From positions 67,121 through 131,120 of IMG/VR virus record IMGVR_UViG_3300002141_000156: a stretch of 64,000 nt of DNA. One strand, written 5' to 3'. The stretch comes from a virus. The notes under the pieces are model-generated. The model ran no database searches. It was given only the letters and a program-made list of their open reading frames with translations, and was not told where the DNA came from. Shown in pieces: positions 1-64,000 of this stretch. Every line of letters begins with the position of its first letter. The first letter of the stretch is position 1. Position numbers and translations under genes: made by a program.

Positions 1-330
1 GTCTCTACGTCTAATGAATTTAAACAGTGTGGAGTCTATGTATATTCGATTGAGGAGGATCCATCTGATGTAATCAATCACAATGATTTTAAAAAGATCT
101 TTTCAAGTACTTCATCTCTAACTCAGACCACATTTGATCTAACTCAGTATTATACGCTACCTACGTCTACTCTATTAATAACAAATTTAAGACTATTCAA
201 TACAATGGTCAAAGAAGAACAACATGATTTTATCCTAAGTCAACAGTTTATTAAAGATGAATCAATGTTACTACTAATTGATAATTGCCGACCACAATTA
301 AATATTCCATATATTGCAAAAAACAGATAA
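1..330 (+). CDS. 3' end of a gene truncated by the window edge; probable virion structural protein
   Basis: Frame 1 is open from base 1 (VSTSNEFKQC...NIPYIAKNR) to TAA at 328-330, directly upstream of the tail-completion-like gene. Confidence 0.6.
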   Translation, partial: VSTSNEFKQCGVYVYSIEEDPSDVINHNDFKKIFSSTSSLTQTTFDLTQYYTLPTSTLLITNLRLFNTMVKEEQHDFILSQQFIKDESMLLLIDNCRPQLNIPYIAKNR

Positions 331-335
331 TCTAA

Positions 336-1121
336 ATGAAGAGTTCAACACATGAAAATATAAGAAATGAGAACATACAAGATGTTTTCATGAGAAATGC
401 CACGCTTACTCTGCTTGATCTGCTAAATCGAAATGTTATTATCGATCTTAAGCGAGATGATGTAGTTATAAAGCATGAGATTCCATTCTTTTACAATTTT
501 GGTGGAGATGAAGGATTTATGAAAGATTTCTTTTTAGAATTACCAACTGATTGTAAATATCCAAGACATGCAGAAGGAAATTATGAACAGATGCCTCGCG
601 GAATCGTGACACTAAGCTCATTTGCAATTAAATCAGCAGATATTACCAATAAATATGTCCGTGGAACTTTTACTCAGGAGACCCGCGATGTAAATGACGA
701 AAAACAGATGAAAGCATTTTCGTCTAGACTATTTACAATGCCAATTTCACTAAAATATGCAGTAAAGATTGAAAGTGATAATATTAATAAGACATTTAAG
801 ATAATTGAAAAGATTTTTGATTTCTATTATAAGAATCAAGTTAAATATTTTCAATTTAGAGGTATTCGTGTTCCAGCACAAATTATATTTCCAGAAAATG
901 CCGACTTCCAAAAGCTCTATTCATTTTCATATACTGATACAAATACTGTTTCAATCACATTAAACTTAGATATAGAAACATATTTCCCTAGCTTTGACGA
1001 TCACTCGACTTTCTACAAAGGAAATACTATTAAACAGATCAATTTACGTGAATCTCAAAGCGGCTCAAATTCGCCACTAGATAACGTGTTTATTGATCCG
1101 GATTTTCCACCATCTGAATAA
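336..1121 (+). CDS. Tail sheath stabilizer / tail completion protein (T4 gp15-like)
   Basis: PRG..L...I and P..LKY.VKI.S....FKIIEKIFDFY patterns resemble the T4 gp15 family; structural gene context. Confidence 0.55.
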   Translation: MKSSTHENIRNENIQDVFMRNATLTLLDLLNRNVIIDLKRDDVVIKHEIPFFYNFGGDEGFMKDFFLELPTDCKYPRHAEGNYEQMPRGIVTLSSFAIKSADITNKYVRGTFTQETRDVNDEKQMKAFSSRLFTMPISLKYAVKIESDNINKTFKIIEKIFDFYYKNQVKYFQFRGIRVPAQIIFPENADFQKLYSFSYTDTNTVSITLNLDIETYFPSFDDHSTFYKGNTIKQINLRESQSGSNSPLDNVFIDPDFPPSE

Positions 1122-1131
1122 ATAATACAAT

Positions 1132-1701
1132 ATGGAGACAAGATTAAAGAGTTTTACCCAATTTATAGGAGAGAGTTTAGAAATTTCAAATCAATTGAAA
1201 TATCATGCTACTCATGAATTATCGATTGCTGAATCAGTCTTTAGACCCGGCAGCCTGGCACATATTCAATTATTAACTGAGACTCGAGATCTTTTTGATG
1301 CTGGCAAAATAAAGCTAGATGAATTAGATAATTCACTGTTTGAACAGACGGATCTTGGAAAAGTTGCACTCCATGAAGGAAGAGTAGTTCCATTGGATCT
1401 AGTACTTGAAGCTGAATATCATGGTAAAAATGTGGAAATCGGTAAGCCTAAGCGCGGTGGAGCTAAGAAATATCACGTGTATGTGTTAAATCCCAAGACC
1501 GGCAAAGTAAAACTAATCTCCTTTGGTGATGTACATGGAGGTCTTACTGCAAAGGTAAGTAATCCTAAAGCTCGAAAATCATTTGCTGCTAGACATAGGT
1601 GTGCTGAAAAAACAGATCGTACTACTGCTGGCTATTGGGCCTGCCGAATCAATCGATACGCGCACCTTTGGGGAGGAAAAACTTATCCTGGATTCTGGTA
1701 A
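1132..1701 (+). CDS. Conserved phage protein (DUF6321-like C-terminal domain) with CTS-like leader
   Basis: KKY.VYV.NPKTGKVK.ISFGD...ARKSFAARHRC...TAGYWACR motif; leader RLKSFTQFIGES; ATAAATA at 1118. Confidence 0.65.
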   Translation: METRLKSFTQFIGESLEISNQLKYHATHELSIAESVFRPGSLAHIQLLTETRDLFDAGKIKLDELDNSLFEQTDLGKVALHEGRVVPLDLVLEAEYHGKNVEIGKPKRGGAKKYHVYVLNPKTGKVKLISFGDVHGGLTAKVSNPKARKSFAARHRCAEKTDRTTAGYWACRINRYAHLWGGKTYPGFW

Positions 1702-1714
1702 AATAATATAAATA

Positions 1715-2269
1715 ATGAAATACATACAACAATATCAACTATTTGAATCCATTACCTCAACTACAGGTAATAAAGTTATTACATATTTAGAGACTGGACA
1801 AGGTTCAAAATACTTAATGACTGATAAAGGAGAGACAAAACGGTGGAAGTCAGATCATGCTAATACTGGAGGTGAGGATCGTGGTCTAAAAAAGTGGCAT
1901 CAAAATTCTTTTTTTATAGATCCAGAATTTGAGAATGAAGCAAACTCGATTTTACACCTAACTAACAAGGGTATGCGACTATCAAATATAGGAATGCATG
2001 TTGAGAATAATAAAGTTAAGATTTATATAATAAAAGATGGTAAATGGGTAATTGGTAATATGTTAGATGCTTATCCAAAATTTGGAAAAGATTCACCACT
2101 AGTCTTTAATTGTGTTGATAAACCAAAAATTGGATATAATATAGTAGAATACAACCTACATGATAATAATTTCTCACTTAAGAATTACCATTTAGGAAGT
2201 CCAGTCACTAAAATTACACCAATTAATGACCTTGATAAAAAAGAATTAGATTTTTTTATAAAAAAGTAA
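1715..2269 (+). CDS. Hypothetical protein with CTS-like leader
   Basis: 184 aa ORF, leader MKYIQQYQLFES. Confidence 0.6.
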   Translation: MKYIQQYQLFESITSTTGNKVITYLETGQGSKYLMTDKGETKRWKSDHANTGGEDRGLKKWHQNSFFIDPEFENEANSILHLTNKGMRLSNIGMHVENNKVKIYIIKDGKWVIGNMLDAYPKFGKDSPLVFNCVDKPKIGYNIVEYNLHDNNFSLKNYHLGSPVTKITPINDLDKKELDFFIKK

Positions 2270-2277
2270 ATATAATA

Positions 2278-2547
2278 ATGCTTCCATTTCAAGAAACTAA
2301 ATTAAGTGATAATGGATTTACCAGAACATTTAGTCAAATAACTGATTTTAGTGAATTTATGTGGCATCGAGACGAAGAAGACAGAATAATTGAAGCAACT
2401 GAACATAGTGATTGGAAAATACAATTAGAGAATCAAATTCCAATTAGCATTAATATGCCAGTTTTAATTAAAAAAGGTGAGTGGCATCGATTAATAAAAG
2501 GTAATGGAAATTTAGAAATAAAAATAGTAAAAAAAGTAGGCAAATAA
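2278..2547 (+). CDS. Small cupin-fold protein
   Basis: WHRDEEDR...WHRLIKG two-motif cupin signature. Confidence 0.6.
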   Translation: MLPFQETKLSDNGFTRTFSQITDFSEFMWHRDEEDRIIEATEHSDWKIQLENQIPISINMPVLIKKGEWHRLIKGNGNLEIKIVKKVGK

Positions 2548-3095
2548 TGTTATTAAATGCAAGACAAAATGGATTTATCTTCTCCTTTCCGCCAGATTAT
2601 TTTAATGATCGAGTAAAGGAGAAATATAAAAAGTATTATCAGAGTTTGATACTACCATATGATAGTATTAATGACTTTATGTCATCTACTATTCAAAGCG
2701 TTGATTTTCCAGGATGGGACATGGAGGTAGCAACTCAGACTAGATTATTTGGTAAGAAACAGGATTTTAAGAATGCTGTTCAGATACCTGACTTATTTAC
2801 TCGAACCTTTTCGATTACATTTAAGCTGACCGATGCTTACTTAAATTACTTTATTTTTCTTGAAAACAGTAAAGACTATTTGAATTTTAGTAATAAGACA
2901 CCGACGTTTCCACCAATGCGACTTTCATTACTTGATAACCAAGGATATCTTGTAGCATCACTTATTTTTCAACGCCCAATACTAGTTGGCCAAGACGGAT
3001 TTAAGCTGTCATATAGTTCAGGTACTCCTGATTTCAAAATATTTACTGCAAAGTTTAAATACTTTGATTTTGATATTGAACTAGATTTTGATTAA
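2547..3095 (+). CDS. Tail tube-related protein (gp3/gp19/gp54-like fold)
   Basis: IQSVDFPG...FSITFKL....NY...FTAKFKY.DF pattern typical of T4-like tube/terminator proteins. Confidence 0.45.
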   Translation: MLLNARQNGFIFSFPPDYFNDRVKEKYKKYYQSLILPYDSINDFMSSTIQSVDFPGWDMEVATQTRLFGKKQDFKNAVQIPDLFTRTFSITFKLTDAYLNYFIFLENSKDYLNFSNKTPTFPPMRLSLLDNQGYLVASLIFQRPILVGQDGFKLSYSSGTPDFKIFTAKFKYFDFDIELDFD

Positions 3096-3176
3096 GAGTC
3101 AGTCCTTGCATGCTAATCAAAGGAGTTAGTTCTAATATTAAACAGGTAGAGAGTTAAAATACTTTACTTTCTGCTA

Positions 3177-4205
3177 TTATTCCTGAACTATTTTATAGGT
3201 TAAATAAATAACTATATCACTATCCCCCGCTGTTGGATTAACACCACCTGATGTTAAATAAACTCCTTTATTTGAAATCAATTGAGTATCTGCTGCTGCA
3301 CTTATACCTTGCTGAGCCGATACACTTATTCTGCTTACTGTAGCATTTAAAGCATTAAAAAAAGTGTGTTGGTCGCTTGTTGCAGTATCAGTATAAACAC
3401 TTGGTGATATACTTACGGCATATGCAGTTGTGTTGAAATCAACCTTACATGATGCACTCAATACCTGAATGTAATATCCTGCACCAGGTGAAGCAATCAA
3501 TAAGTATGGTGTAGTACCCAAATTTAAAACATTCGCACTGGCTATCGAGACAGTCGCTTTGACGATTCCATCTAAACCGCCGGTAAGATCGTAGATATTA
3601 CAATTTTCATCAGTATAATATAGGGTTTGAGTAGTTGCAACAGTTGCTGTTTCGTAACCTAGAGGACCTACCCAAATTATTCCAGTATTTATTGCTGGAC
3701 ATGCTGGAACTGGCGGACTTCCTGCTAATTCATATAGTGTTAAAAATGATGTTGCGTTCGGTTCAGTTAAACTTACCCATCCACGACTTTGAAGATATCC
3801 AATAAAGTCTTCTCCGAATTCTGGACGTTGATTTTGAATCCCAGTGTAAATTATTTCACCAGGAACACCAATCTCTGGCCAATCGTTGAAATCAGTAAAT
3901 CTTTGACGTTTAGTTTCGGCTACTTTAACTAATAATTGTTGTCCTTCTGCACGACCTAAGGAGTCAATTGTAAATGTTGGAATTCCATCTAGGGTCAAGC
4001 TTAGGTTATCAGTAATATTAACAAAATCAAACATTCCACTATATACTTGAAAAGTGTTTAACGTCTCATTATATTTAATATTGTTTAAAAATTCTAAATT
4101 TGCACTAGAAAGACTTGTAAAGTTCAAATTTGTGATATCGATAATTGATGTCAGACTTGAATTTGTTAATTTACGTACAGCCTTTAAATTGTTATAAACA
4201 GGCAT
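3177..4205 (-). CDS. Putative virion structural/fibre protein
   Basis: 342 aa, beta-rich T/S/G composition; C-terminal LIASPGAG...GDSDIVIYLTYKIV module; late promoter at 4226-4232. Confidence 0.5.
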   Translation of the reverse strand: MPVYNNLKAVRKLTNSSLTSIIDITNLNFTSLSSANLEFLNNIKYNETLNTFQVYSGMFDFVNITDNLSLTLDGIPTFTIDSLGRAEGQQLLVKVAETKRQRFTDFNDWPEIGVPGEIIYTGIQNQRPEFGEDFIGYLQSRGWVSLTEPNATSFLTLYELAGSPPVPACPAINTGIIWVGPLGYETATVATTQTLYYTDENCNIYDLTGGLDGIVKATVSIASANVLNLGTTPYLLIASPGAGYYIQVLSASCKVDFNTTAYAVSISPSVYTDTATSDQHTFFNALNATVSRISVSAQQGISAAADTQLISNKGVYLTSGGVNPTAGDSDIVIYLTYKIVQE

Positions 4206-4266
4206 CCTGAGTAAGTTATTTTTATTATTTATTAAAAAATTGGGCAGTTAGAATATAGGTAGCCAA

Positions 4267-5586
4267 TTACTTTTTTATAATTTTTGTTGATTTATCAATC
4301 GTTGAATTTATTGTGAATTTACCTCGATTTACAAGACACTCCTTAAGTTCAGCATTAATCATCTTTGTCTCTGAGTTATCTAGATAGCTCATACTAATCT
4401 CATTTTCTCCACCTAAATAATCACAATTAATTATTTTAGAACCTTTGATTATATTATTTGAGAAAATTGTACACTCTTGTAACTTTGAGTATTTGATTGT
4501 ACACCCTTCAAATAGACATAGGTGTGCATCGGCTTCGATCTGGCACTGATAAAACTCAATACCTTCAATTAAAATACTTTTCTTTAAAACCGCATCTTTT
4601 ACTTGAACTGCTTTTCTTCGACTATCGTAGTTTATTGTAGCTTCAGTGATTCCGCCGCCAACTATTAGCTTAAATACTTTTTCACGCAGAATCGTGTAAT
4701 TTGCTTCAACTATTCGAGGGTCATCCTTTAGGTCAATATATACCGAGATATTTGGGTATAACATTTTAAAATTAAAATAATTACGAGTCCCATCAATTGA
4801 TGTTCTAAACTCATTAACGATAGTATTAATCTTTTTCTTCTCTTCTGCAGTGTATGAATAATTTGAAGATAAGGTTGTAAATAGGTGTTCTATTACAAGA
4901 TTAATTGCAGAAACTGCTTCTTTCTTCTTCTTAGTATAATCTTTGCCACCAATATAATTAATCACTAGGTTACCTTCTCCTAATTCAGAAAAGTCATTTG
5001 CAAAGAAATCTGATTCTGGAAATTTGAATTCAGTCGGGTCCATACGTTCAATAAAACGTTCAGTAACAACAGTATTGTAAATATCCCTAGGTTGAATAAA
5101 ATTTAAGTGATTTTGATATAGTTTACGATTTTCGTTCTGCTGTACTGGCCAAAGGTTAAATAATTCTTCCTCGTTGATTCCAAGCAGATATTTGAACTTG
5201 TTTAATTTGTCAAGTTTAATTGGTAACTTTAATGTTGACTCATCAATACGAATTCTAGTCTTTACTGAACATCGGTCTGTTGTGTACCCAATACTTTCAA
5301 TAACATTCATTGTTTTTAAAAACATGTGAACTGCTTCCTGATATGGTAAAAAACCAGTAGATAGTGTAATCTCTTTGTACCCATTTGAATATCGTGGAGC
5401 CACAGTAAACGATTCATATGTCGGCTCGTTACCTTTTTCAATATCCATAAACCATTTTACGTGTTTACCTAGCGCTCTAGCAAACTTTGCAGCTGCCTCT
5501 CTTTTATTTAGTGGGGTAAAGAATTCAAATACGAAGGATAAACTTGAATTGTCATAAATTTCTTTATTTGAAATTGATTTAAACAT
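4267..5586 (-). CDS. Amidoligase-like protein (apparently degenerate) with C-terminal beta-helix repeats
   Basis: F.FEFF, STG.LPY.EA, GYTTDRCS and YIGGKDY motifs; repeated I..S/C.I pattern at the C-terminus. Confidence 0.45.
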   Translation of the reverse strand: MFKSISNKEIYDNSSLSFVFEFFTPLNKREAAAKFARALGKHVKWFMDIEKGNEPTYESFTVAPRYSNGYKEITLSTGFLPYQEAVHMFLKTMNVIESIGYTTDRCSVKTRIRIDESTLKLPIKLDKLNKFKYLLGINEEELFNLWPVQQNENRKLYQNHLNFIQPRDIYNTVVTERFIERMDPTEFKFPESDFFANDFSELGEGNLVINYIGGKDYTKKKKEAVSAINLVIEHLFTTLSSNYSYTAEEKKKINTIVNEFRTSIDGTRNYFNFKMLYPNISVYIDLKDDPRIVEANYTILREKVFKLIVGGGITEATINYDSRRKAVQVKDAVLKKSILIEGIEFYQCQIEADAHLCLFEGCTIKYSKLQECTIFSNNIIKGSKIINCDYLGGENEISMSYLDNSETKMINAELKECLVNRGKFTINSTIDKSTKIIKK

Positions 5587-5612
5587 GAACTATACCTTTA
5601 TTCTATTTATAC

Positions 5613-5640
5613 AAAAAAGGGAACCAATTGGTTCCCTTTT
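5613..5640. terminator. Rho-independent terminator (bidirectional-type)
   Basis: aaaaaagggaacc-aatt-ggttccctttt perfect inverted repeat downstream of the lipoprotein gene. Confidence 0.75.
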
Positions 5641-5662
5641 AATTTCCGTCAAGTAAGAGTAA

Positions 5663-5845
5663 TTACTTTACTTTCACAACTTTCGCTGTGTCAACTGTCT
5701 TTGCAGTGTCTACTGCTGGGCAGCAAGCACTTGAGTCAACCGCAACTTTAGTAGAATCAACGGTCGCTGTTGTTGCAGGCTCACTGTTGCTTCCACATGA
5801 AGCCAAGATAGACATTGCAATGCATAACGCGATCATCTTTTTCAT
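5663..5845 (-). CDS. Small lipoprotein
   Basis: MKK + hydrophobic stretch + lipobox LASC, followed by VDS/VDT-rich low-complexity tail typical of Bacteroidota small lipoproteins. Confidence 0.75.
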   Translation of the reverse strand: MKKMIALCIAMSILASCGSNSEPATTATVDSTKVAVDSSACCPAVDTAKTVDTAKVVKVK

Positions 5846-5934
5846 AGTAATATTTGTATTTTTTATTATTTATACATTAAAATGACAATATAGTTTTAAA
5901 TTTATTTTTTGGAGTCAATTAATATTAACCTAAT

Positions 5935-5970
5935 AAAAATCGCCAATAGATTTAACTCTATTGGCGAAAA
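5935..5970 (-). terminator. Terminator of the tmRNA gene
   Basis: cgccaataga/tctattggcg 10-bp stem followed by a T run on the minus strand. Confidence 0.75.
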
Positions 5971-5972
5971 CG

Positions 5973-6356
5973 TGGTGGAGTCGGGGGCATACGATAGCCC
6001 CGTCCAAATAACAAATCAGTGAAATTCATTCACAGGCTTAGTCTATTTTTATAAATTGACAAAATATGAAGTTCTAATCGCCAATATTACTTCCAACCGG
6101 GCTCCTATTTCTTATTTCAAGAGTCCATTAAGCGGAGACTCACATGCGAATACATTTGTTTTATATAGGTAAGTATAAGACCTATCTGGTATTAAGCAGC
6201 TACTGCTAAATCAGCACTAACGAAAGACATTGCGTCTTCAAAAGTGAAAGTTGACTTTTCGTCATTTAATTGTTACATAGGTGATTATCGTGTTTCCAAT
6301 GCTAACACGGCCTGCACTTCAAAGAACTAAATTACCTGTCAAAACCGAACGACCCC
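5973..6356 (-). ncRNA. ssrA: tmRNA (SsrA), 384 nt
   Basis: 5' GGGGTCGTTCGGTTTTGACAG; 3' CGACTCC-A-CCA gives a 7-bp acceptor stem with G3.U70 Ala identity; internal tag frame 6263-6192 encodes DEKSTFTFEDAMSFVSADLAVAA-stop. Confidence 0.93.
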
Positions 6357-6423
6357 ATATTTGATAGATCTATATTATCTATCTTGAGTATTATATAGAA
6401 AAGCTTAAAAAAGTTTTTACTGA

Positions 6424-6431
6424 TATAAATA
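6424..6431 (+). promoter_or_regulatory. T4-type late promoter TATAAATA (representative of many ATAAATA copies)
   Basis: Exact T4 late -10 box about 20 bp upstream of the baseplate gene; same core precedes many late genes on both strands. Confidence 0.7.
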
Positions 6432-6451
6432 ATCTAAAGAAATTATACTAA

Positions 6452-8116
6452 ATGGCTAGTGCAACTGAAAATTTTAAAGTCTTTACACGACTTAGCATTT
6501 ATGTTGAGGATATACTCGGACAGTCAATAAATTACTTAACAAGTAAATTTGATCAAAACCGGGTAGTTTTTACGGCAGCCTCACCGTTTGGGCAATTACT
6601 TCTAGTTGTAGAGAATTTAACACAGCTTGTTTTCTACTATATTGAAGATGCAATTACTGAACTCAATATAAACGAGGCAACTCGGTTAACCTCAGTATAT
6701 TCATTAGCCAGCCTTACTGGGCACAATGCAAGCCGTGCAGTCTCAGCAATCGGTGAGATAAAACTTTCTACTAATGCAGACGCAGTTGATGCACCATATG
6801 ATTTTGTAATTGTTCCAAACTTAACTCGATTACGCTGTCTAAATAATGGACTAACCTATATCCTAGATCTTCCACAAGATGAGGTTAAATTTTCATTTAG
6901 CGGCAAGGACAACGGTACCAAATTACAAATTAGGCAAGGAGTTGTTGAAACTCAAACAGTTACTGCAAAAGGAGTAGCAATCGATAGTTTCTCAATCGGT
7001 AGTCCGCAAAACTTCTACGTAGATAATTTCTATGTAAATGTTTACGTGAATGGTGAAAAATGGACAAAATATGATTCTATGCTAGATATGCCTAGGGGAG
7101 ATAAGTCATACATGGTTAAAACTGGAATAACTAGCGGAATAGATCTTTATTTTGGAAATGGTAACTATGGAAAGATTCCAAGCAGCGGTTCAGACATATC
7201 AGTAGAATATCTTGTTACTGAGGGAGCAAACGGAAATATTAGAACAAATGACCCAGGTAAAGTTCAATTTGAATTCATTGATACTGGTTTTAGTATCTTA
7301 GGTGATGAAATCAACTTAAATGATTATATTGATGCTATAACAACACATCCGCCATTCTTTGGTTCAAATCCTGAAGATTCTAATTTGACTCGACTTATTG
7401 CTCCAAGAATGTCGAAAAGCTTTGCTCTAGTTAACGCTGATCACTACGAAGTCTTACTTCGAAAACTTAAACTATTCTCAGTGATTAATGTGTTCCTAGA
7501 TGAAATTGATAATCGAGTGCTCAACCTTTTCTTGATTCCAGATATTAGAAAGACTTTTAGTACTGGCCAAGATTACTTTAATTCTGATCTTGCTAGATTT
7601 ATACTGACTGACTATCAAAAGAATGAACTTCTTAGATATATTGAAAAATCTGGATCAAAGCTTATTTCAACAGACATTAAAATACTTAATCCAGTTCCAA
7701 GTAATTATATTATTAATACCTCAATTATTGTATTTGACGATGTTGATACCGATATTATTAAACGGGATATTTTAAATGTTCTTGGAACTTTCTTTATTCA
7801 AAATACTCGTAGAAATCGTGTTCCAAAGAGTGATTTAATTAAAATTATTGAAGGCGTAAATGGAGTAGATTCAGTATCGGTAAATATTGTTTCACAAAAG
7901 AATGAGATTGCAAAAATTGCAAATCCAAAAGCGACAGATATTGGACTGGATGAATTTAATGATATTGTGACACTTGATGTAGAGCTTCCATTAATTCGAG
8001 GAGGATTCTCAGATCGTTTTGGAAATGCATACGCTACTGGACTTTCTGAAGAAGGTCTAGGCTCAGTAAATATTCAAATAAAATCAATAGTACCTCGACC
8101 AAAAACATCATATTAA
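6452..8116 (+). CDS. Baseplate wedge protein (T4 gp6 / baseplate J-like)
   Basis: INEATRLTSVYSLASLTG, LYFGNGNYGKIP, VEYLVTEG.NGN, ALV...HYE and IEGVNGVDSV motifs. Confidence 0.85.
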   Translation: MASATENFKVFTRLSIYVEDILGQSINYLTSKFDQNRVVFTAASPFGQLLLVVENLTQLVFYYIEDAITELNINEATRLTSVYSLASLTGHNASRAVSAIGEIKLSTNADAVDAPYDFVIVPNLTRLRCLNNGLTYILDLPQDEVKFSFSGKDNGTKLQIRQGVVETQTVTAKGVAIDSFSIGSPQNFYVDNFYVNVYVNGEKWTKYDSMLDMPRGDKSYMVKTGITSGIDLYFGNGNYGKIPSSGSDISVEYLVTEGANGNIRTNDPGKVQFEFIDTGFSILGDEINLNDYIDAITTHPPFFGSNPEDSNLTRLIAPRMSKSFALVNADHYEVLLRKLKLFSVINVFLDEIDNRVLNLFLIPDIRKTFSTGQDYFNSDLARFILTDYQKNELLRYIEKSGSKLISTDIKILNPVPSNYIINTSIIVFDDVDTDIIKRDILNVLGTFFIQNTRRNRVPKSDLIKIIEGVNGVDSVSVNIVSQKNEIAKIANPKATDIGLDEFNDIVTLDVELPLIRGGFSDRFGNAYATGLSEEGLGSVNIQIKSIVPRPKTSY

Positions 8117-8117
8117 A

Positions 8118-8363
8118 ATGGTAAAAAACAGCATATTTAGACCGATTCTTGAAAGACGTGAAAAGAGACTTCACACCGGGTTCAATTACAAAGGCCAAAT
8201 ACTTAAGCGCTCACTATCATCGCAAATGTTCAATGTGAATGAAACACTAAATTCATATTTGTCAAGTATAGATAGCATCATCTATGAATGGGTCGAAGCA
8301 GTAAAACAGATTAAAATACACGTAAACCCTGCACTAGACAAGTATGAAAATAAAATAAAGTAA
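8118..8363 (+). CDS. Hypothetical protein (baseplate-associated?)
   Basis: 81 aa ORF tightly packed between the baseplate and terminase genes. Confidence 0.55.
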   Translation: MVKNSIFRPILERREKRLHTGFNYKGQILKRSLSSQMFNVNETLNSYLSSIDSIIYEWVEAVKQIKIHVNPALDKYENKIK

Positions 8364-8367
8364 TTTC

Positions 8368-9099
8368 ATGTCAAATAAACAAGGTGGAATAGACAAAGAA
8401 AATAGACGACACTTAAAAGACGAGATACAGGCACTATTGGGTTCAATTGGTACTGAAAATCAAAATGATTTAGTTATAGATTCTGAGATTTCTAATGAGA
8501 CTCGTGCTGAGAGCCCATATGACTTTGAGGAAATGAGCAGCCAATTCACGAAAAAAGCTCGTGAAATAACAAATTCGTTATTCAAAAATTACGTAGATAT
8601 TGGAATTTTTGAAGAAAGTGACTATGCAAAACACAAGAAAGAACTCGATACAATTAACATTTCAAACTTATTCTTTCAGCTGAAGACTATTAAAATCACC
8701 ATCATTAAAGTGATGGAAGAAATAACTTCAGGTAATACGCATCCCCGATTAATCGAGGTCATGGGACAATTACAAGATAAAATGGCTGCAGTCACTAAAA
8801 TGCAGGCAAATTATATCATCTTCTTAGAAGAAACATATCAAAAATTAAACCGCGATAAGCCAGTAAATGATGATGCACAAACGGTCGGCTCTAGCCCAGA
8901 AGAAGGCCAGTTCTTTATTACTGTAGGAACTAAAAACGTTACAAAAAGCTTACCGATATCTTCCCAAGATCGTCAGAAAGGAAAAGTATCGGGTAATTTA
9001 ATTAATCCTAATAATAAATCGGATCTCATGAAAGAACACAATATTGAGCTCGAACAAGAAGACACTGATGATTTCATCGATCTTACTGAAATAATTTAA
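8368..9099 (+). CDS. terS: Terminase small subunit (T4 gp16-like)
   Basis: HPRLIEVMGQL resembles the gp16 HPRxYEVxGQL motif; immediately upstream of TerL. Confidence 0.7.
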   Translation: MSNKQGGIDKENRRHLKDEIQALLGSIGTENQNDLVIDSEISNETRAESPYDFEEMSSQFTKKAREITNSLFKNYVDIGIFEESDYAKHKKELDTINISNLFFQLKTIKITIIKVMEEITSGNTHPRLIEVMGQLQDKMAAVTKMQANYIIFLEETYQKLNRDKPVNDDAQTVGSSPEEGQFFITVGTKNVTKSLPISSQDRQKGKVSGNLINPNNKSDLMKEHNIELEQEDTDDFIDLTEII

Positions 9100-9104
9100 G
9101 GACA

Positions 9105-11081
9105 ATGAAGGATATAATGTCAAATAGGGGTGCATTCACATCCCGTAAGATTTCCAGAATGAGCGGTGATGATGACGATACGAATAGTTCGATATGGACG
9201 ACCGTTCGCCTTCATAAATTACTAGATGAAATTGATAATGGTCTTGACGTTAAAGGATTACATAATTCTCCATTCAGAGATAATGATATTAATCTTAAAC
9301 GTGCAAATCTACCTTTTGAATATACACCAGGCGAATGGCAAGAACTTTCCAAATGTAAAGAAGATATTATTTACTTCGCATATAATTACTGTTTTATTCA
9401 AACACCAGATGGGGTCAAACTACTTAAAGATGCCGGCGGATTACGTGATTTCCAGGAACAGATCTTACTTTCGTTCCAAGGAAACAAATACAATATCTTA
9501 ATGGCAAGTCGTCAGATTGGTAAATCTGTGACTTCTGCAATCTTTATCCTGTGGTTTACTCTATTCCATGCAGAAAAAACTGCACTACTTGTTGCAGATA
9601 ATTTCACAACTACTCGAGAATTATTAGATAAGTTTAGAATTTCACTAGATAATCTTCCATTCTTTATGAAACCGGGTATTAAACATGTCAATACCGGTAA
9701 TATAAAGTTTGATAATGATAGTCGTGTTGTCGGTAGAACAACCACTAAAAAATCAGGTATTGGTTTAACGGTTAATGTGTTGTATATTGATGAGTTTGCA
9801 CATATTGACCAGGCAAAATTAGATGAATTCTATCGTACAATATTCCCAACTATTTCGGCTGACTCTAATTCAAAGATTATAATTACTTCTACCCCAAACG
9901 GTAAAAATAAATTCCATGATATTTGGGTTGATGCGATTGAAAATAGAAGTAATTATGTTGCACTTAGAGTTGACTGGTGGCAAGTACCTGGTCGTGATGA
10001 AAAATGGAAAGAAGACACAATTGCCGATATTGGTTCACTCGATGACTTTAACCAGGAGTACGGCCTTCAGTTTTTCTCATCTGATCAATTATTACTTGGG
10101 TCAAACGAACTTAAGAAATTAAACAATATTAGAGTAGATTATAAGAATTCTAATTTTGCGTTAGACGAGGATCGTATGTATATCAACGATTATCTAAAAC
10201 TGCATCCGCGATATGCAAAGCGCCAATTATCAGACTTTAAAAATGACTCAGCAAATTATCTATTCAGTATAGATACAGCAGATGGAGTCGGCGGTGACTA
10301 TTCAGTTTTAAATATCTACAAAGTAGTTGCGATGCCAGTTTCTGAACTCTTAAAGAAGAAGGATGCTGTTCGAAACGAATTAGATGCAATTTCACTAGTT
10401 CAGATTGGAATATTTAGAACGAATGAACTTGATGTTACTCAATTTGCAGCAGCAGCTGAATTTATAATATATCGAATATTTAATCCTAACAAAGTTAGGA
10501 TAGTCCTGGAGATGAATCACAAAGGTGAGATAGTTCACTCAAGATGTGTAGATAATTCTGAATACTGGACCGGTCAGTTTGTTCATACCAAACATACTGA
10601 AATGGCAGTTGTTCCAAAGATTGGATTACGACTTGGACCAACTAATAAAATAAAATATTGTGAAAGATTTAAACACCTAGTTACAATTAATAAGATTATT
10701 CCAAATGAATACTTAACTTTCATGGAACTGATGTCCTTTGGTAAAACTAAAGGCGGAGCATATCGTGGTCAAAATGGAAATGACGATTTAGCTATGACCT
10801 GCATAAATATTGCACCATTTTTTGACTCAACACAGTTCTGGGATATAGGAATTGAGACATTTGAAAATTCTTCAGCAGAATATCGTAAAGAGCTTGAAGA
10901 AAAAATATTTAACGTGTATCGTGAAAATAATAAAAAGAGTTTGTATAATTTTGATGAATTACGTCGATTAAACAGCACTCAGCATACATCTGGTGACGGA
11001 CCGAGAGTTCAGCCTAATGTGTTTGATATGGAATCCATGGAACACATGAAAAAAATAAAGGATAGATTTTTTAAAGATTAA
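9105..11081 (+). CDS. terL: Terminase large subunit (T4 gp17-like)
   Basis: Walker A ASRQIGKS, Walker B LYIDEFAH, IIITSTPNG coupling motif, FNQEY, nuclease IDTADGVGGDYS and NDDL. Confidence 0.95.
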   Translation: MKDIMSNRGAFTSRKISRMSGDDDDTNSSIWTTVRLHKLLDEIDNGLDVKGLHNSPFRDNDINLKRANLPFEYTPGEWQELSKCKEDIIYFAYNYCFIQTPDGVKLLKDAGGLRDFQEQILLSFQGNKYNILMASRQIGKSVTSAIFILWFTLFHAEKTALLVADNFTTTRELLDKFRISLDNLPFFMKPGIKHVNTGNIKFDNDSRVVGRTTTKKSGIGLTVNVLYIDEFAHIDQAKLDEFYRTIFPTISADSNSKIIITSTPNGKNKFHDIWVDAIENRSNYVALRVDWWQVPGRDEKWKEDTIADIGSLDDFNQEYGLQFFSSDQLLLGSNELKKLNNIRVDYKNSNFALDEDRMYINDYLKLHPRYAKRQLSDFKNDSANYLFSIDTADGVGGDYSVLNIYKVVAMPVSELLKKKDAVRNELDAISLVQIGIFRTNELDVTQFAAAAEFIIYRIFNPNKVRIVLEMNHKGEIVHSRCVDNSEYWTGQFVHTKHTEMAVVPKIGLRLGPTNKIKYCERFKHLVTINKIIPNEYLTFMELMSFGKTKGGAYRGQNGNDDLAMTCINIAPFFDSTQFWDIGIETFENSSAEYRKELEEKIFNVYRENNKKSLYNFDELRRLNSTQHTSGDGPRVQPNVFDMESMEHMKKIKDRFFKD

Positions 11082-11122
11082 ATACAATATAGTATTATAG
11101 AATAACCTTAATAAGATAAACG

Positions 11123-11431
11123 ATGGCATCCCTTAAATTTAATGGCGACATTACGCTTGAAGAAATTTTTAATCTTCATCAAATTACTATTTATGATAAC
11201 GTTGTAGACGCAATAAGCGCGAATTATAAAGACACGTCAATTAATGAAATCAAAATAGTTAGCATTACACTTAATAATATTGAGTATAATATTAATTTAA
11301 GCCGCTCTAAATATATTAGCGGTCTTGAGAATGCGATAATTTTCTATGAAAAGTCAGAAACATATGAAAAATGTCAGTTGTGTTTAAATATAATTAACGA
11401 GTTAAAAAATAAAGCCGAGGTAATAAAATAA
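11123..11431 (+). CDS. Hypothetical protein with C-terminal UVR-like E.YEKC helix
   Basis: [17 protein letters not shown] motif. Confidence 0.55.
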
Positions 11432-11433
11432 AT

Positions 11434-12060
11434 ATGGGATATGACGAAATTAACAACAAAATTAATTTAAGAATAAAAGAAATTTCTGAAAAACTATTAA
11501 CCGATGCAATTACTGAAGTTGAGCGTAATGAGCTTGCTTCTCTAATTTATCCAAAATTAAAGTTTTTCGTTTGGAAGTTCTGTAAAAATGAATTTGATAC
11601 AGAAGAAGCATTACAATACAGTCTTAAGCGCATCTTTAAAAATGTTGCACAGTTTAAATTTGAAAAAGGTAGATTTACTACATGGATCTACACAATTACT
11701 CGAAATGAGACCCTGTATTACTTATATCATAAGAAAAAGCATACTCATCTTGATGTTGATTGTCTCTATCAGAAAATAGACAAAGCCGATGATTTTGAAA
11801 CAACTCACGCATATCATCTTGCTGTTGAAGAGATATATGCAAAAACCTTAGCTGAAATCTACAATATTGATGATGAGATGATGAAAAACATCGCAATCGA
11901 TAAGATGATAAAAAATAAAAAGGTTAAACAAATTGCAATGAATTATCAAATAAATGAAAATACTGTAAAGACCAAACTTCGTAAAATCAGAGTTGATATT
12001 AGAGAAGCAGTAATTAAAGATAATCCTGACCTTGAAGAAAAAATACGAACAATACTATGA
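11434..12060 (+). CDS. ECF/sigma-70-family RNA polymerase sigma factor
   Basis: Region 2 EEALQ....[23 protein letters not shown]; region 4 [23 protein letters not shown]. Confidence 0.85.
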
Positions 12061-12518
12061 TTCTAGACAAAATCCACCCAGTAAAAATCTTTAAAAGTCT
12101 TCAAGGATGCCTTGAAGACTTAGCACGATTTGCAAAGTATAAATTAATAATTGCTGAACTCCAACGGGATGGCAAATTAGATGCAATTGGACTTTCCGTT
12201 GATGTTGATTCAAATCTATATATTGGTGTAAATCTTAATCCTGAGTTACTGCTTTATTCAGAAACATCCTCTGAATCCGTTGAGCTTAAAATGATTAGTG
12301 ATCGAATGAAAAAATATACTGACTTCTTAACTAAGGAGGGAATACTTGATTCTGTTAGAGTTGAATATGATCGAATTAAAAATGAAGAGTATTATGGATA
12401 TGTTCTACAAATTACATTCGACTTTAAAAAGTATAAAAGACCAGCATTAGTATATGCTATTTCATACTTTTCAACCATTACACTAATTTTAATTGGCCTA
12501 GCACTCTGGCTATTTTAA
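12057..12518 (+). CDS. Hypothetical protein with C-terminal transmembrane helix
   Basis: ATGA overlap with the sigma gene; hydrophobic C-terminus. Confidence 0.6.
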
Positions 12519-12554
12519 TACCTTCTAGTTAAATAAATAATAAAAAGAAACAAG

Positions 12555-12866
12555 ATGAATAAAACTTTCACCTTTTTAGACAAGTGGGCACATCGAATAA
12601 TGTTACCTCTTGTTATAATTATTTTTTTCAAAACCTGCACAACAAATAGTAGACTTGATAAAACCAACACTGATTTAACAAATAAGATTGAGTTAATGGA
12701 TTCAGCGATTATTTCTAAAATTATTATAGCTGCGGACATTCAAAAAATGTTAATAATTGAAGGATTGAAGGCTGAAAAGAGAATGATTCAGTCAACTGAC
12801 CGCAAAATACTTGATGTTAATCGACAATCTGAGATTGATAAAGAGCTTCAAAAATTAGAGAAATAA
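12555..12866 (+). CDS. Membrane-anchored coiled-coil protein
   Basis: N-terminal hydrophobic helix ending FKTC; late promoter at 12533. Confidence 0.6.
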   Translation: MNKTFTFLDKWAHRIMLPLVIIIFFKTCTTNSRLDKTNTDLTNKIELMDSAIISKIIIAADIQKMLIIEGLKAEKRMIQSTDRKILDVNRQSEIDKELQKLEK

Positions 12867-13582
12867 TGATAGAGTGGATCAAATCGAATAAACTTGGAGT
12901 TATTCGCGGAATGTTCTTAGTGCCAATTATCCTTGTGATGATTATCTCCATTTCCCATGTTATTAGCTGGTATGATCTTGCAAACCCAACAAGTTGGGCA
13001 ATATATCTTTCTATTGCAATTGAAATAGCGGCAATGTCTGCAATTTCTGCAGCATCTGTTCGAATCAGAGGATTCTCAGTCTGGTTCGTCTTCATTCTAG
13101 TAACATTTATACAATTTATAGGAAATATTTACTTCTGTTATTCAGATATTGATGTGACTACCAAGAATTTCAAAGACTGGTCAGATCTTACAGCACCAGT
13201 GTTTGACATGATTGGTGCAGATGTCTCGAATGCAATCGATCAACGTAGATGGTTAGCATTAATTGAAGGTGGATTACTTCCACTAATTTCACTTACGTGT
13301 TTGCATTTTTTTATTAAGTATGATGGAATAGATAATATTGAGCCAGCTAAACCAAAAGAAGTTGAAGAGACTGTATTTGAAAAAATTGTTGCTCCAGAAA
13401 AAGTTGAAGAAGTAAAAGTTGAAGTAGAAAAATCGATTCAGCCTAACACTACAACCCAACCTGTTGAGCCACCAGTTATACCGAGTACACCTATTCAAGT
13501 TCCTCGTCAAACTCTGGAGCCCAAGCAACGTCAGAAGATGGGCCTTAGCAATAAGATGAAAAAAATACTTGGAAAATTATGA
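12866..13582 (+). CDS. Multi-pass membrane protein
   Basis: About four hydrophobic helices followed by an E/P-rich tail. Confidence 0.65.
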   Translation: MIEWIKSNKLGVIRGMFLVPIILVMIISISHVISWYDLANPTSWAIYLSIAIEIAAMSAISAASVRIRGFSVWFVFILVTFIQFIGNIYFCYSDIDVTTKNFKDWSDLTAPVFDMIGADVSNAIDQRRWLALIEGGLLPLISLTCLHFFIKYDGIDNIEPAKPKEVEETVFEKIVAPEKVEEVKVEVEKSIQPNTTTQPVEPPVIPSTPIQVPRQTLEPKQRQKMGLSNKMKKILGKL

Positions 13583-14118
13583 CACTTGATAAATTAAATG
13601 CGGTATGCGACGATTGTGGCGGTTATGAAAACCAGCCAATCTTGCAACTATTTGGCGATAAATGCTTTCGAGTAGTCGACGGTAAAGCTACACATGGTGA
13701 GTTCTGCATCGGAGATTTTGCTTTTCCAGTGGATGGGTACACATGTATTGGTCTTAATGCTGAAATGAATGGCGGAGAAATTACAATCTTTGATAATCAA
13801 ACTGGAGTACTTTCACCAAGTAGCGAATTAGAAAGCGGTAAATTATATGCTAGAGGAGTAATGATTCGTATTATTTACCCAACATATGATACAAATGGTG
13901 AAACTATTGAATTGGTAAATAAATCAGTCAAAATATCTCTTGAAAATACTGATACCTTAACTGCTACCGAATATCCACTACATGATCTTTTTACGATCTT
14001 TACTAATCCGAAGTCAAATAAGGCAGAAGACTTAATAAATAAGATAAAGATCATTAATACTAACTTGCTATATAATGTTAGAGTATCTGCTCTAGTAATA
14101 TTTGGAAAGTCAATATAA
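13579..14118 (+). CDS. Hypothetical (probable structural) protein
   Basis: 179 aa ORF overlapping the upstream stop. Confidence 0.6.
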   Translation: MTLDKLNAVCDDCGGYENQPILQLFGDKCFRVVDGKATHGEFCIGDFAFPVDGYTCIGLNAEMNGGEITIFDNQTGVLSPSSELESGKLYARGVMIRIIYPTYDTNGETIELVNKSVKISLENTDTLTATEYPLHDLFTIFTNPKSNKAEDLINKIKIINTNLLYNVRVSALVIFGKSI

Positions 14119-14133
14119 AAAAATAAAAAGAAC

Positions 14134-14541
14134 ATGATGAATACTGGAGCAGAGTTAATTACCCTGGTAAATCAATTAAATTACGAACCTACTTTTATTA
14201 GTACAGATAAGCGTGCTCCAGCCGGCGCACCAACCACTATCGGTTATCAACAAATTGGAGAAGTTCAACAATATGGATTCGCAAAGGGTCCAGTATTTAA
14301 AGTAGAATTTGTTGATTTTGGAACAGTTACAACTCCTACTCATGTTAAAATTTGGGGAATTGATAATAAAGATTCAGATGCACCAATTTATCCAATTTCA
14401 TATCTTCTTAACTTTCCAACAATTACTGTATATCTAAAGAAATTTGATTTCTGTGATTCAACCGGAGCATCAGTTGCTCCAGACGCAGCAGACTATACAA
14501 TTGTTGGTTACAAAAAGAGAGGAATTCCAATTGCTTGGTAA
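14134..14541 (+). CDS. Hypothetical protein
   Basis: 135 aa ORF in operon context. Confidence 0.6.
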   Translation: MMNTGAELITLVNQLNYEPTFISTDKRAPAGAPTTIGYQQIGEVQQYGFAKGPVFKVEFVDFGTVTTPTHVKIWGIDNKDSDAPIYPISYLLNFPTITVYLKKFDFCDSTGASVAPDAADYTIVGYKKRGIPIAW

Positions 14542-15008
14542 TGGATAAACTTAATGAAAATAATATATCACCACTTGTTTCTCGAGGAGATTTTACTCGA
14601 GGTATTCCATTTTATGGAACCAAGGGAGATTTTAACTTCACAGTAGGTCGTAGTAAATTTACGCCAGGTATTTCAATATCCCAAAAAGCATTTGTTGACC
14701 TCTCAATCAAGGGAGACAAAGGATATACTGATTTTGATATTGCTGTTAGTAAATTAAAGCTATTTTATAAACCTGGAGACCGGATCAGAGGCGTTGTCGT
14801 AAACTCGATGCTTGACCATGAAACTGGAGTATTAGTTGTCGGAAAATTACACAAAATCGTTCCTGACTATACAAACAATTCAATACAAGTCTACATAAAG
14901 AATCCAAAAACTTTAGAAATACAGGAAGTTTATCCTGAAACAATTGAGCGGGTATATGAATCTACCTCTGCTCATGTAATGTCATTTTCACAATTCATCA
15001 ATTCATAA
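14541..15008 (+). CDS. Hypothetical protein with SH3/KOW-like domain and C-terminal CTS-like motif
   Basis: YKPGDRIRG; ends YESTSAHVMSFSQFINS; ATG at 14541 overlaps the upstream TAA. Confidence 0.55.
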   Translation: MDKLNENNISPLVSRGDFTRGIPFYGTKGDFNFTVGRSKFTPGISISQKAFVDLSIKGDKGYTDFDIAVSKLKLFYKPGDRIRGVVVNSMLDHETGVLVVGKLHKIVPDYTNNSIQVYIKNPKTLEIQEVYPETIERVYESTSAHVMSFSQFINS

Positions 15009-15093
15009 TTTTATCATACTTTTAATTAGCAAAAGCGACTGATTTTAGAACCAGTTGCTTTTTTGCATATATAAGATAAAAAAATATCACATA

Positions 15094-16101
15094 ATGAATA
15101 AAGTCAATCCAGAAGAAGCGGAGCGCTTCCTGAATGAACAAGATATTAAGTATGGAGTAAACAATGTCGCACCGACTGAAGTTAAACAGGAGGAACCAGT
15201 AAAGGTGATGAGTTTAGGTAAAGCATCAAGTCATCAAAACATGATTGAAATGTCGGCTGCCGAAGAGTCTCCATGGAAAATATTAAATCTTGAAAATCTA
15301 CCATCTCAAGGATTATTTTATCCAGAAAAGGCAGAGTTACTAATTAGGTCTGCAAAAACCAAAGAGATTCGGCACTGGTCAACAATTGATGAAACTGATC
15401 CAATCGATATTCGTGAAAAAATAAATTTTGTGCTTAATGCCTGCACTAAATTTAAGATCAAAGGCCAGATGATGTCGATGAACTTCAATGATTTTCTTGA
15501 AGTCGATAAATATCATATCCTATTTAGAATATACGAATTAACTTTTCCAAATCAGGAAAATAAGCTTTGGGCATATATTAAATGCTCAAACGAGCAATGT
15601 GGTCATGTAAATCAAACCCAGGTCACAAGTAAAAATCTATTGGGCTTCCATTTTCCAGAAGAAGTAATGAAATGGTACTCTCCAGAAGAGAAATGCTTTT
15701 CTATATCATCTGAAAAACTCGGAGATACGATTCAGCTTCACCTACCGACTCTTGGAATGTCTGCTAAATTTAAACAGAAACGACGCGATGAACAGGAGAA
15801 AAATATTGCACTAGACGATTCGTTCTATGCGCACGGTCCATACCTACTTCGTGATTGGAGAAAAATCGACCTTTCTATATTGAGCGAATTAAAAATGAGT
15901 TCACTTGACTGGAATGACACAAAATTTGTAGTTATCCATAAGTTCACCGATTTACTTGAAAAAGCTAGCCTAAATAAAGCGGCCAGCGTTTGCGAAAAAT
16001 GTAAAACACAAACGGAGAGCCATATTTTTTTGGGAGGAAGCTTCACTGTCAAAGATATTTTCATTATTTCAACTGGACTTAATGAACTTATTGGAGCTTA
16101 A
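15094..16101 (+). CDS. Baseplate hub assembly protein (T4 gp26-like)
   Basis: LPSQGLFY, IRS...KE, D..HILFRI, Cx4C and CEKC Zn-ribbons; ATG at 15094 preferred over TTG at 15055. Confidence 0.75.
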   Translation: MNKVNPEEAERFLNEQDIKYGVNNVAPTEVKQEEPVKVMSLGKASSHQNMIEMSAAEESPWKILNLENLPSQGLFYPEKAELLIRSAKTKEIRHWSTIDETDPIDIREKINFVLNACTKFKIKGQMMSMNFNDFLEVDKYHILFRIYELTFPNQENKLWAYIKCSNEQCGHVNQTQVTSKNLLGFHFPEEVMKWYSPEEKCFSISSEKLGDTIQLHLPTLGMSAKFKQKRRDEQEKNIALDDSFYAHGPYLLRDWRKIDLSILSELKMSSLDWNDTKFVVIHKFTDLLEKASLNKAASVCEKCKTQTESHIFLGGSFTVKDIFIISTGLNELIGA

Positions 16102-16291
16102 TGCTCGATTGGCGGTGCGGCTGGGTCAGTCCCTAGATACACTTTATAATTTAGAATACTTGGAATATTCACTACTGCTAAATATACTTAAAAAAGATAT
16201 TGAAGCGGCAAATGATACTATATCGCAGGAAACACAAGTCGCTGCTCAACCTATTCGTGTTAATTTACCAGACGGACTATCTCTAAAATAA
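16082..16291 (+). CDS. Small baseplate hub assembly partner
   Basis: N..L....G.SL.TL.NL...EY..LL pattern of the short ORF that follows gp26-like genes; overlaps its 3' end in the +1 frame. Confidence 0.55.
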   Translation: MNLLELNARLAVRLGQSLDTLYNLEYLEYSLLLNILKKDIEAANDTISQETQVAAQPIRVNLPDGLSLK

Positions 16292-16313
16292 ATAATAAAA
16301 AGAATAACTGTCC

Positions 16314-18017
16314 GTGTTAGAAAAGAAAAAAATATTTGTCGACTCCTTTAATAAAAAGGCTGAGGATCTAATCAAACAGTCAGATGAAAAGATTGCACAA
16401 TATGCTGCCGCTCGACAAAAAGCAATCAAATTAACTGACCCGATTTCGCTAAGTTTTTCTGATCCAAAGGTATCGTTCTCAACAGTTGGTGAATTATTTG
16501 CATGGGTATATCCTGAAGCTGGCGGATCAGAAAATATGCCCAGTGCATTTACTTCAGTAATTCTTGAAAATCTTGCTGGAAAGGACAGTCCAGGAAAAGC
16601 AGAATATAAAATATTACACAAGAATTTTTATGAGCCAATAAGTCAGTCTCGGTACATACAATTAAAGGAACTTGGCGGAGAAAAATGGTTCGATAGATTT
16701 ATGTCATCTGCTCTGTCTAAAATGGCCCAAGTCAAACAAAAAATATCTGACTATAAAACCGGTGCTGATTTTGAGACTGCGGTCGATGATCTGAGTGAAG
16801 GAATGCTTTTAGGAATTGATTTGCCTGGCGGATTAACTGCTCCACTATATGATGCATTTATTGAATCCGGTACTGCTAAACCAGAAACTCCAAGCTCTCC
16901 AGTAAATGCGACAGAAGCCGCAAAGCCTGCAGGATCTGCACCAATTAATGACACTGCAAACTCTGAGAAGTCTGCACCGGCATCAACTTTAAATCCAGAA
17001 AAATCAGTAACTGCTCCACTAGAAACAACCACCGGCACAGTTACTGCCGGCAAATCAGAATTGCCAAAAGAAGTTGGAAAGGGCCCAGAAACAGGTGCGC
17101 CTGTAGTTGTAGTAAATGTTGAATCTGCAGTTGTAGTAAATGTTGAATCTGCTGCACCAAACTTACTGGCATCGCCGGCACCAGCTGCGGCTGCTGCACC
17201 ATCCATGCCGACCGTCGCTTCGAGCCCAGTAAATTCATCAAAGGAAACAGTAACAAATAACGTAACCAATAATAATACCTCTGCTGAAAAGAATACGACA
17301 TCGCCGATTGTTGCAGGTGATGCTATTAAAAAAGTTATTGAACCTACCTCAAAAACTACAAATAAAACTAAAGTTACTGGGTCAATAATTAATAATTTAT
17401 CAGAAAGCGATGCACAGCTACTTAAGAATTTTATTGAAGGTGATTCGAATCCAATAACTTCTGCTACAAATTCATCAGTTTCAAATACAACTACTTCTGC
17501 TACAAATTCATCAGTTTCAAATACAACGACTTCTGCTACAAATTCATCAGTTAATGAGATAACCCCAAAAGAAGAAAAAATTATTGAAAAAAGTAGTGAA
17601 TCTAACGCATATGGTGATATTATTGATATTAATAATATTAGCTCAGGTGATGCAGAACTACTTAAGAAGTATGCTGGGTTTGATGTAAATTCTCCTAAGA
17701 AAGATGCTGGAGATAAAACTGGATCGACTGAAGTTGTTAAAACAAAACCAGCATTACCTGCAGTGAAGACACCAGAAGTAAAAGCTCCATTGCCTGCTGA
17801 GCCGATCGATAAAAAGACCGAGCCTGTTACTGCAAAGGAAGTAAAATCTGAATCTTCTGAAACTGAAAGCCCAGCAACACCTGCAAGTATGCCTACTGAA
17901 TATGCTGCTGAACAAACCTCGACTCAAGCATCAATGAATACTGAAGACATTGAGGCTCGCCTGGCTAGAATAGAATATCTGTTGAGTGGAACACTTGACG
18001 TAAAAATAGTTGACTAA
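16314..18017 (+). CDS. Low-complexity A/P/S/T-rich protein in a tape-measure-like position
   Basis: 567 aa, GTG start after late promoter at 16288; internal tandem repeats; C-terminal IEARLARIEYLLSG.L.V. Confidence 0.55.
   Translation: MLEKKKIFVDSFNKKAEDLIKQSDEKIAQYAAARQKAIKLTDPISLSFSDPKVSFSTVGELFAWVYPEAGGSENMPSAFTSVILENLAGKDSPGKAEYKILHKNFYEPISQSRYIQLKELGGEKWFDRFMSSALSKMAQVKQKISDYKTGADFETAVDDLSEGMLLGIDLPGGLTAPLYDAFIESGTAKPETPSSPVNATEAAKPAGSAPINDTANSEKSAPASTLNPEKSVTAPLETTTGTVTAGKSELPKEVGKGPETGAPVVVVNVESAVVVNVESAAPNLLASPAPAAAAAPSMPTVASSPVNSSKETVTNNVTNNNTSAEKNTTSPIVAGDAIKKVIEPTSKTTNKTKVTGSIINNLSESDAQLLKNFIEGDSNPITSATNSSVSNTTTSATNSSVSNTTTSATNSSVNEITPKEEKIIEKSSESNAYGDIIDINNISSGDAELLKKYAGFDVNSPKKDAGDKTGSTEVVKTKPALPAVKTPEVKAPLPAEPIDKKTEPVTAKEVKSESSETESPATPASMPTEYAAEQTSTQASMNTEDIEARLARIEYLLSGTLDVKIVD
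17457..17552 (+). repeat. 36-bp in-frame tandem repeat (TSATNSSVSNTT, about 2.7 copies)
   Basis: acttctgctacaaattcatcagtt occurs three times at 36-bp period; a 24-bp duplication (VVVNVESA x2) also lies near 17106-17153. Confidence 0.85.
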
Positions 18018-18256
18018 TGATACCACACCACAATAATGAATTAAGACTTGTGTATTCAACATACGGTCGAATACACGAAGAAATAGCTGAACTTAATCGG
18101 ATGGCACAGGATCTTGTAAATAGGCAAGCTGTGCTTAGCCAAGAATTAGAGTATACTCGAAAGGCTGAAAAAATCGTAATAAATAAGATAGAAGCAGAGT
18201 TAGATCGGACTCTTACGCAAGACGATCTTCTTAAAATAATACAAAACAATGAATAA
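18017..18256 (+). CDS. Hypothetical coiled-coil protein
   Basis: 79 aa, translationally coupled to both neighbours. Confidence 0.55.
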   Translation: MIPHHNNELRLVYSTYGRIHEEIAELNRMAQDLVNRQAVLSQELEYTRKAEKIVINKIEAELDRTLTQDDLLKIIQNNE

Positions 18257-19058
18257 AGGCCAGATTATAAATAAAGACAGGTTTTACCTAATTTCCATTG
18301 GAATCCTTATTCTATTATTAATTTTTTTGGCATGGAGACTAGAAGGAATTCGTCAGAATTCAATTGAACAGTCTGATGAATTAAAGCGTTCAATTATTGC
18401 ATCAAATGTTTTAATAAAGGAATCTGAGGGTAGCTATTCTAAATTAGTCGATTATTACAAAAGTGAAAAAGATCTAACTACTGAATTAAAAAATTCAAAT
18501 AAAGATCTGTATAATGCAGTTAAGTCACAAGGCGAAAAAATATTAAGTCTAACATCAACTGTCATTTCACTTAAAGGCTCAGTTGAGGAAGGATTTGGTA
18601 AATTTAATCCAACTGATTCTAATCAAATTGATATTGCACTTAGATATCCAGCAGAAAAGGACCCATTTATTAAGTGGGACGGATTTGTAAATAAAAAAAC
18701 AGCTGCATATCGCGGTAACTGGTCATTTGGTAAATTACCAATACAGATTGTTGTTACCGAAGAGGCGACTGGTTTATGGAAGCATCGAGTGGTTGGTCCT
18801 GACTGGTTACTAATAGATTCACTTCAAGTAAATAGTCTACCTCCAGATAAATATGTGCCAACTATTGATCGCACATTTCAACTTATTATTGGAGGAAATT
18901 ATATGAAGCCAATAATTTCAAATAAGTTTGGATGTATTGGAATTGGAGTCGGCCTAAGTATTGCAAGCAAACATAATATAATATTTAGTGCAAATACTAA
19001 CCAGGAAATAGGCATTGGTTATTACTATAAATTAAAAGCACTCAAAAGAAACAAATAA
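18249..19058 (+). CDS. Membrane-anchored coiled-coil protein with beta-rich C-terminus (spanin-like candidate)
   Basis: N-terminal TM helix, coiled coil, C-terminal GIGVGLSI...GIGYYYKL alternating beta pattern. Confidence 0.45.
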   Translation: MNKGQIINKDRFYLISIGILILLLIFLAWRLEGIRQNSIEQSDELKRSIIASNVLIKESEGSYSKLVDYYKSEKDLTTELKNSNKDLYNAVKSQGEKILSLTSTVISLKGSVEEGFGKFNPTDSNQIDIALRYPAEKDPFIKWDGFVNKKTAAYRGNWSFGKLPIQIVVTEEATGLWKHRVVGPDWLLIDSLQVNSLPPDKYVPTIDRTFQLIIGGNYMKPIISNKFGCIGIGVGLSIASKHNIIFSANTNQEIGIGYYYKLKALKRNK

Positions 19059-19061
19059 GAA

Positions 19062-21062
19062 ATGAGAAAAAGTAGATTTGTAAATTTAACAGCATATTGT
19101 ATTGTCGAATACATGTTTGACCAACTTGGGTCATTAGATTTTTATACAGATTCATTTGTATTACTTCAAAATAATCATACTGATTCACACCAAATCTTAA
19201 ATAGTGATAGTTCATTTTCATCTACTAAGAATATCCAAGACTTAACAGTTATTCCGCTTGGCAACAATACATTTGCATATTTAGATAGTGAGAAGATACC
19301 AGATTATTTAGCATACGACACGGAAATCACACAGACCCCAATAACTGGATATAATGTTGTGATGGATCAAGTCAGATTTCATTTTGTTGCAGGTTTCGAG
19401 TTTGATAATTTTAAAGCACTAATTCTAAGTATTAAACACTCAGAAAATGACGGCAAATCAAATGTTTTTGCAAATATCCTACTTGCACCTGAAACAATCG
19501 CTCAATTAATTAGTTTTAATCCAAAACCATTATTTTTAGCAAATGCAACATATGATCGATACATTGATCTTATGGTTCCATCAATTAAGAATATTAACGA
19601 AGACTACAAAACATCGCCAGTCCCAGCATCAACATTTGTTGCGGCAATTACTCCAAATACGATCGGGTCAACTGGATTTATCTATAACAATCAAATCTCG
19701 ATTGGTCTAGGAGAATGTGGAAGACGTAAGCCGATGTACACAAACGCTGGCGTAACATATGATACGTTTGAAGTAACTGAATATTTTGAAGCACAACTTT
19801 CACAAAGCAATGAATTTGACAATGTTGGTGCATATGTCAATGAGTCAATAGACGGTGATTTTATCGAATTCTATATGACATTTAACGCCGGTTTCCCATC
19901 TGATTTAATTAGCATCCTAAATCAAAGAAATCCAGCAAACGACTGGATTATTATCCATCAAATTAGTGTATTTGAACAAGTAGGCACAGGTTTCAATAAT
20001 ACTGCTCGATTCGTCTTCTTCCAAGAGGAAAGATTTGATGAACCAAATACATTTAGACCAGTATTACGAAATGCGAATGAAGCAGTAAGTATGTCAATCG
20101 ATTATTTAGCACGATTAACGAACCGGTTAAATGGTGAGCAAATTATTCGCGAAGCGTCATTCTCATTGGTTTCTCCAAAGAAATATGGTAAGAAACTAAT
20201 CACAATGCCATTACAAGATAAGCCGCAATCCCAAAAAGTTTACAATAAAATTATCAAGAAGAGCTTTGAGGCAAGTAAATTATTTAGTGAGCCTAAGATG
20301 AATACTACTATTCCGGCATCAATTAATCCTGTGAGTACTGTTGTTCAGACTGAATATGTGCCGATCTTTTTTAATAATAGTAGCATATCAGTATCGAATG
20401 TAAGTTCTCTAATTAAAACCAAAGATTCCCTAGAAGAAGTAATCTTCTCCCAAGGAAAACTTAGATTTATTCTTTCGCCATTTGATAATATTATCAAATT
20501 GAAAGTATACACGACAAATAGCTCAAGTAGTAAAGTTACACAAGTTCCATTGGACTTAAATATAAATTCTGCAAAATATCGGTTGGTATTTGAAACAGAC
20601 AGCGGTAAAGTGCCTATTACAAACATGAATAATGCCAAGATTGAAAATTTGTCAACTGGTGTAATTGCATTTACTGTTTCAAAAAAAGATAGCGAGACTA
20701 TTTTGCAAGCACAAAACCGGACAGCCTATCTAATATCTGTTGGACAGGATGGAACTGAGACCTTAATTTATACTGGAGAGTGGAGAAAAGCGACTGAACA
20801 GTCAGATATCGACCTTGCAATTGCTACTGCAAAAGAAGAAGGAAATGCCTTGGCGCAGCTTCAATCTACCTTAAATGAGATTAAAGCACAGACGTTAGTC
20901 AAAGATACAGCATCTAGTGTTATTCCGAATACTATAATTAAGAAGACCGCAGTCGCGCCAGTCGTTAATAAATTTGGAGTACCATTACCACAAAGGGTTT
21001 CCCCAAATTCAGCAAATGCTGGAAGAGGGTCAAGTTCAGAAGCGGGTGTCGGAAAAGGGTAA
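19062..21062 (+). CDS. Large hypothetical (probable structural) protein
   Basis: 666 aa ORF in the late operon. Confidence 0.65.
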   Translation: MRKSRFVNLTAYCIVEYMFDQLGSLDFYTDSFVLLQNNHTDSHQILNSDSSFSSTKNIQDLTVIPLGNNTFAYLDSEKIPDYLAYDTEITQTPITGYNVVMDQVRFHFVAGFEFDNFKALILSIKHSENDGKSNVFANILLAPETIAQLISFNPKPLFLANATYDRYIDLMVPSIKNINEDYKTSPVPASTFVAAITPNTIGSTGFIYNNQISIGLGECGRRKPMYTNAGVTYDTFEVTEYFEAQLSQSNEFDNVGAYVNESIDGDFIEFYMTFNAGFPSDLISILNQRNPANDWIIIHQISVFEQVGTGFNNTARFVFFQEERFDEPNTFRPVLRNANEAVSMSIDYLARLTNRLNGEQIIREASFSLVSPKKYGKKLITMPLQDKPQSQKVYNKIIKKSFEASKLFSEPKMNTTIPASINPVSTVVQTEYVPIFFNNSSISVSNVSSLIKTKDSLEEVIFSQGKLRFILSPFDNIIKLKVYTTNSSSSKVTQVPLDLNINSAKYRLVFETDSGKVPITNMNNAKIENLSTGVIAFTVSKKDSETILQAQNRTAYLISVGQDGTETLIYTGEWRKATEQSDIDLAIATAKEEGNALAQLQSTLNEIKAQTLVKDTASSVIPNTIIKKTAVAPVVNKFGVPLPQRVSPNSANAGRGSSSEAGVGKG

Positions 21063-21132
21063 CTAGCTCCTGGAAATTATGAATATCTGCTCTAAAAGTC
21101 AGATAAATAAACTAAAATAAATCATTACCAAA

Positions 21133-22731
21133 ATGAACGAATTCTTGCAAAAAATGCTAGCCGAACTCAATTCTAATAAGTCTGTGAGCTCTGAGCCGTT
21201 AGTAAAGATGATAGTTGAATCAGCAAATAAATCGATTGCATTAGGAGAAAACGTTGCGCTGGTTAGTGCAAATCTTAAAACTGGACTAGCATATATCAAC
21301 GAAACTATTAAAAATCCTGCGCTAAGTACACTATTAACTAAATTTAACGAGAGTGCAAACACACCAGAGGCAAAAGTTACAGCTATTGCAAAAGAAGTAA
21401 ATCTTTTAGCTAAAATTACTTTACTTAAGGAATCTAACGCATATAGTAATCCATTAGTTAAAACTAAGATTGATTCGTTTGAATCATATTTGAACAAAGG
21501 TGCAGTGGATTTTGCAGTCTGTGTATCATTTATTAACATGTTCGAACAATATAATTACGATGTAACCATTAAAAAATGTGTTGCTTCTGTAAAAAAATAC
21601 GTAAATGAAAACCAATCAAAACTTGCAGTATTGAATACAATCTATCAAATGGATTCATTAAATTCTCCAGTTTATGCGGGTGTAAGTTCTGACTTAAAGA
21701 GTATGCTGATTAATGAAAGCTATACCGCGGATATCCTTAAGGTTAAATATGGAACGTCTGTTCCCGCTGTCTCTACATTAATTAATGATCTTTTAATTAT
21801 TGAATCAACTCAAACTGGAAACTTTACTCTAGGTGAAGGTAATTTCGATACTAAGATAAGCAATCTAATTTCTCCAGCAATACAGACGGCCGATGGATTA
21901 CTTGTTTATACAGACAATCGATTCTTATCAATTCGTGAAGCTAGTGGATTACTTGGAAATGAATCAAAAGTTCACTTAGATGGAGCATTTAAAATTGCAG
22001 AGGTTGACCCAAATTATGTAAAAACAGCATATGGTAATTTCTACGATCTTTGTGAAGCATATGCAACTCTAGGTTTTGCTAAATCTGACGACGGTCTTGG
22101 TGTTGAATCAAAATCAATTAGAAACTTTAAACTTGGTTTCAAAGTAAACGAAGAAAAAGGAGTTGACTTGTATGTAAATGGCTCAAAGGTCGGAACTCCA
22201 AATGCAGTAAATGTATCTGAAGCTCTAGCATTAGAGAACAATATCGTTAAAACAAAAGTTTCAAAGATTATTGAAAATACAAATTGTCTATTCAACTTTG
22301 ATTTTATTAAAGAAATTTCAAATGATAGAACAATGGCAGAAGCTGTACTTGTTAAATTAAATGACAAATATTTTATCTGTGAAAAAGTAAATACTTCTGA
22401 TCGAGTATGGAATGAAGTTAATGAACTTGAAATGTTTGAGTTCTTTAAAAATAAATTCAACTATGACATTAGCCCTATTTTTGGAACTGAAATTAACAAA
22501 GAAGTTGCTAAGATTATGCAGATTGAAGAAAAGAAACGTGATATTCTAGCAAATATAGAAAAATTAGAAGGATCAGCTAAGAAATTAACTGAATCTTGTG
22601 CAAATACTGATCTTAACGCGCAAAGCATCAACAAACTTGAAGACATTAGAGAATCTGTTGAAAAAACAATCAATAATTTAAAAGAAGAATTTATCCGAAT
22701 TGATCTATTAAAAAAAAAGGAACTAGCGTAA
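21133..22731 (+). CDS. Probable head/core protein; zero-frame product of a predicted -1 frameshift gene
   Basis: 532 aa after late promoter at 21103; many [ILV]xE-S/T sites (IVES, INET, LKES, INES, IIES); ends L-K-K-K on an A9G run. Confidence 0.7.
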   Translation: MNEFLQKMLAELNSNKSVSSEPLVKMIVESANKSIALGENVALVSANLKTGLAYINETIKNPALSTLLTKFNESANTPEAKVTAIAKEVNLLAKITLLKESNAYSNPLVKTKIDSFESYLNKGAVDFAVCVSFINMFEQYNYDVTIKKCVASVKKYVNENQSKLAVLNTIYQMDSLNSPVYAGVSSDLKSMLINESYTADILKVKYGTSVPAVSTLINDLLIIESTQTGNFTLGEGNFDTKISNLISPAIQTADGLLVYTDNRFLSIREASGLLGNESKVHLDGAFKIAEVDPNYVKTAYGNFYDLCEAYATLGFAKSDDGLGVESKSIRNFKLGFKVNEEKGVDLYVNGSKVGTPNAVNVSEALALENNIVKTKVSKIIENTNCLFNFDFIKEISNDRTMAEAVLVKLNDKYFICEKVNTSDRVWNEVNELEMFEFFKNKFNYDISPIFGTEINKEVAKIMQIEEKKRDILANIEKLEGSAKKLTESCANTDLNAQSINKLEDIRESVEKTINNLKEEFIRIDLLKKKELA

Positions 22732-22976
22732 ACGAAGGTAAAGCAAAAGAGCGCAAATTTAAAACTGGCGATCCAGTCGAAGTAAAAGGAAAACTTGGTA
22801 AAGTAATTGGAGTAAATGGAATAACTGGTGAATACATAGTAATGTGTGGCTCAAAAAGTGAACGATATCCAGAATCAGAAGTACATACGATCGCTCCTAC
22901 TAAAAAGAAAAGCTCAAAAACAGACAATATAACTCGAAAGACTCGACCTAAAGAAAAATCACTTAATGTATTATAA
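22716..22976 (+). CDS. -1 frame C-terminal extension of 21133..22731 (86 aa, SH3/KOW-like domain plus basic tail)
   Basis: KGTSVNEGKAKERKFKTGDPVEVKGKLGKVIGVNGITGEYIVMCGSKSERYPESEVHTIAP...SLNVL-stop; frame is closed by TGA at 22701 with no start codon before the domain; A_AAA_AAG at 22713-22719. Confidence 0.65.
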   Translation, partial: KGTSVNEGKAKERKFKTGDPVEVKGKLGKVIGVNGITGEYIVMCGSKSERYPESEVHTIAPTKKKSSKTDNITRKTRPKEKSLNVL

Positions 22977-22980
22977 AATA

Positions 22981-23010
22981 AAAAAGGAGCAAAATGCTCC
23001 TTTTTTATTT
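22981..23010 (+). terminator. Rho-independent terminator
   Basis: aaaaaggagca-aaa-tgctcctttttt, 5 bp after the stop of the -1 frame extension. Confidence 0.8.
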
Positions 23011-23169
23011 TAGATTAGCCAGAAAGATAGTATATTAGTTTCATGAAAAGACTATTATTAAGAACACTGTACGTGCTTATAATATGTAAAGTAAAACACA
23101 TTAAATATGTAAAATAATCAAAACTGATTTGTGCTACACAGTACAATAAGTAAACACTTAATTTTTAAT

Positions 23170-23991
23170 ATGGACACTAGAATAGATTTTACAACTGCCA
23201 AAAAATTTGACCAACTTGAATTAGTTGATTGGAAAACCAAATACTCTGATTTTAAATTTTATGTTAGAAAAGGACTTAATGAAGTCAAGTATAATGTAGG
23301 AACAAATGTTTCAAAAAGTCCAAACAGTGGCGAGTATATTAAACCGTTTGTTTCAGAAAGAATGGGAGCACCGTTAAACGTAAACCATTCACTTAACCGT
23401 GAAGATACATGGTTAGACATTGGTGGTCACTTAGGATTCTTTGCAATTCGTATGGCAAAACAGTTCCCAAAGATCAAAAAAATTATTTCATATGAAGCTC
23501 TTCCACATAATGTAAGTTTTGCATTGGAGAACGTGAAAGTAAATAGTGTTGAAGGAACCTGTGAATTTGTACAAAAAGCAATTGTTCCAAATCATGAGCC
23601 AGACATCAGCTTTTTTATCTCATCTGACTCTGGAAAACATTCAATCCTTCCAGTAAAAGGTCGTGAGGTAATTACGGTTCCGGCAATCAATATTAATGAT
23701 GCAATTACAAGTTCTGGCGCAACTGCCATAAAAATGGATGTTGAAGGTGCTGAATATGAATTAATTAAATCAGTCAAAGACTGGTCACCTATTCGATTAG
23801 TAATTGTGGAATGGCATTTTAACTCAATGCGATCCCTAACTAAGGACAAAAATTACCGAGTTACTCTATACCAAGAAATCATGAACATCTTTAAAAATGC
23901 AGGGTTTGATATTATTCGCGGATTACCAAATGTTGAATATGGTAAGAATTTTATCACTCACTTTATCGCGATGAAATCGGATGAGAAATAG
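23170..23991 (+). CDS. FkbM-family SAM-dependent methyltransferase
   Basis: WLDIGGHLG (motif I), ISYEALPHN, IKMDVEGAEYELI, IVEWH. Confidence 0.9.
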   Translation: MDTRIDFTTAKKFDQLELVDWKTKYSDFKFYVRKGLNEVKYNVGTNVSKSPNSGEYIKPFVSERMGAPLNVNHSLNREDTWLDIGGHLGFFAIRMAKQFPKIKKIISYEALPHNVSFALENVKVNSVEGTCEFVQKAIVPNHEPDISFFISSDSGKHSILPVKGREVITVPAININDAITSSGATAIKMDVEGAEYELIKSVKDWSPIRLVIVEWHFNSMRSLTKDKNYRVTLYQEIMNIFKNAGFDIIRGLPNVEYGKNFITHFIAMKSDEK

Positions 23992-24418
23992 TCCATATAA
24001 TTTACTACAAGAAATATACAACGAGCATCCATGGAGGATGCTCGTTTGTTGTATTATGTTAAATTGTACTTCTAGAAAACAGGTCGATGTGATTCGTGAA
24101 GAATTTTTTAGGCGATATCCAACTGCTCTTGAAGCAGGTGCAGCCGATTCAACTGAGATGGCAGATCTTCTTGCGTCATTAGGCTTTAAGAATAGGCGAA
24201 CCAATACGATTCGTCGATTCTCGATAGACTGGATGACCCTAGATTGGTCTGAACCTAGTGAATTATATGGAATAGGTAAGTATGCACAAGATTCCTGGGA
24301 GATATTCCAGAAAGGAAACCTGACCGTTACTCCGACTGATGGAGTATTAAATACGTATTTGGCTTGGGTCAAGCGACCTGAAAATCTAATAAAACCAGTT
24401 AACTTAAAATCAATATAA
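23981..24418 (+). CDS. MBD4-like HhH-GPD DNA glycosylase
   Basis: PWRMLVCCIMLNCTS, LGF.NRR..TI.RFS, W..P.EL.GIGKYA.DS..IF, P.D..LN.Y..W closely track the MBD4 catalytic domain. Confidence 0.88.
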   Translation: MRNSPYNLLQEIYNEHPWRMLVCCIMLNCTSRKQVDVIREEFFRRYPTALEAGAADSTEMADLLASLGFKNRRTNTIRRFSIDWMTLDWSEPSELYGIGKYAQDSWEIFQKGNLTVTPTDGVLNTYLAWVKRPENLIKPVNLKSI

Positions 24419-24424
24419 CAGAAT

Positions 24425-25495
24425 ATGAAAGCACTATATGCATATTTTGGCCTAATTGACCTACACACAATTGACTCGCCAGGACATTCACTGTATCAAT
24501 TAGGATTAATCGACTCGATTAGAGTATCATATGGAGTCGAAAAATTTGACTTCTATTCATATTACCCAAAGGAATTACAGGCTAGTGAAATCTCAAAGGA
24601 TATTCAATTTCCAGACACTGCTCTTGGAAAAGTATTTGCTAAATATCGAACTGACTTGTTTGATGACTATGGAATATTATTTGATGTAGTATTGGATAGA
24701 ATTCGCAATAAGAAATATTCACAGATATATCTTAAAGCAAGATTTAGAAATATCTCAACTCTTACTAAAAAATGGAAAGATGCTAGTAATTTCGAAGAGA
24801 TTATTGATACTGCAATTACTTCCGGTTATACTAAGGAAAATATTATAATACTTGATACAGATCTTTCGTTGCCTCCATCATTCTATAAAAAATATGGAGA
24901 TGTCTTAACTATCAGCATTCCATCAATTGATTTTCCTGGAGTCTCAAGTCGCTTTTTATCAGAGTGTGTTGCCTTGCATAAAGAAAATTATACAAAAGAG
25001 AAAGTATCTGTATTCTATGGAAATATTGATACCTCTAACTATAAAAGTGGAAATTCCAAGAGTGAAATGTTGCCTGCGATATTAAATTGGCTTGCATCAG
25101 CCGATACTCGGAATTCAAATGCTATTCAATTAATTGTTATTGGAAAATCAAAAGATTTGGAAAGTCTTCCTTCTGGCGTTCAAGTAGTATATCGAAACCT
25201 ACGGCAGGCGGTATGGTCAACACTTGAAAAATATTTAGTAATGATTAATGTTACTAAAGAGAAATACGACGAGCGTCGATTTATTCCAGCTAGGATATAT
25301 GAAGCGATGATTTTTGGAATGATTCCAGTTTCATATAAATTTTCATTCTTAAGTGAAACATTTTCTTTTAATAATATTGATGATTTACGTGAAATTATTA
25401 TTTACTTAAATGAGTGTGACCAGGACGACTTGAAAAAAGCATACTTAAATTTCATTAATTCCTACACTAACTACTGTGAAAACACATATGGATAA
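24425..25495 (+). CDS. GT-B fold glycosyltransferase
   Basis: VFYGN, MINVTK and FIPARIYEAMIFGMIPV C-terminal nucleotide-sugar-binding motif. Confidence 0.65.
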   Translation: MKALYAYFGLIDLHTIDSPGHSLYQLGLIDSIRVSYGVEKFDFYSYYPKELQASEISKDIQFPDTALGKVFAKYRTDLFDDYGILFDVVLDRIRNKKYSQIYLKARFRNISTLTKKWKDASNFEEIIDTAITSGYTKENIIILDTDLSLPPSFYKKYGDVLTISIPSIDFPGVSSRFLSECVALHKENYTKEKVSVFYGNIDTSNYKSGNSKSEMLPAILNWLASADTRNSNAIQLIVIGKSKDLESLPSGVQVVYRNLRQAVWSTLEKYLVMINVTKEKYDERRFIPARIYEAMIFGMIPVSYKFSFLSETFSFNNIDDLREIIIYLNECDQDDLKKAYLNFINSYTNYCENTYG

Positions 25496-25664
25496 TCAAG
25501 AAATAGAACAAAGGGTAATCCGAGTAATTGAAAGTTGTAAAACCGTCGATCATATTGATGCTGCAACAAAATATGTTTTACTTTTTTTTAAACGGACGGG
25601 CAACGTTTCCTTATTTAGGGAATTAATTAATCGTTTGAATGAACAATCCTCCCAACTAAATTAA
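25488..25664 (+). CDS. Small hypothetical protein
   Basis: RVIESCKT..HI.AA.KY..LF; ATG overlaps the upstream stop. Confidence 0.55.
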   Translation: MDNQEIEQRVIRVIESCKTVDHIDAATKYVLLFFKRTGNVSLFRELINRLNEQSSQLN

Positions 25665-25833
25665 TTTTAAGTACTTACCTGGAACGCAGTATATCTCTTA
25701 AATAGTAACCGCTTTAATATTACCTAATTGAATCTCCAAACGGAGATTCAAGAAACAGTAGTTGTCTTTTTGAAAAGATAATTAAGAACTAATCTATTTA
25801 ATCTAGATAAATAATAAGAAAGATTTAGTATTA

Positions 25834-27735
25834 ATGAAATATATTGCACCATATGGAGCTCAACCTGAGCCAGTCGCGTTAATAAATGAATATTTTAAAG
25901 GAAATGAGCATATCTTTGCTTCAGTATTAACCTTTGAAAATATTGAATGGGAAGCAAAGATGCTAAATCTTGCTGAAATGTCGATTCCTGAGAATCTAGT
26001 ATTCGATTTACACCTCGATATGATTTTAAATCAGGGTACAAAAGCAGTTACTAATTACTATAAGGAACTTATCTCAGGAAAGAATGAGATACTTGAACAA
26101 GCTAAAATTAAGCTAAAGGTTCCAAACTCAACTAAAATAAACGAAGCAGCTGAAATTTTTAGACTTCGTGTAAAAGATCGACTTACTACTCTACTTACTG
26201 AAGAAACTGTTGCACCTAGTCTAACTAATCCATTTGGCGGGTTAGCTGCCAGTCTAATGGGCGGAGTAAAGCCTGCAACTGCACCGGCTACTCCAGCTAC
26301 ACCTACTACTCCAGCTGCACCTGCAGGTCAAATTGCAGGAACTCCAGAAGAGTTTGATGCAGCCCTTGCTGGAGGAGCTGCGACTCAACATAGTGACGGT
26401 GGAGTTTTTGGATTTCTAAAGAATTTATATTATGGACTTACTGAAGATGGATCACCGATTGGTATACTACACCTGGTACTTGATATTCTTGGACTTCTTC
26501 CTGGAGTCTACGGTGCAATTGCAGATATTATTAATGCAATCATCTATTTCATTAGAGGTAAATGGTTATTAGGCTGTATCTCATTAATTGCAGCATTATT
26601 ATTTGGAGCAGGTGATATGATAAAGCTTCTTAAGCCTGGAGCAAAGGCTGCAGAGCCAGTAATTGCGGCAATAATAAAAGGCGGAGGTAAAGGAGGCGGC
26701 GAAATTCTAGCTAAATTACCTGCAAAAGAGAGCGGTCCTGCAATTAAATTATTAAGATTTATTTCAAAAAATATCGTTGACGTATTAGGAAAAGCTACCG
26801 ACATGCTTGGAAAATTCTTTGAAGTATTTATTGCAAAGGTCGTTGGCTGGATTCCATTTATCGGTAAACCGCTAAAAGGTTTCTTTGAAACAATGGGTAA
26901 AGCTTTCTCAAAACAAGGAGAAAAACTTGGTAAATTTTCAAAAGAATTTGGCGAAGCAGAAAAGGTTGCTATTAATCTTGCAGCAAAGGATGCAGATGTT
27001 GCAGTTGAGGCTATGTTAAAAGATAGCAAAATTGCAATGGAAATAGATCCGGTCACCAAAACTGCAAAAATTATTGGATCTGACGGCACGCTTCTAGCTA
27101 AAGAATTTCCAGCAGAGTACCTGGTCAAAGCGTTTGATAAAAAAGCACCCGGTCTATTTGCAGTCGGTGAAGAAAAAGCAATTGCTAAATATTATTCAAG
27201 CGTTGCATCATCAAATACTAAGATGCTCGAAGGAGTCGGTGCATATTTCTTAAAGAAAAGCTGGGGAGCCACAAAAGGTATAGGCAAGCTTTCACTATTC
27301 ATTGGAAAACAGGTTCTTAAATTAATTACTGGAGATGCTCAGCTCTCTGGATATAAGGAAGAAGAAATCATGTATCACGGAAATTCGGCTATGCAGAACT
27401 GGGTTGCACAAGAGATCCACAAGCAAAAAGAAGAGACTGGCGCAACATATCTGCCTGCCGCAAATTTTGATTCTAGTGAAAAAGAAACATTTGATAGAAT
27501 TACAGATTATCAAAACAATTATGCCAAATTATTTGGTCAGCCAAGTATTATTCCAGTAATCTATAAAAAGTATGGTGATACTGATGATCAGTTTAAAGAT
27601 TTTTGGAGTAGTGTTAGTAAAGGAACTGTAAATACTCCGGAACTTGAAAATATTGCTACTTACTCCGAAAAAGAAAAAGGTGTAAAAGAATCACTTTCAC
27701 ACCTTCGTTATATTATCCCTTATTCTAGGTTTTAA
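25834..27735 (+). CDS. Large protein with pre-toxin TG-like hydrophobic hairpin (candidate ejected/internal protein)
   Basis: HLVLDILGLLPG.YG.IADIINAIIYFIRG.W..G.ISL; late promoter at 25807; several [ILV]xE sites. Confidence 0.6.
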   Translation: MKYIAPYGAQPEPVALINEYFKGNEHIFASVLTFENIEWEAKMLNLAEMSIPENLVFDLHLDMILNQGTKAVTNYYKELISGKNEILEQAKIKLKVPNSTKINEAAEIFRLRVKDRLTTLLTEETVAPSLTNPFGGLAASLMGGVKPATAPATPATPTTPAAPAGQIAGTPEEFDAALAGGAATQHSDGGVFGFLKNLYYGLTEDGSPIGILHLVLDILGLLPGVYGAIADIINAIIYFIRGKWLLGCISLIAALLFGAGDMIKLLKPGAKAAEPVIAAIIKGGGKGGGEILAKLPAKESGPAIKLLRFISKNIVDVLGKATDMLGKFFEVFIAKVVGWIPFIGKPLKGFFETMGKAFSKQGEKLGKFSKEFGEAEKVAINLAAKDADVAVEAMLKDSKIAMEIDPVTKTAKIIGSDGTLLAKEFPAEYLVKAFDKKAPGLFAVGEEKAIAKYYSSVASSNTKMLEGVGAYFLKKSWGATKGIGKLSLFIGKQVLKLITGDAQLSGYKEEEIMYHGNSAMQNWVAQEIHKQKEETGATYLPAANFDSSEKETFDRITDYQNNYAKLFGQPSIIPVIYKKYGDTDDQFKDFWSSVSKGTVNTPELENIATYSEKEKGVKESLSHLRYIIPYSRF

Positions 27736-29327
27736 GCGGTCTTCTTAATCTTTTCAAGTATACTTGTGATTGCAGGTTTATATTCATCACCTTCTCCAGT
27801 ACAGCCGGTCCAGTATGCTTTTGCTAGAGTTGAAATATCTCCACCAAGTTCATCATCTAATACCGCATAGACATTCATTTTAGCATCAATCTTTCCATAT
27901 GCGACACTAACTTCTTTTGCCATTTCCGGAGTTAATCCAGTAATTAAAAGAGCAATTGAACACTCTTCTTGGTCAGTCGTGTTTCCAAACAGTCCGCTTC
28001 CATTTTTAAGATCAAGTAACATTGATGCAATATCTGATGCTCCTTGCTGTTTTGCGTTTTCAATATATGCACTTGGATCTGCAGCCATCGTATCATACCA
28101 TCCCATGGCTTCTGCACCCTTTGCTCCTATTCCAGGTTCTTCTGCTCCTTGTGGAGTTTCACCAGCGCTTGTGCCAATATCTCCAGCTTTTTTAGCTGCA
28201 AGAACTCCCATTGGAGTTAAATTAACTCCAGCAACGGTAAATAATTCAGTTGCTTTTGCCGGAGCAAGATATCCTGGTAAATTTCCAAATGATGTGAAAA
28301 ATTCTGCACCTTTTACTGGTTGTAAAACAACACCAGTCGCCTTTATTTCTTTAACCGTATGATTTACCATTTTTCCAGCTCTAGCATATTCAATGGTTTT
28401 TCCTGTAGATACTCCAATTTTTTCTAAAGCTGCAACCTGTTTTACTTTTCCTAATTTTGCAAATACTTTACTAAGTCTAGTTATTTCTCCAATTGCCTTT
28501 ACTCCCTTTCCTAAAGCTCCAACTACTCGAGTGGCTTTAACTGCTTTTACTGCTTTGCTTGCTGCATTTGCAATCTGGGCTCCTTTTAAACCTGCAGTAA
28601 ATGCGGCAGATCCTCCCCAAGTAACTACGATTAGAGCAACGTCTCCTAAAATTGTCCAAATATTTAATCCTCTCAATACAGATGGTTCAATCTTACGACG
28701 ATATAGATTACATGAAACTACTTCTCCATGTCCACCAAATTCCTCTTCCATAAAGTCTTGGATAGATTTTCCATATTTAGACTTAAATATTTCATCTAGT
28801 TTATCAAAATACATTTGTGGATCTACACTCTTTGCTGCAGCAATCTGTGCAAATGCTCCAGCAAGAGATGCAATTGTCTCTTCATCTGTTCCAGCATCAC
28901 CAGAACCATTTCCACCAAAGAAGCTTCCAATTGAACCAATTATTCCGCGTTCATTCCAGCTAGTGCCTTCGCCGGCGGACTTTAGTATTGCAGCTGCTAC
29001 TTCCATATCAATATCTCCCCATAGGAACTGGTCATTCATAATCCACATAAAAAATTTAGGAACACTCTTTACTGATTTGTCAACCTTTACAAATAGTCGA
29101 TCTTCTTCAGATATCCCAAATGCCGTTTTATCAAGGGACGTTAACTCATATTCTCCTTCATCGAAAGCCGTTAAGATTTCTCCAAGTTTCGTAAGAAGCT
29201 GGTCATTATCTAAATACCCTTTAAGTCGAGTGTTTAAATCGTCTGAAATTACAGCAGGTCCCTGTTCAAGAACAGGAGTTAGGTAATTTTCATAGATCTG
29301 TGCGTAGTTTCGTTTATCTAAAAACAT
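27732..29327 (-). CDS. Protein with two annexin-like repeats flanking a hydrophobic/basic segment
   Basis: DAGTDEETIASL...FKSKYGKSIQDFMEEEFGG and GNTTDQEE.SIALL...EVSVAYGK...VYAVLDDELGGD resemble the annexin GxGTDE...YGK.L...L..E.SG repeat. Confidence 0.6.
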   Translation of the reverse strand: MFLDKRNYAQIYENYLTPVLEQGPAVISDDLNTRLKGYLDNDQLLTKLGEILTAFDEGEYELTSLDKTAFGISEEDRLFVKVDKSVKSVPKFFMWIMNDQFLWGDIDMEVAAAILKSAGEGTSWNERGIIGSIGSFFGGNGSGDAGTDEETIASLAGAFAQIAAAKSVDPQMYFDKLDEIFKSKYGKSIQDFMEEEFGGHGEVVSCNLYRRKIEPSVLRGLNIWTILGDVALIVVTWGGSAAFTAGLKGAQIANAASKAVKAVKATRVVGALGKGVKAIGEITRLSKVFAKLGKVKQVAALEKIGVSTGKTIEYARAGKMVNHTVKEIKATGVVLQPVKGAEFFTSFGNLPGYLAPAKATELFTVAGVNLTPMGVLAAKKAGDIGTSAGETPQGAEEPGIGAKGAEAMGWYDTMAADPSAYIENAKQQGASDIASMLLDLKNGSGLFGNTTDQEECSIALLITGLTPEMAKEVSVAYGKIDAKMNVYAVLDDELGGDISTLAKAYWTGCTGEGDEYKPAITSILEKIKKTA

Positions 29328-29345
29328 GTGATATCTGTTATTTTT

Positions 29346-30452
29346 TTAAGCAGGTGTTACAGGAGCAGAAGGATTAATAGCTTTGGACATATCCTCTATT
29401 CCTTTCATAAAGGCAGCCTCTTGATCTTTACTTAATCCAGCAGTTTTTTCTCCAGGGTTTACTGCAGTTTCCGCAGGAGCATTTGTACCAAAAATTGATT
29501 TTCCATCTTTATAGAATAACATGGTACGAAGATTTTCTGGCGTTAATTCAGTAGACGCATATTCTTTTTCGTATTCATCAATTATTTTTTTTCTAAATGC
29601 ATCGTCTGTGAACATTTTCTCCAAAAATGTTTTATCTTGAACGTTTGTTATTTCAGAATCAGTAAATAGTGGAGTTGCAACACTTTTAGATATTTTACTA
29701 TCTTTTGAGTCAGCATCATCTAATGTAGTCGACCACATTACTTTCTTGTTTTGTGCATCATATGATACTGTTCCATTTGGATCCGATCCGTCTTGTGTCT
29801 TTGCAGTAATTGAACCATTTTCAATAAACTCCATCTTATAGAGTTTACTATTTGTTCGCATAGTATAGAGGAATTTTTTACCCTGTTCTTTCTTAGTTTC
29901 GGCATTTTCGGTTTCTGCTGGTTTTACTGGATCAGCAGCGGTCGGATCTGGAAGCTGTGCTTGATTTGCAGTATTAAGTAAATCAGTAACGATTGCTGGT
30001 GCAAGTGCTGAAAGAGCTTTAAAACTTTCATCATCAATAAATTGAATACCTGCAGTAACATTTGGATGTGCTGGTGCGCCGGCTGCATCATTTCTATCAA
30101 TAATTTCAAATTGAATCTTCTGTTTAGTTCTTCCAAATAGTTCGCCGTCTTTCAAAATAGTATAGACGATGAATTTTTTAGTAAAGAAAGAAGGTGTAAA
30201 TTGACCTATTGTCATTGTGAATTGATCTTCTTCATTAAAATAGTTCTTAATTGCCTCAATTCCAGTGGCAGTTAGTTTATTTGATGCGTCAATTACATCT
30301 AAATCATTAATTATCTTCATAACAAATTTAGTGTTCGATTGAACTTTATATGTAATTTTATGCTTCTTGCCAGAAGTAGGATCGATCATTGTATCTTTAC
30401 CTTTGGCAATAGCCTCGGTTAACGAGGACCAACTATTAAATGACTTAATCAT
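29346..30452 (-). CDS. Hypothetical late protein with CTS-like leader
   Basis: MIKSFNSWSSLTEA; late promoter at 30469-30475; N-domain similar to that of 41089..43242. Confidence 0.65.
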   Translation of the reverse strand: MIKSFNSWSSLTEAIAKGKDTMIDPTSGKKHKITYKVQSNTKFVMKIINDLDVIDASNKLTATGIEAIKNYFNEEDQFTMTIGQFTPSFFTKKFIVYTILKDGELFGRTKQKIQFEIIDRNDAAGAPAHPNVTAGIQFIDDESFKALSALAPAIVTDLLNTANQAQLPDPTAADPVKPAETENAETKKEQGKKFLYTMRTNSKLYKMEFIENGSITAKTQDGSDPNGTVSYDAQNKKVMWSTTLDDADSKDSKISKSVATPLFTDSEITNVQDKTFLEKMFTDDAFRKKIIDEYEKEYASTELTPENLRTMLFYKDGKSIFGTNAPAETAVNPGEKTAGLSKDQEAAFMKGIEDMSKAINPSAPVTPA

Positions 30453-30468
30453 GAAAAATACTTTATTT

Positions 30469-30489
30469 TATTTATCCTTGCGATAAATA
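30469..30489. promoter_or_regulatory. Divergent pair of late promoters
   Basis: TATTTAT (30469-30475, minus) and ATAAATA (30483-30489, plus) between divergent genes. Confidence 0.65.
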
Positions 30490-30506
30490 ATAAAAAGACT
30501 ATTCTC

Positions 30507-31355
30507 GTGAAACTAAAGAATTTTACAGATTATGCAGCATATTATTCAAAGGATCCAAAGAATTTTGAAAAACGGGTAGTTCTAGCGTGCTCTGAGAATT
30601 ATGGAGTAGCCGTATTTAAACATATCAAAGAGTCGTCAGAAACTCGAACACTAGGTTCAACAACTCCAGTTATATTATGGAATAATTTTAAATATCCGAC
30701 GACTGCGGTAAATGAAAGTTATATATTTAATACTAAATCAATTCCAACATATGAAGAACTTTGTGAAAAGTTTGATAGCAATCAATTTATCCCTAAATCA
30801 ACAACTGACCGTGCACAAGTTAAAGGTTTAAAATTTCCTATCACCGGAGTGGATGGCGATGCGTCTGAGGTCTTCAAAACATTTGGAAAATTCAGAAAAT
30901 CTGAAAGACACTTCCCAATATTTAGAGAAAAGAAGACGCCAACTACTAGGTTCGATGTTCTAGCATTTAAAGACAGGCCAATACATGTTCAAGAAAAAAC
31001 AAATACCTTGGGTTTTGATGTCAACCCAGCTCGCTTTAAATACTTAGATCAAGTAAATACAATAATAGAATCAATCTCCTCTGAATATCCACTAGATTTC
31101 TATCATCTTGGATTAGTTGAGTCCGGCGACACTCTATATTTAGATGCAATTTCAACTTCTCTAAACCTAAGTCCTTCACAAAGTATAAAAATGTACGAAA
31201 GCGCATACGAAGATTTCTATGTTGCCAAATTACCAAATTGGTTTAAAACCCAATTATTTGAAACATACGTAAAACCGTATTATAAGAAGAGATATTATGA
31301 CGCTGCTTTGCTTAAACCGAAGCATTCAATTGATTTTAAAAAATACGTAGGCTAG
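30507..31355 (+). CDS. ATP-grasp-like protein (apparently degenerate) with CTS-like leader
   Basis: FIPKST...LKFPI and FREK....RF.VL.FK recall RimK-type ATP-grasp; GTG start MKLKNFTDY. Confidence 0.4.
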   Translation: MKLKNFTDYAAYYSKDPKNFEKRVVLACSENYGVAVFKHIKESSETRTLGSTTPVILWNNFKYPTTAVNESYIFNTKSIPTYEELCEKFDSNQFIPKSTTDRAQVKGLKFPITGVDGDASEVFKTFGKFRKSERHFPIFREKKTPTTRFDVLAFKDRPIHVQEKTNTLGFDVNPARFKYLDQVNTIIESISSEYPLDFYHLGLVESGDTLYLDAISTSLNLSPSQSIKMYESAYEDFYVAKLPNWFKTQLFETYVKPYYKKRYYDAALLKPKHSIDFKKYVG

Positions 31356-31546
31356 TGATTATCATAAATTGTAACAATAAAAAAATAGACTCATGTCTTA
31401 AACTATATCGACAAAAAAGCGATCGATTAGGTATTGTTAGTGAGCTTCGAGATCGCAAGACCTTTAAGAAACCATCTGTTAAGAAGAGAGAAATTTTACA
31501 ATTAGCAAAATATAAGAATATAAAGTATGTCAATTCTGAACTTTAG
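31355..31546 (+). CDS. rpsU: 30S ribosomal protein bS21
   Basis: IDSCLKLYRQK....GIVSELRDRKTFKKPSVKKR matches the bS21 signature; GTG start. Confidence 0.9.
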   Translation: MIIINCNNKKIDSCLKLYRQKSDRLGIVSELRDRKTFKKPSVKKREILQLAKYKNIKYVNSEL

Positions 31547-32033
31547 TGAATATATCAACGAAGGTTACGAAGACATTAATTCTAAATTGGAAAAGAGGAT
31601 GGCGGCCGGCGTCGCAATAATCTATCAAAATAAAATATTATTGGTACACCCAACTGGCGGTACCTGGCAACGTGGAATTTGTGGAATCCCAAAAGGAAGC
31701 ATGGAATCTGGTGAAGAACCCATCACTGCGGCTCTTCGTGAATTACGTGAAGAAACTGGAATCATATTAGGAGCAAGTCAACTTGATCCCAGTCCAGAGC
31801 TAGTTAATTTTTATAGTAAAACTCGTAAAGTTGAACGACAACTCATCTATTTTATCTGTAAAATAGATAATCTTTCTGAGATCGGTTTAGAAACAGAAAG
31901 AATACCTAATCGTCAACTTCAAATCGAAGAAGTTGATTGGGCAAAATTTGTTACTCCAGAAGAAGCATATTCACTCACCGTGCGATCACAACTAATTATA
32001 TTAGACCGACTTCTTGTGTCAGGTTTGAGATAA
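31527..32033 (+). CDS. NUDIX hydrolase with CTS-like leader
   Basis: Nudix box PKGSMESGEEPITAALRELREETGI; leader MSILNFSEYINEG. Confidence 0.9.
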   Translation: MSILNFSEYINEGYEDINSKLEKRMAAGVAIIYQNKILLVHPTGGTWQRGICGIPKGSMESGEEPITAALRELREETGIILGASQLDPSPELVNFYSKTRKVERQLIYFICKIDNLSEIGLETERIPNRQLQIEEVDWAKFVTPEEAYSLTVRSQLIILDRLLVSGLR

Positions 32034-32056
32034 ATAAAAGAAAAGAATATCGATAG

Positions 32057-33610
32057 ATGTCATATCTTGTAAATTATAAAAACTGGAAGCGATTATATGA
32101 AGCAACATTTGCCTTTGATCCCAGTGGAAATTATCCAGATGAAACATTTGGACTTCCTACTGGAGGAGTAGACAGCGGTAAAGTTTCTCCAGGAGGAGCC
32201 GGCGGAGACTGGGATGGAAGTATGCAGAGAGCATTAGCCTTTGGTAAAATTGCAAATGAATTTGTTGGAAAAAATATAATTTCGTCTCAAAAAAGAACTC
32301 GAGTAAAAACTGCATCTAATCGAACTTCTGATCATTTTGATGGGCAGGATTTTACATATGCCGTTGACCTCGGCTGCAATTTAGAAACTGGTGATAGGTT
32401 ACTTGCACATTTAATGGACTGGTTTGGTCACCCTGAATACAAGGGTGGTACCTGGTTCAATGTAGTAAAGGACGGATATCGATATCAAGTAGGCTGGAGA
32501 GTACCAAATCACTTCAACCATATTCACGTAGGAGTTAAAAAACAAGACGGTAAGGATTCAGTAAGCGGAGTAAAGGTAGCTGCACCTGCCGCGACTGAGT
32601 TGACCGCAAATAACCAAGATATTAATATGACACAAATTCAATCTGGAGAAAAATTACTTAAGTCTGGAGCAACTGGCGATGTTGTCAAAGTAATTCAGAC
32701 TAAACTAAAAGAACTGAAATATTTTACTAAAGAACCAAATAGTGAATATGATAAAGACACATATAATGCAGTAAGAGCATTTCAAACTGATCGTCTTATT
32801 GGAATTGATGGTATCGTTGGACCTGCCACATATGGTGCACTCTTTGGTGTTCAAGTTGATCCCAAAGCAGTTGAGTTAACTAAAGTAGAAAGAGGTAAGG
32901 TTGAACTATCTAATGGTAAACTAAAATCTTCATATTCTGGAGAAAAGCAAAGAAATATTAATTTACTAATCAATGAGATGACGCGGCAGGGTATTACCAA
33001 TCCCTATTCTCAAGTTGGAATACTTGCTGTTATTGGTAAGGAGAGTGGTTTTATTCCTAAAAACGAAAATATGAATTACTCTAAAGAGAGACTACCTGAA
33101 GTATGGGGAGTATTTTCAAAGACTGGTAAAATGGTACCGAAGGGACAAGGTAAAGATAATTATAATGACTTGGCTGTACAATATGAACGTAATCCGGAAA
33201 AACTTGCAAATTTTGTATACGGTCAAAAGCCAAATGGAATGAGGACTAATGCTTATGGAAATACTCAACCTGGAGACGGCTGGAAATATCGTGGCCGTGG
33301 ATTTAATGGCATTACCTTTAAATCAGGATATCAAAAGTATGCGACCGCCACTGGCCTAGATCTAATAAATAATCCAGATATGCTAAATGACCCGGCGACT
33401 TCTGCAAAAGTTGCAGTTCTCTATTTCATAAACACCATAAAACCTCATGGAATTGATTTAAACTCTTTTACTTCAACTGAAGATGCAACTAGAGTCTTTG
33501 TTAGAGCAAATGCGGGTTGGGGCAGTGACCAGACGGTACAGTCCTGGGCATACGCAAATGCTGCTAAAATTATTCCAAACTTTACAATAGAGCCTGGAGC
33601 AATAGCATAA
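32057..33610 (+). CDS. Modular peptidoglycan hydrolase: Zn-peptidase-like N-domain + PG-binding domain + GH19 lysozyme/chitinase
   Basis: SDH....AVD...HFNHIHV; LLKSG..G..VK.IQ..L...AVRAFQ..GIDGIVGPAT; KESG...EN.NYS...GDGWKYRGRGF. Confidence 0.85.
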   Translation: MSYLVNYKNWKRLYEATFAFDPSGNYPDETFGLPTGGVDSGKVSPGGAGGDWDGSMQRALAFGKIANEFVGKNIISSQKRTRVKTASNRTSDHFDGQDFTYAVDLGCNLETGDRLLAHLMDWFGHPEYKGGTWFNVVKDGYRYQVGWRVPNHFNHIHVGVKKQDGKDSVSGVKVAAPAATELTANNQDINMTQIQSGEKLLKSGATGDVVKVIQTKLKELKYFTKEPNSEYDKDTYNAVRAFQTDRLIGIDGIVGPATYGALFGVQVDPKAVELTKVERGKVELSNGKLKSSYSGEKQRNINLLINEMTRQGITNPYSQVGILAVIGKESGFIPKNENMNYSKERLPEVWGVFSKTGKMVPKGQGKDNYNDLAVQYERNPEKLANFVYGQKPNGMRTNAYGNTQPGDGWKYRGRGFNGITFKSGYQKYATATGLDLINNPDMLNDPATSAKVAVLYFINTIKPHGIDLNSFTSTEDATRVFVRANAGWGSDQTVQSWAYANAAKIIPNFTIEPGAIA

Positions 33611-33656
33611 AACCTAATAGTTTTTCCTAGTAGAATATTTCAAAATATTTTATAAA

Positions 33657-34172
33657 ATGGAAAATACCGAAACCACAACATTAGGTGCAGAAGAAACTCT
33701 CGTTGCTACACCGGAAGTTACACCAGTTCAAGACGAGGCAATTGCTGAACCTATTACTGTACCACTAACTCCACAGGAACAACTAACACAATTGATTAAT
33801 CGTCGTACTGGAGAATTTGAAGTTCGAATTAATCATTCTGATTTAAAATTCCTTAAAAATACAATTAATCAAAAGGTTGAATGGAAAGGACCAAATGAAG
33901 CATACCTTGTAATTATGTCAGTTTTAACGATGGATAATACTTTACAGGCAATGGATCCAAAGGAGTCTACTCCTGTTAAAATTAAATTACCTGCATCAAC
34001 AATCGAATCAATTAATTTCTTCTTGACTAAGATTGGTGGAAAGGGTATTGACTCTGCACAGCGAGTATTTTCAGTATCAATGATGTTTCGTCAATCTATG
34101 GAGGCAATTCGTAAAATCGATGAAGAAATCAATTTGCTTAAATCTGAGTTGCAAACTGAGAAAACGAGCTAA
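33657..34172 (+). CDS. Hypothetical protein
   Basis: 171 aa ORF. Confidence 0.6.
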   Translation: MENTETTTLGAEETLVATPEVTPVQDEAIAEPITVPLTPQEQLTQLINRRTGEFEVRINHSDLKFLKNTINQKVEWKGPNEAYLVIMSVLTMDNTLQAMDPKESTPVKIKLPASTIESINFFLTKIGGKGIDSAQRVFSVSMMFRQSMEAIRKIDEEINLLKSELQTEKTS

Positions 34173-34206
34173 TTTATCTGATAAATAATAAAAAATTGAA
34201 TTAACA

Positions 34207-34605
34207 ATGAAAGTAAAGAACTTTGCAGGCTTTATGAAATCTCGCGTAAATGAAAGCGATGGAGCAACGATGGGAAATTATATCGGGTCCGAAGGTGAAT
34301 TTGACAGCCAATTCGGAGACATTAATCAATATGGTGATGGTGAAACAGAAGATTGGGGAGCAAATCCAGAGGAAGAGGAAGAAGAAAGCACAGAGGCTGA
34401 TACCGATACTCCAGAAGGAGAAGAAACTGAACCTGTAACACTTGATAGCTTAAAAGCTATGATTGAAGACTTAACTGAACGGGTTGAAAAACTTGAAGGT
34501 GGTGAAGAAGGTGAAGAAGAACCTAAAGAAGGTGAAGAAGAACCTAAAGAAGGTGAAGAAGCTACAGAAGGTGAAGAAACACCTGAAGAAGAGCCGGCAA
34601 AGTAA
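34207..34605 (+). CDS. Highly acidic protein with CTS-like leader (core/scaffold-like)
   Basis: MKVKNFAGFMKSRVNES, E-rich with EGEEEPK 21-bp repeats; late promoter at 34181. Confidence 0.65.
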   Translation: MKVKNFAGFMKSRVNESDGATMGNYIGSEGEFDSQFGDINQYGDGETEDWGANPEEEEEESTEADTDTPEGEETEPVTLDSLKAMIEDLTERVEKLEGGEEGEEEPKEGEEEPKEGEEATEGEETPEEEPAK

Positions 34606-34630
34606 TTCACAAACTACTATAATCAAACCT

Positions 34631-34666
34631 AAAACGAGCTATCGCATATGTGATCGCTCGTTTTTT
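34631..34666 (+). terminator. Rho-independent terminator
   Basis: aaaacgagc...gctcgtttttt. Confidence 0.65.
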
Positions 34667-34696
34667 ATTTTTAAAGAATTAGGATAAATAATTACG

Positions 34697-35134
34697 ATGA
34701 GTGAGTATCAACATAATAAAATCGTGCCTCTGTTTGAAGAATTCTGCAAGAAGAACCAAGTAGACGGTAAAGATATTGAAGTAACGCTTGCTGGCAAAAC
34801 GTTGCGATTAAGGGTTGCAACAACTCCGCAAAGCCAAGCAAAAGGATTTATGGGAGCGACCTCTGAGCCTGAAGAAGGTGAAGGAATTATTTTTATTTAT
34901 GATGGAAATCAGCCTCTGTCTTTTTGGATGAAAGACGTTCGTTTCCCACTAGATATTATCTTCTTTGATTCTGCAATGCAGTATGTTGGACACGAAACAA
35001 TGCTGCCGACTACTGGCGAAGCCGATCACAAACTACCACGATATTTTAGTAAAAAGCCTGCCAGATTTGCAGTTGAGGTGACTGCTGGTTGGTTCGATAA
35101 GTATGGTACCGAAAAGTGTGACCTTACTATTTAA
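34697..35134 (+). CDS. DUF192 family protein
   Basis: VA.TP..QAKGFMG, G.IFIY, SFWMKDV.FPLDIIFFD, A.FAVEV.AGW. Confidence 0.88.
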   Translation: MSEYQHNKIVPLFEEFCKKNQVDGKDIEVTLAGKTLRLRVATTPQSQAKGFMGATSEPEEGEGIIFIYDGNQPLSFWMKDVRFPLDIIFFDSAMQYVGHETMLPTTGEADHKLPRYFSKKPARFAVEVTAGWFDKYGTEKCDLTI

Positions 35135-35183
35135 TTAACCATCCCGATTTAGTATAATAGTAGTATATCAATGCTCTACTACT

Positions 35184-36467
35184 ATGACTAAACATTTCCA
35201 GAATCTTGCAGACTTCATCAGTGAGATGAATTCCTCAAATTCGACGAATCACAAAATCGATATACTTAAAAAGTATTCAGGTGATACGTTTATCTGTGAT
35301 GTATTGAAATATACATATCATCCATATAAACAATACGGCGTAACTTCTGCTAATCTTAAAAAGCGATCAGATCTTACTGCAGTCGTTGATGTATATGACA
35401 ATCTTTTCTATTTACTGGACGACTTAGCTGATCGTAATATTACCGGCCACACTGCAATTGAAGCTGTTAATAATTTTATTGCAAAATATTCAAAATTCGA
35501 TTATTTGATCTACCAAATAATCGATCGTAATCTTGAAACCCGAGCAACAACTAGTCTAATTAATCGAGTTTTTCCTGGACTAATTCCTACATTTGATGTC
35601 GCACTGGCCTATGATTTTACCAAAGTTAAAAAGGTCAACTTGGCCGACGGTACTTGGTATATTTCACGTAAATTAGATGGAGTCAGGTGTATAACGATAA
35701 TTAGAAATAACAGTATTAAATTCTTTTCAAGAAACGGTAAAGAATTTGAGACTCTTGGAAAAGTTCGAGAGGAAATAGAGCGCCTGGGGTTAACTGACTG
35801 TGTGTTAGATGGTGAAATATGTATGATGAATAATGATGGCACAGATGACTTCCAGGGAATCCTGAAACAGATTCAGCGTAAGGAGCATACTATTCAAAAA
35901 CCTAGATACTGGGTATTTGATTGCCTGACCCTTGAAGAATTTGATAGTGGCCGAGGAGAGGAGAAATTACAAGAAAGAAGGCAGCGACATATCTTTACTG
36001 ATTCAACAATTCTTGCAACACTACCTCAAACTCGAGTATATACAGAACATGAAGTACTTGATTTTAGACAAATGGCCAAAGCACATGGATGGGAAGGATT
36101 AATTGCTCGTCGTGATGTTGGCTATGAAGGTGACCGCACAAAGAATATGTTAAAGATTAAAGAATTTTTTGATGCCGAATATCGGGTAATTGAAACGATT
36201 ATTGGTCCACAGCGTGTTATTGTAAATGAACTTGAAGTTGAGGAAACTATGTTAAGTGCCGTTATTATTGAACACAAAGGAAATCGAGTTCAAGTAGGTA
36301 GTGGGTTTTCAATAGCTGAACGCCGTGAATATTATTCCCATCCTGAAAAAATAGTCGATGGTATTATCACAGTTACTTATTTTGAGGAGACAACTGATCA
36401 ACATGGTAACAATTCATTACGTTTTCCTGTCTTCAAGATAAACCACGGAAAAACTAGGAGTATATAA
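35184..36467 (+). CDS. lig: ATP-dependent DNA ligase
   Basis: KLDGVR adenylation motif, SRNGK, LDGEI, VFD, EGLI, LKIK, VGSGFS, SLRFPVF. Confidence 0.95.
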   Translation: MTKHFQNLADFISEMNSSNSTNHKIDILKKYSGDTFICDVLKYTYHPYKQYGVTSANLKKRSDLTAVVDVYDNLFYLLDDLADRNITGHTAIEAVNNFIAKYSKFDYLIYQIIDRNLETRATTSLINRVFPGLIPTFDVALAYDFTKVKKVNLADGTWYISRKLDGVRCITIIRNNSIKFFSRNGKEFETLGKVREEIERLGLTDCVLDGEICMMNNDGTDDFQGILKQIQRKEHTIQKPRYWVFDCLTLEEFDSGRGEEKLQERRQRHIFTDSTILATLPQTRVYTEHEVLDFRQMAKAHGWEGLIARRDVGYEGDRTKNMLKIKEFFDAEYRVIETIIGPQRVIVNELEVEETMLSAVIIEHKGNRVQVGSGFSIAERREYYSHPEKIVDGIITVTYFEETTDQHGNNSLRFPVFKINHGKTRSI

Positions 36468-36472
36468 TACGT

Positions 36473-36646
36473 ATGGGATTCAATAAACGATACTTACCTG
36501 ACCTTAAAACTCTTAAGCAGGAATATGCAGAAGCAGGTCACGATGAATTTTTTCGTATTCTGGACAAATATGATGCCGTAATTGGATCAAATAACTGCTA
36601 TGCATTTATTGATAAAGCAAGAAAATCAAACAAAAAAACAAAATAA
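36473..36646 (+). CDS. Small hypothetical protein (57 aa, absent from the ORF track)
   Basis: MGFNKRYLPDLKTLKQEY...KKTK-stop fills the gap between the ligase and DUF4494 genes. Confidence 0.6.
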   Translation: MGFNKRYLPDLKTLKQEYAEAGHDEFFRILDKYDAVIGSNNCYAFIDKARKSNKKTK

Positions 36647-36649
36647 CTT

Positions 36650-36850
36650 ATGTATTACACAGCAACTGTAAAATTTGAAACAATTGACGATCGTTCAGGT
36701 CGCACAAAAACAATTAAAGAACAGTATTTAGTAGCAGCAGAGTCAATCTCAGATGCGGAAACTAAATTGACTGCTCGATTTAAAGATTCTATTGCAGAAT
36801 TTGCAGTAGCCAGCGTTCAGGAATCTAAAATCATGGATGTTCTTAAATAA
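36650..36850 (+). CDS. DUF4494-family protein (Bacteroidota-type)
   Basis: Y...VK.E....GR.K.IKEQYLV.AES.SDAE...SV.ESKIMDV. Confidence 0.75.
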   Translation: MYYTATVKFETIDDRSGRTKTIKEQYLVAAESISDAETKLTARFKDSIAEFAVASVQESKIMDVLK

Positions 36851-36856
36851 GAAACA

Positions 36857-37168
36857 ATGCAAAAGTTACCAACCAATATTGCTGAGAAAGTATACGATGT
36901 TCTGACAAAATTTGCAGAAGCAAAGCCAGACTATTATTCAAGAGAAGTATTCATTTTCCATTTTGGTGTAATTCATGACACGCTAGATTCCTTTAAGTTT
37001 GAATGCATGGATGATGCACAGCGCACGTTTACCTGCAGAAATAATGGAACGATGTGGATTGATGGTAAAGGAAGCGATCGAGTAAATGCGATCCTTCGAA
37101 AAATTAGTAGCGAGCTGCATCCTAAAAAGCAACTCGGTGAATTTACAATAACTACAAATGCGGTTTAA
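36857..37168 (+). CDS. Hypothetical protein
   Basis: 103 aa in operon. Confidence 0.55.
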   Translation: MQKLPTNIAEKVYDVLTKFAEAKPDYYSREVFIFHFGVIHDTLDSFKFECMDDAQRTFTCRNNGTMWIDGKGSDRVNAILRKISSELHPKKQLGEFTITTNAV

Positions 37169-37589
37169 TGTTCCTATAACAAAAGATGCACAGTTCACGC
37201 AGGACGTATTCCAAGTCATGTCAGATTACCTTTCTGAGTTACGGGAAGAAGCCGGAAAGTGGCCAAATCGAATAACTTTTACTGGCTCAATCGGTCATGA
37301 AGTCTACCTATTTATTGTAGAAAAGGGCTGGGATTTCAAAGCATTTAACCCAACTTCCACAAATGGAGCAGGCTCCGATAAAATAATCTTTGATTTTTCA
37401 AAACCGCTTACTCAGATTGAGGATCGAGGTGCCACCATGTTTGACGATGGATTTAACAATCGACAAATAACGGGTATTCCTGGGCCAGCAACTATGCAGA
37501 AAATTATTGCAGCGTACTCTGCACCAGCATTTAAAATTGAACGGACGATTCGACCAAAAATCGAAATATTACTAACTAGACCTAGATAA
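37158..37589 (+). CDS. Hypothetical protein
   Basis: 143 aa in operon. Confidence 0.55.
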   Translation: MRFNVPITKDAQFTQDVFQVMSDYLSELREEAGKWPNRITFTGSIGHEVYLFIVEKGWDFKAFNPTSTNGAGSDKIIFDFSKPLTQIEDRGATMFDDGFNNRQITGIPGPATMQKIIAAYSAPAFKIERTIRPKIEILLTRPR

Positions 37590-37591
37590 CC

Positions 37592-37813
37592 ATGCCGAGA
37601 TTTAAAATTGGAAAAATTATTTTTGAAGACGGATCGACAACTGATGCGACCGTTGAATTTGAAGCAAGCAGCAATATCTCTATTATTAATGAAGATAAGG
37701 ACGGAGATGAACGTGTTGTAATCTTAAGTAAAACTGAATTAATGACTCTTTTCTATGCTTATGTCGGATGGGAACGCGGCGTTCAGGAATATAAAAAATT
37801 AACTGAACATTAA
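37592..37813 (+). CDS. Hypothetical protein
   Basis: 73 aa in operon. Confidence 0.55.
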   Translation: MPRFKIGKIIFEDGSTTDATVEFEASSNISIINEDKDGDERVVILSKTELMTLFYAYVGWERGVQEYKKLTEH

Positions 37814-37859
37814 TACTCGGTTGACTATAAACTTATTAGTATTTAAAAAATAGAAAGTT

Positions 37860-38090
37860 ATGAGTAAAGAAAACGACGAAAGAACAAGAACAGAAAAAGC
37901 AATTGGTGAAGCTCAATACCTTATGGAATCTTTTGATCCAGGTCCAGCAATGACCTATGGCTTTGATTTACCAACATACACACTAACCGCTGAACAAATG
38001 CAGATTATTGCTAGCGCTCTTTATTTGGCAGATGGTGAATTACAGAGCCTTAAAGGCACTCAATGTAAATGTCATAACACTCAAATCTAA
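37860..38090 (+). CDS. Hypothetical protein
   Basis: 76 aa. Confidence 0.5.
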   Translation: MSKENDERTRTEKAIGEAQYLMESFDPGPAMTYGFDLPTYTLTAEQMQIIASALYLADGELQSLKGTQCKCHNTQI

Positions 38091-38095
38091 ACATA

Positions 38096-38344
38096 ATGGG
38101 AAAAATAATAATTGAATTTGATTCAATAGAAGAATCACAGGATGCAAGAGTGGCACTAGATGCTATGAAATGGAAAATGTCTATGTGGGACTTAGATCAA
38201 AAGTTAAGAGGAACTACTAAATATGGAGCAAGTTTACTTGACGCATCAAAAGAAGCAACTGGTGAAGAGGTGAATATTGCAGAAAAATATAGAGAGATGA
38301 TTAGAGAAATACTTAATGGCTATAATTTAAACTTAGAAGATTAA
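38096..38344 (+). CDS. Conserved small phage protein
   Basis: IIEFD..EE..D...AL...KW...MWDLDQ.LR...KY pattern. Confidence 0.6.
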   Translation: MGKIIIEFDSIEESQDARVALDAMKWKMSMWDLDQKLRGTTKYGASLLDASKEATGEEVNIAEKYREMIREILNGYNLNLED

Positions 38345-38364
38345 ACTAATATAAAAATAAAGTT

Positions 38365-38520
38365 ATGAATAAAGAAGAAACAATCAAAATACAACAAGAG
38401 TTAATCGAAGTATTATACTCGCAAGTTGTAGACTTATCACTGATGTCTAAAATAGAATTAGGCGATGATGTAATTGCTGAAATTAGTCGATTAAAGGTTT
38501 TATTGCTACAAAATAAGTAG
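38365..38520 (+). CDS. Small hypothetical protein (51 aa)
   Basis: MNKEETIKIQQELIEVLYSQVVDLSLMSKIELGDDVI..., A-rich leader. Confidence 0.5.
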   Translation: MNKEETIKIQQELIEVLYSQVVDLSLMSKIELGDDVIAEISRLKVLLLQNK

Positions 38521-38532
38521 TACTATTACTTT

Positions 38533-38652
38533 ATGAAATATAAAATCGTAAAGTTTTTTGAAGTACGCATCGGCTGGTTTTTTATCAATGGTAGAAAACT
38601 TGAGACCTGGAATAAATATTTGCGTGAAAAGTATTTTACTGGTAAAAATTAA
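38533..38652 (+). CDS. Small hypothetical protein (39 aa)
   Basis: MKYKIVKFFEVRIGWFFINGRKLETWNKYLREKYFTGKN. Confidence 0.5.
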   Translation: MKYKIVKFFEVRIGWFFINGRKLETWNKYLREKYFTGKN

Positions 38653-38669
38653 TTAATAATACTATTTTT

Positions 38670-39059
38670 ATGAAAAACGAAAAACTATCAGAATTAGGTT
38701 CGAGGTTATTAGACTTGCCTCAAGTAATTGCAGACTTACAGTCAATTATTCTTAAGAAGACTCAAAAATATCAAGAGGTCACTAATGAGATTTTAAATAC
38801 TGAGATCGCTCTTAAGAATAAAATAAACTCTAAAGTTGATGACGCCGGAAAGAAAGTCTATTCTAATGCAGATGCGCGAGAAGCTGCATTTATTGAGATT
38901 ACAAGTAGTGATTTAGATCTTACTGAATTAAGAGATAAAACTGCTGCAATACAAAACGAGATTCAAGAACTGAAGATTGGTTTTGAGCGACTAAGTAGCG
39001 AACAAAAGAATACTCGATCGCTGCTATACTTCTTTGCAAACTCTAGTGATCACGAATAA
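38670..39059 (+). CDS. Coiled-coil hypothetical protein
   Basis: 129 aa with YSNADAREA motif. Confidence 0.55.
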   Translation: MKNEKLSELGSRLLDLPQVIADLQSIILKKTQKYQEVTNEILNTEIALKNKINSKVDDAGKKVYSNADAREAAFIEITSSDLDLTELRDKTAAIQNEIQELKIGFERLSSEQKNTRSLLYFFANSSDHE

Positions 39060-39081
39060 AAAATTTATTCAAATATAAAAT

Positions 39082-39600
39082 ATGAAGTTATTAATCTTAG
39101 GTCACGCAAGGCACGGTAAAGACACTGTTGGTGCAATATTAGAAGAAGAATTTGGATTGACTCATCTAGCAAGTTCAGAAGCATCATCATCAATTTTTGT
39201 CTTTGATATACTAAAAGAAAAATATGGCTATCGTGATATTGATGAATGTTTTAGTGATCGGGAAAATCACCGAGCTGAATGGTATGACTTAATTTGTGCA
39301 TACAACTCTTCCGATCAGGCAAGATTAGCGAAAGATATTATAAAGCGTGCCGATGTTTATATTGGCATGCGAAGTCAAGCTGAATTAGATGCATGTATTA
39401 AACAGCAGGTATTTGATGCAATTATCGGTGTTATAAATCCACGAGTGCCGCGTGAATCGCGCGAGTCTATGACAATTGATGTTGAAAAATATTCAGATTT
39501 GATAATTGCAAATATCGGCACACTTGAGGATCTTCGTGTGAGCGTAATCGATGCATATCACTACATTCATGAAAATATGGAACACCAAGGAAGAAGCTAA
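39082..39600 (+). CDS. Deoxynucleoside monophosphate kinase-like P-loop protein
   Basis: LLILGHARHGKDT P-loop; DR.NHR.EW; Y.GMR...E; N.GTLEDL. Confidence 0.75.
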   Translation: MKLLILGHARHGKDTVGAILEEEFGLTHLASSEASSSIFVFDILKEKYGYRDIDECFSDRENHRAEWYDLICAYNSSDQARLAKDIIKRADVYIGMRSQAELDACIKQQVFDAIIGVINPRVPRESRESMTIDVEKYSDLIIANIGTLEDLRVSVIDAYHYIHENMEHQGRS

Positions 39601-40003
39601 GCTTTGGATGGAATCTGAAAAGCTGCGTCTAAGAAAAGAGCGTGAGGATAACCGTCGCGAATATTGGAATAACCTTCCACCGGTTAAGAAGGTATCTGAT
39701 ATCCCCAGGTTGCCTTATTCAGAAGACCCAGAGGAATGGAAAAGCTTTTATGTGGTGAAACTTATCGAAGCTGGAGCGATCTCTAAAGGCCTCCTAAAGG
39801 ATGGAGGATGGTATATTGGAGATCACCGAAATGCAACAGTTGCCCGATGGTGCGCTGCTAAAAATGAGTTCGAATACTGGAGAACTAAATTTTCTTCAAG
39901 ATATATTGATAGCTGTAATCATTTTGAAGATGATAATGGTTATGCTCTTTTTGTTCCAATATGGGAAGCAACCCAAGATCAGTTCGAAAGAAATTCTGAA
40001 TAG
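39569..40003 (+). CDS. Hypothetical protein
   Basis: L.DG.WY.G.HRNA.VARW...F.YWR.KF...HFEDD.GY.LF.P; ATG at 39569. Confidence 0.6.
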   Translation: MKIWNTKEEAKLWMESEKLRLRKEREDNRREYWNNLPPVKKVSDIPRLPYSEDPEEWKSFYVVKLIEAGAISKGLLKDGGWYIGDHRNATVARWCAAKNEFEYWRTKFSSRYIDSCNHFEDDNGYALFVPIWEATQDQFERNSE

Positions 40004-40037
40004 TATAGCGGAAGATTCGCTAAAAATATATCATATA

Positions 40038-40553
40038 ATGAAACTATTAGAGAATATACATGGAACAGAGGCCAGCTTACAAATATTTAAGTGGCTGCAA
40101 TCTATTTCTGATTTTGAACAACACTTAAAATCTAGTTATTCAAAGGACAGATTAGAAGTTTGGTATGGTCTAGGTTCTAATTTACAATCAATAGTAGATA
40201 AAAGAGGTGCAGTTACTCAGTATTCAGCTCCTCCAGAGTTTGTTGCTGAAATAGGAAACAAATATTTACCTAAATGGAATTCAATTTTAGTATGTAAAGG
40301 AAATTCGCCAGATAGTAATACCTCAATTCATTGGCATAGAGATCATGGACATTTTTTTGGTCCGGCAGTAATGGTTAATTTTGGAAAGGCTGAGTATTCT
40401 CAAAAGCATTATGCACTGGGCATACAGAGCATGGATTTAACAAATGGAGATATTATTGAGATCAACACTAAATTAATTCATCAAGCTAAACAGATTTCTA
40501 AATTACGATATAATATAACATTTAGAGAAGTTAGACCTGAATACTCGATATAA
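40038..40553 (+). CDS. 2OG-Fe(II) oxygenase (AlkB-like)
   Basis: I.WHRD (HxD), distal H in LIHQ, RYNITFR; likely start ATG at 40038. Confidence 0.8.
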   Translation: MKLLENIHGTEASLQIFKWLQSISDFEQHLKSSYSKDRLEVWYGLGSNLQSIVDKRGAVTQYSAPPEFVAEIGNKYLPKWNSILVCKGNSPDSNTSIHWHRDHGHFFGPAVMVNFGKAEYSQKHYALGIQSMDLTNGDIIEINTKLIHQAKQISKLRYNITFREVRPEYSI

Positions 40554-40616
40554 TACTCAAGTTAAAGGAAATAGTCGACACCTAGTTAAGATAGGTTAGA
40601 ATACACTAGATGCAGA

Positions 40617-41102
40617 TTACCTGCCACCTAATAAAAAAGAAAGACCGTTTACTTGGATTAGGTCAAATAGAGGGTCAGTCGATCCAGCATAAATAGGAAT
40701 GCTGGTGGTTTGTGAAATAACTTCAGTCGTATCGTTATCTAAATTCAGTTGCATTGCAAATGGCTCGCCATAATAGCTAAATTCAAATGTTAAAAATGAG
40801 TCATCTATATTATGAGATAGTTCATCTGCGCCTGCATCTTCTAAAAAATCACTAATAGACTCAATACTATCATAAGTATTAACTCTGAATTGTTCTTCTG
40901 GAGTAAGTTCAAAATCTTTTAATTCGCCAAACTCATCAACATATGCTTCATTGATGAATTCAGCAAACGATAACACAAAAGACTCGGTAAGTCCTTTGCG
41001 TTTTGTTTTTGCAAATTTAGTTATTTCTTTCACCAGGTCTTGATTTTCTTTTTTAATTCCGGAGGCAACCGTCTTTTTATCATGCTGGTTATTCTTCAGC
41101 AA
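40617..41102 (-). CDS. Hypothetical protein with internal CTS-like motif
   Basis: LTESFVLSFAEFINEAY; acidic C-terminal part. Confidence 0.55.
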   Translation of the reverse strand: MLKNNQHDKKTVASGIKKENQDLVKEITKFAKTKRKGLTESFVLSFAEFINEAYVDEFGELKDFELTPEEQFRVNTYDSIESISDFLEDAGADELSHNIDDSFLTFEFSYYGEPFAMQLNLDNDTTEVISQTTSIPIYAGSTDPLFDLIQVNGLSFLLGGR

Positions 41103-43242
41103 TATATTTGCGTAACTTGTTTAGAATTTGTTTTTTTATTTTTTCACCACCAGCAAGTGATCCGGTTCCAACTGATTCAACATCGCCATCTAATGTATCA
41201 CCAGATTCATCCTCACTATATAATGCCATAAGTCGCTTTACTGAATTAACAGTGATTGGATTATCTAGGTCAGTGTCGTCCTCTGATTCACCGTTTTCAT
41301 ATTTTTGAATAATTGTAAGAATACTTTGTAGATTAGAAACGGTGACAATTCCGTCTAAATCATCAACTAGTGTATCTACATCGGATTTCATATCAGGATC
41401 CTTGTATTTTTTTTTCGTAACCGCGGGGTTCGTAGAAGCATGCCCGCAAGCTGTAGCAACCCCTGTGAAATCTTTAGCCGCAATTATTGCAGCAATGTTA
41501 TCGCACGTCCACTTTAGGGCAGTACCAACATTCGCGGTAATAAGGAACTTCTCATCTAATGTTGTCGTTGTTGATAACAGTGCTAGGTCTAAATTTTGTG
41601 CTTTAGCATAATTGTAAGCAGCAACTGTAGTAAAGTTTCCATCATTCCAAAAAATAAGGTCAGTCCAGTCAGTTTTTATCGTATACATAGTCCAGGTTCC
41701 ATCTGAATTTGTCCTTAAGGCCGCTCCAGGTTTCTCTGTAAGACAGCTAAACTTAGACCAATCAGTCTGGCTAGATGCAGGGGTCGCTTTTTTCTTATCT
41801 ACAGTGCCCTGGTTACCGGTCGATACCTTTCCAGAAGATCTGGCATTTGCTGCGGCAAAGTTAAATTGTTCAACTAATCGTTCAACTAATTGTCCACGTA
41901 ATCCTAAATAACTTTCTACAATTTTTTTATTTCCGGTCTGTAATTTATTTACTAATTCTGATGTAATAACTGTTCCGTCTTCATCTTTTAAGTCACACGC
42001 TATCTTTGCAAGTTCAATCATCGCTTCAGTAGTTGGTCCATAATTTCCATCTGCTCCATATCCTTTAAATTTAATAAAGGTTGGATTTGTTGCCATGCCG
42101 TCACTAAATTTATCAATAATTAATTGTTGTACTTGTTTAAGTACTGCATCACCTTTAGCAGCAGTAGCTTTTTTAATTCCGCCGTCTGGAAGTTTGATAT
42201 CTCCAGTAGTTACTTCTCCACCGCCGATCGCTTTAAGGAAGTCTTCCATTTTGAAATTAGCAGGAAGAGCTGGAGTCACTGGTGCTGGAGTCACTGGTGC
42301 TGGAGTAACTGGAGTCGGTACAGGTTGTGCTTCATTAATACGTTTTCCAGTAAATTTACGGTTACGTGAAGAGTTTTGTGCAGTTACTTCTGCGCTAGGC
42401 GCCGGTGCAAGTGCTAAAATTTTATCTACTACTTCTTGAGTAATTTGAGTACGTGGTTTTGCTCTACCGTATTTGTCTGTGAATGTACCTAGTCCCAAAC
42501 CTGCAATTATTCCTTTAACAAGTAAAACGGTACTATCACCAATCTTAGATGCTTCAAGTTCATCAGCTGACTTATTAATAAGCTCAAGTACTTTTTTGTC
42601 AGTAAATACTTTTGATGTAGCTAATCCAGCAACTAGCGCATCAATTGCTTTAAACAGTGGCATCTCAGCAGTAAGTTTAGAAAGATCCGCAATTAATACA
42701 GGAGCGGCTAATTTCACCATGCCAGCGGCCGTGGCAGCTGCAGGTGCTTCTGCTGTGCTATTTAAAAGACTCTTATCTGAATTTGCAAGCACGGCTTTTG
42801 CGTCTGGCGCTTGTGCAAGTTTTGCAGCAGCATCGTCAGATAATATTTTTGTTTCTGGAGTAACTCCTTTGAAACTTGCTCTCTTTTGAATTGAGAAAAC
42901 AATAACTTGTTTATTATCTGTTTCTTTTTTTACATTGTAAGTAAAAAAGCTATCTTTATAAAAAGTAGCAAGATCCTGCAATGCTGGATATTCGCGACTA
43001 AAATTAGTCAAATCGTGACCTTTAAGGAAAGCAACAATTCCATCCATTAGGGTTGGATCGATCGTGCCGTCTGCGCCAACCATATCACGGTCGTTTACTG
43101 CTTTTACTTTAAAGCTATTTCCGTCAAGGTATTTAACTTTAACCTTATGGTTAGTACCAGCGATAGGTTCAGTTTCAGTAATGTCCCAAAAAAGTCCTTC
43201 ATTAAGCTGTTTCCATTTTGCAAAATTTGAAATAATATACAT
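41089..43242 (-). CDS. Large multi-domain late protein with a peptidoglycan-binding-like segment
   Basis: Leader MYIISNFAKWKQLNEG; LKQVQ..I...GADGNYGPTT; PVTPA repeats; internal INEA/IVES/LVEQ sites. Confidence 0.65.
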   Translation of the reverse strand: MYIISNFAKWKQLNEGLFWDITETEPIAGTNHKVKVKYLDGNSFKVKAVNDRDMVGADGTIDPTLMDGIVAFLKGHDLTNFSREYPALQDLATFYKDSFFTYNVKKETDNKQVIVFSIQKRASFKGVTPETKILSDDAAAKLAQAPDAKAVLANSDKSLLNSTAEAPAAATAAGMVKLAAPVLIADLSKLTAEMPLFKAIDALVAGLATSKVFTDKKVLELINKSADELEASKIGDSTVLLVKGIIAGLGLGTFTDKYGRAKPRTQITQEVVDKILALAPAPSAEVTAQNSSRNRKFTGKRINEAQPVPTPVTPAPVTPAPVTPALPANFKMEDFLKAIGGGEVTTGDIKLPDGGIKKATAAKGDAVLKQVQQLIIDKFSDGMATNPTFIKFKGYGADGNYGPTTEAMIELAKIACDLKDEDGTVITSELVNKLQTGNKKIVESYLGLRGQLVERLVEQFNFAAANARSSGKVSTGNQGTVDKKKATPASSQTDWSKFSCLTEKPGAALRTNSDGTWTMYTIKTDWTDLIFWNDGNFTTVAAYNYAKAQNLDLALLSTTTTLDEKFLITANVGTALKWTCDNIAAIIAAKDFTGVATACGHASTNPAVTKKKYKDPDMKSDVDTLVDDLDGIVTVSNLQSILTIIQKYENGESEDDTDLDNPITVNSVKRLMALYSEDESGDTLDGDVESVGTGSLAGGEKIKKQILNKLRKYIAEE

Positions 43243-43314
43243 TTTTATGATTCTTTTTTTTATTTATCTACGTAAGATAGTCTAATTATACTCTAACCTG
43301 TAATATTTGATTTT

Positions 43315-43935
43315 ATGATATTTTCAAAAATTTATAAATTTGATACAACACAGTTAAATTTAGTCGGTATTTCAAAGATCCGAATACTTATGCCGTGGAT
43401 AGTATGTATCGGGCTAGGCTTCAGTGGAGGTCTAGGATATATGGTATGCTCAAACCATGAAAAAAAGATAGCTGCACCTGAATATGAAGAACTTGTTGTT
43501 CTAATAAATGCACATGAAAATACACTAATGAGCCCGATGGCAATCTACAAATATATGAAAGAAATTGGTATTAAGTACCCAGAAATCGTATGGTCACAGG
43601 TTGTTGTTGAAACAGGTTTCTCAAGTTCAATTAGTGTAGAAAATCATAACTTCTTTGGAATGAAACGAGCAGCATGTCGACCTAATGTGCAGACTGGTGT
43701 AAATTCCGGCCATGCAACATATGACAATTGGAAGATGAGTGTTATTGATTATGCTATTTGGCAGTCAAGCACAGGTGTCTGGAAATTAAAAACAGAGGCA
43801 GCTTATTTTAATTATTTGGATCAGAGATATGCAGAAGGTGCAAATTATGCGCTTAAAGTCAAAGAGATTCGAGATAACTTTGAAGTCTACCTAAATCAAT
43901 ATGAAAAAAGATATAGAGAAGGTCACTTAAAATAA
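43315..43935 (+). CDS. Membrane-anchored glucosaminidase (GH73-like)
   Basis: N-terminal TM; SQ..VETG, NHNFFGMK, Y..W..SV.DY, YAE..NY..K. Confidence 0.8.
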   Translation: MIFSKIYKFDTTQLNLVGISKIRILMPWIVCIGLGFSGGLGYMVCSNHEKKIAAPEYEELVVLINAHENTLMSPMAIYKYMKEIGIKYPEIVWSQVVVETGFSSSISVENHNFFGMKRAACRPNVQTGVNSGHATYDNWKMSVIDYAIWQSSTGVWKLKTEAAYFNYLDQRYAEGANYALKVKEIRDNFEVYLNQYEKRYREGHLK

Positions 43936-43946
43936 ATAACTTTGAT

Positions 43947-44690
43947 ATGTATGGACAAATATATAATTTTTGTAAAATTAGAAATGTCGGAACCATTTTT
44001 AAAAATGATCCAATTGAACCTACGCCTAGAGTAAAATTCTTAATGATGTTATTAAAGGCATATGGAGTACCATATGAACTTGATGAATTTCCAGTCGGTG
44101 AAACAACCGGATATAATTTAATTTTGCCTGGATCTTCAAATAAAATGGTAGTTGCACATCATGATGTGCATAATGCAGGTATAGATAACGCAAATGATAA
44201 TTCGTGTTCAGTAATAAATGCAATCGCAATAAAGCTAAGACTGCCCGACGTACCAGTAGTATTATTAGATGGAGAAGAATTTGGTGGGCTTGGTGCACAG
44301 CGCGTTTCAGATCAAATTAAAGACGGCAAATTTGGTTCAATTTCCTGGGTTCTTAATCTTGAACTGAGCGGAAAGGGCGGTCGTACTTTTTTTATAGGAA
44401 AATATCCTGGACCACTAAGTGATTTAATTGTTAGTCAATTTGATTGCCCAATCGTCAGAACTCCATTTAATGATTCAGTAATCTTTAGACGTAATGGAAT
44501 AGACTCTGTTGTAATTAATCCATTACCGATTCTCACAAATGGCAAAAAATCTCCAGTTAAATTTGGAGAGCATTATTTAGATCACGATATGTTATTTAAT
44601 TGTCATAGTAGTCGTGATTCAGTTTCAACAATTGATCCAGGAGACATGGAAGAATTTGTAGAAGAAGTAGTGCTAAAAATATTAAGTTAA
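43947..44690 (+). CDS. M28-family metallopeptidase
   Basis: VAHHD, ANDNS.SV, DGEEFGG.GA, LNLEL, C-terminal HS..D. Confidence 0.85.
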   Translation: MYGQIYNFCKIRNVGTIFKNDPIEPTPRVKFLMMLLKAYGVPYELDEFPVGETTGYNLILPGSSNKMVVAHHDVHNAGIDNANDNSCSVINAIAIKLRLPDVPVVLLDGEEFGGLGAQRVSDQIKDGKFGSISWVLNLELSGKGGRTFFIGKYPGPLSDLIVSQFDCPIVRTPFNDSVIFRRNGIDSVVINPLPILTNGKKSPVKFGEHYLDHDMLFNCHSSRDSVSTIDPGDMEEFVEEVVLKILS

Positions 44691-44691
44691 T

Positions 44692-44838
44692 GTGAAATAT
44701 ATTAAGCTATATGAAGAATTTGTTAGTGATGTAGATACTGAGCTTGAGGAATTAATTAGTTCTGTAGATACAGAGCTAGAAGAAATTACTGACTTATCGC
44801 ATGCGACAATTATTATTCATGGGTGGAATGTTTACTAG
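44692..44838 (+). CDS. Small acidic peptide with CTS-like leader (48 aa)
   Basis: GTG start, MKYIKLYEEFVSDVDTELEELISSVDTELEEI... Confidence 0.5.
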   Translation: MKYIKLYEEFVSDVDTELEELISSVDTELEEITDLSHATIIIHGWNVY

Positions 44839-44891
44839 TTATTAGATTAGTAGTATTATATCTATATACAAACAGTCTAAAACTAATAATC

Positions 44892-45536
44892 ATGAAAAAG
44901 TTAATCTTCATATTAGTTGCAATCACACTAAGCCAACCTGCATATTCTCAAACTACTACATTTTTACCAAAATCCGGTGAATTCTCTAAAGAATTTGTCA
45001 GACTTATCGATTCTGCTAGAGCTGCAGAATTTGGATTACAGGTAACAAATACATATAATAAAGTTTCACGCAAATGGGTTAACATATCGCATCCATTTAA
45101 CACACAAATTGATTCTGCTGCCTCTCTTGCATGTGCATATCATAATAATTACATGTTTTCTTTAGTTAAAGGTCTTGCACGAATTGACCTGATACTAACT
45201 CATACTGAAAAATCTAAAATAGATAAATATCCATATACTGGCACAGATACTTTACTTTACTCTTTTATAGATCGGTGTAATTATTTTTGTGGTACGGAGT
45301 TCAACACATATGGAGAATGTATTTGGGGAGGATATACCTTTCATAAAGGCTTTACAAATATTACATCACAAGGACTTGCAAAAGCAGCATTTGATGCATT
45401 TATGAAGTCAAAGGGACATCATGAAATATTAATGGGTCGTGAATATACTGGTATTGGAATAAATTTAATGGTTGATTCAGCTAGCGGTAAATGGTGGATA
45501 ACCTTAGTTACTGGCGAAAAAATAGCGAAGATATAA
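44892..45536 (+). CDS. Secreted CAP/SCP-domain protein
   Basis: Signal peptide MKKLIFILVAI; H..YM, GE.I, FMKS.GH..IL, GIG. Confidence 0.7.
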   Translation: MKKLIFILVAITLSQPAYSQTTTFLPKSGEFSKEFVRLIDSARAAEFGLQVTNTYNKVSRKWVNISHPFNTQIDSAASLACAYHNNYMFSLVKGLARIDLILTHTEKSKIDKYPYTGTDTLLYSFIDRCNYFCGTEFNTYGECIWGGYTFHKGFTNITSQGLAKAAFDAFMKSKGHHEILMGREYTGIGINLMVDSASGKWWITLVTGEKIAKI

Positions 45537-45549
45537 TCTTCGCTATTTT
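45519..45549. terminator. Bidirectional terminator between convergent genes
   Basis: aaaatagcgaaga-tataa-tcttcgctatttt. Confidence 0.75.
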
Positions 45550-45570
45550 AGGTTAAACAAAATAATATTT

Positions 45571-46992
45571 TTAGTTTGTTCCTAATGCATTACTTAAAAG
45601 ATGTGATAATCCATTAAATGGTCGGTTTGCTCCACCATGTCTCTTAATATATCCACCAGATTTCCATCCTCCAGACTTCTTTAAATATTTCGGACGATCA
45701 ATTGACCAGCCTCTAACTTTATCCAGCTTCGGATTTGTAGTTCCTGTATTTCCAACTAGTGCTAATGTAAATTGAGTTAATTGAAAGGTTGTAATCTTTT
45801 TTCCAGGTATAGGTACCGGTATAAGATCTGTTGTTTTTGCAGTAATTATAATTTTAGCAAACTGTCCAGGGTTTGGATATGTTGTAGTTACGCGCGTATT
45901 GTCATTTACACCACCAGTATCAGTAACTCGAGTATCGAAAGAAGGTTCAGCAATTTCAGCAATTCCTTTTGCTTTTAATCCAGCAACGACTGATGTAGAT
46001 AGTGCAAGTCCTCTATTTGTAGCTAGCGTATAATTAGATTCTGCGTGGGTTGCATAGTTTGTATCTTTTGCTCGAGTCGGCGGAACTGCTGAATACTCTT
46101 GTCCAGTTGGAGTACCGTCATTTTTATAAGTAGGCGTAACGATTCCGCCCCAATAATTACTAGCCGATGATATAATTTTAACACTAGTAATTTGAATTTT
46201 AGCGCCAGCTACAATATTATTCTTCTTAAGAGCCTCTTGGATAGCATTCCATACTATATCAGTAGTCACTTGAGAATTCGTTAAATCTGCTTTACCGACT
46301 GCAAAGGTAGTACCCGGTTGAGTATCACTAACTGGCAATGGAACCACAATCTTAATCGGTATACCGTCACTTCCAGGTGTAGACTTTGAATCTTTTCCGG
46401 GAGAAGTAGCGGTTGCTGATGTAAAGACTGGGACTCTTCCTTCTAGTATAGTTACTAGTTTATCAGGAAATGTGCTTGATACTGCTTTAAATCGTTTTAA
46501 TCTTTTTTTACCTTCTGAATATGATTCAACTAGGATACTGAATTGAGTATCTTCACCAGTTGCAAAAAGATCAATATTTTTTGTATTAATATCATCAAGT
46601 ATTTCTGAAATATTTTTGACAACCTTTTCAGCACCGTCAGTATCAATATATTTAAGTGTTCCGTCTTCACCAGAAATTGATGGAAAATCAATATGGATTC
46701 CAACATGGCCGGCAACAAATTTATATTTTTCTAACTCACGTAGAAATTTCTTTGGAAGATTTTTCCAATGGATAAATGATTCAACAATACCTTTCTTAGT
46801 ATTATCATCTGTTATTTTACCCATAATATTGATTTTCTCACGAGTATCAGTATTAATCTTCGTAACAAGTCCATTATATAGATCTACCTCAGTGGACGCT
46901 ATTTCAGATGCTCCGCTGTCTGTCGAGGTAGCCTCTTCTTCTGCCTGCTCATATAATCTTTTCCACTTTTCGTAACCTAAAAGAATTGACAT
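45571..46992 (-). CDS. Late protein with OmpA-C-like domain and CTS-like leader
   Basis: Leader LGYEKWKRLYEQ; F..GKADL...I.I.SSAS...N..LA.NR pattern. Confidence 0.5.
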   Translation of the reverse strand: MSILLGYEKWKRLYEQAEEEATSTDSGASEIASTEVDLYNGLVTKINTDTREKINIMGKITDDNTKKGIVESFIHWKNLPKKFLRELEKYKFVAGHVGIHIDFPSISGEDGTLKYIDTDGAEKVVKNISEILDDINTKNIDLFATGEDTQFSILVESYSEGKKRLKRFKAVSSTFPDKLVTILEGRVPVFTSATATSPGKDSKSTPGSDGIPIKIVVPLPVSDTQPGTTFAVGKADLTNSQVTTDIVWNAIQEALKKNNIVAGAKIQITSVKIISSASNYWGGIVTPTYKNDGTPTGQEYSAVPPTRAKDTNYATHAESNYTLATNRGLALSTSVVAGLKAKGIAEIAEPSFDTRVTDTGGVNDNTRVTTTYPNPGQFAKIIITAKTTDLIPVPIPGKKITTFQLTQFTLALVGNTGTTNPKLDKVRGWSIDRPKYLKKSGGWKSGGYIKRHGGANRPFNGLSHLLSNALGTN

Positions 46993-47012
46993 ATTGTAAA
47001 CTTTTTTATTAT

Positions 47013-47720
47013 TTATTCTGCAGAATAGATCGAATCTGCTAATCCAATACTAATCGTTTCTTCAGGTCTAAGTATTGTATCATAATTAAGTAATTGTACA
47101 AGAACCAGGCGCATCTCCTCTTTACGAACATCGCGTTTGGTAGCAAATTTATATTTTACTGGAGCTTTCTTTTGATATTCAAATTCGTTATCCCGATTCA
47201 CTATCTTTTCAAGAGCTGATTCAAGCTTAATTCCATGTTCCTCTTCATAGTTAAGCATACGTTCTAAATAAATATTTTCCATCTCATAGTTAACACGCTT
47301 TCCCTCGTCTGCCCATTTATATGCAATCTTAGCATGTGAATATTTGCCATCAGTTCCATAGTGAATCATAAATCTTGAGCTCGGCATCATTACTCGAACA
47401 TCTGCCGCCTGTAGGATAACACTGCCCATGCTCATCGCATGGCCATAAACTTTAATTGTGCAGTGACATGTTGATGATTTAATAGCATCATAGATTGCCA
47501 TACCGTGATACCAGTCACCTCCTGGGTTATTCATTATAATGACTATAGGTTTCATATTCTTTGATTCAAGAGTATGCATACCCTTTATTAGATATGCTGC
47601 CATCGAATGGTCGACGCCGGTTTCTGATTCATCTCCAAGGTATCCTGTACTGCCCATATAAATTGTTCGGGTGTCAGTGTCAATATTCAAATCAAACCAC
47701 TTATCTAAGTCTCGAGTCAT
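47013..47720 (-). CDS. clpP: ClpP-like serine protease
   Basis: MNNPGGD.Y.GMAIYD.I, G.AMSMGS.IL.A (catalytic Ser), R...PSSRFMIH (catalytic His), E.I.IGLAD.I. Confidence 0.9.
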   Translation of the reverse strand: MTRDLDKWFDLNIDTDTRTIYMGSTGYLGDESETGVDHSMAAYLIKGMHTLESKNMKPIVIIMNNPGGDWYHGMAIYDAIKSSTCHCTIKVYGHAMSMGSVILQAADVRVMMPSSRFMIHYGTDGKYSHAKIAYKWADEGKRVNYEMENIYLERMLNYEEEHGIKLESALEKIVNRDNEFEYQKKAPVKYKFATKRDVRKEEMRLVLVQLLNYDTILRPEETISIGLADSIYSAE

Positions 47721-47734
47721 TGTATTATATTATT

Positions 47735-48073
47735 TTATTGTGGGGTTTCATGATCACCGGGTGTGGCCGGCACTACAGTATCTTGTACTACTTTTTTCTC
47801 ACTTTGGATCTGATGAACTGCATATCCAGCAATTACAAATAGTAAAGAAGCGTCTGCTAAAATTTCGCTATTTTGTATTGTGGTCCAGTGCGTGTAAATA
47901 TAACTTAAAATGACTATAATTGCAGACATGAAGGCAATTGATGATTCAACTCTCTTTTTACTAAAATATGAAGGTTTGCTGCTGTACATTGTAACAAGTT
48001 CCCTGATTATCCATTTAATATTTGTCCAGCCAAAAAAGTATGTCCGGATAGCCGGTCGAGTCGGGGTTGCCAT
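47735..48073 (-). CDS. Small two-TM membrane protein (holin-like candidate)
   Basis: Two hydrophobic helices, SYFSKKRVESS motif, late promoter at 48092. Confidence 0.5.
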   Translation of the reverse strand: MATPTRPAIRTYFFGWTNIKWIIRELVTMYSSKPSYFSKKRVESSIAFMSAIIVILSYIYTHWTTIQNSEILADASLLFVIAGYAVHQIQSEKKVVQDTVVPATPGDHETPQ

Positions 48074-48157
48074 GATTAATTCGCTTTTTATTATTTATCT
48101 ACAGAAGTACCTGGTATCTAATTTAATTGACTATCTTTTTTTAGTATTGTTAACTAT

Positions 48158-49039
48158 ATGAAAACAAATAGAATGCGGGATCTACAGATCTCAGAACGAA
48201 TGTCTATCCGCTCACCAAATTTAGCAAGGTATTTTGTTGATGTGCGGACAATACCTTTACTTACTAGTGATGAAGAAAACGCAATTGGTGCTCGAGTAAT
48301 TGCTGGTGATGAAGCTGCCGTCACTCTATTAGTTAATCATAATCTACGATTTGTGATTTCAGTTGCCAAACAGTACGGCACGTCGCCGGATCTATTATCT
48401 GATCTAATTTGTCAGGGAAACATTGGGCTTATTGCAGCAGCTAGGTCATTTGATCCAACTCGAGGATTCAGGTTTATTTCATATGCAGTATGGCATATTC
48501 GTCGTGAAATATTTGAATATTTAGGTAGTAAAAATAGAACAATTAGACTTCCAGGAAATGTTCAAACTAACATAAAGAAAGCACGTACGGTTGAAGCTGC
48601 CCTGCTAGTTACTCTTGATCGAGAGGCAACAACGTATGAAATTGTCGAAGAATTATTAAAACAAGGAATTGATATTGAACCGCAGGAATTAGAACATGCG
48701 TTTGGTATTGCAAATGGACATACTGCTCTTGAATCAGAAGATACTGAAATATTTTCACCAATCAACTGGCTACCGACTGATATTAATAAACCAGACAGTA
48801 AGTTACTTGATGAAGAGCACCGGACAACAATATTACGTCTGCTTGATACACTATGTGCACAGCATCGTGATATCGTTTGTGCTAGACTTGGACTGTATCC
48901 TGGCGGCTTTGCCGAATCATTCAAGGATATTTCGGCAAGATATAATAGAGGTAATGAATGGGCTAGAATTGTGTATAATAGAGTAATGCTTCAACTTAAA
49001 ATATCAGCAAATAACCTTTTAATAAATCAAAATAATTAA
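48158..49039 (+). CDS. RpoD/SigA-family sigma-70 factor, Bacteroidota-type (no region 1.1)
   Basis: MR.L.I...., NLRFVISVAKQY, DLI.QGNIGLI.AA..FDPTRGFRFISYAVW.IR, RTIRLP. Confidence 0.92.
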   Translation: MKTNRMRDLQISERMSIRSPNLARYFVDVRTIPLLTSDEENAIGARVIAGDEAAVTLLVNHNLRFVISVAKQYGTSPDLLSDLICQGNIGLIAAARSFDPTRGFRFISYAVWHIRREIFEYLGSKNRTIRLPGNVQTNIKKARTVEAALLVTLDREATTYEIVEELLKQGIDIEPQELEHAFGIANGHTALESEDTEIFSPINWLPTDINKPDSKLLDEEHRTTILRLLDTLCAQHRDIVCARLGLYPGGFAESFKDISARYNRGNEWARIVYNRVMLQLKISANNLLINQNN

Positions 49040-49042
49040 CAA

Positions 49043-49498
49043 ATGAAATACTTAGTTTTTCTTAAAGATACTGATCCGGATACCGGAAAGGTTTGTCAAC
49101 TTATTCGACTATGCGAATGTGATTTACAGGATGTTGCAGCATCTATCTGCCATGCGATGAGTACTGGCGATGATGACTCTCCAAATAGAGAATATTATAT
49201 TGAGACCAGTGAAAGAAATAAAACTGTTTTTATTTGTGCAAAGTTAGAAGATATACAGGCGGCATACGCGTGTCAGATACAATTAAATACTGCCGGAATT
49301 CGGTGCATTTCAGTATTTTCAAAGGAAGAATTGGAGTTGATTGGTGATGTCTACAAAACCTATTCGGTCCCATTCTCAATTATCCAAATTGGTATAAGTG
49401 ATGTCTGGGACCGGCTAGATTATAATTTACAAGTAGAGTCATTTACTGAGTCTACTGTAATTGATGTTATTAACTATTTAAGCGAATGCGTCCAATAA
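49043..49498 (+). CDS. Hypothetical protein
   Basis: 151 aa downstream of the sigma gene. Confidence 0.5.
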   Translation: MKYLVFLKDTDPDTGKVCQLIRLCECDLQDVAASICHAMSTGDDDSPNREYYIETSERNKTVFICAKLEDIQAAYACQIQLNTAGIRCISVFSKEELELIGDVYKTYSVPFSIIQIGISDVWDRLDYNLQVESFTESTVIDVINYLSECVQ

Positions 49499-50948
49499 AA
49501 TGTTTAAGATTTAACGCCTCCCCTAAGAATTTACGAAGGCGGTCAACTTCCTTCATATCTTTGCGAGAATATGCATCAATAATCATGTCGTTAAGTTCGT
49601 TCTTACTTAATCCACTAAGATCTTCTGGGTCTTCAGTAGTTCGAGGTTCATCTGAAATTTTTGGAGCAGAAATATTGTCTATTTGACCAGGATTACGTTT
49701 GAAATTTTGGAATTCTTCTTCTTGTTCAAGATGTTTAATTGCTCCTCTAATTAAAGGATCACACAGTTCAGTTGCTTCCGGAGATTCGGTAAGAATCGCA
49801 TTTACTAATTTTAACATGTCTCGCGGTTCAAGTTGACCAAGTTGCGAAATCGCGTTAAAGAATAGGTAGTTAATACGCTCTTGGAAAGAAGCTACAACCC
49901 AATCCTCTTCGTCCATCATTTCTCCAATCTTTTCTTCAACTAGCGGATGTTGTGAAACTTGTTTGAAGAATACATCTTGCATCTGACGACCAAACTTAAT
50001 TTCTTGTAATTCATCAAATAGTGTATCAGTATTCATCAATACTGTCTCAGCAGTTCCGCCATATAAAGCTTCAAGACTTGCTTGTGTAATTAATTTATAG
50101 ATTCCTTTAATAGATTCGTGAATCAATACAGAAAGATCAACTCCTCTAGAAACGATTTTAACATTTAACCCAGAAACTAGGTCTTCTGCATTTTCGTTAT
50201 CTATAATATCTTCACCGTTTTCTAAATCATCAAGTACTTTTTTAGCAATATCCTCTTTGTTTTCCTCTTTGGTTTCTTTCTCTTCACCAAACTGAATATC
50301 ACAGCTTCCTGAAAAACCCTCTCTAGTACGCCACATTGATTTTTGCCTCTCTTCTGGAACTGTCCAGTCAAAGAATTGAGCAACGTTTGATATTTTATTA
50401 AGTACTCTTAAATATTCAGCGGCATCCTCCTGTCCTAGAATTTGAACTAATCCATTTTTGAAAATAGAAAGATTTAAGATTGATTTAGCGCTCAGTCCTT
50501 TACCTTGTTGAATAGTACGCTGAATCTTACGTACTTGAATATGGTCAATTATTTCTTGATCTTCAAGTGCATCTAATTCTGGGTCTTCTTCTTTTTCATC
50601 TGGAGTTTCGTCCATCTCCTGTTTTACTTCTTCACGAGTTACAATCTTAAAATCAAGTTCAAACTCTTCAATTAGGGAACCGTATAATTTACGAAATGCA
50701 TCTACTGTAAGTTCAGATAATTCTTCTTCATGGCCGCTCTGTAATTCTTGAGATTTCCTTACTAATTCCATAAAACCTTGAATATCTGCACGATTTGCCA
50801 TTGCAAATTCTTGTGCTGATTGGTTGGAGCGCTGAGTAATTTTATCTAACCATGATTCACGATCAGACCCCTCTTCACCGGGAATCCCAGCATTTCCTCT
50901 AAGTGATGCTTCATTGATAAACTCGCTGAAACTATTTACCTTTTGCAT
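49470..50948 (-). CDS. Acidic late protein with CTS-like leader and zincin-like HExxK motif
   Basis: MQKVNSFSEFINEA; RKIQ.TI.QG; VLIHESIKGIY. Confidence 0.65.
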   Translation of the reverse strand: MQKVNSFSEFINEASLRGNAGIPGEEGSDRESWLDKITQRSNQSAQEFAMANRADIQGFMELVRKSQELQSGHEEELSELTVDAFRKLYGSLIEEFELDFKIVTREEVKQEMDETPDEKEEDPELDALEDQEIIDHIQVRKIQRTIQQGKGLSAKSILNLSIFKNGLVQILGQEDAAEYLRVLNKISNVAQFFDWTVPEERQKSMWRTREGFSGSCDIQFGEEKETKEENKEDIAKKVLDDLENGEDIIDNENAEDLVSGLNVKIVSRGVDLSVLIHESIKGIYKLITQASLEALYGGTAETVLMNTDTLFDELQEIKFGRQMQDVFFKQVSQHPLVEEKIGEMMDEEDWVVASFQERINYLFFNAISQLGQLEPRDMLKLVNAILTESPEATELCDPLIRGAIKHLEQEEEFQNFKRNPGQIDNISAPKISDEPRTTEDPEDLSGLSKNELNDMIIDAYSRKDMKEVDRLRKFLGEALNLKHFIGRIRLNS

Positions 50949-51204
50949 ATTTCTTATAAAGTTTTTTTATAATTTCTTCTCCTTGTGGAGTGTCTTTGAT
51001 TTCCCCAAGCTCTGCAAAAAACTGATCTAGCACAGTATTTAATGCGGCCATCGGTTTTTCTTTTTCTTTTTCTCCAGGTCGAATCATCGGTCCAGGTCTT
51101 TGTGGACGACCTGGCGTGTTTGGAGTCGTTACTGGAGGAGCAGTTGTCGGTTTAATAGTAGGCTCAGCTGCTAAAAATTCATTAAGCCGTTTAATACGTT
51201 TCAT
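50932..51204 (-). CDS. Proline-rich small protein with CTS-like leader
   Basis: MKRIKRLNEF; PTTAPPVTTPNTPGRP. Confidence 0.6.
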   Translation of the reverse strand: MKRIKRLNEFLAAEPTIKPTTAPPVTTPNTPGRPQRPGPMIRPGEKEKEKPMAALNTVLDQFFAELGEIKDTPQGEEIIKKLYKKYAKGK

Positions 51205-51210
51205 GTGATC

Positions 51211-53148
51211 TTATTTTTTTAGTTTTTCTTTTATTACTTCTAGGGCAATCATTGCTTCACCAACTGCTGGCTGCAGAATTTTAATTTTTCGAGAAAGCGG
51301 GGTATCAACAGTCGGGCCGATTTTTTTGATACCTATGTCTAATGTCTTGAGTGCATTTTGATTATTTTGAATAATTCGGTTAAGTATATCTACTGTTAAT
51401 CGTGGAGAGCCTTCTAAAATTATTTCAAAGATTTTCACATCGGCTGCAGAAGGAATCGGAAAATTTCCTTGAGTGTATTTGTGAATAAGGTCACCTTGTA
51501 CTTTTTCCATACTTTTTGATCCGCGTAGGTTTTTAATCTCGGTTGCAATCACCTGATTTGCAATATTGTCTTCACTATTTGATTTAAGTGAGTCAGCCGT
51601 CAGATTAGCTGTGCTATTTAATTGGCTCATGTCTCGAACTAAACCAATTAAAGTTTTCGAAAGTGCTTCTTCATATGACCGTTCACCTTCTGAATATTTT
51701 TTAATCTTTGTATAAATAGGATCTGTTTTAGCCTTAAGTTGTGATTCACGATCAAAGTTTTCAGTAATGGCATCAATTACTTCTTGTGGATAACTGTGGT
51801 GTTTGCTGCTAGGACAGTTGAAGCCCTGTAGAACTGTTCTGTAATCGCCAGCTGACATATAATCATTTGGTTGATTTGATATTTGTTTTATTTTTTTATC
51901 AGGCGAAATAGTCACACCGACAGTATGATATACATCGCTCTGGTCTACAGTAAAATCAAGTATTCCTATTTGTAGTGAACCAGTGGCATAACTCCAAAAT
52001 CTATCGCCCATTGATTCATTATACCACTTAGGCTGAATACACCACCTGGTTGCTTTTCCACAAAGGAAAGGTAATTGTGAATCGTTACGGAATGAAAATA
52101 CTAAATAGTCTCCTTCTGCATAGAGAATCACTACACTCGGATAGGCAGCCATCGCTATTTCGATAAGCTTTCCGTAATCGGTGCCTGCAGAGTTAGTTGT
52201 ATTTTTAATTGATGCCAACACTTGAGCAATTGACGACTTACCACTAAGCCCGCCAGTTACTAATTTGATTAGCATAGGTTTATTTAAGTCACTAAGTGCA
52301 GCAGCTGCAGTAAGTAGTTCAAGCTGAATAGCTCGGTCTGCCTTTTTATATTCTTCCCGTAAATGAGCAACTGGTCCAGAATAAAGTCCTCTGGCAATCA
52401 AGGCCTTCATTGAATCTTTAGGCAATGCTTTCACAATCCACATACCTCGACGAAGTTCAAATAATATAGTCAAATAATCTCCAAGCTTTTCAAACGAAGG
52501 TACTCCGTCTTCGGATTGCATTTTGGAATACTGATCTAGTAATCCCATCGAGTCTTCGATTGAATCACGAAGATCAATTAAAGATTTTTGAAGGTTATCT
52601 AAGTCTCCAGGCTTATCTGGATTACCAGTGATAGTTGCTCCCTGTTCAAATTTAAAACGAGTAAATGCTCCAACCCACATTGGATTTTTGTGAAGTAATC
52701 TTTTAATTTTTTCAAAATCTGAGTTTGGTCCAAAGTATTTAGCGGCGACTCTCTCTTTTATCTCAGCAAGGCGTTCTGCTTTTTCTTCATCTAGTAGAGG
52801 ATCAATTCCGCCAGAAACATCAACTTTAAAAGTCTCGCGATTGAGGCGAGTAGTTAATTTGCTAGTTTCTTCATCTGCAAGTTTTTGTACAATAACTTTA
52901 CCGTCCTGTACGCTTTCATTAATTGCGGTATATTGTGAATAATTAAATAGTCCATTTTCCTGAACTCCATGCAATTGGGCGAGTAGCTCTTTCGCTTCCC
53001 TAAAATTATCGTTTTCAATCGCTAGGTCAATTAGTGCTAGAACCTCAGCTCTATTAAGACCAGCATAATTTGATTCGGTATTTCCAGTCACTACTTCCAT
53101 TTCTGGCAAAGTGTCGACTACTTCATTTATTCGAAGAATATATCTCAT
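51211..53148 (-). CDS. Large late protein with T.WCI motif (PcfJ-like domain candidate)
   Basis: MRYILRINE leader; internal NYSQYTAINES; KATRWCI...FWSY...I.DF. Confidence 0.55.
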   Translation of the reverse strand: MRYILRINEVVDTLPEMEVVTGNTESNYAGLNRAEVLALIDLAIENDNFREAKELLAQLHGVQENGLFNYSQYTAINESVQDGKVIVQKLADEETSKLTTRLNRETFKVDVSGGIDPLLDEEKAERLAEIKERVAAKYFGPNSDFEKIKRLLHKNPMWVGAFTRFKFEQGATITGNPDKPGDLDNLQKSLIDLRDSIEDSMGLLDQYSKMQSEDGVPSFEKLGDYLTILFELRRGMWIVKALPKDSMKALIARGLYSGPVAHLREEYKKADRAIQLELLTAAAALSDLNKPMLIKLVTGGLSGKSSIAQVLASIKNTTNSAGTDYGKLIEIAMAAYPSVVILYAEGDYLVFSFRNDSQLPFLCGKATRWCIQPKWYNESMGDRFWSYATGSLQIGILDFTVDQSDVYHTVGVTISPDKKIKQISNQPNDYMSAGDYRTVLQGFNCPSSKHHSYPQEVIDAITENFDRESQLKAKTDPIYTKIKKYSEGERSYEEALSKTLIGLVRDMSQLNSTANLTADSLKSNSEDNIANQVIATEIKNLRGSKSMEKVQGDLIHKYTQGNFPIPSAADVKIFEIILEGSPRLTVDILNRIIQNNQNALKTLDIGIKKIGPTVDTPLSRKIKILQPAVGEAMIALEVIKEKLKK

Positions 53149-53171
53149 GAAATTTAAGCTGATACTTTTAA

Positions 53172-53789
53172 TTATTTATCCAATAGCTCTTGTTCTAAAT
53201 AGAGATAAATGTATTTATGATAGCGTTTTAGGACTTCCGGATCTACGTGTTTACGAATATCCCGATAAAGCTGAATTTCAGATAACCTTTCAATACCCTG
53301 TTGAGGTGTGCGAATTCGCATCTTAAGTAGTTGGTCAACAACTGATTGGGAAAATGCCATAATCTCGTCCTTATCAGAAAAATAAGCTTTGCGATCTGTT
53401 GGGTCAGTAATCGTGTCACGCTGAACTGCTCGGCGTGACCATTGGCCAACGTGTACCATTTCATGTTTTAGCATGTGAAAGATATAATCAAATAGTCGGT
53501 GATCTATTCTAGGTGCACTTACAATTACTCGCGGACGCATTGTGTCTGCATTGACTGTGGCAAATGCCGGTACTCCTTTTGGTGGAGCTGTCTCTTTATG
53601 TACATCAGACAATTCATCATAAAAAGTTTCGTAATCAACTACTTCAATACCGAATTGGGCTCCAATTTCGGCAAGTTCTTCCATTGTGATTGGTAAGCGT
53701 GCAGAGAGCACAGCCTCTTCAAAGTCTTCGAGTTCTTGGCTACGCCAATCAATAACTGCTTCGTATAATTTGAATGATAATAATTCCAT
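53172..53789 (-). CDS. Zn metallopeptidase (HExxH) with CTS-like leader
   Basis: LKHEMVHVGQ...YFSDKDEIMAFS; likely start MELLSFKLYEA. Confidence 0.75.
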   Translation of the reverse strand: MELLSFKLYEAVIDWRSQELEDFEEAVLSARLPITMEELAEIGAQFGIEVVDYETFYDELSDVHKETAPPKGVPAFATVNADTMRPRVIVSAPRIDHRLFDYIFHMLKHEMVHVGQWSRRAVQRDTITDPTDRKAYFSDKDEIMAFSQSVVDQLLKMRIRTPQQGIERLSEIQLYRDIRKHVDPEVLKRYHKYIYLYLEQELLDK

Positions 53790-53797
53790 TTCTATTT

Positions 53798-54151
53798 TTA
53801 TTTTTTTGAGCTCCAACGAATTAGTAATTCACCAACCACTTCAATTTTACCCATCGTCTCCTGAAATGGGATCTGGTCCTCAGGTTCAAACGACTTTAGG
53901 ATATTAGTTAGTTCCTTATTTAGTGTGACCAGCTCCTTCTTAGCGGCCGTTGCATCCCACTTACCAGCGGCTGCCTTCTTATAATAAGGAAGCTTAACTA
54001 CAAAATGGTGATATGTTAATAGAGAAGTTCCGCCCTTGGCTTTTGCGCCATCCGCAATTTTGGTGGCTCCGGCAAGCCTCTTCTCTGCAAACTCCTGAAA
54101 GGAGATGTGCTCCTTTGCTTCAAATATAAAATCGCTAAAGTTTTGAATCAT
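53798..54151 (-). CDS. Hypothetical protein with CTS-like leader
   Basis: MIQNFSDFIFEA; LTYHHFVVKLPYY. Confidence 0.6.
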   Translation of the reverse strand: MIQNFSDFIFEAKEHISFQEFAEKRLAGATKIADGAKAKGGTSLLTYHHFVVKLPYYKKAAAGKWDATAAKKELVTLNKELTNILKSFEPEDQIPFQETMGKIEVVGELLIRWSSKK

Positions 54152-54750
54152 CTAATAGAAATTGTACCTTTTACTCCAGGAAACATTTTTTTTAATTTTA
54201 CATTACTATGCTTCTTTGCAATAGGAGTATCGCCTAAATAGAGATCTCCACCGACTTTGAGTCCATCTGGCAGACTCTGGATTTGAGTACCTGATAAATT
54301 GAGACCTACGCCAACTCGTAGCCCAGCTGGTAGCTCAGTTATAGGAGTATCTTCTAAATTAAGATAGCCGTCAACCTTGAGTCCAGCTGGCAGACTCTGG
54401 ATTTGAGTACCTGATAAATGGAGACTTCCACCGACTCGTAGCCCAGCCGGTAGCTCAGTTATCGGAGTACCTCGTAAATAGAGACTTCCACCGACTCGTA
54501 GCCCAGCTGGCAGACTTGTTATATGTGTACCTTTTAAATCGAGATCGCCACCGACATTGAGACCAGCTGGCAGACTTGTTATAGGTGTACCTTGTAAATC
54601 GAGATCGCCAGTGCTTCCTGAAATCATATATTGATATACTTTTATTTCAGAATCGTCAACTAGTCCAAGTTTGTGTAAACTTTTAATTACTTCAAATTCA
54701 GTCTCAATATCTGACTTTGACTCTAGGATAAATTTTCGGATATGCTTCAT
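54148..54750 (-). CDS. Leucine-rich repeat protein (20-aa repeats) with CTS-like leader
   Basis: About seven L.L.GT.I..LP.GL.VGG repeats; MKHIRKFILES. Confidence 0.85.
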   Translation of the reverse strand: MKHIRKFILESKSDIETEFEVIKSLHKLGLVDDSEIKVYQYMISGSTGDLDLQGTPITSLPAGLNVGGDLDLKGTHITSLPAGLRVGGSLYLRGTPITELPAGLRVGGSLHLSGTQIQSLPAGLKVDGYLNLEDTPITELPAGLRVGVGLNLSGTQIQSLPDGLKVGGDLYLGDTPIAKKHSNVKLKKMFPGVKGTISIR

Positions 54751-54790
54751 TATGGTTATTTATTCTACATAGGACAAAAATAAGAAACAA

Positions 54791-54821
54791 AAAAAGGGAA
54801 CCAAAATTAGATTCCCTTTTT
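54791..54821 (-). terminator. Terminator (duplicated module, second copy at 55332-55359)
   Basis: aaaaagggaa...ttccctttt stem, near-identical to 55332-55359 and similar to 5613-5640. Confidence 0.7.
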
Positions 54822-54907
54822 AAATGTATAAAAATAAGGCTTAGTACTGCATGCTGTGCTTTACTACTGCCCAACTGCCTCTTTCACCAGACACAATGTC
54901 GCGGTCG

Positions 54908-55279
54908 CTAATTGCCGGCAGTATCTTTAAATAAAATTTTATTGTCTTCTACTGACCATACCATGTCTGAAGAAGCGCCTAATTCTGCAGCTGCTTCAAA
55001 TACTTTATCCATGCCTATGAAATTTCCGTCTTCATCATAACTTGAGTCATCATCGTCTAATTTAATAGATTCCCCTGCAAATTTTACCTCTGAATTATAA
55101 TCATATATTTCCCATACTGCAATTCCGTTTCCTGCATTTGGTCCAGAACTTCTAGCTCCGTTATTCATGCGAGTTCCTCCTTTTTGAGAAGCAAAAAAAG
55201 GCAAACTTACGTTCTTCCCCATTCCCATCTCGTCAGACTCTTTAATATACTGATTAAAATTCTTTACTTGATTTTTCAT
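54908..55279 (-). CDS. Hypothetical protein with CTS-like leader
   Basis: MKNQVKNFNQYIKESDE; late promoter at 55294. Confidence 0.65.
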   Translation of the reverse strand: MKNQVKNFNQYIKESDEMGMGKNVSLPFFASQKGGTRMNNGARSSGPNAGNGIAVWEIYDYNSEVKFAGESIKLDDDDSSYDEDGNFIGMDKVFEAAAELGASSDMVWSVEDNKILFKDTAGN

Positions 55280-55331
55280 GTTACTTTTTTAGTTATTTAT
55301 TTAATATAGGACTAAAAAAAATAAGAAATAA

Positions 55332-55359
55332 AAAAAGGGAACCGAGTAGATTCCCTTTT
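55332..55359 (-). terminator. Terminator
   Basis: aaaaagggaa-ccgagtaga-ttccctttt. Confidence 0.7.
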
Positions 55360-55377
55360 AAAATAATTTAAAAGTAA

Positions 55378-55677
55378 TTAATACCAATTATGTAATTTCT
55401 CTCCATTTTCATAAAGATCACACTCATAATATCCGCTGTCAACTGTTTCTTCAATTTCCTCTTCACTCGGTTCAATCATAATCTTAAGTCCACCATTCAT
55501 AAGGTCACGCGCAGGACTCTGTAAATCTATACAAACTAATACAAAACCGTTGGGGTGGTTTGACTTTACGTAGTAGTCAATTAAATCACCTACACTTTCA
55601 GGTGTTTCACTTCTTTCCATTCTAAACTCGTCAGACTCTTTAATATACTGACTAAATTTCTTTACTTGATTTTTCAT
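55378..55677 (-). CDS. Hypothetical protein with CTS-like leader
   Basis: MKNQVKKFSQYIKESDE; late promoter at 55698. Confidence 0.65.
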   Translation of the reverse strand: MKNQVKKFSQYIKESDEFRMERSETPESVGDLIDYYVKSNHPNGFVLVCIDLQSPARDLMNGGLKIMIEPSEEEIEETVDSGYYECDLYENGEKLHNWY

Positions 55678-55709
55678 TTTAATATTACTTTTTTAGTTAT
55701 TTATTTAAT

Positions 55710-56300
55710 TTAGAGCAGTCCAAGTCGCCTTAAGTCGCGCATCACTTCAGCTTCTTCTGGGCTAGAGATATCATAGAGAAGAGAGAAGAGAAAAGACTCT
55801 GGTCGCGGGTCTACTCCATGTGATTGCAAGTGCTGATTGATCGAATTGAAAAATTGAGTGATAGCATCCGCGTCCTTCTTAATGATCGCATTCTTAAACC
55901 TAATACTACTATTCAGGCCAAGTAGCCGTGACACAATTTTTGTGTACACTACAAAGAGTGCAGCGTTCCAGGCTTCCAAAGAATCATATGGAATTCCACT
56001 GCTAAGCGTGCTTACGCCATATATAATCGTACCACGCTTGGGATAAAAGTTATAGGATCTATCGTTCGATGGAGTTAGCCTACGAGTACCATTGCTCATG
56101 GCCAGCTGACCTGTATCCCACCGAGCACCCTGGCCAATCGTTTCCAGGACACGAACTAGTGCCTGGAACCAGTAGAGTTGGGATAACTCTTCATGAGTCG
56201 GTGTAATATACCCACCGGACTCTTCCGTCGCAGGTTCATTGAGAGTCGAACCCTCTTTCTCGAGGATAAATTGTCTAAAATTTTGTAGAGTACTCTCCAT
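55710..56300 (-). CDS. Hypothetical protein with CTS-like leader
   Basis: Likely start MESTLQNFRQFILEK; higher GC than flanks. Confidence 0.6.
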   Translation of the reverse strand: MESTLQNFRQFILEKEGSTLNEPATEESGGYITPTHEELSQLYWFQALVRVLETIGQGARWDTGQLAMSNGTRRLTPSNDRSYNFYPKRGTIIYGVSTLSSGIPYDSLEAWNAALFVVYTKIVSRLLGLNSSIRFKNAIIKKDADAITQFFNSINQHLQSHGVDPRPESFLFSLLYDISSPEEAEVMRDLRRLGLL

Positions 56301-56307
56301 TACTTGA

Positions 56308-56889
56308 TTATTTATTCTCTTCTTCACTCACGAACTTTTTAAATCCTTCTGTATCTTTCTTACCTCCTAATATATGTATTTGTGCTGGTTCAAATACTGC
56401 AAATTCATCAATAGTAAAATTTTGGTCTTTTTTGTTGTAATTAATAAGCCCGTCGTATTTTTTACTATTAAACAATACATGATCCCAGAGCGGTTCATAA
56501 GGGTTTTTTAAATTTATTAAAGCAGAAATAACAATACCTTCTCTTCTGCTATCGACTGTTGCAAAATAATTAGCGTGTTCTTTATTGGTAGAGAAATAAG
56601 TACCGCGGTTAAGTTTGATATTTAGCTTTTCTAAAAAAGCAATATTTGTTTTCCTAAATTCGGCAAATTGATTTCTTGTTCCATGATAAACAATATCTTT
56701 TACTTTACTATCAGGAAATATAGTATCTAAGTATTGAGAGTATTGTTCAGGAGTACCAATAGAAGCTAATTCAGGATTAGAATCAAATAGTTCTAATACT
56801 CCTTGTTTGATATTAGGATCTTCAGCTCTATGCTGTTCAACTGCCTGTTCAGATTCCACAAGCCATTGACTAAACGATTTAATAGACAT
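56308..56889 (-). CDS. ADP-ribosyltransferase-fold protein (ART-PolyVal-like) with CTS-like leader
   Basis: VYHGT...F..F, GTYFST....A..FA, LINLKNP, YDG.I, E.AVFEP.QI. Confidence 0.7.
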   Translation of the reverse strand: MSIKSFSQWLVESEQAVEQHRAEDPNIKQGVLELFDSNPELASIGTPEQYSQYLDTIFPDSKVKDIVYHGTRNQFAEFRKTNIAFLEKLNIKLNRGTYFSTNKEHANYFATVDSRREGIVISALINLKNPYEPLWDHVLFNSKKYDGLINYNKKDQNFTIDEFAVFEPAQIHILGGKKDTEGFKKFVSEEENK

Positions 56890-56926
56890 AGTATAAAACT
56901 CTATTTTAGTTATTTATTAAAAACTC

Positions 56927-57163
56927 TTAGAGTCCACAGAGTTCTAAAAACTCGGCATAGTCAAACCGGATCCCGTCGCGCTTAAACTCCTGGATTTGAG
57001 CTTTGGCAATTTCACGACGATTTGCAACATCACGTACCCGCCTTAAAATCTCTGCAACTCCCTCGACCATCGGTCTTTCCCGACCGGCCGGAAGATCCTG
57101 GATAGCACGGGTCTTGGCGCCTTCGCTGATATATTGACTAAATTCAGTTATGTGATTCTTCAC
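56927..57163 (-). CDS. Small hypothetical protein with CTS-like leader
   Basis: GTG start MKNHITEFSQYISEG; late promoter at 57183. Confidence 0.6.
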   Translation of the reverse strand: MKNHITEFSQYISEGAKTRAIQDLPAGRERPMVEGVAEILRRVRDVANRREIAKAQIQEFKRDGIRFDYAEFLELCGL

Positions 57164-57224
57164 CTTTGGTTTACCGTTTAATTATTTATCTTCTGAGACA
57201 AAAATATAGTTTTATGTATTTCAT

Positions 57225-58004
57225 TTAAGCATAGGAAACGGAAAAGGCTGGAGCTTTTTTTCTAGCCGCTGCGATTGCAGAAGTAGGATCACTGCCCCAT
57301 CCGGCATTTGCTTTGGCAAACATGACGAGTGCAGAGTCAACATCTGTAAACTTATTAAGATCTAATCCTTTTTCTTTAAATCTATTTTTAAAGAAGCGAA
57401 TTCCTACATCTGCTGCAACCCTAGGATCATTCATTGCATCTGGATTGGTAATTAGATCCATTCCAATCTCTTTTCCAAGTATACGATATCCGCTTTTAAA
57501 TGTTACCTGATTAAATCCACGACCTCGATATTTCCAGCCGTCTCCAGGTTGAGTATTTTCATAAGCATCATCTCTCATTCCAGTTGGCTTTTGACCGTAT
57601 ACAAAATTTGCAAGTTTTTCCGGATTATGTTCATATTTTACAGCCAGGTCATTATAATTATCTTTACCCAGCCCCTTTTTTACTTTAATTCCAGTCTTTG
57701 AAAATACTCCCCATACCTCAGGTAGTCTCTCTTTAGTGTAATCCATCTGTTCGTTTTTAGGAATATAATTAGTCTCTTTTCCAATAACTGCAAGTATTCC
57801 AGCTTGAGAATAGGGATTTTTTATTCCATGTGCCTCCATTGTTGTAATTAAAAGATTGATATTTGCAGCCTGTTCTCCAGTATAAGTGTGTTTAATTTTT
57901 CCAGAGGAATTGGGCGGTAATATTACACCAGCAGTTGATGGAATTACCTTCTCCTCTTTGCTCTGTTCATTGATTCGAGTCCAGGCATAATAGTTAAGTA
58001 TCAT
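57225..58004 (-). CDS. GH19 lysozyme/chitinase, paralog of the C-domain of 32057..33610
   Basis: KET...EQMDY.KERLPEVWGVFSKTG, NPEKLANFVYG, GDGWKYRGRGFNQVT. Confidence 0.88.
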   Translation of the reverse strand: MILNYYAWTRINEQSKEEKVIPSTAGVILPPNSSGKIKHTYTGEQAANINLLITTMEAHGIKNPYSQAGILAVIGKETNYIPKNEQMDYTKERLPEVWGVFSKTGIKVKKGLGKDNYNDLAVKYEHNPEKLANFVYGQKPTGMRDDAYENTQPGDGWKYRGRGFNQVTFKSGYRILGKEIGMDLITNPDAMNDPRVAADVGIRFFKNRFKEKGLDLNKFTDVDSALVMFAKANAGWGSDPTSAIAAARKKAPAFSVSYA

Positions 58005-58098
58005 CGTAAAAAGCTTTTAGTTATTTATCCTGCCAGATTATTTCCATACACTATCCGAGACGGTACTAACAATACCCGTAAATATTGAAGTTTGATTT

Positions 58099-58230
58099 TT
58101 ATCTAGATCCAGGTAGAAGTATTAGTGTTTTTTCACCACCTTGTGAAAGGCTATAGAGAATAATATTATCTTTTTTTTCGTTGGCCTCCAACATAATGAT
58201 AAATTGTTCGAATAGTTTTAAGTATTTCAT
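58099..58230 (-). pseudogene. Short or truncated ORF with CTS-like leader (43 aa)
   Basis: MKYLKLFEQFIIMLEANEKKDNIILYSLSQGGEKTLILLPGSR-stop behind late promoter at 58238; ends abruptly after a hydrolase-like KTLILLPG start. Confidence 0.4.
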
Positions 58231-58249
58231 ATAGTGTTATTTATCAGGA

Positions 58250-59600
58250 GAGTCTGGCCGCGTTACCGGTACCATGGGGATTTTTTCGGGACCGCGAGAG
58301 GGGCTTTTTCTAGGGGGCGAGGGTGTCGATGCGTGTGATACCAGAAATTTATTTTAAAATTTTATAATCACCGCTGTGACCGGTAATCCTAATTGAAGTG
58401 CGATGCAACTTCTCTTATGACCTCCTATAAGGTGATAAGGCTTTTTGGCCGTTTCCCCTATATTTAATATAGTGTTATTTATCGGGAGAGTCTAGAGAGG
58501 AGTCCAGTGCCCCGGGGATTTTTTTTGCAGAGAAGAGAGGTACTAATTACAGAGAAGATGGAGTAGAAGAAGAGAGTAAGTAGAGAGTGGCCAGCGGTAG
58601 GACTGGAGAATTAGACTTGAGAGTGCCACCCGGCCACGGAGATTTTTTGCGCCCGGAGGGAGGACGGGTTGCCAGGGCCGGAGTGGCCTATAGTCACAAA
58701 ATTTAGCTCGTCTTTGCTAGCCTAGTCTATCTAGCCTCCTGGTTAGCCTATCCAGGCGCTCCTGCCAGGCGCTCCCAGGAGGCGTTGCCTGGCACCCAGG
58801 CAGGCCAGGGGTAGCCCTGGGTAGGTGACCTCAAGCAGCCGGCCAGGAGGCAGCCCCAGGGGACTATTTTGGCTGGCCTGGCGCCGACTCTCAGTTAGGA
58901 CCGGCTGGCCAGGTAAAGGTATGCTAGCCAGCTGGCGCCGACTCTCCTACTGGCCAGCCGGCTGACTAGGAATACGGGGCCAGCCGGCTCGGACAGGTCT
59001 CTGTTCGACTTTATATCTAGGGATTCGCCTAAGCATTAGTATTATTATAGTGTCTCTGTTCGACTTTATATCTAGGGATTCGCCTAAGCATTAATATGCA
59101 TTTAATATGCATATAGTGTCTCTGTTGGACTTTGTGCTACCGCGACCTGACCACTACCGGATCGGCTAGTCTCTGCTAAATTGTATGGGATTTAAACCTG
59201 ACCTGAGACTGCCCCGATTTTTTAAATACGAAAAAAAAGATTATATTTACTTACCGGCTGGAGGTGGGCGTAATTCGCGGGGAAGAAGGAAGTGGTGTAG
59301 GGGTTTATTAGGGATAGTTTGGGTCTCTGTTCGACTTTGTGCTACATCGATCCTGAATCTACTGAATCTAACAGTCTCTACTCGATGGAGACTTCTGCTA
59401 CCCCTTTACTTTAAGTCTGTGATTTAAAGCTTTTCTTAAAAAATAGTAGGGATACATTAAAACCCAATAAATAATAAATGGGATTGAAATAACCACTACT
59501 ATAATTTTTATTACAATATTTTTCATTAATAATATTAAACATTTTTAATTTACCGAACCGACAGGTCTCAGTTCAGGACGAGGGTGCCGATAGCCGGCTC
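58250..59600. other. GC-rich non-coding island at the late/early strand switch (origin, pac or terminus candidate)
   Basis: No credible ORF; purine-rich tract ~58480-58625; 13 CCWGG in 58672-58913; direct repeats at 58997-59345. Confidence 0.6.
58997..59345 (+). repeat. Iteron-like direct repeats
   Basis: 42-bp perfect repeat at 58997-59038 and 59052-59093; core GTCTCTGTT(C/G)GACTTT also at 59118 and 59323. Confidence 0.85.
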
Positions 59601-59618
59601 GTTGAGATCTCTAGCGAG

Positions 59619-59813
59619 TCAGCTAGTAATTGAGGAGACTTTGCCGTCCACTACACGCAAGGTAATATTAACTAAAAAGTTCGTCGGCTCCTGGAGCAGA
59701 GCCATCTCGCCATCCCCAAGTTTAGTGTAGACTTCGCAACCAACTCGTAGCTTGTCGTCGGCCTTGATATAGATCTCTGTACTATTACGTAGAGTGTACT
59801 TTTTAAATTCCAT
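59619..59813 (-). CDS. Small hypothetical late protein
   Basis: 64 aa with late promoter at 59834-59840. Confidence 0.55.
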   Translation of the reverse strand: MEFKKYTLRNSTEIYIKADDKLRVGCEVYTKLGDGEMALLQEPTNFLVNITLRVVDGKVSSITS

Positions 59814-59886
59814 GTCGTCACGATTATTTTTTTTATTTATTGTGAATCTGTGCGGGAAGTGTCTCTTCCTAAAAATAATTCGCCCT

Positions 59887-59921
59887 GATTTTTTCAGGTC
59901 AACAAAGTAGTGTATATTTAC
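59887..59921 (+). promoter_or_regulatory. Early promoter (GATTTT-N20-TATATTTA)
   Basis: Same spacing as six downstream copies; resembles the Bacteroidota -33/-7 (TTTG / TAnnTTTG) promoter. Confidence 0.65.
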
Positions 59922-59925
59922 ATTA

Positions 59926-60099
59926 ATGAAAATAGGATATGATATACCAATTACCGTAACAGAAAAACAGTACCGGCACCTGATGAAAGAATTTGGAGGG
60001 GCGGTTGCCGGTCGTGAATGTAGTGGGCAGTATTACATCAAAGTATGGATGATGGAGTATGTAGAGCCAATTCAACGAGTCCTAAACCAAATACTATGA
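59926..60099 (+). CDS. Small early protein (57 aa)
   Basis: MKIGYDIPITVTEKQYRHLMKEFGGAVAGR...YYIKVWMM; ATGA overlap with the next gene. Confidence 0.6.
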   Translation: MKIGYDIPITVTEKQYRHLMKEFGGAVAGRECSGQYYIKVWMMEYVEPIQRVLNQIL

Positions 60100-60380
60100 A
60101 AACGAAAGAGTCGTTCCGGAGAAAAAGATGGCCTGCTAACCCAATAAGAACGGTAGAGCGTAGTATTGAAATAACAGTTGCGGTTAGTGGAAAGCATCAC
60201 CCCGAAGTTGGCGGCTCGTTTTATAGAAGTAATGGAGACCCTGGTGATCCGCCAGAACCTGCCGAGTTTGAAATACATAAAGTTACATTTGCGGGTGTCG
60301 ATATAACTGCGGCGTTGGACGCGTCGGGCTTTGACTGGTCTTCTTTAGAGGACGCGATTTTAGATGATTGGGAAGATTAA
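60096..60380 (+). CDS. Small early protein
   Basis: Start MKTKESF at 60096; G.FY..NGDPGDPPEPAEFEI..V. Confidence 0.6.
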   Translation: MKTKESFRRKRWPANPIRTVERSIEITVAVSGKHHPEVGGSFYRSNGDPGDPPEPAEFEIHKVTFAGVDITAALDASGFDWSSLEDAILDDWED

Positions 60381-60399
60381 ATATCCCTAATAAAATGGA

Positions 60400-60440
60400 A
60401 AGGAAGTCGCTAGACTTCCTTTTTTTGTTTACTCCGTAGT
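60400..60440. terminator. Terminator + TTTACTCCGTAGT motif (41-bp exact repeat of 61450-61490)
   Basis: aaggaagtc-gcta-gacttcctttttttgtttactccgtagt. Confidence 0.8.
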
Positions 60441-60454
60441 GAGCCTAATTATTA

Positions 60455-60742
60455 TTAGTTGTATTCCTCTATTTCTGTTTTTGATTTAAGAACTAGAGAA
60501 TCAGTCGATCCTTCTTTTTTATAAGGATCTGAAGTAGTATACTTATCTATTAATCTTTTCATTTGTTGCAGGACGTGAACAGCACTTGGTTTTCCAGTTT
60601 TAAGACCACCTTTTATAAAAGCGGGCTGTTTAACATGCTCTCTGTAAAGATCTTTAACATCATCTTCTAACATTTTTTCTACGGTAGCTTCACTCTCATG
60701 AAGTGCATTAAAATCAGCAAATGTTTTTATATTCTTCTTCAT
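60455..60742 (-). CDS. Late-type protein with CTS-like leader inside the early region
   Basis: MKKNIKTFADFNALHES; late promoter at 60759-60765. Confidence 0.6.
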   Translation of the reverse strand: MKKNIKTFADFNALHESEATVEKMLEDDVKDLYREHVKQPAFIKGGLKTGKPSAVHVLQQMKRLIDKYTTSDPYKKEGSTDSLVLKSKTEIEEYN

Positions 60743-60881
60743 GGTTTTAATTTATTATTATTTATTATTCTCTTGCCGCCATTTTCCTGACATCTTGCAG
60801 ACGAGTGAGTCTCAGGTTTTAGGGTAGAGCTGTTTGCAGGCAAGAGGCCGGCTCGATCCAGACAAGTGATTAACACTAAAC

Positions 60882-60939
60882 TTGTTCATAACTTTAGTGG
60901 CTAGGATTTTCTCCGCTGGATTAATAGTATTATATTTAC
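60882..60939 (+). promoter_or_regulatory. Early promoter module TTGTTCATAACTTT...GATTTT...TATATTTAC
   Basis: Upstream box starts 49 bp before the TATATTTAC box in five copies (60882, 61669, 62018, 62887, 63560). Confidence 0.75.
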
Positions 60940-60957
60940 TTATAACTTAAAAATACT

Positions 60958-61044
60958 ATGGAAAAATTAATTGCACATTTACTTCTAATCGTAGGAATCG
61001 TATTATTCGTAAGCATACCATTTCTGGTTTGGTTTAATTCTTGA
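60958..61044 (+). CDS. 28-aa single-TM peptide
   Basis: MEKLIAHLLLIVGIVLFVSIPFLVWFNS directly behind an early promoter. Confidence 0.5.
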   Translation: MEKLIAHLLLIVGIVLFVSIPFLVWFNS

Positions 61045-61103
61045 TGGTCAAGCCCCTACCCATTAAAAGGAGGCGTCAGTAATAACTTTAAAAAATAAAA
61101 ATT

Positions 61104-61430
61104 ATGCCACTAAACTATGACTTATCAAAGGTTAAATCCTACAAGCGATTATTAACTGAACAGGGAAAATTAAAGGAGCCTTATTCTACAATTATTCTAC
61201 TAACTATGCAAGTTGGGATGAGACACATAACTGTCGACAATTACAGAAAGTTCTACAATAGGTTGCACTTGATTGAGACACTTAATGGTTGTTTTTTCTT
61301 CACCAACAGCAGAAAGCCGGTATTCATTACTAGAGAACAGGTCGAACGCATGATTGGACTAAGCACAAATGCGTCCGACTTAACGGCCGCAAAATTTATT
61401 AAATTGTGTGATTGGGGTAATAATCTTTAA
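61104..61430 (+). CDS. Early hypothetical protein
   Basis: 108 aa; TM.VGM..IT..N...FY.R...IGLSTNAS. Confidence 0.65.
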   Translation: MPLNYDLSKVKSYKRLLTEQGKLKEPYSTIILLTMQVGMRHITVDNYRKFYNRLHLIETLNGCFFFTNSRKPVFITREQVERMIGLSTNASDLTAAKFIKLCDWGNNL

Positions 61431-61449
61431 AATAAAATTAACTAAACTG

Positions 61450-61490
61450 AAGGAAGTCGCTAGACTTCCTTTTTTTGTTTACTCCGTAGT
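61450..61490 (+). terminator. Terminator + TTTACTCCGTAGT motif
   Basis: Identical to 60400-60440. Confidence 0.8.
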
Positions 61491-61668
61491 TAGCTGGATC
61501 AGGTCTCTATATAAAAAAAGAAGAACTTTACCCACATTTGTGGATTCTTGCTAGTCTCTGCTGGGCTGGACTGAGCTGCTTGTGCACCCTTATATCATCA
61601 CTAAAACCGCTTTTGAAACCAGATCTTCTTCAGCGTCTCTATAATTTATTTCTACCACCGATTTAATA

Positions 61669-61726
61669 TTGTTCATAACTTTAGCCACCAAGATTTTTCT
61701 TCTTGGTGGTTTTTAGTTATATTTAC
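61669..61726 (+). promoter_or_regulatory. Early promoter module with internal inverted repeat
   Basis: TTGTTCATAACTTT, ccaccaaga/tcttggtgg stem around GATTTT, then TATATTTAC at 61718. Confidence 0.75.
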
Positions 61727-61766
61727 TTAAACTTAAAAACTAACTAACCCCTAAAAAAACTAAACT

Positions 61767-62024
61767 ATGAAAGAACCAATGGATTTATTAGAGTCATTAT
61801 TTGAAATTAAAGAAAAATTCAGTAATGACCCAGAGGTAATTGAATTAATTACCAAACTTAAGTCAAAAGTCAAAGAGTTAGAATCTACCACTTTTAGTGA
61901 AGAGGAAAAAGAATCTGACGAATTTATGGAGATGAGTGATATGTTTTATCAAGAGATGAGAGAATTAGATCCAGACGAGTTTGAAATTTTTGATGTAATT
62001 TGGTTGAAGTCAAATAATTGTTAA
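61767..62024 (+). CDS. Acidic early protein
   Basis: 85 aa, E/D-rich. Confidence 0.6.
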   Translation: MKEPMDLLESLFEIKEKFSNDPEVIELITKLKSKVKELESTTFSEEEKESDEFMEMSDMFYQEMRELDPDEFEIFDVIWLKSNNC

Positions 62025-62075
62025 TAACTTTAGCCACCAAGATTTTTTATCTTGGTGGTTTTTTGTTATATTTAC
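62018..62075 (+). promoter_or_regulatory. Early promoter module with internal inverted repeat
   Basis: TTGTTAATAACTTT, ccaccaaga/tcttggtgg, TATATTTAC at 62067. Confidence 0.75.
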
Positions 62076-62097
62076 TTATAACTAAAAAACTAAACCC

Positions 62098-62268
62098 ATG
62101 ACCAAAAAAGAAAAATGGAACGAGATCGTTCAGAAAATAGAAGAATTAGGAGAGGAATTACAAGAACTAGTGGAAGACCAATTTGAAGAGAATGTGGACC
62201 TTGAAAATTCCTTGATGGGATTGAGAATGAGTGTAGATGACCTAAAAGATCAAGTGATAAAGGATTAA
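62098..62268 (+). CDS. Small acidic early protein (56 aa)
   Basis: MTKKEKWNEIVQKIEELGEELQELVEDQFEENVDLENSLMGLRMSVDDLKDQVIKD. Confidence 0.6.
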   Translation: MTKKEKWNEIVQKIEELGEELQELVEDQFEENVDLENSLMGLRMSVDDLKDQVIKD

Positions 62269-62273
62269 TTGGG

Positions 62274-62314
62274 TTTACTCCGTAGTGACAGAGGGAAGAA
62301 CGATCTTCCCTTTT
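62274..62314 (+). terminator. TTTACTCCGTAGT motif followed by a terminator
   Basis: Motif at 62274-62286, then agggaaga-acga-tcttccctttt. Confidence 0.7.
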
Positions 62315-62511
62315 GTTGTTTATATACTTTGCCCACCTACAAACTTGACATCGCGACCATCGTCTCTACTTAGGTGAGACACTTAGAGAACCTAGGTTTA
62401 ATGGGATAGTAGAAATATATTAATTATAATCCTTCAACAACATGAGCCCAGACGAAACCTTAATTGTGACTGAGTGCCACAGTGCAGACTCTTTACCTGA
62501 AATAAAATATA

Positions 62512-62799
62512 TTGGTGATAGCTGTGCTTGACCATCAAACCGTTGAGCAAGCTCAACGACTCTCAGCTGGACTTGGACTAGATCCGGCAAGTATCGATCT
62601 CTTTACTATGGCACTAGAGTCAGAATTCCGAGCCAAGCTTGGACTCGCGCATGACTTATTTGGCAACACACCCAACGAGCTGGCACGGGAAGTCTCTATA
62701 CTGCGTGAAGAAGTAGATCACCTGATACTACACTTCTCTGCACTCGAAGAGTGGGAACGTTGCGCGGCACTTCGCGATCTCTTGCCACTATTTTCCTGA
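62512..62799 (+). CDS. Hypothetical protein with UVR-like C-terminus (start uncertain)
   Basis: LILHF...EEWERCAALRDL resembles the E.YEKC motif of 11123..11431. Confidence 0.4.
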   Translation: MVIAVLDHQTVEQAQRLSAGLGLDPASIDLFTMALESEFRAKLGLAHDLFGNTPNELAREVSILREEVDHLILHFSALEEWERCAALRDLLPLFS

Positions 62800-62886
62800 C
62801 CAGGTGCCGGATACAAGGTCTCTAATCACACACCTTTTTCTGGTTCAGAAAGAGACACGGATAATCCCAAGATTCCTACCTAAAAA

Positions 62887-62944
62887 TTGTTCATAACTTT
62901 GGGATTCTCAATTTTCTCCGGTTAAATAAATGTTTTATATTTAC
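62887..62944 (+). promoter_or_regulatory. Early promoter module
   Basis: TTGTTCATAACTTT...AATTTT...TATATTTAC at 62936. Confidence 0.75.
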
Positions 62945-62966
62945 TTAACTTAAAAACTAAAGGACT

Positions 62967-63188
62967 ATGATAAGAGAAAAAGAAGAAAAACCTAGTCAAC
63001 CGATTGTGATTGACTTGTCTGGACCAGAGGGCAATGTGTTTTGTCTGATGGGGTATGCTAAGAGATTCGCGCAACAACTTGGTCTAGATGGCGGAGCGAT
63101 TACGTCGGACATGATGAGCAGCGATTATGACCATGCAGTAGAGGTGTTTGATCGACACTTTGGAGATTTTGTTATCCTACAAAAATAA
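62967..63188 (+). CDS. Conserved small phage protein
   Basis: IDLSGPEGN.F.LMG.A...M.S.DY.H...VFD.HFG. Confidence 0.7.
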   Translation: MIREKEEKPSQPIVIDLSGPEGNVFCLMGYAKRFAQQLGLDGGAITSDMMSSDYDHAVEVFDRHFGDFVILQK

Positions 63189-63195
63189 TTGCCCC

Positions 63196-63229
63196 GATTT
63201 TTTTCGGTCAAATTAATGTATTACTTTTA
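63196..63229 (+). promoter_or_regulatory. Early promoter (GATTTT-N20-TACTTTTA)
   Basis: Shares aaaaataatt..ccc.gatttttt..ggtcaa context with the 59887 copy. Confidence 0.55.
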
Positions 63230-63251
63230 ACTAAACTAAAAAACTAAAAAG

Positions 63252-63374
63252 ATGAAAAAGATTCTAAACAAAGAAACCGGTGAAATACTTCTACTTACGA
63301 GTGTTGTATTTGGATTTATTGGATTGGTAATCTATAATTCACTAGTGTACGGTACATGGTCAGCACCATGGTAA
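63252..63374 (+). CDS. 40-aa single-TM peptide
   Basis: MKKILNKETGEILLLTSVVFGFIGLVIYNSLVYGTWSAPW. Confidence 0.55.
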   Translation: MKKILNKETGEILLLTSVVFGFIGLVIYNSLVYGTWSAPW

Positions 63375-63404
63375 CTTAAGGGTTAGGTTAATATCATGAG
63401 CAGA

Positions 63405-63447
63405 GAAAGTCGGACTAGTTCCGGCTTTTTTTGGTTTACTCCGTAGT
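63405..63447 (+). terminator. Terminator + TTTACTCCGTAGT motif
   Basis: aaagtcgga-ctagt-tccggcttttttt then the motif at 63435-63447. Confidence 0.7.
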
Positions 63448-63559
63448 GCGCGGCCAGCTGCGAGTCCGGCTCGGCCGCGTCTCTTGTCACAATACGTCCA
63501 GTGCAAAGTGTCTCAGTCGAGTTGAGACACAGGTAATCCAACCGATTTACTAGAAATTA

Positions 63560-63617
63560 TTGTTCATAACTTTTCGGCCTATGATTTTCTCCGGTGGATT
63601 AATAGTATTATATTTAC
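63560..63617 (+). promoter_or_regulatory. Early promoter module
   Basis: TTGTTCATAACTTT...GATTTTCTCCG.TGGATTAATAGTATTATATTTAC, near-identical to the 60882 copy. Confidence 0.75.
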
Positions 63618-63642
63618 TTAACCAATTAAAACTATATAGACT

Positions 63643-63798
63643 ATGTCAGAAGGATTTAAAGAATTATTAAAGTTAGCAAAACAGTCGGGCGTTAAAACCT
63701 ATGATGAACTAAGCGAGTTAGTATCTGATTGTAAAAATGAAATTACTGGCGCAGATTTTGAATGTGTTCGCGCAAGTCTTAAAATTAAGAGGTTTTAA
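63643..63798 (+). CDS. Small early protein (51 aa)
   Basis: MSEGFKELLKLAKQSGVKTYDELSELV...LKIKRF. Confidence 0.55.
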   Translation: MSEGFKELLKLAKQSGVKTYDELSELVSDCKNEITGADFECVRASLKIKRF

Positions 63799-63858
63799 TA
63801 GACCTTACAGGATGAAGTATTTGAAGTAGATATGACACTAAAATAAAAAAAATAAACT

Positions 63859-64000
63859 ATGAGTGATTTTTTCTATAACACAGACAAGGCAAAACGATTG
63901 GCAACAGCCGTATGCACCCAAGACCTTTGGCAATTTGATACAAGAGTTTTTGTAAAAGGAGAAGCGTATAAGGTTACAATGATACAATCACATTCCTACT
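63859..64000 (+). CDS. 5' part of an early gene truncated by the window edge
   Basis: MSDFFYNTDKAKRLATAVCTQDLWQFD... open to the end; A-rich leader. Confidence 0.5.
   Translation, partial: MSDFFYNTDKAKRLATAVCTQDLWQFDTRVFVKGEAYKVTMIQSHSY

What the first reader, a model, noticed from the sequence alone, without database searches (positions are those of the whole stretch)
22701..23010. Hidden -1 programmed frameshift adds an SH3/KOW-like domain and basic tail to a 532-aa late protein
Seen: 21133..22731 ends TTA AAA AAA AAG GAA CTA GCG TAA, containing A_AAA_AAG (22713-22719) in the correct phase. The -1 frame is closed by TGA at 22701 and has no start codon before the domain. It then runs 86 codons (KGTSVNEGKAKERKFKTGDPVEVKGKLGKVIGVNGITGEYIVMCGSKSERYPESEV...KKKSSK...RKTRPKEKSLNVL) and stops 5 bp before a clean terminator, so it is probably on the same transcript. 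Known: A_AAA_AAG is the efficient bacterial -1 heptamer (E. coli dnaX, IS3 family). FKxGDxV..G.V.G is an SH3/KOW-like pattern. Inference: two isoforms are made. The VNE/G just after the shift fits a T4 gp21-type protease site, so the extension might be released as a small basic domain inside the head. Phage frameshifts are best known in tail chaperone and capsid/tail genes, which this gene does not resemble.
Basis: partly seen in the sequence, partly recalled or inferred. Interest (0 to 1): 0.78.

Follow-up and report, generated by a model that had tools for sequence, protein, structure and literature searches.

The report
Conserved A9 recoding site adds SH3-like tail
In an uncultured freshwater giant phage, a run of nine A's at the end of a 532-residue gene, kept across very distant relatives, lets part of the protein continue in the -1 frame into a small basic SH3-like module; this is a new, well-supported example of a known recoding trick.

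Summary
The ORF 21133..22731 ends TTA AAA AAA AAG GAA CTA GCG TAA. The -1 frame is shut by TGA at 22701, has no start codon, runs to TAA 22974-22976 and abuts a strong terminator.

The case for real recoding:
- The A run (A9 in 14, A8 in 1) is present in all 15 distinct relatives' junctions where the module lies start-less in the -1 frame, and in 0 of 28 other junctions.
- Those proteins are only 46-66% identical outside the window's own clade.
- In a sister clade the same module is a separate gene with its own start and a cleavable-looking N-terminal leader.
- AlphaFold and fold searches give an SH3/Tudor/KOW-type barrel followed by a disordered basic tail.

On mechanism I favour RNA-polymerase slippage over ribosomal -1 frameshifting:
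- Run length 9 is kept in two codon phases.
- There is no conserved stimulatory RNA structure and no Shine-Dalgarno usage.
- One of three metatranscriptome contigs carries A10, while every DNA assembly carries A9.

Release of the module by a T4-type prohead protease at V-N-E|G is plausible but inferred.

The scan met the same device before on other DNA (e1-5345762, e1-6048408).

The parts
21133..22731 (+). Zero-frame gene for the 532-aa carrier protein (short isoform). It has an N-terminal helical domain, a central beta domain and a C-terminal antiparallel helical hairpin (residues about 452-531) that ends exactly at the recoding site.
   Evidence: ORF list. 131 homologs, mostly 529-534 aa. 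AlphaFold2 mean pLDDT 86.9, pTM 0.71. No Pfam, PHROG or NCBIfam family. Only helical-hairpin matches in PDB.
22710..22718 (+). A9 run, the recoding site. It contains the in-phase heptamer A_AAA_AAG at 22713-22719.
   Evidence: It is the only A9 in the 131-kb record. It is invariant in 5 of 5 close assemblies. A9 or A8 is present in 15 of 15 start-less -1 junctions and 0 of 28 others. One RNA contig carries an extra A here.
22719..22976 (+). -1-frame extension of 85 codons plus TAA. The frame is open from 22704, after TGA at 22701-22703. It has no start codon of its own before the domain.
   Evidence: It is conserved at protein level in relatives, 36-87% identity. A profile built only from 29 stand-alone database proteins hits the six-frame window once, at 22743-22970 in this frame, E 2.7e-15.
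22728..22736 (+). V-N-E codons, followed by Gly. This is the candidate prohead-protease site 6 residues after the Lys run. The zero-frame stop TAA (22729-22731) lies inside these codons.
   Evidence: The equivalent [LV]-[NT]-E is present in every start-less extension aligned. L-[KN]-E closes the leader of the stand-alone forms. T4 gp21 cuts after L/I-X-E (PMC9026906, passages read). Cleavage itself is inferred.
22764..22889 (+). SH3-like five-stranded beta-barrel (residues 21-62 of P0001).
   Evidence: AlphaFold2 gives strands at 24-27, 30-37, 44-48, 51-55 and 60-62, with block pLDDT 86-88. VIA-align best matches are Tudor, PWWP, chromo and NusG-KOW barrels, Z 7.5-6.7, rmsd 1.3-2.0 over 47-50 residues. 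Foldseek best matches are the MutS2 SH3/KOW region, R67 DHFR, Tudor and Spt5 KOW, E 4e-3 to 0.1.
22890..22973 (+). Lys/Arg-rich C-terminal tail, predicted disordered.
   Evidence: pLDDT 58-71 with no secondary structure. Basic tails are present in all forms of the module.
22974..23012 (+). Intrinsic-terminator-type hairpin (A tract, GGAGCA/TGCTCC stem, T tract) closing the transcription unit.
   Evidence: Fold -20.7 kcal/mol, z -7.3. Relatives keep the stem while the loop letters differ. RNA contigs cover the gene and extension and end at 22939-22989, with no cover at 22998-23071 in 2 of 3 RNA runs and depth 0.86 in the third.

Best explanation
This is a programmed recoding site. The DNA carries nine A's at the end of the 532-aa gene.

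Most likely mechanism: the bacterial-type RNA polymerase slips on this run and puts one extra A into a share of the transcripts. Ordinary translation of those A10 mRNAs reads through ...L-K-K-K into the -1 frame. The result is a long isoform of about 614 residues beside the 532-aa short one. Ribosomal -1 slippage on the in-phase A_AAA_AAG gives the identical protein and may contribute.

What is added: a short linker holding a Glu-ending protease-type site (S-V-N-E|G), an SH3/Tudor/KOW-type beta-barrel and a disordered Lys/Arg-rich tail.

In a sister clade of phages the same module is a separate small gene. That gene has its own start and a conserved 17-residue N-terminal leader ending in L-K/N-E, which resembles the cleavable capsid-targeting leaders of T4 internal proteins. 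My inference is that in the window's clade the module has lost both start and leader. It rides on the 532-aa protein instead, in a ratio set by the slip rate. It is then probably cut free by a T4 gp21-type prohead protease.

Shown: the site, the frame, their conservation, the fold class and the alternative gene arrangement.
Hinted: mRNA heterogeneity.
Inferred: head location, cleavage and nucleic-acid binding by the module.
For: Site and frame.

Not an assembly error:
- A9 is in 5 of 5 aligned assemblies.
- A9 is in the DNA contig of run X1.
- In the 90% cluster, the 10 full-length members of the 15 listed are all 532 aa, on more than 50 contigs.

Conservation, over 43 distinct junctions:
- All 15 with the module start-less in the -1 frame have a run of A9 (14) or A8 (1).
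- All 28 others (15 with their own start, 13 with no module) have at most A6.
- The recoded lineages are deep branches of the family tree, with end branches up to 0.67 changes per site.

The module is real:
- A profile of stand-alone proteins only hits the window once, in this frame, E 2.7e-15.
- There is one copy per record in 6 of 6 records, always beside the 530-aa gene.

For slippage rather than ribosomal shift:
- Run length 9 is kept whether the run starts at codon position 3 (12 junctions) or position 1 (3 junctions). The in-phase heptamer is therefore A_AAA_AAG in 11 and the much less shifty A_AAA_AAA in 4 (shiftiness from PMC5009743).
- There is no conserved structure beside the run: window z -0.39 downstream and -0.32 upstream, and 10 of 13 lineages within |z|<1.5 downstream.
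- There are no Shine-Dalgarno motifs upstream of 25 genes inspected.
- The RNA contig of run X17 (depth 42) carries one extra A in the run. RNA contigs of X15 and X16 and the DNA contig of X1 carry A9. X15 and X17 share nearly the same SNPs.
- Runs of 9 A/T are the classic efficient slippage length for bacterial RNA polymerase (PMC5009743).

Fold.

Protease idea:
- L/I-X-E specificity of T4 gp21 and the 10-residue CTS come from PMC9026906.
- gp21-type protease and gp23-type capsid genes are present in 2 of 4 relatives' records searched.
- [LIVM]-x-E lies 5-18 residues after the core in 11 of 12 in-frame-extended homologs.
Against: - The RNA evidence is contigs, not reads. Two of three RNA contigs show A9. 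The tool warns that DNA can sit in RNA libraries. Reverse-transcriptase or PCR slippage, or a rare A10 strain, could give the one A10 contig.
- A_AAA_AAG, the best bacterial -1 heptamer, is in phase in 11 of 15 junctions, so ribosomal shifting is not excluded.
- One lineage has only A8 (L016).
- pN/pS of the extension between the window and its 93% relative is only 0.49 over 23 differences, and the other frames are hardly worse.
- The window's own record has no gp21-type protease or gp23, but it is about 51% complete.
- The window's site is V-N-E, not L/I-x-E.
- Nothing shows that the 532-aa protein is a virion protein. It has no family, no informative fold match and no homolog in three cultured phages searched.
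Confidence: 0.55

Rival explanations
1. Ribosomal -1 programmed frameshifting on A_AAA_AAG is the main route. tRNA-Lys in the P and A sites slips back one base on unaltered A9 mRNA, and translation continues in the -1 frame.
For: The heptamer is in the correct phase. It is A_AAA_AAG in 11 of 15 start-less junctions. A_AAA_AAG is the most shift-prone heptamer in E. coli (PMC5009743). Two of three RNA contigs carry plain A9.
Against: Four of 15 junctions offer only A_AAA_AAA in phase yet keep the run at 8-9. The three extra A's upstream of the heptamer are conserved without need. No conserved downstream hairpin and no upstream SD-like element were found. The likely host group does not use SD pairing; this is an inference, the Bacteroidota-infecting terminase relatives and the Tenacibaculum-phage fold matches. 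One RNA contig has A10.
Confidence: 0.3
2. There is no recoding. Either the true sequence is A10 (a plain in-frame fusion misassembled as A9), or the -1 ORF is a decaying remnant of a once separate gene.
For: Homopolymers are error-prone. One contig (RNA run X17) does show A10. pN/pS in the close pair is a weak 0.49.
Against: A9 appears in 5 of 5 aligned assemblies from different samples, in the X1 DNA contig, and in 14 of 15 distinct junctions across proteins 46-99% identical. No fused protein of about 615 aa was found among 120 listed homologs, in the 'longer' search or among the 40 hits of the exhaustive profile search. These are weak negatives, because fused forms could hide inside clusters. 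The frame stays open and the domain scores E 1e-20 to 1e-28 in all lineages.
Confidence: 0.03
3. The module is translated on its own, by re-initiation or from a non-canonical start, not as a fusion.
For: In the sister clade the module is a separate gene whose start overlaps or follows the upstream stop (L029 TAATG, L032 ATGA, L074 GTG at +3). Translational coupling is therefore the ancestral or alternative arrangement.
Against: None of the 15 start-less junctions has an ATG, GTG or TTG between the upstream -1-frame stop and the domain. In L018 the frame opens only 13 nt before the zero-frame stop, inside the A run. The leader present in all stand-alone forms is missing. The perfect association with A8-9 runs would be left unexplained.
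Confidence: 0.04

Closest known systems
Thermus thermophilus dnaX: programmed transcriptional slippage on a run of nine
   Same: A homopolymer of 9 inside a coding region; bacterial RNA polymerase adds extra A's; two protein isoforms in a set ratio from one gene; no RNA structure needed (PMC5009743, passages read).
   Different: There the slipped mRNAs give the shorter product (early stops in the other frames). Here the slipped mRNA gives the longer product with an added folded domain. This is a phage gene of unknown function, not a replicase. Slippage here is only hinted by one RNA contig.
Shigella spa13 (and mxiE) transcriptional slippage
   Same: Slippage gives a share of the product a C-terminal extension encoded in another frame; for spa13 this is 25-30% with a 112-aa extension (PMC5009743). 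This is the closest match in outcome.
   Different: Those are type III secretion genes of a bacterium. The run and its context there were not compared here.
E. coli dnaX and IS3-family -1 ribosomal frameshifting on A_AAA_AAG
   Same: The same heptamer, in phase, at the end of the upstream frame.
   Different: dnaX and IS elements rely on an upstream SD-like element and a downstream hairpin or pseudoknot. Neither is conserved here. Here the run is 9 long in two codon phases.
Phage recoding in structural genes: lambda G/GT tail assembly chaperone and T7 gene 10A/10B
   Same: [quoted passage not shown]
   Different: The gene family and position differ: it is not next to a tape-measure gene and is not a capsid protein. 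The slip site is a long A run rather than a G_GGA_AAG or G_GU-type heptamer. The added part is an autonomous domain that exists as a separate gene in relatives.
T4 internal proteins (IPI-III, Alt) with capsid-targeting sequences
   Same: Small basic proteins carry a short N-terminal leader that ends in L/I-x-E and is removed by the gp21 protease (PMC9026906). The stand-alone forms of this module have such a leader ending L-K/N-E. Relatives encode gp21- and gp23-type genes.
   Different: There is no sequence homology to T4 IPs, and the resemblance of the leaders was judged by eye. In the window the leader is absent and is replaced, I infer, by fusion to a carrier through recoding. No such arrangement turned up in the papers I searched.

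Membership tests
Programmed transcriptional realignment on A/T runs (Thermus dnaX, Shigella spa13 type) | Homopolymeric run about as long as the RNA-DNA hybrid (9) inside the coding region | tested here: met
   A9 at 22710-22718. A9 in 14 and A8 in 1 of 15 start-less junctions.
Programmed transcriptional realignment on A/T runs (Thermus dnaX, Shigella spa13 type) | Run length conserved irrespective of codon phase | tested here: met
   The run starts at codon position 3 in 12 junctions and at position 1 in 3, and is 9 long in both groups.
Programmed transcriptional realignment on A/T runs (Thermus dnaX, Shigella spa13 type) | mRNA population heterogeneous in run length over homogeneous DNA | tested here: inconclusive
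   One of 3 RNA-run contigs has A10 and 2 of 3 have A9. The DNA contig and all DNA assemblies have A9. These are contigs only, with no raw reads.
Programmed transcriptional realignment on A/T runs (Thermus dnaX, Shigella spa13 type) | Gene transcribed by a multisubunit bacterial RNA polymerase | not tested
   The only hint is a sigma-factor-like gene at 11434-12057 (phrog_1740, E 2.6e-7).
-1 programmed ribosomal frameshift cassette (dnaX / IS3 type) | X_XXY_YYZ heptamer in the zero-frame phase, overlapping an open -1 frame | tested here: met
   A_AAA_AAG at 22713-22719, with the -1 frame open from 22704.
-1 programmed ribosomal frameshift cassette (dnaX / IS3 type) | Stimulatory element: downstream hairpin or pseudoknot, or upstream SD-like sequence | tested here: not met
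   Downstream 70 nt: z -0.39 in the window, and 10 of 13 lineages within |z|<1.5, with no shared hairpin. Upstream 40 nt: z -0.32. No SD motifs in the genome's leaders. Pseudoknots were not searched.
-1 programmed ribosomal frameshift cassette (dnaX / IS3 type) | Trans-frame protein made from unaltered mRNA | not testable with these tools
   Needs proteomics together with RNA sequencing.
SH3-like beta-barrel superfold (SH3 / Tudor / KOW) | Small five-stranded barrel | tested here: met
   AlphaFold2 gives five strands at pLDDT 86-88. VIA-align Z 7.5 (PHF19 Tudor, rmsd 1.3, 50 aligned) and Z 6.7 (NusG KOW, rmsd 1.4-1.5, 47-48 aligned). Z below 8 is middling by the tool's own note, but the top 50 rows are nearly all this superfold.
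KOW motif family (Pfam PF00467) | Sequence match at or above Pfam's gathering score | tested here: not met
   One of 39 members matches, at E 0.05. The PDB profile search gives L24 at E 0.052. More members match other SH3-type models below threshold: MS_channel_2nd 17, MSSS 7, SH3_15 5. DUF5097 matches in 21 of 39, best E 4.4e-4.
T4-type prohead-protease substrate / capsid-targeted internal protein | L/I-x-E cleavage motif at the module boundary | tested here: inconclusive
   The window has V-N-E. Start-less relatives mostly have L-N-E or L-T-E (two have V-N-E), and stand-alone forms have L-K/N-E. Eleven of 12 in-frame-extended homologs have [LIVM]-x-E within 18 residues of the core end. The motif is short and the sequences are related.
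T4-type prohead-protease substrate / capsid-targeted internal protein | Phage encodes a gp21-type (Peptidase_S77) protease | tested here: inconclusive
   Absent from the window's own record, which is 51% complete. Present above cut-off in 2 of 4 relatives' records, the two most complete at 81% and 70%, next to a gp23-type capsid gene.
T4-type prohead-protease substrate / capsid-targeted internal protein | Protein found in proheads or virions and processed | not testable with these tools
   No cultured relative: 0 of 3 cultured phages searched hold a homolog, and tblastn against 50,697 phage records gave no match.

The most novel reading that the evidence does not exclude
Recoding as a cargo-loading device. 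In this clade of T4-related giant phages the small basic SH3-like protein has given up its own start codon and capsid-targeting leader. It is smuggled into the prohead as a slippage-made C-terminal passenger on the 532-aa protein, then cut loose at V-N-E|G by the prohead protease. RNA-polymerase slip frequency on A9 would thus set the copy number of an internal, probably DNA-binding, head protein. The sister clade with the separate leader-bearing gene would be the natural control.
Probability: 0.3. Interest if true: 0.75.

Novelty: new member of a known kind. Interest (0 to 1): 0.58.

Why it matters
- The site is missed by gene callers. Public catalogues hold only truncated fragments of the module for the recoded lineages (67-aa and 54-aa calls starting inside the domain), so a conserved domain of a widespread freshwater giant-phage family goes unannotated.
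- It adds a deeply conserved recoding site in a phage gene that is neither a tail chaperone nor a capsid protein.
- Evolution has provided both solutions side by side: a separate gene with a leader, and a recoded fusion. This is a ready-made comparative test of why phages use recoding.
- The likely hosts do not use Shine-Dalgarno pairing, and public metatranscriptomes cover the gene. Slippage versus ribosomal shifting can therefore be settled from existing raw reads.

Tried and rejected
Searches that led nowhere:
- blastn against the phage collection gave only 38-nt matches of the terminator stretch to nine Pseudomonas giant phages. tblastn of the 532-aa protein gave no match.
- The 532-aa protein has no Pfam, PHROG or NCBIfam family.
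- The ESM Atlas gave no usable hit.
- The PDB profile search gave only coiled-coil designs at residues 452-523.
- Foldseek against PDB gave nothing meaningful, TM at most 0.15.
- VIA-align wide matched only the C-terminal helical hairpin.
- BFVD gave only uncharacterised phage proteins, including distant matches to Tenacibaculum phage PTm1 and pT24 proteins (E 3e-16 and 2e-9, TM 0.2-0.35).
- Profile A2 found no homolog in Flavobacterium phage MaF61, Chryseobacterium phage MA9V-1 or Sphingomonas phage PAU. The tool notes that an empty answer there shows little.
- Peptidase_S77 and Gp23 were not found in the window's own half-complete record.

Weak or indecisive tests:
- pN/pS on the one informative close pair was indecisive.
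- The N-terminal leader regex gave 6 hits against 2.3 +/- 1.3 in shuffles. That is a modest enrichment and the pattern was designed after seeing examples.
- The 'longer' search and the representative search found no 530-aa+SH3 in-frame fusion. Both are weak negatives.
- In the RNA runs, the stretches without cover (21000-21073, 22998-23071) and the contig ends are only a weak hint of transcript ends.

Considered and rejected: assembly error, decaying pseudogene and independent initiation (see rivals). Ribosome sliding on poly(A) (listed, abstract only) was not pursued, because nine A's are fewer than I recall that work used.

Literature: searches returned no paper on this protein family or on slippage-made head cargo. 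That is four keyword searches of the held library, not proof of absence. No supplementary file was opened. Supplements of the SPN3US and T4 proteomics papers could bear on cleavage motifs.

Rows dropped:
- In one search, 68 junctions went in. Twenty exact duplicates and 5 genes running off their contig were dropped, leaving 43.
- For L011, L014 and L016 the script's printed open frame was wrong, because the profile alignment crossed a stop. One search gives the correct frames.
- The tree used 36 of the 43. L010 and L013 (near-identical to the window), L037 and L038 (near-identical to L036 and L034), and L071, L083 and L090 (partial genes or not classified) were left out.
- In one search I fetched 12 of the 18 listed homologs of 569 aa or more.
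Full report
**What is in the sequence**

The window is the last 64 kb of a 131,120-base IMG/VR virus record estimated 51% complete. It has 34.7% G+C, a T4-type large terminase at 9105-11081, a baseplate wedge gene and a sigma-factor-like gene.

At the finding:
- The ORF 21133..22731 (532 aa) ends TTA AAA AAA AAG GAA CTA GCG TAA.
- The nine A's are 22710-22718, and A_AAA_AAG at 22713-22719 is in phase.
- The -1 frame has TGA at 22701-22703 and is then open to TAA at 22974-22976.
- No ATG, GTG or TTG occurs before the conserved domain.
- A hairpin at 22974-23012 (-20.7 kcal/mol, z -7.3) with a T tract follows directly.
- This is the only A9 in the whole record; one T9 lies elsewhere.

**It is not an assembly error**

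- Four related viral contigs (93-99% protein identity) have the identical A9 and the same open -1 frame.
- The DNA contig of run X1 has A9.
- The 90%-identity cluster of the protein has 30 members. Of the 15 listed, the 10 full-length ones are all 532 aa, seen on more than 50 contigs.

**The family and the junction survey**

The protein has 131 homologs in the metagenomic protein collection. Most are 529-534 aa, and 18 of the 120 listed are 569-733 aa. The 12 long ones I read carry unrelated in-frame C-terminal add-ons.

I fetched DNA for 34 viral and 33 metagenome loci and classified the gene's 3' junction by script. After dropping 20 duplicates and 5 truncated genes, 43 distinct junctions remain:

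| Junction type | Count | A run at gene end |
|---|---|---|
| Module homologous to the window's extension, in the -1 frame, overlapping the gene's end, no start codon | 15 | A9 in 14, A8 in 1 |
| Same module with its own ATG, GTG or TTG | 15 | at most A6 |
| No module within 700 nt | 13 | at most A6 |

The 15 own-start junctions come in three arrangements. The start may overlap or abut the upstream stop, the module may follow a roughly 40-aa lipoprotein-like ORF, or it may form the C-terminal part of a roughly 250-aa protein.

The association of 'no start' with 'long A run' is therefore 15 of 15 against 0 of 28. The recoded lineages are only 46-66% identical to the window's protein outside its own clade. 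On a maximum-likelihood tree they are deep, long branches, whereas all own-start forms fall in one clade with 100/100 support. One origin of the recoded state is not excluded (36 of 43 rows used).

**The -1 ORF is a real domain**

- Ten extensions align at 36-87% identity.
- 51 small database proteins (54-95 aa) belong to the same family.
- A profile built from 29 of those stand-alone proteins alone hits the six-frame translation of the window exactly once, at 22743-22970 in the -1 frame, E 2.7e-15.
- Each of six records searched has one copy, always beside the 530-aa gene.
- AlphaFold2 with a 39-row alignment gives a five-stranded barrel at pLDDT 86-88 for residues 21-60, with a low-confidence linker and tail.
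- Foldseek's best PDB rows are the MutS2 SH3/KOW region, R67 DHFR, Tudor domains, Spt5/NusG KOW and ribosomal L24 (E 4e-3 to 0.1).
- VIA-align gives Z 7.5-6.7 for Tudor, PWWP, chromo and NusG-KOW barrels at rmsd 1.3-2.0 over 47-50 residues.
- Sequence matches to SH3-type Pfam models are all below threshold. L24 scores E 0.05 in the PDB profile search.

Membership in the KOW family proper is not met.

**Which mechanism**

Both routes give the same protein (...L-K-K-K-G-T-S-V-N-E-G...).

For ribosomal shifting:
- The best bacterial heptamer is in phase in 11 of 15 junctions.

For RNA-polymerase slippage:
1. The run is 9 long whether it begins at codon position 3 (12 junctions) or position 1 (3 junctions). 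Four junctions therefore offer only A_AAA_AAA in phase, which the Atkins review reports as much less shifty in E. coli. Three of the window's nine A's are outside the heptamer yet conserved.
2. No structure is conserved next to the run. The window has z -0.39 downstream, and only 3 of 13 lineages fall below -1.5 downstream.
3. Gene leaders lack Shine-Dalgarno motifs. The nearest terminases include Prevotella, Flavobacterium and Chryseobacterium phages, and the nearest fold matches are Tenacibaculum phage proteins. This points to Bacteroidota hosts, where an SD-type stimulator could not act. The host assignment is an inference.
4. Runs of 9 A/T are the length at which bacterial RNA polymerase slips efficiently, as used in Thermus dnaX.
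5. Of three metatranscriptome runs laid on the locus, the contig of X17 (depth 42) has one extra A in the run. Those of X15 and X16 have A9, as does the DNA run X1. X15 and X17 carry nearly the same SNPs, so they are the same strain.

The RNA contigs cover the gene plus the extension as one piece and stop before or within the terminator. These are contigs, the tool warns that DNA can be present in RNA libraries, and RT or PCR slippage is possible. I therefore treat the RNA result as a hint. I put slippage at about 0.55 and ribosomal shifting at about 0.3 as the main route; they are not exclusive.

**What the extension may be for**

All stand-alone forms begin with a conserved 17-residue leader that ends L-K/N-E, followed by S/A-L-D-P. 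The start-less forms lack the leader but keep S-[LV]-[NT]-E just after the Lys run. Eleven of 12 in-frame-extended homologs have [LIVM]-x-E 5-18 residues after the core.

T4's gp21 protease cuts after L/I-X-E, and ten-residue leaders with that ending target T4 internal proteins to the prohead core (PMC9026906, passages read). Two of four relatives' records, the two most complete, encode a Peptidase_S77 domain and a gp23-type capsid protein side by side. The window's own half-record holds neither.

In the window's genome three unrelated ORFs share an N-terminus of the type N-F-x-x-[FY]-I-x-E: a NUDIX protein at 31527-32033, a 117-aa ORF at 53798-54151 on the minus strand, and an ORF upstream of the window. 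The 532-aa protein starts with a looser version ending L-A-E at residue 11, where E11 and L12 are nearly invariant.

From this I infer, without proof, that the 532-aa protein and the module are prohead-targeted. I also infer that in the window's clade the module enters as a passenger and is cut free.

The carrier itself remains of unknown function. The model is confident (pLDDT 86.9): a helical N-domain, a beta middle domain and a C-terminal helical hairpin whose end is the attachment point. No informative fold or family match was found.

**Comparison and novelty**

In mechanism this is closest to Thermus dnaX and Shigella spa13 slippage, or to E. coli dnaX frameshifting. In outcome it is closest to spa13 and to phage G/GT or T7 10A/10B extended isoforms. 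It is a new member of a known kind.

Four literature searches found nothing on this family.

Earlier notes of this scan describe the same device in this genome (e1-6160688) and in two other genomes (e1-6048408, e1-5345762), and the last had a follow-up that reached a like verdict. I saw those after my own tests, and they are not independent evidence.

New here are the RNA contig with A10, the 15-versus-28 junction table, the phase argument, the fold models and the link to gp21-type proteases in relatives.

Noticed in passing
window 41407-41415 (gene 41089..43242, minus strand): This is the only other 9-run in the record. T9 on the plus strand means A9 in the sense strand of a 717-aa gene, 108 codons before its end. 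Both alternative frames close within 6-8 codons, so slippage there would truncate the protein. The C-terminal part is not conserved in the relatives found (matches end near residue 476), so conservation could not be tested.
   Followed up: partly
L024, L025, L027, L031, L040-L042 (about 0-110 nt after the 530-aa gene's stop): In the sister clade a roughly 40-aa ORF with a hydrophobic signal-like start and a Cys (lipoprotein-like) sits between the 530-aa gene and the SH3-module gene, overlapping the upstream stop.
   Followed up: no
L020, L028, L040 (downstream of the 530-aa gene): A roughly 250-aa protein carries a leader-like N-terminus, an unrelated middle part of about 190 aa, a second x-E-S-L site and then the SH3 module. 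It looks like a small polyprotein with protease sites between modules.
   Followed up: no
window 31527-32033 (+), 53798-54151 (-), and G000:C1:63437-64402 (-): Three unrelated ORFs (one a NUDIX hydrolase, Pfam E 7.6e-14) share an N-terminus of the type N-F-x-x-[FY]-I-x-E, like cleavable capsid-targeting leaders. The regex gives 6 hits against 2.3 +/- 1.3 in shuffles.
   Followed up: partly
G001:C1:52985-56452 and G002:C1:55503-59079 (L091-L094): In two relatives the Peptidase_S77 (gp21-type) domain lies in an open frame of 663-666 aa just upstream of the gp23-type capsid gene. That is far longer than a plain protease, so it may be a protease-scaffold fusion.
   Followed up: no
window 22972-23009: The terminator stretch matches 38 nt at 95-97% in nine Pseudomonas giant phages of the PA5oct group, inside annotated genes there. 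This is probably chance similarity of an A/T-flanked GC hairpin.
   Followed up: no
whole window, gene leaders: None of 25 inspected gene starts has a Shine-Dalgarno motif; the leaders are A-rich with recurring AAATAA-type words.
   Followed up: partly
P0148 and P0184 (from contigs of recoded lineages): Public gene calls for the recoded lineages start inside the SH3 domain (67-aa and 54-aa products), so the module is mis-annotated wherever the recoding is used.
   Followed up: partly
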